Below the pieces are notes generated by a model, which searched no databases, had not been told where the DNA came from, and saw nothing but the letters and a program-made list of their open reading frames with translations. A DNA stretch of 39,768 nt from a virus. The stretch spans positions 1 to 39,768 of the IMG/VR virus record IMGVR_UViG_3300011270_000004, one strand, 5' to 3'. Both the position numbers and the translations under genes were made by a program. This document shows, piece after piece, positions 1 to 39,768 of the stretch; the stretch's first letter is position 1; every line of letters starts with the position of its first letter.

Positions 1-123
1 ATAGTATTAACAGAGGCTGCATTGCCCATAGTAATTGTGTTAGTTCCTGCACCGTCACAAATATGAAGAATATTGCCTCCTGTTCCAGTAGATATATTGG
101 TCGTATTAACACCATTACCAATA
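1..123. repeat. Terminal overlap, identical to 39646..39768 (circular closure of the contig).
   Basis: Base-by-base comparison of the first 123 nt with the last 123 nt shows no mismatch. Confidence 0.95.
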
Positions 124-2132
124 CCTAGATTTAGAGTATTTGTGGCACTTGAATTCCCTACAGTAATTGCACCTGTACTTTGAGCTGTACCACCTATTGT
201 AATTGTACCTGTTGTGGTGCTATTTCCGATTGCATATTTAGAAGATGCTAATCCATCTACTTTAAAATCTGGTGTTGAACCTGTCCCGACTTGAATATTA
301 ACTTGAGAGGCTATAGCTGCTGAAGAATTTCCCAAATTAAGTATATGGGCAGCTGCACCGGTACAGATATTGGTGGTACCTCCCGTAGTAGCAGCTACAG
401 AGCCAAATATGTTTGCAACAAGAGTTCCTGAAGAGGCATTTCCATTAAATACATTAAATGTTTGTGTTGCTCCAGCAGTAGTTCCACTGAAAAGATTAAA
501 TAATTGTGTACCAGCTGTTGAATTTCCATTTAATATATTTAACGTATCATTTTGAGCTGAAGCCCCTCCACAAATTGTAGTTGTTCTGGCTGCTGAAGGC
601 GCTATGTTTGCAAGTGTAATGGTTGCCACACGAGAATTATCTGCCATATGAAGAATAGATCCGGCAGCTCCGGCAGCTCCTGTACCTGATAAAATATTAA
701 CAGTTCCGACAGCGGCAATATTTCCATTCAGAATACTAACAGTATTTGCTCCCGCGGTACCTTCGGCGATAGTAACAGTCGATGCACCTGCACCAGATGC
801 AATTTTAACTGTGGAAGTAGCTGATGATGAACCTAAAGTGATAACACCGGTCGTTTGAGCAGTTCCTCCAATAGTAATTGTACCTGTAGTAGTACTAGCT
901 CCAAATGCATATGTCGAACTTGTTACGCCATCAAGACTAAAATTACCTGTCCCAACTTTTTCAGAGATAGAACACGCACCAGAATTACTTCCTATTGTAA
1001 TTACGTTTGCAGCTGCACCATCACCAATTTTAATAGTATTACCAGCTGTCGCGGCACCTGTTCCTACTGCAATTGTAAGTGGTCTTGTTCCAGTTCCAAT
1101 ATTTACAGTCTGACTTCCTGCGGTTCCATTTCCAGATAAAATATTTACAGTTTGATCATTGCCTGAAGCACCTGTGGATATATTCACAGTTTGAAGAGCG
1201 GTATTAATTCCAGTAGCTATATTTAGTGTATTACCCCCTGTTCCAGTAGATATATTGGTCGTATTAACACCATTACCAATACCTAGATTTAGAGTATTTG
1301 TGGCACTTGAATTCCCTACAGTAATTGCACCTGTACTTTGGGCTGTACCACCTATTGTAATTGTACCTGTTGTAGTACTAGCACCGATCGTATATGTGGA
1401 ATTAATAACGCCATCGAGACTATAATTACCTGTTCCGACACGTTCAGTGATACTTGCTGCGACATTTATTGATCCTATAGCCACAGTATGCGCTGCACCT
1501 GAATCTCCAATGTGAATTGCCCTTGCAGAAGTACCAAGACCTATATTTACTGAATCGCCTGAGTTATCTGTAGCAAGATTTAATGCAGTACCAGCAGTTT
1601 TTATAGTGGCACTTGCATTTGCTGTAAGAAGGCCTCCAATAGTTGCTGTGCTACTTGTAACCAGTGTAGTGAAAGATCCTGGAAAACCTGCTCCTGCTAA
1701 CGCATCCGCTACTTTTAGAGGTGTCATTATTGTAGAATCATCTATCCCGGCCACTGCTTGTGCAGCTGTAGAAAGTTTAGCAATACCAGCTTGACTTTCT
1801 TGAGCTGGAGGAACTGCGCCTACAACAATACCAGCGATTACTGTTGCAACGTCATTAGATAATGGAACAATAGCTCCAGCAGGTGCACTTCCTCCCTGTA
1901 ATTGAGCTAAAGTAGCTAATTTAACAGGACCAAATGTACTTGTTGTCGCAGGAACGCCACCACCTGAATTCCATGTTTGACCATTAAAAACATATTCGGT
2001 TGCTGGAACTGTGGATGTATCGAAATATTGTTGACCGAGTTGACCTACAAATGAAGCTGCTGGAACGCCATTTCCTGTAACTGCCCCTTGTGGTACGTTT
2101 ACGAAGCCTGAAAGGCCATATGCTAAAGGCAT
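1..2132 (-). CDS. Tail fibre / receptor-binding protein, N-terminal 701 codons. The ORF is open through the left window edge and continues at 39231..39768 on the circular map (about 848 aa in total).
   Basis: I translated the minus strand by hand from ATG 2132..2130 (SD-like GGGAGGCAAGG upstream) down to base 1 and found no stop: MPLAYGLSGFVNVPQGAVTGNG... It contains the fibre-type motif QESQAGIAKLSTAAQAVAGIDDSTIMTPLKVADAL, followed by G/T/S/N-rich 'TGTITIGGTAQSTG' repeats. It is absent from the ORF track only because its stop lies beyond the window edge. Confidence 0.8.
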   Translation of the reverse strand, partial: MPLAYGLSGFVNVPQGAVTGNGVPAASFVGQLGQQYFDTSTVPATEYVFNGQTWNSGGGVPATTSTFGPVKLATLAQLQGGSAPAGAIVPLSNDVATVIAGIVVGAVPPAQESQAGIAKLSTAAQAVAGIDDSTIMTPLKVADALAGAGFPGSFTTLVTSSTATIGGLLTANASATIKTAGTALNLATDNSGDSVNIGLGTSARAIHIGDSGAAHTVAIGSINVAASITERVGTGNYSLDGVINSTYTIGASTTTGTITIGGTAQSTGAITVGNSSATNTLNLGIGNGVNTTNISTGTGGNTLNIATGINTALQTVNISTGASGNDQTVNILSGNGTAGSQTVNIGTGTRPLTIAVGTGAATAGNTIKIGDGAAANVITIGSNSGACSISEKVGTGNFSLDGVTSSTYAFGASTTTGTITIGGTAQTTGVITLGSSSATSTVKIASGAGASTVTIAEGTAGANTVSILNGNIAAVGTVNILSGTGAAGAAGSILHMADNSRVATITLANIAPSAARTTTICGGASAQNDTLNILNGNSTAGTQLFNLFSGTTAGATQTFNVFNGNASSGTLVANIFGSVAATTGGTTNICTGAAAHILNLGNSSAAIASQVNIQVGTGSTPDFKVDGLASSKYAIGNSTTTGTITIGGTAQSTGAITVGNSSATNTLNLGIGNGVNTTNISTGTGGNILHICDGAGTNTITMGNAASVNT
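79..215. repeat. Intragenic 137-bp direct repeat in the fibre gene, copy 1.
   Basis: cctgttccagtagatatattggtcgtattaacacc...acctgttgt recurs at 1237..1373 with one mismatch (a/g at the tttgAgctg / tttgGgctg position). Confidence 0.9.
1237..1373. repeat. Intragenic 137-bp direct repeat in the fibre gene, copy 2.
   Basis: Matches 79..215 with 1 mismatch. A more diverged third copy of the 3' part lies near 850..905. Confidence 0.9.
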
Positions 2133-2273
2133 CCTTGCCTCCCTGTTGTTGTTAAGGCATCCTTGCCTTTGGAGTTAAATTAAACTTATGATTTGATTAA
2201 TGATTAATGTCAAATGATTCTTTTAAGTAGATTGATGTAGTATTTTTATATATGTATATGATATGATATAAAT

Positions 2274-2471
2274 ATGGAAGAAATATTGAGTGTAAATGAA
2301 TTTGCACAAATGATCGGTTCAACGAGACAAGTTGTGATACAGATGATAAAAACTGGTAAAATTATAGCATTTAGGCTTTCAGATGCACCTAAAAGTCGTT
2401 TTAGAATAAAAGCATCTGAAATTGATAGACTGATCAGCTTGGAATTACACAAAAGGAATTTAAATGGATAA
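2274..2471 (+). CDS. Small DNA-binding protein, excisionase/MerR-type helix-turn-helix.
   Basis: Track ORF, 65 aa. LSVNEFAQMIGSTRQVVIQMIKTGKI fits the Xis/AlpA-like HTH pattern. It is the first gene of a short rightward operon divergent from the fibre gene. Confidence 0.55.
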   Translation: MEEILSVNEFAQMIGSTRQVVIQMIKTGKIIAFRLSDAPKSRFRIKASEIDRLISLELHKRNLNG

Positions 2472-2829
2472 AACATATAAGGATAAAATATATGATGATT
2501 TTTTTGAAAACGAAGGGTATTTAGAAGTTTTTAAGAAAAATGATGCCAGAATTTTATTCAATTGTGTGCAAGATAATATTATAGAATTCATTGTTGAAAA
2601 ATTTGAATCTCCTAATTCGAAACAATCATTATATCTAACATATACCTTTGATTTTGGTAATTGTAATTCTAATTGGAACGAACTTGATCTTGCAGATGTT
2701 GTTACAAAAATATTTATCGATTATAGAGCTTCCAAATTGATGATAAAAAAGATATTTTTGGAATTATCTAAAATTGAAGAATGGCGCCCAAAACTTAGAA
2801 TTTGGTTATATAAAAAATATGGACGATAG
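2464..2829 (+). CDS. Hypothetical protein.
   Basis: Track ORF, 121 aa. Its start overlaps the upstream stop and it is on the same strand as its neighbours. Confidence 0.5.
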   Translation: MDKTYKDKIYDDFFENEGYLEVFKKNDARILFNCVQDNIIEFIVEKFESPNSKQSLYLTYTFDFGNCNSNWNELDLADVVTKIFIDYRASKLMIKKIFLELSKIEEWRPKLRIWLYKKYGR

Positions 2830-2840
2830 GAGAAAAAATA

Positions 2841-3056
2841 ATGGAATGGGCTCAATTTTTAATTCTGATTTTGACGATAGGCGGCTTGTTTTTATGGAAT
2901 AGATCAGAATCTAGATCAGAACTTTCTGTATTAAGACAAGAATCAGCAGCAGACAGAAGAGATATTTTACAACTGATCAGAAGTATACAAGAAGAAATAA
3001 AAGATTTTCATGGAAGACTATGTGCGATCGAAGAACGAAATAAGGAGAAAAAATAA
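2841..3056 (+). CDS. Small membrane protein (N-terminal TM helix plus charged helix); holin/spanin-like candidate.
   Basis: Track ORF, 71 aa: MEWAQFLILILTIGGLFLW then a charged coiled region ending KEKK. It is preceded by GGAGAAAAAATAATG. Confidence 0.6.
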   Translation: MEWAQFLILILTIGGLFLWNRSESRSELSVLRQESAADRRDILQLIRSIQEEIKDFHGRLCAIEERNKEKK

Positions 3057-3208
3057 TGGATTGGACACAAGCAATTACTATTATAATAACAGTCATAGGC
3101 GCCGCATATTATATCCATAGGGATATAAAGGAAAATATGAAATCTCAAACAGCTCGGACGGATAGGCTTTATGAAATGTTTATCGATTTGCTTAAGGAGA
3201 AAAAATAA
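3056..3208 (+). CDS. Small membrane protein, paralogue of 2841..3056 (50 aa, below the track cutoff).
   Basis: Hand-translated: MDWTQAITIIITVIGAAYYIHRDIKENMKSQTARTDRLYEMFIDLLKEKK*. It has the same AAGGAGAAAAAATAATG context and TAATG stop/start overlaps at both ends. Confidence 0.55.
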   Translation: MDWTQAITIIITVIGAAYYIHRDIKENMKSQTARTDRLYEMFIDLLKEKK

Positions 3209-3396
3209 TGTATTATGAGGAAAATAGTATAACAGATTATGTAGTAGGAACCTTGTTTTTAGGTGGTCTTTTCTATCTTACTCATTTGGGAGGTAAACAG
3301 GCAGCCTATAAAGAAATTGAAGAGAAAAAACAAAAAGATGCTATACAAGATCTTAAAAAAAGATTCGAAGATTTAAAAAAGAATCCAGCCCAGTGA
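3208..3396 (+). CDS. Small membrane protein.
   Basis: Track ORF, 62 aa, with TM segment YVVGTLFLGGLFYLTHLGG then a K/E-rich tail. It has the same SD/TAATG context. Confidence 0.55.
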   Translation: MYYEENSITDYVVGTLFLGGLFYLTHLGGKQAAYKEIEEKKQKDAIQDLKKRFEDLKKNPAQ

Positions 3397-3599
3397 AATA
3401 TCGATTCATCCTCAAAAAAATTCAGTATGCTTCCATTGAGGATGAATTCGACTCACAAGACACAATAAAAAATATCTGTGAAAAATTATCAAATTTGAAT
3501 GAAGAAGAATTGGAATTTGGAACTGCCGAATATCATCTAGAAGCTATTACAAAAGAATCAAAAAAAACTTCAAAGATTATTTGGAAATCTCCTTCCTAG
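3393..3599 (+). CDS. Hypothetical protein.
   Basis: Track ORF, 68 aa. A GTG start overlaps the upstream TGA. Confidence 0.4.
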   Translation: MKYRFILKKIQYASIEDEFDSQDTIKNICEKLSNLNEEELEFGTAEYHLEAITKESKKTSKIIWKSPS

Positions 3600-3652
3600 A
3601 CTTGAGATTTTTTCTTAATCTATAATCAAAAAACTTTAATGTATTTATAGCT

Positions 3653-5161
3653 TCACTCAATTGTGGATTTTTTTCTTTTCTTTGCGACTTTAATTTGGCC
3701 GAATTCATCATATCTTTCCTTTGAAATTTTATCTATTACATTTTGGATGTTATGAAAAAGCGCATATTCGTTGGTCGCATAACCCCACGTTTTGCCTTTA
3801 TTTGCCTTAGAATATTTAGGATTGATTTTTATCTGTTCGTGAAATCCTGCTCCTCGTGAATCTGCAACACCCGGTTTATATTCTCCTATTCCTGTTTTAG
3901 CTTCACCTTTAGGCTCATATGTACCTAAAGCGATACTTTTATAAATATCTTCAGGCACATCTAAATACCAAGCCCATTTGCCATCATAAAATTGTGTTAA
4001 AAGTAGATTTAATCCTTCTAAAGGTACATGAACCATGCTTTGAAGAGCTGTTGATTTCATACCCTCTGGAATAGAATTTACTATATCGCGAACTGCTCTT
4101 TCAATGCCTTCGGGTTCTGGTTGAATCTCACTTAATTTTTTATTCTGAATGCTGCCGGCAACATTAATTTTTGCCACACCATTTTTAACAGATTCAATTT
4201 CGCCAATTTGTCCTTTTGGCAAAAGAGCAAGATTTCCCTGTGTTTCAGGTTCAGGCATAAAACGCTCGATTTTTGGCTGAATTTGCTGTTCGGGAACCCG
4301 TGATACAATTTCCGGCTCTTGAGGGGCTTGTGCTTGTTGAGGCGGAGGCATTGGTTTGTTTTCTTGCATCATTGTTTCAGGAGATGTTAACGGCTGTTCA
4401 GTCGGATGCATCATTTGTTGTTTTTTCTGCTCAGACAAATACTCAGAATAATCTTTAACAACTTGTTCTAAGCCTCCTTCTGTTTTGTCAAAAAGAGAAA
4501 TTTTATTTTTGGGCATTATGGATCTTAATACAAGAGATGATGTCAAAGGATCAAATTCGTTATTTTGTATAATATTTTCGAGACGAGTATCTTCACGCAA
4601 ATTTTTAACAAGATCAATATTTTTCATAGGATCGCGCATCGGGACAGGAGTTCTAACATTCTGTGCTTCTTCTGAGGGCATCCCTTCTTGAGATTGAATA
4701 GAATTAGGAGGCATTTGAGGAGAAGGAGAAGATGGAGATGGTTGACCAACACCACCTTGAATAAAAGGCAAACCACGTTGCTGTGGAGGCCCAGATAACT
4801 GTTGCATTGAAGGTAATTGTTGTTGATTCCTCAACGCAGGTAAAAGCTGCCCTCTAATTGCCTGATTTCTCGTTGCATATCCATAAGCTGCTCCGCCTAT
4901 TAATCCAACTGTTCCCGCAAGAGCTATAGCCTGCATCAAAGCTTTTCTTTTTTGATCGTTGTCACGGTTTTGAACTTTTTCATGTTCCGTCAGATATTTT
5001 TCCGATGTATCTGGCTCATCGGCAATACGATTCATGATTTGACTTGCTGAATAACCTGCAACACGGGCCGCAAATATTCCATCGGCCAAATGAGGATTTC
5101 TTCTCGCAATATAATTTAGAATCCTGGAGGCCGGATAGCCTCCTAAAATAGCACTTGTCAT
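3653..5161 (-). CDS. Virion-associated/internal protein candidate with a TM segment, a P/Q-rich linker and a KTSC-like C-terminal domain.
   Basis: Track ORF, 502 aa. It is the last gene of the leftward structural operon. TM segment: AIALAGTVGLIGGAAYGYA. The C-terminus DGKWAWYLDVPEDIYKSI...GAGFHEQIK resembles the KTSC-domain pattern, recalled from memory. Confidence 0.55.
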   Translation of the reverse strand: MTSAILGGYPASRILNYIARRNPHLADGIFAARVAGYSASQIMNRIADEPDTSEKYLTEHEKVQNRDNDQKRKALMQAIALAGTVGLIGGAAYGYATRNQAIRGQLLPALRNQQQLPSMQQLSGPPQQRGLPFIQGGVGQPSPSSPSPQMPPNSIQSQEGMPSEEAQNVRTPVPMRDPMKNIDLVKNLREDTRLENIIQNNEFDPLTSSLVLRSIMPKNKISLFDKTEGGLEQVVKDYSEYLSEQKKQQMMHPTEQPLTSPETMMQENKPMPPPQQAQAPQEPEIVSRVPEQQIQPKIERFMPEPETQGNLALLPKGQIGEIESVKNGVAKINVAGSIQNKKLSEIQPEPEGIERAVRDIVNSIPEGMKSTALQSMVHVPLEGLNLLLTQFYDGKWAWYLDVPEDIYKSIALGTYEPKGEAKTGIGEYKPGVADSRGAGFHEQIKINPKYSKANKGKTWGYATNEYALFHNIQNVIDKISKERYDEFGQIKVAKKRKKSTIE

Positions 5162-6579
5162 TATCTTCCTATGAGTTTAATCCCATACAATAATTTATCT
5201 AAATTATCTAACGGAGGCGTGTCCAAAAGATCAAGATGTTTAAATTGATCGTCATCCATCATAAATTTCCCTTCGATTATCAAATCATTTATGTCATCTT
5301 TAAATGTTTGCCAATCGACATTTTTATCCTCATAAACTTTACGGAGTAAAATCAAATTGACAGACGGATCAGCCGTGACTATTTTAGAAAGGCTATCTTT
5401 GATTTGTTTTCGAACTTGTTCTGAAAATTCGGGTTGTGGAAATGATGCAGGTCCCCCAAATTGATATTCTTCCGATCCATTTTCTTTAAATTCTGTTTTA
5501 TTCATTTTAGGAAGTTGGCTTATTATTTTTCTGGCTGGTTCTCCTAAATCAGTAATTATTGACTCTCGTTCTTCAGGATGATATCCTAATTCGCTTAACA
5601 AATTTCTTGATGTATCATAAAGACCTTCGTCCAAAAGCGGTTTTAGCTTTATTCTAATATCATTTTTCTTTTTTTCGAAATCTCTACTAGTTCCTAATAA
5701 TGACTGTTTAATCCCTGAAAATAGTCTTTTAGGTCCGATGCTTTTTTTAACATTTGCGATTGTGTTTTTAAATTTTACGGCATCTTGCGCCAAGTCTCTT
5801 TCTATATTTGCTTCGCTAGTAGATGTGGCGGCAGCTTCTTCTCCTTTTCTTTTAAAAATCGCTTCTTGTTCATCTGTAGCATTGGGAAGAACCTTCTTAA
5901 GTTTTTCAACAGCGATATTTCCATATTGTCGCTGAGCCTGAACTCTTTGTTGTGTATCTGCTTCAACAGAAGAATTATAATTTTTATTCGCTTCATTCAT
6001 TTGATTGGCTATATTATAGCCATCTAGATCTGACATAGGAACGCCAACAGCTCTGCTTTCAGACGCAATTTGTCTTCCTTTTTGTAAAACCTGTTCGGGT
6101 GCAAATACAGATCTTTTTATTCCCGCAGTTTCTGGTTGGGGAATATTTCCTAATTCTTTATTTTTGGTTTTTTTAGAAAAAAGCTTTCCTTTTTCTTTCG
6201 TCTCTCCAAATTCTGGCAGTTCAATTTTCTCAGATTTATTTTCTCTAAAGAATTGTTCTCTTTCTTGTGGTGTTTCTTTGTTTAAAGAATAATCAATATT
6301 CTTAGATGCTTCAGCTTCTCTGCTTTTCTTCCCAAAAATAAGTTGATTAGCAATTATTTGATGCCGAGTTTGTGGATTAGTAATACCGGAAAGATCAATA
6401 TCATAATTTTTCTTTATAGATTCATTTTCTTTTTCCAATTCTCTCTGTTCTTTTTTTTCTTCACGGATTTTCCCAGCAAATTGCATAGCTCCTTGTAAAA
6501 ACATTGGGAAACCAGGCCCAAGTTTTTCCATAAATGATTTTTTTTCTTTTTTAGGAACTGCCGGTAATACTTGTACCAT
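5161..6579 (-). CDS. Highly charged internal virion / ejection protein candidate.
   Basis: Track ORF, 472 aa, K/E-rich. Its stop overlaps the next start, and it sits in the tail/internal-protein block. Confidence 0.55.
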   Translation of the reverse strand: MVQVLPAVPKKEKKSFMEKLGPGFPMFLQGAMQFAGKIREEKKEQRELEKENESIKKNYDIDLSGITNPQTRHQIIANQLIFGKKSREAEASKNIDYSLNKETPQEREQFFRENKSEKIELPEFGETKEKGKLFSKKTKNKELGNIPQPETAGIKRSVFAPEQVLQKGRQIASESRAVGVPMSDLDGYNIANQMNEANKNYNSSVEADTQQRVQAQRQYGNIAVEKLKKVLPNATDEQEAIFKRKGEEAAATSTSEANIERDLAQDAVKFKNTIANVKKSIGPKRLFSGIKQSLLGTSRDFEKKKNDIRIKLKPLLDEGLYDTSRNLLSELGYHPEERESIITDLGEPARKIISQLPKMNKTEFKENGSEEYQFGGPASFPQPEFSEQVRKQIKDSLSKIVTADPSVNLILLRKVYEDKNVDWQTFKDDINDLIIEGKFMMDDDQFKHLDLLDTPPLDNLDKLLYGIKLIGR

Positions 6580-6594
6580 AATTAACCTCTATTT

Positions 6595-7164
6595 TTATGA
6601 TGAATAACCCTGATAAGCGCCATACAAGCCACCCAAAATAGCACCGGGCCATCCACCCATAGCTCCACCTTGCAATGCCCCTCCACCAGCCCCAAAAATG
6701 GTCGATGATAATTTGCTATATTTAAGTGGATCATTTTCAGGCACCAATAATTTCTCAGTAGGTTTATGAGATAAATAGGCATTGCTGCCACTCATAAGAC
6801 TATTAATGGCGCTCATGCGTTGTTGGGTTCTATTTGCTTGTAAAGCTGCTGCAAAATCTTTAAATGAAGATGATGGCATTGAAAAACCGCCAGATTTGGC
6901 ATTTCCTAATCCTAAATTCCCGAATCTTGATCCAGCTCCACTAGTGATTGCCTGATGTTGTCTCAAGGCCGGTGCTTCCATCTCTTGAAAAAAACTTTCA
7001 TCTCCTCCAGCTATTTTTGATAAATAACCAGATGGGCCCAATAAATCACCCATATATTGATGGATTTTATTTTGCTCAGGTGTAAATTTTTGGATACTAC
7101 CTATCTCATAATTATGAGGAAGAATTGAACCTCCTGATAAACCCGGCATCGTTTGTTTTGCCAT
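6595..7164 (-). CDS. Structural protein, paralogue of 7173..7613.
   Basis: Track ORF, 189 aa. It shares ...FTPEQ...LLGPSGYLSKIAGGDESFF...GLGNAKSGGF... with the neighbouring gene. Confidence 0.6.
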   Translation of the reverse strand: MAKQTMPGLSGGSILPHNYEIGSIQKFTPEQNKIHQYMGDLLGPSGYLSKIAGGDESFFQEMEAPALRQHQAITSGAGSRFGNLGLGNAKSGGFSMPSSSFKDFAAALQANRTQQRMSAINSLMSGSNAYLSHKPTEKLLVPENDPLKYSKLSSTIFGAGGGALQGGAMGGWPGAILGGLYGAYQGYSS

Positions 7165-7172
7165 AATCGACC

Positions 7173-7613
7173 TTATTGTGTAGGATTCTTCGGTACTAAA
7201 AATTGGTCATAAGGCTGTTGACTCAATGCCATATTTTGATAACCCATCAAATCCGTTATCGCCTGTTTCATTAATTCCTGTCTCTTATTTTGCAAATTCA
7301 TTGTAAAATCATTGATCGCCTGTGATGTTGCATTTTTAAACCCGCTTGATTTTCTGGCACCTAAGCCAACTCCACTAAATTCGGACCCCAAAGTTCCTAA
7401 CGTGCCCTGAAATTGTTTCTTAAGAGGGTTTTCAATAGTACTGAATGTCTCTTCATCTCCCCCCGCAATTTTAGATAAATAACTATCTGGCCCGGCCAAA
7501 TTGGCCATATTTTTAAATATCTCAAACATTTGAGGAGTAAATTGAGGAATTTGACCATATTTATATCCTGGCGGGATGCTATGGCCTCGACTTGCAGGTG
7601 TTGTATAAGTCAT
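7173..7613 (-). CDS. Structural protein, paralogue of 6595..7164.
   Basis: Track ORF, 146 aa. It contains ...FTPQM...LAGPDSYLSKIAGGDEETF...GLGARKSSGF... Confidence 0.6.
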   Translation of the reverse strand: MTYTTPASRGHSIPPGYKYGQIPQFTPQMFEIFKNMANLAGPDSYLSKIAGGDEETFSTIENPLKKQFQGTLGTLGSEFSGVGLGARKSSGFKNATSQAINDFTMNLQNKRQELMKQAITDLMGYQNMALSQQPYDQFLVPKNPTQ

Positions 7614-7637
7614 AAAAATACCTTTAATTTGACTATA

Positions 7638-8108
7638 TCACGGCTGTACAATCCATTCCAATATTATCAAAGCCTTCACGATTGTAGGTGCTGTAACACC
7701 TGCAATTAAATTAACATTTTGGTTATCAATATTGAATGTAATTTGATTTGTCACATTTGTCACATCGACCCACGGCAATGGATACCATTTTGTGCCATCT
7801 GTAAATCCGCCATATTGTGTAGGAAATTCAATGTCATTAAAATTGAGGATATTATGTGCCATTGATCCTGCTGATTCAAAAACAAAAATTTGTCTTAAAG
7901 ATTGTTGTTTTGTTCCTGTCAAATAATAGGAATTGCCTGTTATTGCCGGTCTTCGGACTGTAAAAATCCCAATCGTACGTAGATTAACTGCTGATGCTGT
8001 ATCAATATATCCTTTATCCAGCTGTAAACATAATTCTTTGATGTCATTTGTAGGGAAATTGCGCTGTACACGCAAATAAGGAGCTTGATTGAAAACATTT
8101 TGATTCAT
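7638..8108 (-). CDS. Tail-associated structural protein.
   Basis: Track ORF, 156 aa. Its start abuts the stop of the 1020-aa gene (8108). Confidence 0.55.
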   Translation of the reverse strand: MNQNVFNQAPYLRVQRNFPTNDIKELCLQLDKGYIDTASAVNLRTIGIFTVRRPAITGNSYYLTGTKQQSLRQIFVFESAGSMAHNILNFNDIEFPTQYGGFTDGTKWYPLPWVDVTNVTNQITFNIDNQNVNLIAGVTAPTIVKALIILEWIVQP

Positions 8109-11100
8109 TATGACAACATCTGACTTGGGTTCACTTCTAAAATAAAAGCATGTATTTCAATCTCAGCAAATTGTGATATTGGATTGCCACTATCATCTAC
8201 CGCCATCATCTGATCATCACTCAACCAAAAACCTACCTGCACAGTATCACCGATTAATGATGTATTTATTCTATGCCATATCTGTTGCTGATTATTATAA
8301 TTGGCCTGTTGTAAATTCGAATTAAATGGAGTTAACCCTAAATTTGTGCTTTCAGGGCATGTGAAAAGCACATTGCTATATATAAGAGCATTATTATCAA
8401 TACTATTAGATTGCATTGGTGACCCTATCGTATTTTGACTCAAAAACACCAGAAGAGTTATTTGTGCAGCATCTGTCGAATTTAATAAAAATTGCATGGG
8501 TCCTATTCGCGTTTTTCTTCCAAATTCCCAAGAAACTGGAAATTGCTTACTTTGTACAAATGGTACGTACATCCTAGTTATCACACCTAATCCTAAATAG
8601 ATAGAATCTGATGGTATTTGATCACCAGCTAATAAAAATGAATTTTGGCTGGGTTGAGAAATTTGAAATATGATGTTATTAATAAATGGACCTATCGTGC
8701 CAATAGCTCCAGTGATGATAATAAAATCACCCTCATTCAATGTATGAAATGGTGAATAGATCGTTGTATATGTCACTGAACCAATTGTTTGGATTGAAAT
8801 TGCCTCTATAATCAAAGAAGGAGGTTCTTGAGTCCCTTTTGAATCTTTAAGAAAAATATATCCTTGCTGATTTCCCGCAATAATTTGTGGTTGTCCCGCT
8901 GTTGCTAGTCCTGCATTCCACGGATCATTCCATTCAGCCCATGTAGGATATATACCGCCAATTGTTGCCCAGGTCCATCCTAGACCCACTCTAAACTGAC
9001 CATATGTTGTGAAACTCTCATTGAATATTGCCCATGAATTATCTCTATAATTGAAAAGCAACGTTTGAGAATTGAAGGGATTTTCCGTACCATCAAAATT
9101 CATCGCAGATTCATTTGAAGGATAACTGAAATATACCCATTCATTGATAAAATCACGTTGTCCAGTCATCCTAAAATTACCATTAATATCAGAATCCAAA
9201 TTGATCTGAAAAACCTGATCCAATATTGGCAAATCAATCCTAGACGCTGTCGTTTGATTCGAAATCGTGAATCCCCTTTTCCCATAATTAAGAACACCCG
9301 AATCTAAAATGATCGTCGAGAATGTTCCTGAAGTTCCCAATTCAGAATTCACAGAAAAGAATCCAAATGGCAGTAAATCATTTCCAGTATATACAAGTTT
9401 TGTCGAAATTGAAGGATCAAATCCAATGATAAGAGCATCTTGATTAGGTCCTGAGGTTGTTATAGGTAAATCAATACCAGCCGTAATAAAACCTCCAAAA
9501 CCGACAGAATCTGACCAATAAGCACCGGGAGTTGCTGTTTGATTAATTGGAACCAATATCGGAGTAAAATTAGTTTCAATGGATGCAGGATCACCACTAA
9601 AAGAAACCGTATAATAGGGCGTTCCATTCTGACTATAAACGATCGTATCTTGAAGATAAATAGGAAGAGCATTCGCAACACTCGTCTGCACCACAACCCC
9701 CATAAAAAGCAAACGATCTTTAAAAGGAACTATAAGTCGACATCCCACCAAATAATAAATTGCAGCTGGTAAATCCGCAATCGTCGTTATATTTTCTGAT
9801 AAAGGTGGCATAAAATTCACCCAACCCAATCCAGAACTTCCCGTAGGATCCCCATCATACCATCTAATATTATCCACTGCTGTATTCGATCTATTCGTCA
9901 AATATTGAATGATTCCTGGTGTATATGGCCCAGCACCCAATGTTGTGTTGATAAAAGTAATTGTAATAGTTTTTGTTGCTAATGGAGGAGTATTCGGAGC
10001 TGCTGCACTAACAAATCCTGTTTGAAAATTCAAAGTAGCATTATTTGCGCCCGTCCATTCATTCAGAAAAACAAAATCGCCAACTATTAAAGGACAATTG
10101 GTAATGGTCACTACCAATGTTGTTGCTGTATTACTAACATAAGTAATGGTGCCTTTAGGTGCAAACTGCATCCCTATAGTCTTTCCTGTAAATGGATTAT
10201 CAATTCCATTTGTCACCCACAATGCACCTTGATAATTCACAGAATAAAATTGCTGATAATTTTCTCCATTCCATGTCAATGGCGTCAAAGCAGCCTTTTG
10301 AATATAACCAGGATAAAAACCAGTAGAAGGACCTTTATAAAAACTCACATCGTCAATAGTCGTTGGAAAGTTATCCAAAAGGCTATATGCATATGTCGTA
10401 TCAAAAGCAACAGTAGATATATTTCCTGGCGATATAACAAAATCCTCTAATCCCATTACAGGCAAATTAGGATAATAAGAAAAAGTGCCGAAATAGGATG
10501 CAGGAGGCGCCAATCCCATCAATAAAATGATTCCAGAAGGATAATGAATGATTGTATGTGCAGATGGAGAACCATTTGCCAATAATGTGCCATCAGGAAT
10601 AACGGGTTCTGTATATACATTTCCAAGATTATCAGTTAAATTTATTGATCCTGGGACTATTGAAGGACCATTCACTAAACTTATAATTCCTGTACCAGGC
10701 GTATAAATACCAAATCCCGTTGAATTAACATTTAATGTCAATTGATTACCAACCTTGTTCAAGATTGTGTAATAACCATTGTTGATTTGCGTCATACCAA
10801 CAACGGCTTGAATATAGACAAGTTGTCCTATAATATAATCAATACCAACGACGCTAGTATATGTAACAACTGCATTTGTAGCATTTGTGATATTTGTAAT
10901 AAAAATTGAATTTGGAGACAATTTTTGTGTACCAAAAACTACTTGTCCTAATAAATTTGACCAACCATTTATTAACGTTACTGAAGAACCTGAAGTTATT
11001 GTTATTTCTCTTTGAAGTATACCTAGAAAGGCATTTCCTCTTTTCCTTTTTATTCGACCTCTCCATTGATAAGCATTTACTAAAGTAGGAAATGAATCAT

Positions 11101-11170
11101 TGTCTATATTGAATGGCAACCGATCTGTTCTTAAACCTTTATCAATGGGTCCTACAACTATCTTTGGCAT
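8108..11170 (-). CDS. Large tail protein (podovirus tail-tubular-B / nozzle-like).
   Basis: Track ORF, 1020 aa. The N-terminus GLRTDRLPFNIDNDSFPTLVNAYQWRGRIKRKRG resembles the conserved N-terminal motif of podovirus nozzle proteins, recalled from memory. Its size and its position after the capsid genes also fit. Confidence 0.55.
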   Translation of the reverse strand: MPKIVVGPIDKGLRTDRLPFNIDNDSFPTLVNAYQWRGRIKRKRGNAFLGILQREITITSGSSVTLINGWSNLLGQVVFGTQKLSPNSIFITNITNATNAVVTYTSVVGIDYIIGQLVYIQAVVGMTQINNGYYTILNKVGNQLTLNVNSTGFGIYTPGTGIISLVNGPSIVPGSINLTDNLGNVYTEPVIPDGTLLANGSPSAHTIIHYPSGIILLMGLAPPASYFGTFSYYPNLPVMGLEDFVISPGNISTVAFDTTYAYSLLDNFPTTIDDVSFYKGPSTGFYPGYIQKAALTPLTWNGENYQQFYSVNYQGALWVTNGIDNPFTGKTIGMQFAPKGTITYVSNTATTLVVTITNCPLIVGDFVFLNEWTGANNATLNFQTGFVSAAAPNTPPLATKTITITFINTTLGAGPYTPGIIQYLTNRSNTAVDNIRWYDGDPTGSSGLGWVNFMPPLSENITTIADLPAAIYYLVGCRLIVPFKDRLLFMGVVVQTSVANALPIYLQDTIVYSQNGTPYYTVSFSGDPASIETNFTPILVPINQTATPGAYWSDSVGFGGFITAGIDLPITTSGPNQDALIIGFDPSISTKLVYTGNDLLPFGFFSVNSELGTSGTFSTIILDSGVLNYGKRGFTISNQTTASRIDLPILDQVFQINLDSDINGNFRMTGQRDFINEWVYFSYPSNESAMNFDGTENPFNSQTLLFNYRDNSWAIFNESFTTYGQFRVGLGWTWATIGGIYPTWAEWNDPWNAGLATAGQPQIIAGNQQGYIFLKDSKGTQEPPSLIIEAISIQTIGSVTYTTIYSPFHTLNEGDFIIITGAIGTIGPFINNIIFQISQPSQNSFLLAGDQIPSDSIYLGLGVITRMYVPFVQSKQFPVSWEFGRKTRIGPMQFLLNSTDAAQITLLVFLSQNTIGSPMQSNSIDNNALIYSNVLFTCPESTNLGLTPFNSNLQQANYNNQQQIWHRINTSLIGDTVQVGFWLSDDQMMAVDDSGNPISQFAEIEIHAFILEVNPSQMLS

Positions 11171-11775
11171 TAATTACCTATAGCAATCCAGGATACTGTT
11201 ATATTTGCCGATATTGCATTAGGGCCTATTCGCACTGAAAATTGTGTATTACTGGGAGGATTATTAGCACTAAGTGTATCATTAGATCCACCAGGAGAAT
11301 CAAATTGTCGATCATAAGTGACAACGAAAAGATTAGTAAATGGAACAGGAAAAGTTACAGTAAAAAGATTACCAGGTGACGTAGTTGGAGGAACAGAATT
11401 AGTTCCCCATTGCAAAAAAATACCTCCTAGCAAGTATGTAAATCCATTAGCATTATTTAAAAAATTCGGTCCTGTTGGACTCAATCGAGAAACTACTCCA
11501 GAAGTTGACTCAAAAAAAAGTTGCAGATTTCCAGCAATAGTTTTCGTATACAATTGCCCTGCTGTTGTAATTACAGAAGGATCTGTATTCAATGGTGCCT
11601 GAGTTATATGAATAACATTGTGATAACCACCTGTTGGCGCCGTATTAAACCCAATATGATCAACTGCGATTAAATTACTGATCGAGTTGAAATTTGTCTG
11701 CATTTTGGGTTGATCTGAAGATGGATTGTTATTTGCTGCCGGGATACCCGTTACATAATCAAAAGGACCACTCAT
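11170..11775 (-). CDS. Tail structural protein.
   Basis: Track ORF, 201 aa, translationally coupled to the 1020-aa gene (shared base 11170). Confidence 0.55.
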   Translation of the reverse strand: MSGPFDYVTGIPAANNNPSSDQPKMQTNFNSISNLIAVDHIGFNTAPTGGYHNVIHITQAPLNTDPSVITTAGQLYTKTIAGNLQLFFESTSGVVSRLSPTGPNFLNNANGFTYLLGGIFLQWGTNSVPPTTSPGNLFTVTFPVPFTNLFVVTYDRQFDSPGGSNDTLSANNPPSNTQFSVRIGPNAISANITVSWIAIGN

Positions 11776-11790
11776 AAATTATTCATACCT

Positions 11791-13026
11791 TTACAATGTT
11801 GAGCCACCCAGATTGTTGAATCCGGATTGACCTTGATTAATACCTTGTGAATAGATTGTCTGCGTTCTTGAGGCCGTAAATTGCCTTTGTGATCGTTTCC
11901 AAACCAATAATTCTTGTTCTTTAAATAAAGGTTCGTAGAAATTGAATTGTTCAATATCTCCCGTATCTGAAAGAATCTTTCTAGCAGCTCCACGTGCAAT
12001 ATATTCACACATATAAGCAAATTGAATAGATTGACCTATTGCTAAAAAACCAGCAGGAGATAAGTACGCATCCAATTCAACAAGATATTGCTGATCTGGA
12101 GGACTCCGTAGAATAATAGTATTGTTCCAAAAAAGGAGGCCACGAGGCAAACCACATTGAAAAAGGAAACATTGCGCATTGATATTAACTCCTGGTGGTA
12201 TGTTAATCGGAAATGTGACATTTATTTGACCTGTGAAATAGTTGACAGTATTTAAAGTCGTACTATATCCACCGGATAAAACAATATTTGGATTCCCTTG
12301 TGTCCCTTGTGTCATCAACAGACCATAGTTTTGATTTCCTGTTAAAAATGTTCCGCTATCTGACACAACAACATTCGAACCATCAGCCCCATTACTTGTA
12401 ATAAATACAGCTGGAAATACATTTGCAGGCGGTATTGCAGGAATAATAGTTGATGATTGTCCAGATGTTACAATAGGAGGATCTTGATAATTGGGAGACA
12501 AAACCATTGTATTTGCTATTGCCATAATCCCTTGAATGTCAACATGACCCCTCAAAATATATTGAAAGGGTGTTGTAATCGGATTACTGTTGTTTGGAGC
12601 TATCGGAAATGTAAAAGAATAGGTCTTCCCTCCATTTCCAACAGTCACAACATTCATCTGTTGAACAATATTCGGCCATATATTGAAAAATGTTGTCTTA
12701 TCCGTCTGAAAAGGCACTTGAATACCATTTACAAAAACGGGATCAAGAAATCCTTGATACACAGGATAATAACTAATTGAAGGCTGTAAAGGATTTGTTC
12801 CCGACGATTGCTGAAGACCATACAAAGGCATATTGTATTGATCATACCCCGGAGAAGTTTGAAACTGATATTTTGTCTTAAGATCAAACAATTGAATTCT
12901 AGCATCGACATCTATAATCCAAAATCGATTGATATAATCCACTATCAAAGAATCAGTCAAAACGATATTTGATGGAGTCTTGACAAGTCTACGAACATAC
13001 GTAATTATGTCTGATAATAAATTCAC
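11791..13026 (-). CDS. Tail/adaptor structural protein.
   Basis: Track ORF, 411 aa, with a GTG start preceded by AAGGA. It sits between the capsid-accessory genes and the tail genes. Confidence 0.55.
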   Translation of the reverse strand: MNLLSDIITYVRRLVKTPSNIVLTDSLIVDYINRFWIIDVDARIQLFDLKTKYQFQTSPGYDQYNMPLYGLQQSSGTNPLQPSISYYPVYQGFLDPVFVNGIQVPFQTDKTTFFNIWPNIVQQMNVVTVGNGGKTYSFTFPIAPNNSNPITTPFQYILRGHVDIQGIMAIANTMVLSPNYQDPPIVTSGQSSTIIPAIPPANVFPAVFITSNGADGSNVVVSDSGTFLTGNQNYGLLMTQGTQGNPNIVLSGGYSTTLNTVNYFTGQINVTFPINIPPGVNINAQCFLFQCGLPRGLLFWNNTIILRSPPDQQYLVELDAYLSPAGFLAIGQSIQFAYMCEYIARGAARKILSDTGDIEQFNFYEPLFKEQELLVWKRSQRQFTASRTQTIYSQGINQGQSGFNNLGGSTL

Positions 13027-13062
13027 TTAAAGCATCCTTGCTTTGTAAAGCGGCTTTACATT

Positions 13063-13623
13063 TTATCTCATCGAAAATTGACGACGTGTTGTAACAGGCC
13101 TTGCAGATATCCTATGAGTATATTCATCGACGACAAGTGTTCCATAATATGTATTGCCGTTAGAATCTGTATTTGTTGGTCTATCTTGTGTTTTTAAACG
13201 ATGATATCCACAACCATTCTCAAGCTTATCTGCAACATATTTTGGTATCCATACAGGTTTCCCAGATGGTATAACCCAAAATTCAGCAGGAATACCAGCA
13301 AAACCCTTTGTCCACATTTCAATAGAATCGCCCTTACATTCTTCATGTTGAACAGTATAATGGACATATTTTCTAGCCTCATTATATTGGTCTCGATAAT
13401 TCTCATTAAATTTCTCACGACACATAATCGTTCTTTGAGGCTTCAAATATATATCAGGGGCTTTTTCAATTTCTTTTGAAGATATTTTATGTTCGGGATA
13501 TTCAGTAGCTTTGCTTCTTTCAGCAACTACAGCTTTAACATCATTTTCAAAGTTTTCTAATTGTTTTTCGGCGCGATCAAGTTCTTTTTGGCCGTCAGAA
13601 TTAATAGATGGCTTCCCTGCCAT
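13063..13623 (-). CDS. Hypothetical structural-module protein.
   Basis: Track ORF, 186 aa, with SD AGGGAGG 5 nt upstream of the ATG. Confidence 0.55.
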   Translation of the reverse strand: MAGKPSINSDGQKELDRAEKQLENFENDVKAVVAERSKATEYPEHKISSKEIEKAPDIYLKPQRTIMCREKFNENYRDQYNEARKYVHYTVQHEECKGDSIEMWTKGFAGIPAEFWVIPSGKPVWIPKYVADKLENGCGYHRLKTQDRPTNTDSNGNTYYGTLVVDEYTHRISARPVTTRRQFSMR

Positions 13624-13710
13624 AATAGCCTCCCTGCTAAATTTTGAAATTAGCTTCCTGCTAATCTATATTTTGAATTTACCATCAAATATTTCTTTTG
13701 TCACTCTCTA

Positions 13711-14127
13711 TTAAGAGATATTTATAAATGATCCTTGTACGTATGTAGTAACTTTTGGTCCATTTGCATTTGTTTGACCATTATTGATATCTCCAATTGC
13801 CAATATCTGAGGCTGATTTGCTGCTAATGATGAAACAAATTGATCTACATTTTGATATGAATTTATATTAATCTCAACTTGATTGGCTGCTGGCAATGAC
13901 AAAACAATTCCTTGCTGCCCATTCAACTGCCTACATCCATTAGATGGAGGAATTACCAATTTTACTTGCTGACCTATCACGTAATTATTATTCACAAGTG
14001 TCGTCACAAATGTTGTCGATCCTAACGTAATAGCTGAAATAAAAAATTGACTAGGTTGATAGTTCTGAGGTGCAATATTTACATTGCTATATGGCGGAAC
14101 TGGACCCTGAATAGCTGGTGTTGACAT
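13711..14127 (-). CDS. Small structural protein with one beta-barrel domain shared with 14197..15375 (decoration-like).
   Basis: Track ORF, 138 aa. FFISAITLGSTTFVTT...GQQVKLVIPPSNGCRQLNG parallels FISAITLGNTTTITTT...GQEVAFRIPTLWGTTQLNS in the upstream gene. Confidence 0.55.
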   Translation of the reverse strand: MSTPAIQGPVPPYSNVNIAPQNYQPSQFFISAITLGSTTFVTTLVNNNYVIGQQVKLVIPPSNGCRQLNGQQGIVLSLPAANQVEININSYQNVDQFVSSLAANQPQILAIGDINNGQTNANGPKVTTYVQGSFINIS

Positions 14128-14155
14128 AGTTTATACTCACTTATACTCACTTTTA

Positions 14156-14184
14156 GGTATAAAGGAAGGGGACATTTTGTCCCC
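14156..14184 (-). terminator. Candidate intrinsic terminator/attenuator after the 392-aa gene.
   Basis: In minus sense: GGGGAC-AAAAU-GUCCCC followed by UUCCUUUAUACC. It lies in the 69-nt gap between 14197 and 14127. Confidence 0.4.
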
Positions 14185-14196
14185 AACCTAAAAATA

Positions 14197-15375
14197 TTAG
14201 GGTGAAGAAAAATCATGAAGATAAGCTCTCCATTCCATTCTATCACCATTTGAACCACCTACCCAACTAGATGTATCTGTTCGGCTAGCAGAAGCCCCGA
14301 TGATAAATCCTTGACTAGTATTGTTCACAAAAGCACCTCTTATAGCTGGTCCGTTTATAGTCCCAACTCTATTTGTAGAAGTCGGGAATATTGGTGGAGG
14401 ATATAAGGTCGAATTATCGATAATACCAATAGGTTCCCCACCAGTATTTACATCACCAACAGACAAAACCTGTGCATATGTCAAACCAGACAATGTCGCA
14501 GCTGTCATTAAAAAATTATTTGTAAACGCTGTATAGGCAGAAGAATTGATATTAACTACAAATGTCCAATTATCTGTTACTGAAACAACATATCCATAGA
14601 TCGGAGATCCTGGAATTATGACATTAGGCAGCGAATTTAATTGTGTAGTCCCCCAAAGAGTTGGGATTCTAAACGCAACTTCCTGACCAGTCAAAAAGTT
14701 GTGATACATAGTTGTAGTTATTGTTGTAGTATTGCCAAGTGTAATTGCTGAGATAAAGTTATCTTCAGGCAAATACAGAAATGGATACAACACTTTTCTT
14801 ACTAATGAAGCAGCAGTGAAACCACTATTAACATATTGACTACCGCTTGCATCCCATTTAATGGTAAATGTAGTGGATGTAACAGCACTAATTGTAAATG
14901 GAACACCATTTAGCAATTGCATATTGTTTGTGGTTGCTAATGCAATACCTTGCATAATCACAGTATCACCTACTGAATAACCATGAGCTGCACTAGTTGT
15001 TACAACAGCCGGATTTGCTGCTGTAATACCTGTAATTGTAAATGTAGGCCCAAATTGTTGAGACAATCCAGCAGAAAACACACTAATTCCACCACCAACT
15101 TTAACAGAATCAGTAGTCATTGCCGTTGCTCCTGAAAAGATATCAACGATAGTGTCATACTGAACGCTGCTTATAGTAACTGGAACAACACTCGCATCCC
15201 AAAATGCAAATGGGATACCATGTGTTGCGGGTGTAATCGCCTGTGTATAATTAATTAGTTCTACATAATCGGGTTTAAAAGGTAAATTAATTACCTTTAC
15301 ACTAGGTGCAGATACACCCAATGTACCACCTGATACAACATAATTACCTTTCGCCATTCTAGAATATTCAGTCAT
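14197..15375 (-). CDS. Structural protein with repeated beta-barrel domains (capsid decoration / head-fibre candidate).
   Basis: Track ORF, 392 aa, immediately downstream of the MCP. It contains ITGITAANPAVVTTSAAHGYSVGDTVIMQGI...LLNG-type repeats, which are common in phage decoration-like proteins (recalled from memory). Confidence 0.55.
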   Translation of the reverse strand: MTEYSRMAKGNYVVSGGTLGVSAPSVKVINLPFKPDYVELINYTQAITPATHGIPFAFWDASVVPVTISSVQYDTIVDIFSGATAMTTDSVKVGGGISVFSAGLSQQFGPTFTITGITAANPAVVTTSAAHGYSVGDTVIMQGIALATTNNMQLLNGVPFTISAVTSTTFTIKWDASGSQYVNSGFTAASLVRKVLYPFLYLPEDNFISAITLGNTTTITTTMYHNFLTGQEVAFRIPTLWGTTQLNSLPNVIIPGSPIYGYVVSVTDNWTFVVNINSSAYTAFTNNFLMTAATLSGLTYAQVLSVGDVNTGGEPIGIIDNSTLYPPPIFPTSTNRVGTINGPAIRGAFVNNTSQGFIIGASASRTDTSSWVGGSNGDRMEWRAYLHDFSSP

Positions 15376-15376
15376 A

Positions 15377-16063
15377 TTACACCACCAAATTTGTTAGACG
15401 TGTTGCAACTGAAATTCTAATAGCTGTATCTTGCGTAATCGCTTGCGCTTGCGCAAATTTAACAGCTAAAGTGGCATTTTGAGCCAACATTCCAGAATAA
15501 TAAGGATCACGATAAATCAGATTCATGGAATATCCATCCTGATTTATGTGAGTAACCGCTTGTTTACCAAGAACTGGACTATAATAAAGGTCATTGCCTT
15601 TGGGAGATATTCCGCGAGCAACTGCCGATTCTGAACTTGTCAAAATACGGATGTTAAATACAGCACCATATTCAGATGGTAATGCAGAGGCATTTGTTGG
15701 GTAATTCCATTGATTTAGGAAATTACCTGTAGAAGTCCCCGATAGATTATCAAAATCGCTTTGTAACTCAGTTGACGTTAGCATAAAATAGGCTGAACGT
15801 ACTGGGCCTGTACCGAAGCGATCCATACCTTCAATACCTGACATAAATTTATAGGCATTGTTAGTATCAAGTGTCGTGGCTAAAAGCGAAAAATCACTTG
15901 CAGCATAATTAGTAGGATTATCACCATTTGAACCTCCTCCGGCAAATATTTCGGAAGCGGCTGAAATCATGTAATCGCGAAGGATCAAATCCTCAGCCTG
16001 TCTCATTGCCACAGCTAAACGCTCTGACACCCAGGCTAAAACACCTTCTTGATCTTGTAGAAT
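15377..16063 (-). CDS. Major capsid protein, exon 2 (228 codons plus stop).
   Basis: Track ORF 15377..16066 'starts' at a TTG that has no SD and lies 4 codons after an in-frame TAA. The sequence ILQDQEGVLAWVSERLAVAMRQAEDLILRDY...GPVRSAYFMLTS... is the central and C-terminal part of an HK97-fold MCP and lacks an N-terminal region. Confidence 0.75.
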   Translation of the reverse strand: MLQDQEGVLAWVSERLAVAMRQAEDLILRDYMISAASEIFAGGGSNGDNPTNYAASDFSLLATTLDTNNAYKFMSGIEGMDRFGTGPVRSAYFMLTSTELQSDFDNLSGTSTGNFLNQWNYPTNASALPSEYGAVFNIRILTSSESAVARGISPKGNDLYYSPVLGKQAVTHINQDGYSMNLIYRDPYYSGMLAQNATLAVKFAQAQAITQDTAIRISVATRLTNLVV

Positions 16064-16532
16064 CAATCTGTTACTTTATGACCAGTCGGTTACATTTTGT
16101 AACTAACTGGCGGGCCAAATCTTCTCAGCTAGCCTCACTATGTCTCCATAGTGTTCAGAGCACCGCATCATGGAAATCGATTCTTTATTGGCCAACCTTC
16201 ATCGGGTAAATGAGATGGTCCATCATTTTTCTCCACGTCTTCTCGCTTGCTGCGTTCAGGCTGATCACATCGGAAAATAGGACAAGGTAAATAAGACCAA
16301 TAATCTATTCTCTTATAACATTCTTGATCCATTTTCATTATTCCACTAAATTCCGAAGGACATATAGAGCAAAAAACTCCTCGATCTGATTTATTAAGTA
16401 TTCCATATCTGCCTTTCCAAATAATTAATACATCCAAATCGTTTGGGATTTCAATTTGTTCTCTATCTATCCATATCATAATCTTGCCCCTTGTTGTCCG
16501 TCTACATATTATGCAGCGAGGAGTTCCAAGTC
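16064..16532 (-). mobile_element. Intervening element B: 469-nt group-I-like intron candidate carrying a 103-aa ORF.
   Basis: In minus sense it begins GACUUGGAACUCCUCGCUGC directly after ...CUGAUU and ends ...AAGUAACAGAUUG. It shares the 5' block (66 nt identical to 17221..17286) and structured 3' core motifs with element A. Confidence 0.6.
16168..16479 (-). CDS. Intron-B ORF, DUF551-like small protein.
   Basis: Track ORF, 103 aa, with SD AAGGGG upstream. MIWIDREQIEIPNDLDVLIIW...IDYWSYLPCP resembles the phage DUF551 pattern and the genomic paralogues at 17832..18056 and 20244..20468. Confidence 0.55.
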   Translation of the reverse strand: MIWIDREQIEIPNDLDVLIIWKGRYGILNKSDRGVFCSICPSEFSGIMKMDQECYKRIDYWSYLPCPIFRCDQPERSKREDVEKNDGPSHLPDEGWPIKNRFP

Positions 16533-16592
16533 AATCAGAGAAGATTTATACAGGTCAATCTATTTAACCTGTTCATTTATTATACAACCAGT
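16533..16592 (-). other. 60-nt pseudo-exon between elements A and B.
   Basis: Its last 15 nt, aaatcttctctgatt, are identical to the last 15 nt of MCP exon 1. Read in the exon-1 phase it gives TGCIINEQVK followed by TAG. Confidence 0.6.
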
Positions 16593-16662
16593 CAATCTGT
16601 TACTTATAGACCATTTTCGTGACTTAACGAAAATGGCGGATAGGTCTTCTCAGCCTATCTCT

Positions 16663-16974
16663 CTATGTTTCCATAGAGTTCAGAGCACCGCATTCGCAAT
16701 TTATATCTTTGTAATTTACACAACAAATATCACATAATTTACGATCTTCTCGCTTGCTACGTTCAGGCTGATCTAAGAACTCGCCTTTTAATTCAGCTAT
16801 AAAGAAATCATTAATAAATTCTAAAATTAAACAATATTCTGTCGAATCGGGCCAATAGCCTTCTTTTAGAAATTTAATCATTTCTTGTCTTATTTCTTGC
16901 CCCTTGTTGTCCGTCAACATGTTTATATAATTCATAGATTCCTTTTCAAAATCTGAAATATTAATTTCAATCAT
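16663..16974 (-). CDS. Intron-A ORF 2 (103 aa), function unknown.
   Basis: Track ORF. The C-terminal 35 aa, QPERSKREDRKLCDICCVNYKDINCECGALNSMET, are identical to those of ORF 17016..17219 because both read through the duplicated RNA-core block. Confidence 0.45.
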   Translation of the reverse strand: MIEINISDFEKESMNYINMLTDNKGQEIRQEMIKFLKEGYWPDSTEYCLILEFINDFFIAELKGEFLDQPERSKREDRKLCDICCVNYKDINCECGALNSMET

Positions 16975-17015
16975 GCAGCGAGGAGTTCCAAGTCAAGCGG
17001 ATAGGTCTTCTCAAC

Positions 17016-17219
17016 CTATGTTTCCATAGAGTTCAGAGCACCGCATTCGCAATTTATATCTTTGTAATTTACACAACAAATATCACATAATTTACGATCT
17101 TCTCGCTTGCTACGTTCAGGCTGATATGGAAGATGAACAAAAACTATCATTTCATGAATACATTTATATGTATCTTCGTGTTTATAGACTTTTTCATGTT
17201 CTGTACAATTACATTTCAT
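17016..17219 (-). CDS. Intron-A ORF 1 (67 aa), function unknown.
   Basis: Track ORF with SD AAGGGG upstream of the ATG. Its C-terminus is shared with 16663..16974. Confidence 0.4.
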   Translation of the reverse strand: MKCNCTEHEKVYKHEDTYKCIHEMIVFVHLPYQPERSKREDRKLCDICCVNYKDINCECGALNSMET

Positions 17220-17271
17220 ATCTTGCCCCTTGTTGTCCGTCTACATATTATGCAGCGAGGAGTTCCAAGTC

Positions 17272-17568
17272 AATCAGAGAAGATTTTACTTCGGCACACA
17301 TTCTACCGAAGAATGCCATTTGAGCATCAATGATGTCTCTTTGAGGCACTTGGGCAGGCGGATCAATACCACTGTTACCCAATTGTATAGTAGGAGGTGT
17401 CAATGCCCTTGGTCTCATGAAGCGGCAAGTAGTACCGCCATTGGCCGGCATTGAAACCTTATCACATACAATGATATTATTCATTGTGGGGGTTGGTACA
17501 TATAACATTGCTGGTGCAAGTGACTGCAATATTAGAGGTCCGAGATTCCCCGAGGTCGTAATCGACAT
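17272..17568 (-). CDS. Major capsid protein, exon 1 (99 codons).
   Basis: This is the N-terminal part of track ORF 17248..17568: ...PANGGTTCRFMRPRALTPPTIQLGNSGIDPPAQVPQRDIIDAQMAFFG..., typical of an HK97-type MCP N-terminal region. The exon length of 297 nt is in phase with exon 2 starting at 16063. Confidence 0.75.
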
Positions 17569-17785
17569 AAAACCATCCTGGTTTCGTGTGAAAACTATGA
17601 CATGATGATCAGTTGACGAGCTTCCTTACGTCGTTCTCGATCATATCTTGATAAACATACATTACTTATAAAATAGAAATAAGCAAAGTACACTTATCGG
17701 ATTAGAGTTTGCGAACACTCAATTACGCGACATCATTTAACGCATGAATACGTTTGCACAATACGCTTGTGCTTGCGTATTCTGA

Positions 17786-17814
17786 CATATACTATTTATT
17801 ATACTTTATGTCAA
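17786..17814 (-). promoter_or_regulatory. Possible promoter for the capsid transcript.
   Basis: In minus sense: TTGACA, a 17-nt spacer, then TATATG (a weak -10). A TATAAT lies inside the spacer, so the exact promoter elements are ambiguous. Confidence 0.25.
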
Positions 17815-17831
17815 GAACAATTCACCTCTAT

Positions 17832-18056
17832 TCATAAAACTTTATCAATTGCATACCAATATAGAGGTGTTGGAGAAATTAAATAAGGTGAATTTGAAGC
17901 TTGCCAAAGATATATTTTATCATTTGGTGTAATTGAAGCTCGATAACTTCCAACATAATATAACTTACCATCTGTCAGAAGTACTTCTTGACCTTCTTTT
18001 GGAAGATTTTTATTTTCATCATTTTTCGCTGTCCAATCGATTTTAATCCAGTCCAT
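17832..18056 (-). CDS. DUF551-like small protein.
   Basis: Track ORF, 74 aa, with SD AAGGAG. MDWIKIDW...LPKEGQEVLLTDGKLYYVGSY fits the DUF551 pattern, recalled from memory. Confidence 0.55.
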   Translation of the reverse strand: MDWIKIDWTAKNDENKNLPKEGQEVLLTDGKLYYVGSYRASITPNDKIYLWQASNSPYLISPTPLYWYAIDKVL

Positions 18057-18064
18057 AACACTCC

Positions 18065-18193
18065 TTATTTCTTTTTTGAATGATGATGACCTTTGTTAGC
18101 AATCTTAGCCTTTATAGCTATTTTGCCGTGGCCTTTTTTCTCATGATGTTCATGATGCATTTCATGTTTATGTTCTTTCTTTTTGTGTTCCAT
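18065..18193 (-). CDS. His/Lys-rich mini-protein (42 aa, below the track cutoff).
   Basis: Hand-translated: MEHKKKEHKHEMHHEHHEKKGHGKIAIKAKIANKGHHHSKKK*. It has a GAGGG SD, fills the gap between scaffold and 17832..18056 exactly, and its stop overlaps the next SD. Confidence 0.55.
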   Translation of the reverse strand: MEHKKKEHKHEMHHEHHEKKGHGKIAIKAKIANKGHHHSKKK

Positions 18194-18195
18194 GT

Positions 18196-18864
18196 TTAAA
18201 CCCTCATTTTAGCTTTTAATTCTTGCATTTTTGCATAAGCATTTTTCTGACCCGATGGTGAAAAATCCCCTGACCCAGCATTGTAGGGTGCTGCCCCTAT
18301 TCCTGAAGGCTGATAATATGGGCTCTTTCTATTAGCGTCAATTTTATCCTGTACAGATGGTTGTTTTTGCTCAGGTTTATCTAAACCTAATGCTTTAATA
18401 TTGCTATAAACTAACTTTTGTCTTTCGAAGCCTTCTGGCATCTCCAATATGGTTTCGGCCAATCCTGGATTAGATTGAGCAAATCTTTCTGCATATTGTA
18501 AAACATCAAAGAAGTCGGGATTATTTCTCATCCACATATCTTTCTTCTGATTGTCAATTAATGAACGGGCCTTTTCCTCTGCCTTTTTATCAATTTTCTC
18601 TTCCATTCTTTTTTCAAAGGCAGTCATTTTCCTTTCAAATTTCTTATGATCTACATAAGGATCATTGTCATCTGATTCTTCTTCCTGGAGCTGTACACGC
18701 TGGCTTCTAATTTCATGAGTCATCCTCTCAGCTTCTTCACGTTTTGCACGCTCCTGAGCTAATTCTCGTTGATATTTAGCCTCAAGTTGGCGAAAATTAT
18801 ATTCTTTATCATTCGGTTTTTGTTCTTGCGTATTTACAGAATTATCTTGGGCGGGAATAGACAT
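18196..18864 (-). CDS. Scaffolding protein.
   Basis: Track ORF, 222 aa, with strong SD AAGGAGG. It is highly charged and helical (EAKYQRELAQERAKREEAERM...) and lies upstream of the MCP. Confidence 0.65.
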   Translation of the reverse strand: MSIPAQDNSVNTQEQKPNDKEYNFRQLEAKYQRELAQERAKREEAERMTHEIRSQRVQLQEEESDDNDPYVDHKKFERKMTAFEKRMEEKIDKKAEEKARSLIDNQKKDMWMRNNPDFFDVLQYAERFAQSNPGLAETILEMPEGFERQKLVYSNIKALGLDKPEQKQPSVQDKIDANRKSPYYQPSGIGAAPYNAGSGDFSPSGQKNAYAKMQELKAKMRV

Positions 18865-18952
18865 TCAACAAGCCTCCTTGCCTGGTTTAGATCTCACACA
18901 TCCATGTGTGGTTATCAGACATTTAATTAAAAATTGAATTTTATATCAAGGA

Positions 18953-19351
18953 TTGTGTTTAATAAAAAGTATGAATGACTATCAAATTATCAATGGCAAA
19001 CCACATTTAGGCGTCTTTTTTGGACAATATCTTTATCTATCTGAAGATGCTTTTTATGGTGATGAGAACATGAATCCCATTCAAATTAAAGCAAAATCAG
19101 TTCTAAAAAATTATTCGCTAAGATTCTTAAAAAAAAATCTTCAACTTAGGCATGAACAATATATATTGAGACTTACTGATTCCGCTTTATTTAATCCTCT
19201 TTCTCAATATGGATCATTAGCATATAAATATATGATCTGGGGAAGAGCTTTTCAGGTTATGAGTTTGACTAAAAAAGGTGTAAAACGCTTTGAAAAGAAA
19301 CTCATCAGTGGAAAAAGAAAATATGTACGAGTAGATAAAAATGGATATTAA
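18953..19351 (+). CDS. Hypothetical protein on the opposite strand inside the late operon. The real start may be the ATG at 18971.
   Basis: Track ORF, 132 aa. I recognised no motif. Confidence 0.45.
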   Translation: MCLIKSMNDYQIINGKPHLGVFFGQYLYLSEDAFYGDENMNPIQIKAKSVLKNYSLRFLKKNLQLRHEQYILRLTDSALFNPLSQYGSLAYKYMIWGRAFQVMSLTKKGVKRFEKKLISGKRKYVRVDKNGY

Positions 19352-19464
19352 GCCATATCGACAACTAAAATCTCCAAAAAGAAAGGGAACAATTAAGTTT
19401 ATAACTATTAGAAACGCTATCAAAAAAATTTTAAAAAATAGAATTCAAAACGAGGATATCACGA

Positions 19465-19929
19465 ATGAAGCTCAACTTTCTCGAAACCCATGACCGATTT
19501 CAACATTTTACCAAACAATCATTCGATATTTCAGAATGTTGTCAGGATCTAATCAATCAGAGGCCATTTGGGGAACATCCATTTTATATCTTTGCTCATG
19601 CTAGAACTGCTGACGATGGTGTGACAAAGCAATTAATATGGCAACCAAGATTGACACGTCCTCTTGCACAATCAAATTCAATGTTGTTTAAGGCATATCC
19701 TGGAACAGATTTGATAAAAGTAATTTGGATTATCCCAGCAAGAGAATTATGGGCTCAATTCGCAAAAGGTAAAATGTTACAAAATCAAACAATATGTGAT
19801 AGCCTTCATTCTTTTTTATATAATCGGGATAAACTGAATGAAAAAGAACCAGATGACCTCTCAGATGACGCTTGTGATGCTATTTATAAACAAATTAGCC
19901 TAGCTGCTAAGCCTAGAATGGCCTTTTAA
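19465..19929 (+). CDS. Hypothetical protein on the opposite strand inside the late operon.
   Basis: Track ORF, 154 aa, with SD-like ACGAGGA upstream. I recognised no motif. Confidence 0.5.
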   Translation: MKLNFLETHDRFQHFTKQSFDISECCQDLINQRPFGEHPFYIFAHARTADDGVTKQLIWQPRLTRPLAQSNSMLFKAYPGTDLIKVIWIIPARELWAQFAKGKMLQNQTICDSLHSFLYNRDKLNEKEPDDLSDDACDAIYKQISLAAKPRMAF

Positions 19930-19985
19930 TTTCTTCGGAAACATCCAGTTTTTTGCCTGTGGATTCCAAATTCTTTTATTTTTCT

Positions 19986-20198
19986 TCAAGCCAATGCCTT
20001 TGGAGGTGTCTTAAGTTGTTTAGGTGTATTTTGTATCATTCCCATTCCATCTCTCATTTTACCTAATTTGGCTCTTATACCAGTACCATAATGATCACCC
20101 ATACCATATTTTGTATTTTGAGTATGAGCAAATCTATTTTTACCCGGCTTTTTTGGATATTGCCTATTTGGCTCACCTGCTTGCTGTGCTTGTGCCAT
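19986..20198 (-). CDS. Small basic Gly/His-motif protein.
   Basis: Track ORF, 70 aa. GMGDHYGTGIRAKLG resembles NAGTHFGIGHRQPVG in 20471..20731. Confidence 0.5.
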   Translation of the reverse strand: MAQAQQAGEPNRQYPKKPGKNRFAHTQNTKYGMGDHYGTGIRAKLGKMRDGMGMIQNTPKQLKTPPKALA

Positions 20199-20243
20199 AA
20201 ATTATTTACCCTAAATATTGTTGGTATCTTTTGTTTCCTAATA

Positions 20244-20468
20244 TCATAATCCATCATACCAACCCTTAATAGCCAAATCTAAGTCATATTCTCCTTGCCA
20301 CCAATGCGAAATATGTCCACTTCCATCAGAATAACAAATATCCAATTGTTTATTATCCCAATTGTCATGTGTCTCAAATCCACTACCAATTCTTCGATAT
20401 CCTGGAAATCGAGTAATTAATTTATTATTCTCTATTGGTTTTCTCTCAGAAAATCTAACCCATACCAT
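20244..20468 (-). CDS. DUF551-like small protein (weak match).
   Basis: Track ORF, 74 aa: MVWVRFSERKPIENN...ISHWWQ. Confidence 0.45.
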   Translation of the reverse strand: MVWVRFSERKPIENNKLITRFPGYRRIGSGFETHDNWDNKQLDICYSDGSGHISHWWQGEYDLDLAIKGWYDGL

Positions 20469-20470
20469 AA

Positions 20471-20731
20471 TTAAGCAGTTTCATCTACTTCCATTGTATG
20501 AACACTTTTTCTGTCTGTAGGAAGCGTAGGCGCTTTTTCTGAAGGATTGTTTTTATGTCCAACAGGCTGTCTATGCCCAATTCCAAAATGCGTACCTGCA
20601 TTTACAAAACATGATGATCTCTGGTCATATTGCGGACATGTAAAATCCCATGGAGATCTCATACCATTTTGTGGTTTATCTCTGGGGTTTTGTTTCTTTA
20701 TTTCTGTCGGGTCTTTAAATCCACTTTTCAT
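20471..20731 (-). CDS. Small basic Gly/His-motif protein.
   Basis: Track ORF, 86 aa, with SD AAAGGA. Confidence 0.5.
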   Translation of the reverse strand: MKSGFKDPTEIKKQNPRDKPQNGMRSPWDFTCPQYDQRSSCFVNAGTHFGIGHRQPVGHKNNPSEKAPTLPTDRKSVHTMEVDETA

Positions 20732-20899
20732 AAAAATCCTTTAATTAAAAGGCAAATAGACTATCGTCTGGTGTCAATAGTCTATTGCCAACTGTTTCGC
20801 CGAAGAGGCTAAAACAATGTCTTATAAAATGGGACAATGTTAACGACTTGACTGATTCAATGATTAGGAGTAAGCAGCAAGAATCATTGTCCCAAAACT

Positions 20900-21121
20900 C
20901 TAGTTTCTGAATCCTGGCTTTGTTGCATGCCCTTTGGATTTCTTCACGCCCATCTCTTGCTGATGTTTAATTGTCTCGGTAGTATCTTCATAATGAGACA
21001 ATTCCCCGCCGCTCATTGCAGAACTTTCCATTTTAACTTTATGGGGACCATCGGGAAATACTGAACCATGACTTGGCTTCCCTGCCCAATTAGAGTGATC
21101 ATCAATCCTTTTTCCGCTCAT
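20900..21121 (-). CDS. Small basic protein.
   Basis: Track ORF, 73 aa, with SD AAGGAG, directly downstream of the portal gene. Confidence 0.55.
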   Translation of the reverse strand: MSGKRIDDHSNWAGKPSHGSVFPDGPHKVKMESSAMSGGELSHYEDTTETIKHQQEMGVKKSKGHATKPGFRN

Positions 21122-21164
21122 AACAAACTCCTTTTTGTACGGTCTTTATTTAACATATATCATA

Positions 21165-23357
21165 TTAACGCATTTGTGACATTCCAGAAGATTGACCCAT
21201 ACCAGCGGATTTCCCCATGATCTGATCTAAAAAGCGACTTCCCTCTGATATCTGTGTTGCTTTTAATCTTTCTTGATCCTCTTTTACATCTTCACGCGAA
21301 TTAATTTCTTCAATATTTTGTATCCTAAGAGATGCTTCTAATTCACCATATTGGGTAATTACAGTCACAAGTTTCTCTAATGCTTCCATTTTGGCTTTTG
21401 TTGAAAGTGATTGATTTTTAGATATCTCGCTTAATCTCTCTTCCAGCAAACCAACATTAGCATCAAATCTGCCTGCTCTCTCTTTCGCCATTGCTATATT
21501 AGCTATAGCCTTAGACATCATCTCTTGCAATTTAGCCTGCTCAAATGCATGTTGAATATTTTGAGCTTCACTCTGCTGAACTTGCATTTGTTGTTCTTGT
21601 TCTTGCAATATTTTTTGTATCTCAGCTTTTCCAGTGATGTTTAACTTAGGAATGATCTGAGAAGGACTAAACACCTCTCTCTGAAATGCTGCATTAATAT
21701 CCATCATCTGTTGAGCTTGCAGATTTTGTTGTGTGGGTGTTAAATCAGATTCTTCAACAATAGTCTGATAATTAGCAAATATCTTACTGTAAAAATAAGG
21801 TGATGGTTCCTCACCTATATACAAAGCCACTTTTTCCGCATTCCAATTATTCAATAAGACTTTAAGTAATCTATCACCCAACAGTTTATCTGCATAATCC
21901 CATTGATCAAAATACTTCTGAAACACCATCAAATTCGCAGCTTGCTTAAGCATCATCGTCAACGATGATATTTGTTTATCTTGCTGTCCTGCCCAATTTT
22001 CAATTTGTATTCCACTTGTTTCATACATTAAAGCTTTCATCTGTTCAGCTAATGCCAAATCGCTTTCGGGTACAGCTGAAGGTATTATTTTCTCAACATC
22101 TGTCATCTCATAACCTTCATTAATGATGACATCCCAACCTTGTCCTGATTTCTTTAGGTTATCTTCATTAGCCACAGCACCTGACTTTCTTTTCCATCCA
22201 GCATTAATTGTTGCTGCTGCTATGTCATTGTTTGTGATCACTTTATAATTGAACAAAAATTGAGGATCTCTCATGGTTCTTACTAAAGATCTACATCTTA
22301 AATCATAATAATTAATATGCGGTTCATAATTCCAAAAATAAGGGATAAATGGACATTCATCAAAACCTAACGGATTATCCCCCTGAAACATCAATTGATC
22401 ATTTAATACAGTAGCAAGTTTCCATGTAGGTGTATCAACTTTTACAAGCTCTAAATCCGGTATATTATATAATAATCCTTCAACATCAGCGTCTCGGCCA
22501 ATGCTAAAAAACATGTTCTTAGATCTACTGTAAAGCTTTTCTTTCTTAGTTTTCCATTTGTACCACACATATGACAATACCATAAGATCGTTACGAGCCA
22601 TATTATAGTTTTCCGGAAGAAAATAAAATGAACCATAGCGCTGCGGTGTACCAGCCATTGGCATAATTTGTTCTAACTTATCAGGGAAACGGTCTTCTGC
22701 TTCTTTCTTGCTGATATATTCCTGACACCATACAAATTGACAGTCAGACATATCTGGAGATCTGAAATAGGGATCAACTAAAAATGAATTGTATTCCCAT
22801 ATTTTAAGCTTCACATCACCCTGAGCAGGATCTCTTGTATAATCTAAATAGGGTTGAGCAAGACACATTCCTGATATTGCAGATAATTCTTTTGCTTTTG
22901 ATTTCTGTTCGTGAATACAGCCTTCATTAGCAACATGCGTTATCAATTTAGTATATTGATCAGTAGTCTGAGGATCTGCACCTTCACCCGGAACATATGA
23001 AAAATTCTTCCTGTGTTGTCTTTCATATCCAGTCACCATGTTCACCGGCTGTTGAATGATATTGAAATAATATTGCTGATAACTTGTAGTGGGACTAAAA
23101 TTGAAATATCTGTTTACGAACGTCTGAGAGCCAGCATAAAACAAAGTATCAATATTAGATTGATTCCAGCGACTTTGTTCGATGGGCTGAAATTTAGAGT
23201 ACAAATTATCAAGCCATTGCCTAACATTGCCTTGATTAGGCTCTAATGCATTATTCCAAGGGGGATAATAAAACGACACGAAAGCATCCTTGCTTTTGTT
23301 TAAAATGGACCAGGCTGGATTTTCACCAACATCGCTACGATTGGTTACGTAGAGCAT
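21165..23357 (-). CDS. Portal protein.
   Basis: Track ORF, 730 aa, immediately downstream of the large terminase. It has a long Q/E-rich helical C-terminal tail, as in P22-type portals (recalled from memory). Confidence 0.7.
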   Translation of the reverse strand: MLYVTNRSDVGENPAWSILNKSKDAFVSFYYPPWNNALEPNQGNVRQWLDNLYSKFQPIEQSRWNQSNIDTLFYAGSQTFVNRYFNFSPTTSYQQYYFNIIQQPVNMVTGYERQHRKNFSYVPGEGADPQTTDQYTKLITHVANEGCIHEQKSKAKELSAISGMCLAQPYLDYTRDPAQGDVKLKIWEYNSFLVDPYFRSPDMSDCQFVWCQEYISKKEAEDRFPDKLEQIMPMAGTPQRYGSFYFLPENYNMARNDLMVLSYVWYKWKTKKEKLYSRSKNMFFSIGRDADVEGLLYNIPDLELVKVDTPTWKLATVLNDQLMFQGDNPLGFDECPFIPYFWNYEPHINYYDLRCRSLVRTMRDPQFLFNYKVITNNDIAAATINAGWKRKSGAVANEDNLKKSGQGWDVIINEGYEMTDVEKIIPSAVPESDLALAEQMKALMYETSGIQIENWAGQQDKQISSLTMMLKQAANLMVFQKYFDQWDYADKLLGDRLLKVLLNNWNAEKVALYIGEEPSPYFYSKIFANYQTIVEESDLTPTQQNLQAQQMMDINAAFQREVFSPSQIIPKLNITGKAEIQKILQEQEQQMQVQQSEAQNIQHAFEQAKLQEMMSKAIANIAMAKERAGRFDANVGLLEERLSEISKNQSLSTKAKMEALEKLVTVITQYGELEASLRIQNIEEINSREDVKEDQERLKATQISEGSRFLDQIMGKSAGMGQSSGMSQMR

Positions 23358-23448
23358 TAATATTTATGCGGACAAGTCCTTATAAATTATAAGTTACCTT
23401 ATAATTTGAATTATATCAATTATTCTTATGAAAATACACGGTGACACC

Positions 23449-24738
23449 TTAAATCCTCTTTCTGGGCTGCTGCTGAAACCTATTTACCATATAATCATTA
23501 TTTGGAGGATCTTTATATGGTTTATATTCCTCAATCTTGTGAGTCTGTATAGCATATCTCAACGCATCTACAGCATGGTCACCTTTTTTAATAGGTTTAT
23601 CCTCACCTTCTTTACTTTTCTTGTCATCCCATACATATGTCTGTATCTCCCTTATCAAATTGTGACAGTCCTTACACACTGTCAAATTGCCTTTACCCAT
23701 TTCCGTTGTCATTGTGCTTATGCCATTAAATACATCGTTATCGGCCTCTATAACATGCATTCCACGCCTCTGAAGCTCAAGCTTCATTGACAAAGCAGAA
23801 GGATCAATGTAAAGCTGCTTTACAGCATACGGTTCAATGAACTCTTGTATGTCATCAGCAAACTCACTGTTAATCTTTTGACGACCTTTTTTCTTACAAT
23901 CCCAGTAATATTCTTTCTCAACCCACCATCTTTTGCCAGTCTGATCAAGCTTACCGGTGTTAACACCGATTAGCACACAAGCAAATGCATTGCTAATTCC
24001 ATAGTCAATACCGCATATCCAATATTCAGCTGCTTTAGGCGGCGATTTTGTCACATGTATATTAATATCAAAGAAATCAAATATTGCACCCTCGGCCAAG
24101 CACCAAATCCCGAGATAATTGCGCTTGTAAAATAATCCTGTTAGACTATTTTTAAGCCTCTCTTTGTAGTCCGGAGGCAAATAAGGATTGTCATCAATGC
24201 TAAATCCAAGTGCATAGTAATTAGGATTGTCATCTGTCGCACTATCAATCCATTGCTTTAACTTGTGTGTCGGCTGTTTTGGATTCATGCTTGCAAAACC
24301 AATTGAGTGAGGCAATCTCAAACGAGTATCAATCATATCGATGACATTCTCGGGATATAATGTCATCTCATCGCAATAAGCTATTGATATCGTTTTGCCC
24401 TGTATTCTGCCGATTGATCCTTCGTCTTTTGCGCCTATTACAGTTATAATCTTATCTTTAAAACGCAATTCGTTTTTGCCGGGAAACCAGGTGCAGAACG
24501 GTCTGAAGACGATAAATTCAGGTGTTTGCAATATAAGCTTGATACAGTTTTCGAAGACTGTTGTTGATGAGTGACCGAACATATATATTTGATTGTCGGG
24601 ACATTCAGCAACAGATTGCAAGAAGCGAAATAACGTACCAACGGTTTTCCCGCTGGATACCGGCCCATGGGCTAAATTCCACCCTTTAATACTCTCAACT
24701 ATAAATTGTCTTTGCTTTTTACTGAGCAGCTCTTGCAT
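23449..24738 (-). CDS. terL: Terminase large subunit.
   Basis: Track ORF, 429 aa. Walker A is GPVSSGKT, Walker-B-like is ISIAYCDE, and ICGIDYG is the first acidic motif of the nuclease domain. Confidence 0.85.
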   Translation of the reverse strand: MQELLSKKQRQFIVESIKGWNLAHGPVSSGKTVGTLFRFLQSVAECPDNQIYMFGHSSTTVFENCIKLILQTPEFIVFRPFCTWFPGKNELRFKDKIITVIGAKDEGSIGRIQGKTISIAYCDEMTLYPENVIDMIDTRLRLPHSIGFASMNPKQPTHKLKQWIDSATDDNPNYYALGFSIDDNPYLPPDYKERLKNSLTGLFYKRNYLGIWCLAEGAIFDFFDINIHVTKSPPKAAEYWICGIDYGISNAFACVLIGVNTGKLDQTGKRWWVEKEYYWDCKKKGRQKINSEFADDIQEFIEPYAVKQLYIDPSALSMKLELQRRGMHVIEADNDVFNGISTMTTEMGKGNLTVCKDCHNLIREIQTYVWDDKKSKEGEDKPIKKGDHAVDALRYAIQTHKIEEYKPYKDPPNNDYMVNRFQQQPRKRI

Positions 24739-24869
24739 TATGACATCATGACAGATGGTAAAAAACCATTAACTAAGATAGAGATCATTGAAATTGTTCA
24801 GGAGATGGTCAATGTATATGAAAATCTGCCTTCTGAAGCACTCTTCGCGCCACTCACCCACCAAGACCA

Positions 24870-25337
24870 TCATACGTTATTGCTCTTACTATTGTCTTTG
24901 CTTAAAGCAGATGTTGCTTGAGCTTGAGACATCACATTAAGCAGTAATTGAAGTTGCGCTTGTTGCTGGGGTGTTGCATTGATTAATGCTTCTTTATCAG
25001 CCTCAGCTTTTATCTTAGCATTAAATGAAGCATCTTCATTTTCTTGATCCATTAAATCTGGGAAATATATACGCTGCCAGCGTTGTGCGATACCTGGATT
25101 AATGCCTTCGCATTCAAGATATCTTTTACCAATTAGTGCCATTGCTTGCTCATAATAGGGTAAGAATTCAGCACACTTTTTATATAAGTCTTTAAAGTCT
25201 CTTCGGCTAATACCTTTTTCTAGAACATACCAATGAGATAAATGAGTAGGATTGTTTTGTGTAACCCATTTTATCATTTCCTCACCTAATTCAATCATTT
25301 CTGGGGGTGATGGGCTTATAGTTCTAGGTCTTACCAT
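24870..25337 (-). CDS. terS: Terminase small subunit.
   Basis: Track ORF, 155 aa, upstream of terL. The N-terminal region VRPRTISPSPPEMIELGEEMIKWV plus an HTH-like region is typical of small terminases (recalled from memory). Confidence 0.6.
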   Translation of the reverse strand: MVRPRTISPSPPEMIELGEEMIKWVTQNNPTHLSHWYVLEKGISRRDFKDLYKKCAEFLPYYEQAMALIGKRYLECEGINPGIAQRWQRIYFPDLMDQENEDASFNAKIKAEADKEALINATPQQQAQLQLLLNVMSQAQATSALSKDNSKSNNV

Positions 25338-25340
25338 ATG

Positions 25341-25532
25341 TTACTCATGTGCTTTTTTTGCTCTAGATTTTAGATTTTTGGAAGCGCTTTTTGCTTCTTT
25401 TTCTTCAATTTTATGATGTTTCAGCTTCTTTTTATCATGATGTTTTCGATCTGAAGCTTCTTCTTCTTTATAATGTTTAGCATCTTTAGAGAGTGCTTTA
25501 GATGCTTTTTCCATAATTTTCTTGTGAGACAT
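25341..25532 (-). CDS. Lys/His-rich small protein.
   Basis: Track ORF, 63 aa (…KHHDKKKLKHHKIEEKEAK…). It is the first gene of the leftward late block. Confidence 0.5.
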   Translation of the reverse strand: MSHKKIMEKASKALSKDAKHYKEEEASDRKHHDKKKLKHHKIEEKEAKSASKNLKSRAKKAHE

Positions 25533-25594
25533 ATAAATCCAATATTTAAATTGATAAATTTGACTGTAAACAATTTCTTTTTTTATGAAAAGAA

Positions 25595-25624
25595 TTGTTT
25601 TTTAATATGATATCATGCTATCAT
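25595..25624 (+). promoter_or_regulatory. Sigma70-like promoter for the 25725..26208 operon, overlapped by palindromes.
   Basis: TTGTTT, an 18-nt spacer, then TATCAT. The palindromes ATGATATCAT (25607..25616) and ATCATGAT (25620..25627) overlap the spacer and the -10 element. Confidence 0.4.
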
Positions 25625-25724
25625 GATGTCATAACAAGTACGCGATTATGAGATACGTTACGAACGGTCTGCAAAAAGCTGGAAAATTAGAGATAAAAAA
25701 ACAAAAACAAATAGAGGAAATCAT

Positions 25725-26039
25725 ATGTATATAGAAGATATTATAAAAATATTAAAAGAAAAACACAAAAATCAAGCGCTTTTTTATTATCGAGATACGA
25801 TGTTTTATACAGATGATCAGTTTAAAGATTATTGTCAAATTGATCCTTTACCTTTTTTACGAAAAGAGGACTTTGAGTTAACTGAAAATATGACATCAAT
25901 TTCAACTCATGTATATAGAGGAATTTATGTACAATATTTTCGTGTTTTTACAAAAGAAGAATACGAATTAGTCAAAAATCTGCCAGAATTTAATGCTAAG
26001 AAATCAGCTTATACTTATCCATTAAAAGAGGCGTTTTAA
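25725..26039 (+). CDS. Hypothetical protein.
   Basis: Track ORF, 104 aa, with SD AGAGGA. Confidence 0.5.
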   Translation: MYIEDIIKILKEKHKNQALFYYRDTMFYTDDQFKDYCQIDPLPFLRKEDFELTENMTSISTHVYRGIYVQYFRVFTKEEYELVKNLPEFNAKKSAYTYPLKEAF

Positions 26040-26040
26040 T

Positions 26041-26208
26041 ATGAATTATGACAATGATAAATTGAAAACAAAAAAGACTAAAGTGATTCCCCTCCGATTT
26101 TCGGAGGGTTTGCATACTGAAATGAAAATTTATGTCGCGAAAAATAAGACATCAATTCAACAACTAATTTTAAAGCTCATACAGCGAGAATTGAACGAAC
26201 AGATATAG
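26041..26208 (+). CDS. Ribbon-helix-helix (Arc/CopG-like) DNA-binding protein (55 aa, below the track cutoff).
   Basis: Hand-translated: MNYDNDKLKTKKTKVIPLRFSEGLHTEMKIYVAKNKTSIQQLILKLIQRELNEQI*. It has the beta-strand/helix/helix RHH pattern and starts 1 nt after the upstream stop. Confidence 0.55.
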   Translation: MNYDNDKLKTKKTKVIPLRFSEGLHTEMKIYVAKNKTSIQQLILKLIQRELNEQI

Positions 26209-26218
26209 AGATTTGGGC

Positions 26219-26425
26219 TTATTTCTTTTTCTTGATATGAGCGCCAGATTTTCTCGCTTGATTTAGTGCTGCTGCAATCGCTTGAGATTTTTTATGTCCC
26301 GAAACTTCCATTTCTTTGATATTTTCACCAATAACTTTCTTGCTTTTACCATGTTTTAGAGGCATATATATTCCTTTAATTGAATTATCCGGAAATTCCG
26401 GATAGTTAATAATATTGATTTTCAC
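26219..26425 (-). CDS. Small basic protein. The conserved core starts at the internal Met (26365).
   Basis: Track ORF, 68 aa. MPLKHGKSKKVIGENIKEMEVSGHKKSQAIAAALNQARKSGA resembles a widespread small bacterial/phage family (DUF6496-like), recalled from memory. Confidence 0.5.
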   Translation of the reverse strand: MKINIINYPEFPDNSIKGIYMPLKHGKSKKVIGENIKEMEVSGHKKSQAIAAALNQARKSGAHIKKKK

Positions 26426-26727
26426 AAGCCTATCATGTGAATTAGAAACGAAAAGGAAATGACAAGAGTGAAAAATAAAAATATCATCACCAAAAATTCT
26501 ACCAATAAGTTCTTATCATTTAGTCGCATAGAAGATAAACCATGAGAAGTATACTTAAAAAAAACAAGATAAGGCCGAGTGCAATGATAGATGATTTCAT
26601 GGTTTATCCTTTGTTATATCCTCAAATTTTTTCTTGATAATTCTAATTGCATGATTTAATAATTTTGTCGACAAAAGTTCTAAAAAATTGGAGAGTTTTA
26701 GGACCGTTCGAGCATAAAAATATATGA

Positions 26728-26931
26728 TCATGTTTTGTCTCTATATAGATATTCCAAGAATATTTTATCGTACATATTCATCAATTCTGAAAGAATTGTT
26801 ATTTTTATCACTTCATCCCTTCGAAAATCGGGATCAACGATCATTGAGATATTTTCTGATTCAATCAATTTATGATTCATATCTTCATAAAATTTCTGTA
26901 TTTTGGCTATAAATTTGGGATCGTCTGACAT
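26728..26931 (-). CDS. Hypothetical protein.
   Basis: Track ORF, 67 aa, overlapping the rusA stop by 25 nt on the same strand. Confidence 0.45.
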   Translation of the reverse strand: MSDDPKFIAKIQKFYEDMNHKLIESENISMIVDPDFRRDEVIKITILSELMNMYDKIFLEYLYRDKT

Positions 26932-27596
26932 AACTTACCATCTTTAACTTTTTTAGAAACTTTTTTAATTTTCTCATCATAAGTGATGCAAAATTCAGCA
27001 ATAGATTTAGAAACAGCTTCAAGTGATGTTCCTGGATTGTCTAAAAGTATTTCCGACTCTAATAAGTTCCCAATTTTCTTAGCATCTTTTAAAAAAGATT
27101 GCATTTCATTTGGTGAAAAACATTCGAGAACTTTTATCCATTCGTCGCCGATTTCAAAAGTTGATTTTGGCATAATGAATATCTCCGTTTGAGGGGTTTC
27201 TGAATAAAGTTTTCTTGCATATAAATTTGTGATCACATAATCATCTTCCCAAAGTACATCATTACCACAATCTAAATAAAACTTCGCTAGATTATCGATG
27301 TCTGGTTTTTTGATATGATGTTCGAAATTCCATAAGAGTCTATTAACATTAGAGGACTTAGGAGGTAAAAAATAAAAAGTTAAAAAAACAACCAGAGCTT
27401 TTGATTGATATGTTTCTTCATATTGCTCGCGATCATTAAGTTTATAATGCATCAAACTTAATTTCATCTGTTGAGCTACCTGTTTTTTCTTTGCACTTTG
27501 CGGATCATAGGTTATCGCAAATTTCCCGCGCAAGGTGTGACGTGCACGCATTTTTGGAACCGGCTGACCGTCGATTATTATTCTCATCATACGCAA
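26907..27596 (-). CDS. rusA: RusA-family Holliday-junction resolvase with a C-terminal extension of about 80 aa.
   Basis: Track ORF, 229 aa. IIIDGQPVPKMRARH...KKPDIDNLAKFYLDCGNDVLWEDDYVITNLYARKLY matches the RusA core motifs. Confidence 0.7.
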   Translation of the reverse strand: MRMMRIIIDGQPVPKMRARHTLRGKFAITYDPQSAKKKQVAQQMKLSLMHYKLNDREQYEETYQSKALVVFLTFYFLPPKSSNVNRLLWNFEHHIKKPDIDNLAKFYLDCGNDVLWEDDYVITNLYARKLYSETPQTEIFIMPKSTFEIGDEWIKVLECFSPNEMQSFLKDAKKIGNLLESEILLDNPGTSLEAVSKSIAEFCITYDEKIKKVSKKVKDGKLCQTIPNL

Positions 27597-27934
27597 CAGC
27601 TTTTATGTGATATGTTATTTCTTCTCAAGGGTGTTAAAGGTCTTTCAGGATTATCCATATATGTGTAGAATTTCTTCAGAAATTCAAACGGGTCTTGGCC
27701 ATAAAAGTTCGCAAGATCAGTAATAAAACTAATATCGGGACCTCTATTTCCGTAAATTCCGTATTCTAAATATGCGACACGATGCCCGCTGCAATCGAGA
27801 AAACTCGCTACATGATCACGAGTAAAACCTAAAGTTTGACGAACAATTTTTAGATATTCAGGGAATGAATATTTGTCTTTGTCTTTGATGACTTGATTGA
27901 GTTTAACTCTATACAATTCTTGTTGATAGCTCAT
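27587..27934 (-). CDS. XRE-type helix-turn-helix protein.
   Basis: Track ORF, 115 aa. LKIVRQTLGFTRDHVASFLDCSGHRVAYLEYG is an HTH_3-like segment. Confidence 0.55.
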   Translation of the reverse strand: MSYQQELYRVKLNQVIKDKDKYSFPEYLKIVRQTLGFTRDHVASFLDCSGHRVAYLEYGIYGNRGPDISFITDLANFYGQDPFEFLKKFYTYMDNPERPLTPLRRNNISHKSCCV

Positions 27935-28980
27935 ATGAACTCCTTTTCATATCTTTCTATGAATAAGTTAATTTTTTCTTCGAATTTAGGATCATCTAGA
28001 TTTATCGTTATAGTTTGTCCGTTTTTAAGGTCCATTTTTACTTTATCTGCTAATATTAGATAGAATTTTGCTGGTACAGGTTTTAGCTTCATATAAGAAG
28101 TGTGCGTATTTCTATCTATAATGTCTTGTCTCTGCTTATCTTTAATTTTTGCATTATCTTCAATTGGAGCAATTTTAGATTCGGTCAGTATAGTGGTAGC
28201 ATGTTTGAATAGATTCGATGGTGTAAGCGTCCTGGAGGCCCAAAAAGGATGGCTTTGAGATATTGATATCAATTCATGTATCTCTTCCCAGGTCCGATCA
28301 AGATGAAACTTCAAAAATTCAACGCACCACTTTTTCTGTTTATCAAGCGATAGTTTAAATTTGGGATCTTTCTGTTTGATTTTCGAGAGAAAAAAAGACA
28401 CACACTCAGAAGCGAATTTTTCATCTTCGGTTGTTTCACAATTTGAGAGGGTCGGGTGTGTATCTTCTTTAGGTTCTTTCTTAGGTTCTTTATATGTATG
28501 CGCTCTAGGTTCAGTTTGCCCTTTTGGCATATCCAGTTTGCCCTTTTGGCATATCCAGTTTGCCCTTTTGGACAAACTAGAATCATTTTTTGAAAATGTC
28601 TGAAAAATCTCTAGAACAGCATCATCTATAATGCGAAAATGTCGGGTGGCGGGAATACCAAAGACCACGACTTCTATTAAGCCTAGTCTTTTCAAATTGT
28701 TGATGGCCGTTCTCATTTCTTTGTCGGTCAAACCTGTTCTTTCCGTAATTTTTACATGGGAAGCATAAATCCATCCGTCGCCGTATCTCTCATTAGAAAT
28801 AAGATTATCTAAATTATAACTGCGAATTTCGATCAATTCTGAAAGCAATACAGCTTCAATGCAGCCTATTTTTCTGGCTAGGATTCTGTTATAAGTTCCA
28901 TAATTTCTTTGATTAAGAAAATGTAGTGGATCGAAATTATTCGTTTGATGTAAATTGGACGATGAAGTACTATGATACAT
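27931..28980 (-). CDS. Replication initiator (lambda-O / DnaD-like organiser).
   Basis: Track ORF, 349 aa. It has an N-terminal winged-helix-like region (ILARKIGCIEAVLLSELI...ITERTGLTDKEMRTAINNLKRLGLIEV), contains internal 22-bp direct repeats, and lies next to an iteron array. Confidence 0.6.
   Translation of the reverse strand: MYHSTSSSNLHQTNNFDPLHFLNQRNYGTYNRILARKIGCIEAVLLSELIEIRSYNLDNLISNERYGDGWIYASHVKITERTGLTDKEMRTAINNLKRLGLIEVVVFGIPATRHFRIIDDAVLEIFQTFSKNDSSLSKRANWICQKGKLDMPKGQTEPRAHTYKEPKKEPKEDTHPTLSNCETTEDEKFASECVSFFLSKIKQKDPKFKLSLDKQKKWCVEFLKFHLDRTWEEIHELISISQSHPFWASRTLTPSNLFKHATTILTESKIAPIEDNAKIKDKQRQDIIDRNTHTSYMKLKPVPAKFYLILADKVKMDLKNGQTITINLDDPKFEEKINLFIERYEKEFI
28512..28577. repeat. 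Three tandem 22-bp direct repeats inside the initiator gene (iteron-like).
   Basis: cagtttgcccttttggcatatc occurs twice exactly, followed by cagtttgcccttttggacaaac. The 22-nt period is not a multiple of 3. Confidence 0.85.
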
Positions 28981-28996
28981 GTCTAAGTCCTTTCTT

Positions 28997-29028
28997 TAGC
29001 CCCGAATCTTACGGGGCTATTTTTTTTT
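28997..29028 (+). terminator. Intrinsic-terminator-like hairpin with a T9 tract, plus-strand orientation.
   Basis: TAGCCCCG-aatctta-CGGGGCTA followed by ttttttttt. Confidence 0.5.
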
Positions 29029-29164
29029 CTGATGTTTTTTGATATATTCGAGATGATAACAGCCATACAGCCCTTTATCAAAATTTGACAATTTATTTTT
29101 TTAGAAAAAAGTTCGTGGAAAATTTCTTGTGGGAAATAGTTTGAAGGGTTATGTTTGGTGTATG

Positions 29165-29307
29165 AGGTCATTATAAGATTCCTTTGAGAGGTCATTATAA
29201 GATTCTTTTGCTAGGTTTTTATAAGATTCTTTTGCTAGGTTTTTATAAGATTCTTTTGCTAGGTTTTTATAAGATTCTTTTGCTAGGTTTTTATAGATCT
29301 TTTAGAG
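29165..29307. repeat. Iteron array: five 24-bp direct repeats plus one degenerate copy (putative origin).
   Basis: aggtcattataagattcctttgag, aggtcattataagattcttttgct, then aggtttttataagattcttttgct three times, then a degenerate aggtttttatagatcttttagag. The copies are contiguous with no spacers. Confidence 0.85.
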
Positions 29308-29329
29308 ATTGTCATTGATCTCGCTCTTT

Positions 29330-29373
29330 GGGGATAAGAAGAGTTGGTTCTCCCCTCTTATCCCCGCCTTTTT
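29330..29373 (+). terminator. Intrinsic-terminator-like hairpin with a T5 tract, plus-strand orientation.
   Basis: GGGGATAAGA, a 16-nt loop, TCTTATCCCC, then gccttttt. Confidence 0.45.
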
Positions 29374-29408
29374 GTTATTCGTTCATTAGTCACAACATAA
29401 TCGTTCGG

Positions 29409-29693
29409 TTAATTAGAGACAATATCTTTTTTGACATCTATTTGTTTTTGTGATAAAGTTCTCAACCGTCTTTTCAATGGCAATTGACAATGAGGGCAAA
29501 TTTTGTTTGGGGGCGGTTTTATTTTAACTTCTCCATTTGTGAATTCTTTGATTTTATCACATAATGAAGGTCTAGCCATACATTTGCCTTGCATAATTTT
29601 ATGTAAAGTCTGATAATGACAACCAATCTTGCTAGCAAACCATCTGATACTTCGTTGTTCTCGTATTAAATATTCTTTTAAATCCATAAACAC
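29409..29693 (-). CDS. Cro/CI-like HTH transcriptional regulator with a C-terminal CxxC.
   Basis: Track ORF, 94 aa. IRWFASKIGCHYQTLHKIMQG is the HTH. It is the first gene of the leftward block, divergent from the early rightward promoter. Confidence 0.55.
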   Translation of the reverse strand: MFMDLKEYLIREQRSIRWFASKIGCHYQTLHKIMQGKCMARPSLCDKIKEFTNGEVKIKPPPNKICPHCQLPLKRRLRTLSQKQIDVKKDIVSN

Positions 29694-29770
29694 CTCTTTT
29701 TCAGCCGTATATTACATTGAAGTGTTTTTTTAAGGCAATGTGTATTTTGTCACAAACACAAACAGTCGTG

Positions 29771-29799
29771 TTGACAAAAAATATCACCATGTGTTATAT
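29771..29799 (+). promoter_or_regulatory. Sigma70-like early rightward promoter.
   Basis: TTGACA (29771..29776), a 17-nt spacer, then TTATAT (29794..29799). It lies about 100 nt upstream of the first rightward gene. Confidence 0.55.
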
Positions 29800-29900
29800 T
29801 TTGTTCATATCAAGTACGTGATTAACGCCCAGGGCTACGAGCGGGGTTGCTAAAACAGGAAAGATATAACAAATAAACACAATTTAAGGAGAACCAAAAC

Positions 29901-30110
29901 ATGAACATTTACGTTAATCCACCAAATCAATGCGAGCTTTGCAAATCAAAAGTCATAAGCCGTTTTATAGATGCAAAAACAATAATGGGAACTTGGGCCA
30001 ACATGTGTATCAATTGCTATGCAACTTATGGGACATTTGAGCCTGAATACACAAACGAATATGTAAAAACCGATCAAGGATTCGAATGTACAAAGTCAGG
30101 GAGGATTTGA
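29901..30110 (+). CDS. Small zinc-ribbon protein.
   Basis: Track ORF, 69 aa, with SD AAGGAG and CELC...CINC motifs. Confidence 0.55.
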   Translation: MNIYVNPPNQCELCKSKVISRFIDAKTIMGTWANMCINCYATYGTFEPEYTNEYVKTDQGFECTKSGRI

Positions 30111-30112
30111 AC

Positions 30113-30430
30113 ATGCAATATGACCTATGGAAAACAGGATATTACGAAGATATTTATGATGATGCAAAGCCAATATGCTATGAATGCAGAGAAAAAGAAC
30201 AGACATTTGATCAAGCACAAGACTTTTTGGAAGAGATTGTAAAGCAGCTTTACATTGCTAAATCATTTGACAAAGAACATTTTGAATTTGCGTTGCAGGA
30301 ATTATGTCACTTACTTAAAGTGGCTTTACCAGATAAAGACTTAAATGTGCTACCAAAACCAACCAAAATCTATCAAATTGGTAATTGGATTGAAGCAAAC
30401 AATATATTTTTGAAAAATCTAACAAAATAA
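30113..30430 (+). CDS. Hypothetical protein. The start is moved to the ATG at 30113.
   Basis: In frame with track ORF 30086..30430. The SD GGGAGGA lies 7 nt upstream, and this start avoids overlap with the previous gene. Confidence 0.5.
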   Translation: MQYDLWKTGYYEDIYDDAKPICYECREKEQTFDQAQDFLEEIVKQLYIAKSFDKEHFEFALQELCHLLKVALPDKDLNVLPKPTKIYQIGNWIEANNIFLKNLTK

Positions 30431-30441
30431 GGAGAAAAACA

Positions 30442-31251
30442 ATGAGTTTTTTACCAGAAAATTATGAATCACCAAGCACCTCAAACTTTTATATGAAAAT
30501 ACAGGATGGAGAAAATAGAATTCGAATTCTTAGCCGCCCGATAATAGGATGGGAGGATTGGCAGGAAAAAAAACCAATACGTTTTAAAATGGAAGAAAAA
30601 CCTGCAAAATCTTTCGACCCTCAAAAACCAGTTCGTCATTTCTGGGCGTTTTTGGTTTACAATTATAATGATTTGAGAATTCAGATATTGCAAATCACCC
30701 AGGCAACGATAAGATCTTCTATAGAAGGTTTGAGCAAAGATAAGGATTGGGGCGCTCCATATGAATATGATCTAAAGATTCTTCGGTCAGGGGAAGGAAA
30801 AGAAACTAAATACATAGTTAATCCTGTGCCTCATAAACCAATGGATGCATCTATTATAGACCTGTTTTACGAACATCCATGCAATCTAGAGGCATTATTT
30901 ACAAATGAAGACCCTTTTGCCCCACACTGGGAAAAATATAGCAAATTAGGCATACATGATAAAGATGAGCCCAAACTTACAGACATATCGAATAAGGGAA
31001 ACCCTATTAATTTGACTATATCTCAAGACCAATCCAATGAATTGATTAGGATTCTAAGTACATGTGACGACGAATATGTTAAAACACTTTGGGATTCGCT
31101 CAAAAAGCAAAATATAACATCCGTTTCACAAATACCGCGCAATCTTTTCAACAGAATAAAAAAGGCTGCTATCAACAATCAGAAAAGAGGTGAAAATCAC
31201 ATCGATAACCTATTCCCGATAAATTCAAGTGATCAATTGGCTTTGGTGTAA
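30442..31251 (+). CDS. Putative ssDNA-binding / recombination-associated protein.
   Basis: Track ORF, 269 aa. NRIRILSRPIIGWEDW...RHFWAFLVYNYNDLRIQILQITQATI...DWGAPYEYDLKILRSGEGKETKYIVNPVP resembles a phage OB-fold SSB family, recalled from memory. Confidence 0.45.
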   Translation: MSFLPENYESPSTSNFYMKIQDGENRIRILSRPIIGWEDWQEKKPIRFKMEEKPAKSFDPQKPVRHFWAFLVYNYNDLRIQILQITQATIRSSIEGLSKDKDWGAPYEYDLKILRSGEGKETKYIVNPVPHKPMDASIIDLFYEHPCNLEALFTNEDPFAPHWEKYSKLGIHDKDEPKLTDISNKGNPINLTISQDQSNELIRILSTCDDEYVKTLWDSLKKQNITSVSQIPRNLFNRIKKAAINNQKRGENHIDNLFPINSSDQLALV

Positions 31252-31442
31252 TGAGACAATCTGAATTTATCATTAAGATTGTAGAAGAAAAATATTCTGA
31301 ATGGTTGGAAATGGCTGGGGAGCAATCCCCTGCCTGTAAAGCAGATTTCCTGGCAGATATATTAGCGTGTCTGTTAGGTAAGGAAATAGAGAAGAATGTA
31401 CATTATAGACAACTTTTAAAAAAAAGAGAGGAACCACTATGA
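31251..31442 (+). CDS. Hypothetical protein.
   Basis: Track ORF, 63 aa, with a TAATG overlap with the upstream gene. Confidence 0.45.
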   Translation: MRQSEFIIKIVEEKYSEWLEMAGEQSPACKADFLADILACLLGKEIEKNVHYRQLLKKREEPL

Positions 31443-31804
31443 CAGCAAAAATACACCGTTTTGAACTCGATGAAATGACAGAACAGGAAAGAGAGTTTTA
31501 CAATCTGTATAAAACAGACGTTAGCAAAAACTTGACACACGAACGATTTGAGATTATAACTGATGAGGAAGCTCTACAAGCAGCACAATCATATAAGAAC
31601 ATACAATATCTTATCAAAGAACAAGAAAGATTGAGGCAGATTTTGATTAAGAAAGCTAATGGGAAAAATTGTATGATTGGAGACTTGACAATAGAAAAAA
31701 GATCCAGGCAAGGAGCTATCGATTATAAGTCAATTCCTGAACTGTTTTTTATAGATTTAGAAAAATATAGGAAAGATTCGTTTGAATATTATGAAATAAG
31801 ATAA
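31439..31804 (+). CDS. Gp157-like (recombination-module) protein, tentative.
   Basis: Track ORF, 121 aa, with a coiled-coil and the C-terminal segment GDLTIEKRSRQGAIDYKSIPEL. The similarity is recalled from memory, not searched. Confidence 0.4.
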   Translation: MTAKIHRFELDEMTEQEREFYNLYKTDVSKNLTHERFEIITDEEALQAAQSYKNIQYLIKEQERLRQILIKKANGKNCMIGDLTIEKRSRQGAIDYKSIPELFFIDLEKYRKDSFEYYEIR

Positions 31805-31811
31805 AAAAAAT

Positions 31812-31841
31812 GGCCGAGTAAGAATGCAAAATTACTCGGCC
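31812..31841. terminator. 10-bp perfect hairpin after 31439..31804 (terminator-like, no T tract).
   Basis: GGCCGAGTAA, a 10-nt loop, TTACTCGGCC, preceded by an A8 run. Confidence 0.35.
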
Positions 31842-31926
31842 ACCAACCAAATTTACTTCTCAATGGAGATTGAGTGATGATCATAGTAATAATTATTATT
31901 TGTAAAAATGTCAAGAGGATTTATCC

Positions 31927-32184
31927 ATGATCCAGCAATTGACATTTTGGAACGAAACACCGCAAGAAAAAATAGAAAAGCGTATGACAGCTTTGGAAGA
32001 GCGAGTCAATAAAACCATACGTAGTCAGTACGCCAAAATTGGCCAGTTAACAAAACAATGTCTTGACTATGAGAATGAACTTGAAATTCTCAAATCTGCA
32101 TTGGTTCGTTGTGGTCTTAGAGTGACTGTAAGAGGGGATACATCGTTTTATATGATTGAATCGAAAAATGAAATATCGATTTAA
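31927..32184 (+). CDS. Hypothetical coiled-coil protein.
   Basis: Track ORF, 85 aa. Confidence 0.45.
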   Translation: MIQQLTFWNETPQEKIEKRMTALEERVNKTIRSQYAKIGQLTKQCLDYENELEILKSALVRCGLRVTVRGDTSFYMIESKNEISI

Positions 32185-32392
32185 GATTGTTTATCAGACA
32201 AAAAATCTAAAAAAAATCTGTGATTTTATGAAAAAATGTGATTTAGATATAGGAATTTTATGTTTTGAAGAAATTTACATGTTTGATGGTAAAGATGACA
32301 TTTCAATTTCACTCATCAAAGAAACATTTAAGAAAGGTTTTCATTTATGTGATTGTCAAATAATACATATAGAAGGAGGAAAAGTAGAATAA
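32168..32392 (+). CDS. Hypothetical protein. The ATG at 32168 is preferred over the TTG at 32156.
   Basis: In frame with track ORF 32156..32392: MKYRFKIVYQ... Confidence 0.4.
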   Translation: MKYRFKIVYQTKNLKKICDFMKKCDLDIGILCFEEIYMFDGKDDISISLIKETFKKGFHLCDCQIIHIEGGKVE

Positions 32393-33015
32393 TGTCAGGT
32401 GAATGCGAAAACTGTTGTGAGTACACCTTGGACTATATGTTTGGTAAAAAACACAAATACAAAATAATAAAAAAGGAACACAAGTGGACAAAAGAACACA
32501 AACTTAAATTTTGTGGTGATGGAGAGTGGGTAGATGAAGAAGATATGATATTAATTGAATATTTGGGTTATGAAGCTAAGATTAATAGAGCCTTCATAAA
32601 AGAACCATTTTCAGAGGAAGAAGCTTGGTTCGGAGGACATGTTTGTGGTTACGTAAAAATTCCTGAAAATCATCCTTATTTTAAAAAAGAAAATATAGAT
32701 TTAGAATGTCATGGTGGAATCACTTTTTATGATGAGAAAGTCAATGGAGATTATTGGATAGGATTTGATTGTGCCCATGAACGTGATTATGTTCCTACAA
32801 TCGAGTTTTTTATAAAGAATAATAAAGAATTTTCCTCATGGAGAAAAAAAATTGCTCTTCCTGAAGGATATGAGAAGTTTTCTATATTTAATCCACAATA
32901 TAGGAATGTCCAATACTGCATAGATCAATGCGTGGAAATGATAAATCAGCTAATAAAAATAAAAGATGAAATAAACGTTGAAATTGAATTACCTAAAGAT
33001 ATTTCTTGTCCCTAA
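32392..33015 (+). CDS. Conserved phage protein of unknown function. The start is at the TAATG overlap.
   Basis: In frame with track ORF 32353..33015, with SD GAAGGAGGA upstream. The motif GGHVCGYVKIPENHPYF...ECHGGITF...WIGFDCAH recurs in many phage hypothetical proteins (recalled from memory). Confidence 0.5.
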   Translation: MSGECENCCEYTLDYMFGKKHKYKIIKKEHKWTKEHKLKFCGDGEWVDEEDMILIEYLGYEAKINRAFIKEPFSEEEAWFGGHVCGYVKIPENHPYFKKENIDLECHGGITFYDEKVNGDYWIGFDCAHERDYVPTIEFFIKNNKEFSSWRKKIALPEGYEKFSIFNPQYRNVQYCIDQCVEMINQLIKIKDEINVEIELPKDISCP

Positions 33016-33091
33016 AACTCGTAGAGAGGTGTTTTTTTGCAACATAACGTATATTATCGGACTGTAAAGGAAAAGAAAATGGAAAATCCAA

Positions 33092-33316
33092 ATGAAATTT
33101 GCAATGCCTTATAACACAAGTTTAGAAATAAGACCTTCTTTACCCTTAACATATGATGAAGAAGAGGAAATAGGCATAGATGAAGAAAGAGAAGATTTAG
33201 TGTGGAATGTCTACTGGGGTGATAAAATGCTGCCTTGGAGTTCTAAAACAAGAAATCAAGCATATACTATAGCATTAGGCTGTCAATGGGGCGCACATGA
33301 GATGAAATTGTTATAA
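33092..33316 (+). CDS. Hypothetical protein.
   Basis: Track ORF, 74 aa. Confidence 0.45.
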   Translation: MKFAMPYNTSLEIRPSLPLTYDEEEEIGIDEEREDLVWNVYWGDKMLPWSSKTRNQAYTIALGCQWGAHEMKLL

Positions 33317-33459
33317 TGATAAAAACAGCAAAAATGTATTTGAAAAAGCATGGGAAAATATCCATACCATTTCTTCAAGCAAAACTTAATCTATCTTATG
33401 AAGGTGCTAAAACGCTTTATGAGCAAGTTACGAAAAAAAACATTAACAAAAACCCATGA
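33316..33459 (+). CDS. Small winged-helix protein (FtsK-gamma-like), 47 aa.
   Basis: Hand-translated: MIKTAKMYLKKHGKISIPFLQAKLNLSYEGAKTLYEQVTKKNINKNP*. It has a TAATG overlap with the upstream gene. Confidence 0.4.
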   Translation: MIKTAKMYLKKHGKISIPFLQAKLNLSYEGAKTLYEQVTKKNINKNP

Positions 33460-33673
33460 ATGCTGTTCCTGCGGATTAAAACATCAGAAAGTAGAATGTC
33501 AAGGAATGTGGTATTGCCCGAATGCTTTATGTAGCGGTCCTGGAGGAGCATGGTTTAGGAAAACTTTAAAAAGTTATAGAGATATTTTAAATTCCAGGCA
33601 TACTGTCGATCCATATGAATTAAAGAAAAAAGGTGAAAAATACAACAAAAAAAATGAGATCAAAATCAAATGA
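33419..33673 (+). CDS. Cys-rich small protein. An internal start of track ORF 33350..33673 is preferred.
   Basis: MSKLRKKTLTKTHECCSCGLKHQKVECQGMWYCPNALCSG is zinc-ribbon-like. The upstream part of the track ORF overlaps 33316..33459 in another frame. Confidence 0.4.
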   Translation: MSKLRKKTLTKTHECCSCGLKHQKVECQGMWYCPNALCSGPGGAWFRKTLKSYRDILNSRHTVDPYELKKKGEKYNKKNEIKIK

Positions 33674-33858
33674 AAATAGAATGTACCAAATCTGAATGGG
33701 AGTTATTACAAATCTTTTTGATACACGGTGAATTCAAAACAACAACCCGTTATTAATACCCAGATTTTTTATGTGAAACCTCTGATTATGACGACACTAT
33801 ATTTCTTTCAATCACAGGTAAATTTATAGACGAGGAAATTAAGGAGAAAAATAAATGA
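33670..33858 (+). pseudogene. 62-codon ORF interrupted by an in-frame TAA (33754..33756).
   Basis: MKIECTKSEWELLQIFLIHGEFKTTTRY*YPDFLCETSDYDDTIFLSITGKFIDEEIKEKNK*. It has ATGA overlaps with both neighbours, and the second half has no start codon of its own. Confidence 0.35.
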
Positions 33859-34325
33859 CAAAACAAAAAACAGATAAATCTACACTAAAGGAAAAACAAA
33901 TGATTAATAAATTTGAAGAATATTACAAAGACAATGATGAACGAAGTAAACAATTTTCTATGTATGTTCATATGAATTTTAGATTAATCTTAACTAAGAT
34001 GCTTTCTGAGATGAGAAGAAAACTAGATATAGTGCCTGATCTAGAAAGTACAGAAGGATATATATCTTTAATGGTGACATTGCAGGTTCGTCTTTTCAAT
34101 GAAATGATATATAGTTTGTGTGAAACTTTTCAGTCAACTCATATTAAGGCAAAACTTGTTATCCCTGAAATGACGATAAAATTGTTTAATGATCTTTTAG
34201 AGGATAAAATTTATTTAATTCAAGAAGATTCTGAAGTCAGATTCATAGATCAGGACACATTTAATAAATATTATTTAGAAAATATTGATCAACTCAGAAA
34301 AAACCAATATTATCTACCAAAATAA
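33855..34325 (+). CDS. Hypothetical protein.
   Basis: Track ORF, 156 aa, with SD AAGGAGAAAAATAAATG. Confidence 0.5.
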   Translation: MTKQKTDKSTLKEKQMINKFEEYYKDNDERSKQFSMYVHMNFRLILTKMLSEMRRKLDIVPDLESTEGYISLMVTLQVRLFNEMIYSLCETFQSTHIKAKLVIPEMTIKLFNDLLEDKIYLIQEDSEVRFIDQDTFNKYYLENIDQLRKNQYYLPK

Positions 34326-34412
34326 TAAAAAAAATGGGAAAAGAATGAAAAATACTAAATATTCACTCACAGGAAAATTTGTAGATGAAGATAAATTTGA
34401 GGAAAAAAACAA

Positions 34413-34586
34413 ATGAAACATATTTTAGTTGTATTGATTGCATTTATTCTTGTTGGATGTTCACGCCATAAATATGCGTACCAAGAGTCTTGTGATGTTG
34501 TTATGACGTCATCAGATTTAATTAATCAAAGTTCTAGCCCTGGAATGAATTTTTCAAAAGGGAAAAAACAAGAAAAAATTCCGTAA
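34413..34586 (+). CDS. Small lipoprotein (57 aa, below the track cutoff).
   Basis: Hand-translated: MKHILVVLIAFILVGCSRHKYAYQESCDVVM... It has an LVGC lipobox and shares the ESC(D/Q)VV motif with 34926..35249. Confidence 0.5.
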   Translation: MKHILVVLIAFILVGCSRHKYAYQESCDVVMTSSDLINQSSSPGMNFSKGKKQEKIP

Positions 34587-34598
34587 ATATGGAGGAGA

Positions 34599-34781
34599 AT
34601 GACAAAAAAAAATACAGAGATACATCAAACTTCACCTGAATTGTTGAAGCATTTTAAGGGCCTTCTTGTTCTTAAAGAAGATATTAGGCTTGAAATTGGA
34701 AAATATGAAGATTTTCCAAGAGTTAGTGGCTTATTAGTAAAGCTATATGAAAAATTAGATGCACTTATCAAACAGGAGTAA
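34599..34781 (+). CDS. Hypothetical protein.
   Basis: Track ORF, 60 aa, with SD GGAGGAG. Confidence 0.45.
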   Translation: MTKKNTEIHQTSPELLKHFKGLLVLKEDIRLEIGKYEDFPRVSGLLVKLYEKLDALIKQE

Positions 34782-34786
34782 ACATA

Positions 34787-34885
34787 ATGAAAACCCTTCT
34801 TATTATATTGACAGTCTTATCCTGCGTTACAGTCAATCTTACAACTGAAACATATACCATTGATGGAAATGGATGTGTAAAATGA
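34787..34885 (+). CDS. Mini lipoprotein-like peptide (32 aa).
   Basis: Hand-translated: MKTLLIILTVLSCVTVNLTTETYTIDGNGCVK*. It has a signal-like N-terminus with LSC. Confidence 0.3.
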   Translation: MKTLLIILTVLSCVTVNLTTETYTIDGNGCVK

Positions 34886-34925
34886 GAATGCCTTACCAAA
34901 CCAAGATATTAATGGAGAAAAATAA

Positions 34926-35249
34926 ATGAAACCAATTTTAACAGTACTGGCGGCCATCTTTCTTTTTGGATGTTCAGGAACGCATCATTCAAACTCACGG
35001 TCATTTCAGGCACACTCAGCACATGCCTTTAATTATGATGGTTCTGCATATGTAGAATCATGTCAGGTTGTTTTGCTTGCAAGAGAATTAACAGATAAAG
35101 AGATTGAAGATGCCCTAAATGGCCCAGGAAGTGGTTTTCATGATTCCAAAGAGGCTGCTGAAAATTCAGATAAATATGTATTGGATTATTACGAAATGGA
35201 TGATGGAACCATTATTATAATTGACAATGAAATCCACATAATATCATGA
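34926..35249 (+). CDS. Small lipoprotein.
   Basis: Track ORF, 107 aa. MKPILTVLAAIFLFGCSG is a signal peptide with a lipobox. Confidence 0.6.
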   Translation: MKPILTVLAAIFLFGCSGTHHSNSRSFQAHSAHAFNYDGSAYVESCQVVLLARELTDKEIEDALNGPGSGFHDSKEAAENSDKYVLDYYEMDDGTIIIIDNEIHIIS

Positions 35250-35599
35250 TACGTATATTGTTTTTGGCATGCATTTCACTCTTTTCATATCCTCAGTATG
35301 ATCTGCATGCCGTTTTTGAAGAAAACGAAGATATTTATTATGCACATAAAGAGAAAGAAAATGATTTTACGTATGTGATTGTTGGTTATACTTGTATCAC
35401 GCACCCTGTGGAATTACAAGCCTTCATGATTATGCACACAAAAAAGGTAAAATTTAATGTATATGTATTGGATTATTGGGATGTAGAATTTCAAAATCTC
35501 ACTGCCTATGTTATAGTAAAAAAATTCAAACCTGTACCATTAGAAGCAGCTAAAATGATATTTTTATATGATTTCACTAATGATAATTATGGGTTTTAG
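35246..35599 (+). CDS. Secreted/lipoprotein-like small protein.
   Basis: Track ORF, 117 aa, with N-terminus MIRILFLACISLFS and an ATGA overlap with the upstream gene. Confidence 0.5.
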   Translation: MIRILFLACISLFSYPQYDLHAVFEENEDIYYAHKEKENDFTYVIVGYTCITHPVELQAFMIMHTKKVKFNVYVLDYWDVEFQNLTAYVIVKKFKPVPLEAAKMIFLYDFTNDNYGF

Positions 35600-35605
35600 C
35601 CTACA

Positions 35606-35626
35606 CGGGCGGCTGATAGCCGCCCG
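35606..35626. terminator. GC-rich hairpin between convergent operons (bidirectional terminator candidate).
   Basis: CGGGCGGC-tgata-GCCGCCCG. This is the only GC-rich stem in the 45-nt gap between 35599 (+) and 35645 (-). Confidence 0.55.
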
Positions 35627-35644
35627 AATCCTTTGAGAGTTACA

Positions 35645-36031
35645 CTAAACAATTTTTGATTCAATTGTTGCTTTAGATAATCCAGTAATATCCATATGCT
35701 CCTTCATCTTAATTTCATAAGAAGGAGTATCTTTGAGTTGTTTGAAGGATTGGATCATATCAGGATGCATATAAACATCATCTTTAGCAATTTTAGATTT
35801 TACAACTGAAACTGATATATTTGACCTGTGAGACTGGATCGGTACATATATAGAGGGTTGGTACTGTGGTGTCACTTTTACGCGATTGTATTCAACGTGG
35901 TTGATTGGATGAAGTTGTCCCTCAGTATATATACATTCAATCTGGCGAATACAGTTATCATCAAATTCAAATGAGACTAACTTGTCGGGATACATTTTTT
36001 TAAAGAATTCTTGTGCTTCGAAAAAGTTCAT
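35645..36031 (-). CDS. Hypothetical protein (last gene of the fibre cassette).
   Basis: Track ORF, 128 aa. Confidence 0.5.
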   Translation of the reverse strand: MNFFEAQEFFKKMYPDKLVSFEFDDNCIRQIECIYTEGQLHPINHVEYNRVKVTPQYQPSIYVPIQSHRSNISVSVVKSKIAKDDVYMHPDMIQSFKQLKDTPSYEIKMKEHMDITGLSKATIESKIV

Positions 36032-36039
36032 TTTATCTC

Positions 36040-37383
36040 CTAGATCTCATGTGTAAAATTGTAAGAAAAATTAAATGCCGCATTAGCCATCAATAAATTT
36101 GAAGCTATACCAGCTGTTCCGTTACCAATGATCAAAGATGTAGTTGTATTAAGTTGTGGATTAAATTGTAACATTGTTGCAGATGCTGGCCAAGTCCATC
36201 CCGCAGCATTTCCATTAGCAGTTGCTCCAGGACATCCCCCATTCGTCTGATTTTTAATTGTGAAAGGCAACCCTCCAAATGTTGCACCACCCGTACCCGT
36301 TGCTCCAGTTCCAATAAGTTGACCTTGTACTATAGCACAAGTTCCTATCCTACGATAATAACCGTTTTGACTTGAATATGTCGTTGTACCTGCTGTTGAC
36401 GCTCCAATTACTGTGGGTGTAAAAGTTCCCTCTACATAAGCACTCATTAAATTAGTGCCTCCATCAAAAGAAATACCGCCTATATCGAGTTGACCCACTG
36501 TTTGTGTAGATGTATTTATTTTATAACTTGAACTTGTAAAGGAAATACCAGAATTTACTAACGTACCAGCCCCTGTAATTGCATTGGTATTAGAGCTAGA
36601 AACAGCACAATTAGACATTGACAATGTTGATCCGATCGAGATCGCAGATGATGAACCGCCGGAAATCGAACTATTATATACAATTGAATTTGTAGCACTG
36701 CCTCCATGTGTTATCATAGTTGCATTTGCAGCCGAAGGTGCTAAAATACAATTTTGTATCTGTAGAACAGCCGTTGATGTTGTTGTGACAGGTACAGTAA
36801 TTTTACTGAACATAATCGTAATAATGCCGGCAGATGCTGAACTCGCTGTCGTTGATAATCCAGTGTTTTCTAAATCACAATTTTCAAAAACAATTCCGAC
36901 AGCTCCGGTATTCACGAAATAAGTGATACCTGTTGTTCCAATATTTCCTGTGGAATTATAAACATTCACACCCGATGATGCACCCGATGTTGTGTATGAT
37001 ATACCAGTATTATTTAAACAATTTAAATTGCAGTTTATAAAATCTACAACAGAGTTTGCAGAACCTGAAACCACAAGAAAAAAATCTGAATTTGTAATAA
37101 GTTGTATGTTAGATATTGTGACAACTCCGGCAGCTGTCATTGTAAGTTTTCCAGTAATACTGACATTAGGTGTTCCTATTCCTGCACCGGAATAACCCAT
37201 GATATTGACACCAGGTGTCAGAGTGACATTCTCAGTTACAGAAGTCTGTATCAAGATTGTATCTCCGGAAGATGCTGAAGTCATGGCACTAGCTAAGGTT
37301 GTGTGGGTACCCTTTGTAGCATTGCTATTGACTATCCATGTAGCAGCTGTAAAAGTGTTGGTAGATAATATTTGTTGTGCCAT
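36040..37383 (-). CDS. Beta-helix tail spike/fibre protein. The start is moved to the ATG at 37383.
   Basis: In frame with track ORF 36040..37476, with SD TAGGAGA upstream of 37383. MAQQILSTNTFTAATWIV...SSGDTILIQTSVTENVTLTPGVNIMGY is followed by N/S/T/G-rich repeats typical of right-handed beta-helix spikes. Confidence 0.6.
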   Translation of the reverse strand: MAQQILSTNTFTAATWIVNSNATKGTHTTLASAMTSASSGDTILIQTSVTENVTLTPGVNIMGYSGAGIGTPNVSITGKLTMTAAGVVTISNIQLITNSDFFLVVSGSANSVVDFINCNLNCLNNTGISYTTSGASSGVNVYNSTGNIGTTGITYFVNTGAVGIVFENCDLENTGLSTTASSASAGIITIMFSKITVPVTTTSTAVLQIQNCILAPSAANATMITHGGSATNSIVYNSSISGGSSSAISIGSTLSMSNCAVSSSNTNAITGAGTLVNSGISFTSSSYKINTSTQTVGQLDIGGISFDGGTNLMSAYVEGTFTPTVIGASTAGTTTYSSQNGYYRRIGTCAIVQGQLIGTGATGTGGATFGGLPFTIKNQTNGGCPGATANGNAAGWTWPASATMLQFNPQLNTTTSLIIGNGTAGIASNLLMANAAFNFSYNFTHEI

Positions 37384-37391
37384 GCTATCTC

Positions 37392-38168
37392 CTAAGTTAC
37401 AGTCCAGTTTCCTACAAATGATTTGGCTCGCCAGACTGTAGAAGCCCCAGCAGTAATACAAATAAATGTCGCACAATCGCCCACATTGGTTCCAGCAACA
37501 GAACCAGTGATTCCAACCGTGCTAGAAGCAGATGCCATTAATATTTGTTGATTAGCATTTTGAGCAATTGTTGTAATGCCAAGCTTGCCGACAATGATAA
37601 ATGTATCGCCTAAAGCTGCTGTGGCTGGCAATGTATATGTTACGTTTGTATGATCGGTAACATATCCTGTTTGAATAGCAATTGTTTGTGTGGCAGTTGT
37701 AACATCAACCCAAGCAAAACCACCTGATACAATTGATGTAAATCCATTAGAATCTACAGAGAAATTGGAGCTATTGAAATGGCAAATTCCATTTTTGGTA
37801 ACTAGAGAAGAGGCATTTGTTGTACTAATTTGAAGCAAAACTGCCAGGGTATTGGCAGCAGAACTGTTAATATCAACAACCTTCGTTCCAAAAGAACCTG
37901 TAACATATTGACCGCCAGTTATTGTTATAGCCCCTGAACCATTAGCTAAAACAGGATTTGTACCTGCGCCCGATGCAGAATCAACGTTAACAGAACTTAT
38001 TCCTGTATTACCGCCAATCAAAGCAATAGTAGTATTACCAGCAACACCACTGGCATTAGTTAGAGTGATCCCAGCACCAGCCTGAAAAGTCCGACCTGAA
38101 AATGTAGCAGTGCCATCGAATGCAACATAACCCGATTGCGAAATATTTAAATCATTGCCTGTGCCCAT
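37392..38168 (-). CDS. Fibre-like G/T/S/N-rich protein.
   Basis: Track ORF, 258 aa. It ends ...FVGNWTVT*, like the next gene, which ends ...MGSWTVT*. Confidence 0.6.
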   Translation of the reverse strand: MGTGNDLNISQSGYVAFDGTATFSGRTFQAGAGITLTNASGVAGNTTIALIGGNTGISSVNVDSASGAGTNPVLANGSGAITITGGQYVTGSFGTKVVDINSSAANTLAVLLQISTTNASSLVTKNGICHFNSSNFSVDSNGFTSIVSGGFAWVDVTTATQTIAIQTGYVTDHTNVTYTLPATAALGDTFIIVGKLGITTIAQNANQQILMASASSTVGITGSVAGTNVGDCATFICITAGASTVWRAKSFVGNWTVT

Positions 38169-38175
38169 CTAAATC

Positions 38176-38676
38176 CTATGTTACAGTCCAAGAGCCCATT
38201 GATGAAATAGTGTGCCAGGTTAAATCACTTGGTTTAAAGACTAATTCCAACAAAGCTCCTTGAGTGTTACTTGCAGCTGTACCACCGGCTGCTGAAATAA
38301 GAGAACCTACTTGTATCATTTCACCCGTGTTCGCTTGAATAGTTACTGTTGATGCTGTATCTACGAAAAAGATGATAGAATTTCCAATCACAAGACCACC
38401 GGAAGCTGGCAATGAAGCTGTCAACAATGCATTACAGAAATATCCATTTTGAACCATAGCGTTAAAATTTATATTTTTCTCTGACCAAGCGAAACCATCA
38501 TTTTTCACAGTAACAACAATTGTATTTCCTGATCCCGATGTTGTTGCTCCAGTACCCCCATTGACATTAAGAATATTTGCCGCTGGCACAGCTGTGCCAG
38601 AATCAGTTACATAGCTAGTTGCAACAGTAGGAGGAACCGGACCAGATGAAGTACTTAAGATGCCTGCTTGGCTCAT
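38176..38676 (-). CDS. Fibre-like G/T/S-rich protein.
   Basis: Track ORF, 166 aa, with an ATGA overlap with the upstream gene and the shared C-terminal GSWTVT. Confidence 0.6.
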
Positions 38677-38999
38677 ATAATGTATTGCACCACTAAATAA
38701 ATAAGACCGGTTCCAGCAGTTCCTTTGACATAAATTTGTGTGCCAGCTGGCAATGATTGTCCAGCCGGAGGAACTGAACCTTGCGTTTCATCATAAAGCC
38801 AATATGAATTACCAGGAGCGACATCATAATCATTCACCCCATCATTTGAAATTGTCACGAGAGAAGTGGAATTATTTACCATTTTGACTTTATAAGCTGG
38901 ATTAACAAGAGGTGTCCCAAGAGCTTGATAACTACCTGTTAATGTCGCTGAGTCAATACTTCTTAAAGTTTCCCACGCTATTCTTTGGCCGAATCCCAT
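38673..38999 (-). CDS. Small structural protein.
   Basis: Track ORF, 108 aa, tightly packed within the fibre cassette. Confidence 0.5.
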
Positions 39000-39000
39000 T

Positions 39001-39222
39001 TTATTCCTTTGGCAGATCCTCTTTTGAAACTTCTGTCGATGATGTTTCTACAGAAAGTTTTTCAGATTCTTTTTGTTTTGCTTCATCTTCAAGTTGACCT
39101 AAATATTTAAGAAATTGAAATGCCATTTCCTTAGCAACTTGTACAGGCGTATCATACTCTAAAAGAAAATCACCCTTTTTTCCTTCGATAAGATATTCGA
39201 ATTTTAAAACTTGTTTTATCAT
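39001..39222 (-). CDS. Small acidic protein (fibre assembly chaperone candidate). The start is at the ATG at 39222.
   Basis: In frame with track ORF 39001..39246. The SD AAGGAG lies 5 nt upstream of 39222, and this start avoids overlap with the fibre stop. The tail is acidic: EDEAKQKESEKLSVETSSTEVSKEDLPKE. Confidence 0.5.
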   Translation of the reverse strand: MIKQVLKFEYLIEGKKGDFLLEYDTPVQVAKEMAFQFLKYLGQLEDEAKQKESEKLSVETSSTEVSKEDLPKE

Positions 39223-39230
39223 GGTTCTCC

Positions 39231-39768
39231 TTATGAAATTACCCAAAATGTGATAAGAACGTTATCACCTGCACCTAAAGCACCAGAACCATTGTTCTTA
39301 GTGTTCACGATAAATTGACCAGCAGATTGTGTTATTCCTACCAGACTCATTTGTGCATTATTTGTAGATGCATTTAGGTTTTGAACAGTAACAATTATTC
39401 CTGAAGTTGTAAGAACAGTACTGTTCGAAACTGTAAATGCCTGTGTTCCTGCTGCTGCTGTTGAAAATCCCGTAAAGGTTGCAACACCAACCCGATTGTT
39501 CATAGTTACGCTTGCAGTCGGTGATGCGGTTGAAGAAGTTGCTGGAACCATCTGAACATTACCAGCAGCACTTAATTTAAGACCTGTAGCGCCGGTCCCT
39601 GCTTGCAGAGTAAGAGCCGATGTTGAGTTTGTGCTACCAACTGATATAGTATTAACAGAGGCTGCATTGCCCATAGTAATTGTGTTAGTTCCTGCACCGT
39701 CACAAATATGAAGAATATTGCCTCCTGTTCCAGTAGATATATTGGTCGTATTAACACCATTACCAATA
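39231..39768 (-). CDS. C-terminal part of the same tail-fibre ORF (track ORF 39231..39674, extended to the right window edge).
   Basis: The frame of the track ORF stays open up to 39768. Because 39646..39768 duplicates 1..123, the 'start' Met at 39674 is the internal Met at position 29 of the 1..2132 ORF, and 2132-29 is a multiple of 3. The protein ends ...GDNVLITFWVIS*. Confidence 0.8.
   Translation of the reverse strand, partial: IGNGVNTTNISTGTGGNILHICDGAGTNTITMGNAASVNTISVGSTNSTSALTLQAGTGATGLKLSAAGNVQMVPATSSTASPTASVTMNNRVGVATFTGFSTAAAGTQAFTVSNSTVLTTSGIIVTVQNLNASTNNAQMSLVGITQSAGQFIVNTKNNGSGALGAGDNVLITFWVIS
39646..39768. repeat. Terminal overlap, identical to 1..123.
   Basis: Same comparison as for 1..123. 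The offset of 39,645 bp gives the genome unit length. Confidence 0.95.

Follow-up and report, generated by a model that had tools for sequence, protein, structure and literature searches.

Two candidate group I introns in an N4-gp56-type major capsid gene of an uncultured phage

Group I introns are familiar from tailed phages, with examples in T4 (td, nrdB and sunY), Twort (orf142) and the SPO1 DNA polymerase gene (RF00028). In subgroup IA2, which is typical of the T4 and Twort introns, P7.1/P7.2 hairpins are placed between P7 and P3′. Compact group I introns of subgroup IC3, such as the tRNA introns of Azoarcus and Anabaena, possess a P2 helix and are located in tRNA anticodon loops. Group I-type introns have also been described in highly expressed virion genes, for capsid or tail, of the Cluster J mycobacteriophages LittleE and BAKA and of the lactococcal phage Tuc2009, and their splicing was confirmed by RT-PCR (PMC3706429). 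The 265-nt intron of BAKA carries no endonuclease gene (PMC3706429).

The locus considered here lies in a 39,768-nt stretch of viral DNA, IMGVR_UViG_3300011270_000004, which was analysed as a whole and is referred to as the window. On the minus strand at 17304..16064, a major capsid gene of the phage N4-gp56 type is very probably interrupted by two group I introns with a 27-nt exon between them, as judged by sequence comparison. An earlier note on this DNA had treated the elements as three equivalent copies; they are better described as two introns split by that exon, the first of which is composite.

In common with the tailed-phage introns, the predicted structures have a U·G pair in P1, a P3/P7 pseudoknot, P4-P6, P8, a 6-nt J8/7, a GNRA loop on P9 and a terminal G. 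Unlike them, the family lacks both P2 and P7.1/P7.2, P7 of the window's subfamily contains one additional bulged base, homing endonucleases are not what the ORFs encode, and Rfam scores fall below the gathering threshold. P4 is short. Since J7/3 spans just 3 nt (AGC, AAC or AGU) between the P7 5′ and P3 3′ strands, and no P7.1/P7.2 hairpins occur between P7 and P3′, these introns are not of subgroup IA2. A sister subfamily, B, has a classical P7 (GACUA/UAGUC) and carries AACGACUA…AUAGUCUG, which we take to be the classical R/S element pair as in td. The IC3 introns are presumably matched in the ORF-less copies of ~200–330 nt, the P9 GNRA loop and a C-G-rich P5 as its possible receptor. Unlike the Azoarcus and Anabaena tRNA introns, this family is found in protein-coding genes, with P9.1 and P9.2 and usually an ORF. 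As in LittleE, BAKA and Tuc2009, a U ends exon 1 and a G ends the intron (PMC3706429). Those genes have a single intron each; the window has two and its relatives as many as five, with splicing here deduced from sequence.

The interrupted capsid gene

Exon boundaries were placed by translation and by alignment to uninterrupted homologues, among them the alleles L133 and L134. Exon 1 (17568..17305, minus strand) encodes residues 1–88, ending in MAFFG, and its last base is the U of GGU. It is followed by intron 1 (17304..16593, minus strand; 712 nt), the boundaries of which come from the same homologues. The mini-exon (16592..16566, minus strand) consists of 27 nt, ACU GGU UGU AUA AUA AAU GAA CAG GUU, and encodes TGCIINEQV. 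Intron 2 (16565..16064, minus strand; 502 nt) is complete, and exon 3 (16063..15377, minus strand) encodes residues 98–325, beginning ILQDQEG.

Removal of both introns regains the sequence of an uninterrupted allele to the base, with L133 and L134 tiling onto exon 1, the mini-exon (exactly) and exon 3. The predicted exon boundaries are thereby shown exactly. Across the junctions the spliced reading frame would be MAFFG/TGCIINEQV/ILQDQ, and all ten uninterrupted homologues carry MAFFGTGC(I/V)INEQV at this position. The nine residues of the mini-exon are the same in these homologues, except that a single one of the ten has a conservative I to V substitution. Counting the mini-exon, the product has 325 aa, shares 83–90% identity with the ten homologues from end to end, and matches TIGR04387 (N4-gp56 major capsid) in one stretch at profile positions 33–320. 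A tblastn search of the joined protein against 50,697 phage records returned no match.

Two other interpretations were set aside. A split terminase gene in the window was rejected, as the terminase large subunit is complete, and an early guess at the splice sites (after GAAGU and before UUGAUU) gave way to the P1 rule and the homologue alignment.

Predicted helices and their covariation

In each intron a 7-bp P1 places a U·G pair at the 5′ splice site. For intron 1 (P1 at 17289..17311, minus strand), exon bases CUUCGGU (17311..17305) pair with the guide GCCGAAG (17295..17289). For intron 2 (16550..16572, minus strand), the exon strand ACAGGUU (16572..16566), which is the last 7 nt of the mini-exon, pairs with GACCUGU (16556..16550). 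Of 121 distinct upstream regions from homologues, 119 show the same arrangement, compared with 21 expected from shuffles. The final base is a G in intron 1 (16593) and in intron 2 (16064).

Intron 2 serves as the reference for the remaining anatomy, all of it on the minus strand. Its 5′ core (16486..16544) extends from the P3 5′ strand, UCUUCUC (16544..16538), through J3/4 (UGAUUGA), P4 (CUUG/CAAG), J4/5 (GAAC), P5 (UCC/GGA), the P5a hairpin (16516..16502) and J5/4 (CAA) to the P6 5′ strand, GGGC. A second block (16238..16263) comprises the P6 3′ strand GCCU, J6/7 (GAAC), the P7 5′ strand G[C]AGCA with its bulge, J7/3 (AGC) and the P3 3′ strand GAGAAGA. The third (16153..16168) holds J8/7 (AUGCGG), the P7 3′ strand UGCUC and J7/9 (UGAAC). 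The 3′ portion consists of P9 (16136..16153; CACUAUG-GAGA-CAUAGUG, loop GAGA), P9.1 (16113..16134; GGCUA/UGGCC), P9.2 (16082..16110) and a conserved tail, AAGUAACAGAUUG (16064..16076), the last base of which is the omegaG (16064). A CA in this tail is able to pair with the UG after P7, in a P9.0-like pairing.

Among 125 cores, P3, P4, P5, P6, P7 and P8 are 96–100% paired with both-side changes in 22 of 27 pairs, a result matched by none of 300 shuffles; all seven pairs of P3 show such changes. Two further alignments were used, one of 36 compact homologues (A2, made with MAFFT) and a covariance-model alignment of 146 distinct copies (A3), and P7, P8, P9, P9.1 and P9.2 covary on both. Every predicted helix is thus shown by covariation. 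In the conserved topology, a P3/P7 pseudoknot encloses P4-P5-P6 and P8. A G-C pair of P7, invariant in 145 of 145 copies and preceded by an invariant unpaired C, is the predicted guanosine-binding site.

Other registers were considered for some of these strands. Pairing of CUUGG in block S1 with CAAG of block S3 was abandoned because the S3 partner varies in subfamily B, and the true P4 partner is CAAG of block S2. P3 as GGGGCA with UGCUCU fails in copies with GCGC or UACUC, which are uncompensated in that register. The inverted repeats I1 and I2, which would pair the P9.1 loop CUGAGAAGAUU with the P3 5′ strand, show no covariation, and L104 and L061 break the pairing.

The earlier note had drawn attention to three hairpins in the 3′ halves of the elements, read as structured RNA on the minus strand. 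The sequences and coordinates it gave for both copies are all correct on that strand, and a comparison with group I P7-P9 topology, which it had suggested, identifies its helices 1, 2 and 3, on sequence grounds, with P9 (with its GNRA loop), P9.1 and P9.2, the 3′ peripheral domain of the two introns. In intron 1 these lie at 16661..16678 (CUCUAUG-GAAA-CAUAGAG, loop GAAA), 16639..16659 (GAUAGG/CCUAUC, loop CUGAGAAGA) and 16611..16636 (a 10-bp stem), all on the minus strand. That pairing is kept while sequence changes is borne out by the 146 copies, in which 98.9% of cells are paired, 20 of 24 pairs have changed on both sides, and 900 cells have changed on both sides against 228 expected. In A2, the three helices are 98.3% paired, compared with 74% in shuffled alignments and 33–44% with slid partners; both-side changes again involve 20 of 24 pairs, and the observed values were reached by none of 500 shuffles. 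Independent variation among more homologues would have spoken against an RNA structure; instead, the paired positions covary in both the 36- and the 146-sequence alignments. Minimum-free-energy folds of the minus-sense RNA recover the three helices in both window copies (z = −3.3 and −4.7).

Selection on pairing in a minus-strand RNA, as first proposed, agrees with the ~120 cells of the A3 helices that hold a G·U wobble (and would be A·C mismatches on the opposite strand), with the GNRA loops and with the minus-strand gene context. The loop of helix 1 was said to be GNRA on the minus strand only, and a GNRA tetraloop is found there in 116 of 146 copies. One point fared less well: the GCGG and CCGC motifs thought to bracket helices 1 and 2 are present in both copies, but they form no supported helix, P7 included. 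Three of their pairs are invariant and carry no information, and 20 of 36 sequences fail to form the fourth, the 3′ partner of which covaries inside helix 2 instead. GCGG is part of J8/7, and the true P7 joins G[N]AGCA, upstream of P8, with the UGCUC found right after GCGG.

From these features the two introns would be expected to splice by the usual two-step route. The last bases of the upstream exon would pair with the internal guide to form P1, with the U·G wobble at the cleavage site. The core, made up of P4-P6 and of P3-P8 pseudoknotted with P7, would bind guanosine at the invariant P7 G-C pair, and the guanosine would attack the 5′ splice site. The terminal G of the intron would then take its place in the same pocket, and the exons would be ligated. 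By analogy, the P9 GNRA loop may dock on the C-G-rich P5, so that the peripheral domain stabilises the core.

The composite first intron

Intron 1 is arranged in the order P1, P3 5′ strand, a first body with decayed P9 and P9.1, a complete second body and the 3′ tail. Its P3 5′ strand (17277..17283, minus strand; UCUUCUC) occurs in a single copy that is able to pair with the GAGAAGA of either body (17104..17098 or 16751..16745). The first body, U1 (16997..17273, minus strand), includes P4-P6, a 67-aa ORF, P7, P3′, P8, J8/7 and a P9/P9.1 region damaged by an 8-nt deletion, and ends in CCGC. Its covariance-model score is 51 bits, compared with 87–93 bits for the other two copies in the window. 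The second body, U2 (16593..16996, minus strand), starts with UUGACUUGG (J3/4-P4) and is complete from P4 to P9.2 and the tail, but P1 and the P3 5′ strand are missing from it. Either of these duplicated bodies may form the active core.

With one P3 5′ strand for two bodies, a damaged P9/P9.1 and a unique junction, intron 1 may be impaired or mis-assembled. In that event the elements would remain group I introns, yet the assembled intron 1 would be no single functional unit, with U1 and U2 joined by a metagenome assembly artefact, by a chimera between intron variants of co-occurring strains, or by a recent rearrangement that left a defective, non-splicing capsid gene. The U1–U2 junction, CCGC followed by UUGACUUGG, had no matches in the viral_contigs and metagenome_contigs collections, and U2 is the sole body without P1 and P3 among 185 J3/4-P4 anchors. 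U1 is also identical (100%) to intron 2 over 67 nt and to U2 over 110 nt, a chimera-like pattern, and the deletion and lowered score of U1 fit the same explanation. However, P1, the P3 5′ strand, a complete body, the tail and the omegaG are all present in cis, which is enough for one active fold, and the exon junctions are still exact. Exact repeats as short as 67 and 110 nt would moreover be an improbable source of a tandem mis-join, if assemblers behave as we suppose. On this balance an artefact or disabling rearrangement is considered unlikely.

Intron ORFs, relatives and spread of the family

Rfam gave no match anywhere in the window at the gathering threshold, and when 15900..17700 was searched at E ≤ 10, only chance matches to snR5 and AfaR appeared, RF00028 not among them. 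Relatives in subfamily B score 27–35 bits against RF00028 (gathering score 50), with E-values of 1.5e-5 to 5e-3 and the correct register, the last hairpin of the model falling on P9; a match at the gathering score is a database criterion and no defining feature of a ribozyme. Searches by blastn of the region, and then of the 3′ domain, against the 50,697 phage records also gave no match. The covariance model built here, on the other hand, identified 213 copies when applied to related viral contigs totalling 0.9 Mb. This is a very prolific intron family, the relatives of which are found by the Rfam group I model only below threshold. Capsid genes of relatives contain up to five introns each, at no fewer than 15 sites of one 322-aa gene.

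Most copies carry an ORF. That of intron 2 (16168..16479, minus strand) encodes 103 aa, begins within the P6 loop, 3 nt past GGGGCAAG, reads P6′, P7 and P3′ as QPERSKRED, and has its UGA stop directly before J8/7. ORFs of the family run through P6′-P7-P3′-P8; in 114 of 122 ORF-bearing homologous copies the ORF has 20 or more codons upstream of the catalytic core and continues across it, and for 91 of the 122 its start lies 3 nt past the P6 5′ strand, beside a Shine-Dalgarno-like AAGGGG. The N-terminal parts are mutually unrelated, being DUF551-like, zinc-ribbon-like or other. The three intron ORFs in the window had no family match in Pfam, NCBIfam or PHROGs and no recognisable homing endonuclease among them to account for mobility. 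DUF551-like ORFs were found in introns of relatives, and L103 has a weak LAGLIDADG match (E = 0.0028). Compact copies of 200–330 nt with no ORF and a P6 loop of 6–13 nt keep all helices.

Such ORFs, threaded through the core and not recognisable as endonucleases, might encode a maturase, and in a family with no P2 and a short P4 the group I fold could depend on that product, or on a host factor, for splicing. The ORF-less copies indicate that the ORF is dispensable for the fold, and unrelated N-terminal parts speak against one common maturase; an obligate protein partner is accordingly rated very improbable. That the hairpins act as DNA (transposon ends, recombination sites or REP-like repeats), with the insertion staying in the RNA, is scarcely credible: the elements are multi-copy and the near-palindromic hairpins fold on the plus strand too (z = −2.1 and −4.9), but the G·U cells and GNRA loops make sense on the minus strand only, the long-range pseudoknotted P3 and P7 pairings covary, the insertions are precise, in frame and always after a U that pairs with the guide G, and many contigs would otherwise have lost an essential capsid gene.

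Capsid genes of relatives also hold 32–68 nt insertions without a catalytic core, made up of P1 and a short tail with a G at its end; one example lies at 9200..9257 of L003. Translational bypass was considered for these small insertions and rejected, as matching take-off and landing codons are absent.

Returning to the group I introns themselves, it is possible, if doubtful, that they form an endonuclease-independent and very invasive family. Its members would spread, for example by reverse splicing, to sites matching 6–9 bases of a changeable guide, and their cores would also act in trans on the core-less mini-introns, which would be akin to non-autonomous transposons that rely on autonomous ones. 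Intron 1 would then be a snapshot of recombination among co-resident copies. Spread of this kind, if real, would account for the 15 or more insertion sites in one capsid gene.

These introns matter for annotation. Gene callers split this essential capsid gene into pieces, here two ORFs of 106 and 229 aa, for a reason that escapes standard RNA annotation. With the covariance model, capsid and other genes could be annotated correctly in an uncultured phage clade with ~40-kb genomes. The family is also a densely sampled natural resource for studying the structure and evolution of group I introns, with hundreds of covarying copies, several sites per gene, site-dependent guide sequences and ORFs threaded through the catalytic core. 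It raises the question of how introns without endonucleases spread, and the core-less insertions in relatives, if really spliced, would represent a new kind of dependent intron.

Introns in the capsid gene

The elements are two group I introns that interrupt the gene for a major capsid protein and belong to an undescribed, structurally ordinary family. The repeats are flanked by the minus-strand ORFs 17568..17248 and 16066..15377, which, when joined, give a single continuous match to TIGR04387, the N4-gp56 family of major capsid proteins. Querying with this joined protein returned 1015 homologues, the majority of which are uninterrupted, 322–325 aa long and 83–90% identical. Alignment of these homologues yields three exons: exon 1 ends in ..MAFFG, exon 3 begins with ILQDQEG, and TGCIINEQV is encoded by a 27-nt segment lying between repeat units two and three. 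MAFFGTGC(I/V)INEQVILQDQEG is present in 10/10 uninterrupted homologues aligned, and the DNA of two uninterrupted alleles (L133 and L134) equals exon 1, mini-exon and exon 3 with zero bases gained or lost. On the minus strand, the gene therefore reads as exon 1 (17568..17305), intron 1 (17304..16593; 712 nt), the mini-exon (16592..16566; 27 nt), intron 2 (16565..16064; 502 nt) and exon 3 (16063..15377). The last base is U in both upstream exons and G in both introns. Phages LittleE and Tuc2009 provide known cases of introns in capsid genes, and a 265-nt intron lacking an endonuclease is known from BAKA (PMC3706429).

Other products of this phage include a portal protein, the large terminase subunit and RusA. 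Its 39.8-kb window compares with about 36–42 kb for related viral contigs. The capsid protein has >1000 homologues in metagenomes, and tblastn detected no relative of it among 50,697 deposited phage genomes; the phage looks like a member of an abundant, uncultured clade.

Fold and strand of the RNA

An earlier note had proposed, from three hairpins that keep their pairing while their sequences change, that the 3′ halves of the elements are structured RNA of the minus strand. The covariation is real and that interpretation essentially right. The hairpins, whose coordinates and sequences proved exact on the minus strand, correspond in group I topology to P9 (16136..16153, CACUAUG-GAGA-CAUAGUG, and 16661..16678, CUCUAUG-GAAA-CAUAGAG), P9.1 (16113..16134 and 16639..16659) and P9.2 (16082..16110 and 16611..16636). 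All three appear in the minimum free energy (MFE) folds of both 3′ segments, with z = -3.3 and -4.7. When 36 compact 3′ domains are aligned with MAFFT, P7, P8 and these hairpins are 98.3% paired, as opposed to 33–44% in slid controls, with changes on both sides in 20/24 pairs; the observed values were reached by 0/500 shuffles. Among 146 distinct copies aligned to a covariance model, pairing is 98.9%, and doubly changed cells number 900 versus 228 expected. GNRA tetraloops cap P9 in 116/146 copies, and the conserved tail, AAGUAACAGAUUG, terminates in omegaG, the terminal G of the intron. MFE folding predicts a P9.0-like contact between the bases after P7 and the CA(GA) of the tail, all of them invariant.

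The core was examined in 125 elements reduced to it by excising loop interiors, with pairs counted by script. P3 (UCUUCUC/GAGAAGA) is paired in 97.9% of cells and doubly changed in 7/7 pairs. P4 (CUUG/CAAG; variants CUUA/UAAG and CAUG/CAUG), P5 (3 bp) and P6 (GGGC/GCCU) are each 100% paired, with doubly changed pairs in 2/4, 3/3 and 3/4, respectively. P7 (G[N]AGCA with UGCUC) is 99.2% paired (3/5 doubly changed), and P8, which is variable in sequence, 96% (4/4). The doubly changed cell count of these core helices was reached by 0/300 shuffles. In a sister subfamily (subfamily B), P7 is GACUA/UAGUC, and further variants are GAGUA/UACUC, GACUU/AAGUC and GACUG/CAGUC; the G-C pair at the 5′ end of P7 is invariant (145/145 copies). 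J8/7 is AUGCGG. P1, a helix of 6–9 bp closed by U·G and ending 0–4 nt ahead of a conserved AAAUC, was found in 119/121 distinct upstream regions versus 21 when shuffled. The topology is that of a group I intron without P2 and without P7.1/P7.2.

The plus strand gives MFE folds nearly equal to those of the minus strand; therefore, thermodynamics alone cannot assign the strand. The minus strand is fixed jointly by ~120 G·U cells within helices of the 146-copy alignment, the GNRA loops, the gene context and the splice-site rules.

One proposed helix was rejected. GCGG…CCGC had been read as bracketing P9 and P9.1, and three of its pairs are uninformative because they are invariant; the fourth fails in 20/36 sequences, its 3′ column covaries within P9.1, and the next C starts P9.2. 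The invariant GCG and CGC may be in tertiary contact.

The loop of P9.1, CUGAGAAGAUUU, has a complement in AAAUCUUCUC, which comprises the P3 5′ strand plus flank (16117-16135 with 16529-16547 and with 17268-17286). Such pairing might serve as an alternative or have a regulatory role; it shows no covariation in relatives and is broken in two of them (L104 and L061). Other copies have different conserved P9.1 loop motifs, e.g., UAAGUAGAGAAAG, AUCCGAAGAGGUU and AGUGCAAUAGGCU.

Rfam has no match within the window. In subfamily-B relatives, RF00028 (group I catalytic intron) scores 27–35 bits (E = 1.5e-5 to 5e-3), below its gathering score of 50, with P3, P4, P7 and P8 in the deduced register and the model's last hairpin on P9. 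The extra P7 bulge of the window's subfamily probably costs it this match. No DNA similar to the window introns was found in 50,697 phage records. The subfamily-B 3′ domain has an unannotated match in the cultured Desulfovibrio phage 7757 (PV062637.1 / OR395405.1 81312-81408; 79% identity over 95 nt); a further match lies beneath a "hypothetical protein" annotation in an uncultured phage of 36.6 kb (MW202674.1 16942-16996).

Relatives, insertion sites and a composite intron

Two conserved element blocks, used as exact patterns against the viral contig collection, located 132 loci, at which five blocks recur in constant order within elements roughly 200–700 nt in length. Many related elements occupy other positions of capsid genes, and removal of the element restores conserved protein sequence in L004, L012, L083 and L005. 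The window contains three hits to a 3′-domain covariance model (93, 87 and 51 bits), and the model detects 213 copies across 0.9 Mb of related contigs, at most six per locus. The capsid genes of L003, L097, L059, L073, L054, L016 and L026 have as many as six exons, and at least 15 distinct insertion sites were counted in one 322-aa capsid gene of relatives. The 27-nt mini-exon (residues 89-97) is common to the window, L003 and L103.

P1 and its loop in intron 1 are near-identical to those of the L003/L007 introns, which are inserted at DRFG|TGPVRS; the window has this site uninterrupted, and UUCGGU|AC occurs at both sites. Similarly, the intron 2 guide resembles that of the L012 intron, inserted at MRQA|EDLIL, a site also intact in the window. 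The end of the mini-exon (16566-16574) reads GAA CAG GTT in the window versus GAG CAA GTG in L133/L134, synonymous changes that create a 7-bp P1 with the intron 2 guide and may stem either from co-conversion of this tract or from exon adaptation to the intron. This pattern fits either spread to sites matching short guides or co-conversion of flanks.

Intron 1 is composite: a single P1 and a single P3 5′ strand are followed by two bodies. The first (minus strand, 17273..16997) runs from J3/4 through the CG after P9.1 and scores only 51 bits, with 8 nt (AGAGAUAG) deleted from P9/P9.1 between AUAG repeats; the second (minus strand, 16996..16593) restarts at UUGACUUGG and is complete to omegaG. 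The first body is itself a patchwork: it shares 67 nt of 5′-end sequence with the 5′ part of intron 2 (16481-16547) and 110 nt of 3′-end sequence with the second body (16663-16772), both at 100% identity, and the ORFs between the identical stretches differ, the first body having its own 67-aa ORF. The body junction, CCGC|TTGACTTGG, had no second occurrence in any collection searched (viral_contigs and metagenome_contigs among them), and the arrangement may be an assembly chimera. In the composite intron, the single P3 strand could pair with either body.

Intron ORFs and core-less insertions

The three intron ORFs of the window (16168-16479, 16663-16974 and 17016-17219, minus strand) start in the P6 loop and had zero matches in Pfam, NCBIfam and PHROGs. 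In 91/122 homologous copies, the ORF starts 3 nt past GGGGCAAG, and the start adjoins AAGGGG, which resembles a Shine-Dalgarno sequence and doubles as the 5′ strand of P6. P6′-J6/7-P7-P3′ is translated within the ORF as QPERSKRED (QPERL.E in the sister subfamily), and the stops fall within P8, at J8/7 or within P9. The N-terminal parts are mutually unrelated. ORFs of two relatives match DUF551, one over the Pfam cut-off, and that of L103, a large relative, matches LAGLIDADG weakly. The fold is kept in compact, ORF-less copies.

Insertions of 32–68 nt without a P3-P9 core occur in the capsid frame of relatives, at L003 9200-9257 and L097 2836-2882 and, on the minus strand, at L083 ~2167-2125, L076 ~3425-3394, L059 ~8928-8885 and L103 ~4439-4372; none was seen in the window. 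Each is preceded by a U pairing with an internal, G-initiated guide (e.g., UUUUUUGGU/GCCAAAAAA) and has a short tail with a terminal G, and frame and conserved residues are regained once it is removed. In two cases, L003 and L103, there is additional pairing of the tail GUUGAUGAU to the exon downstream, AUCAUCAAC. Nearby, the same gene contains full-length members of the intron family. The insertions may represent introns that lack a core and are spliced in trans.

Unusual features are how heavily this phage clade is loaded with introns, the ORFs that traverse the catalytic core, the composite intron and the core-less insertions in relatives.
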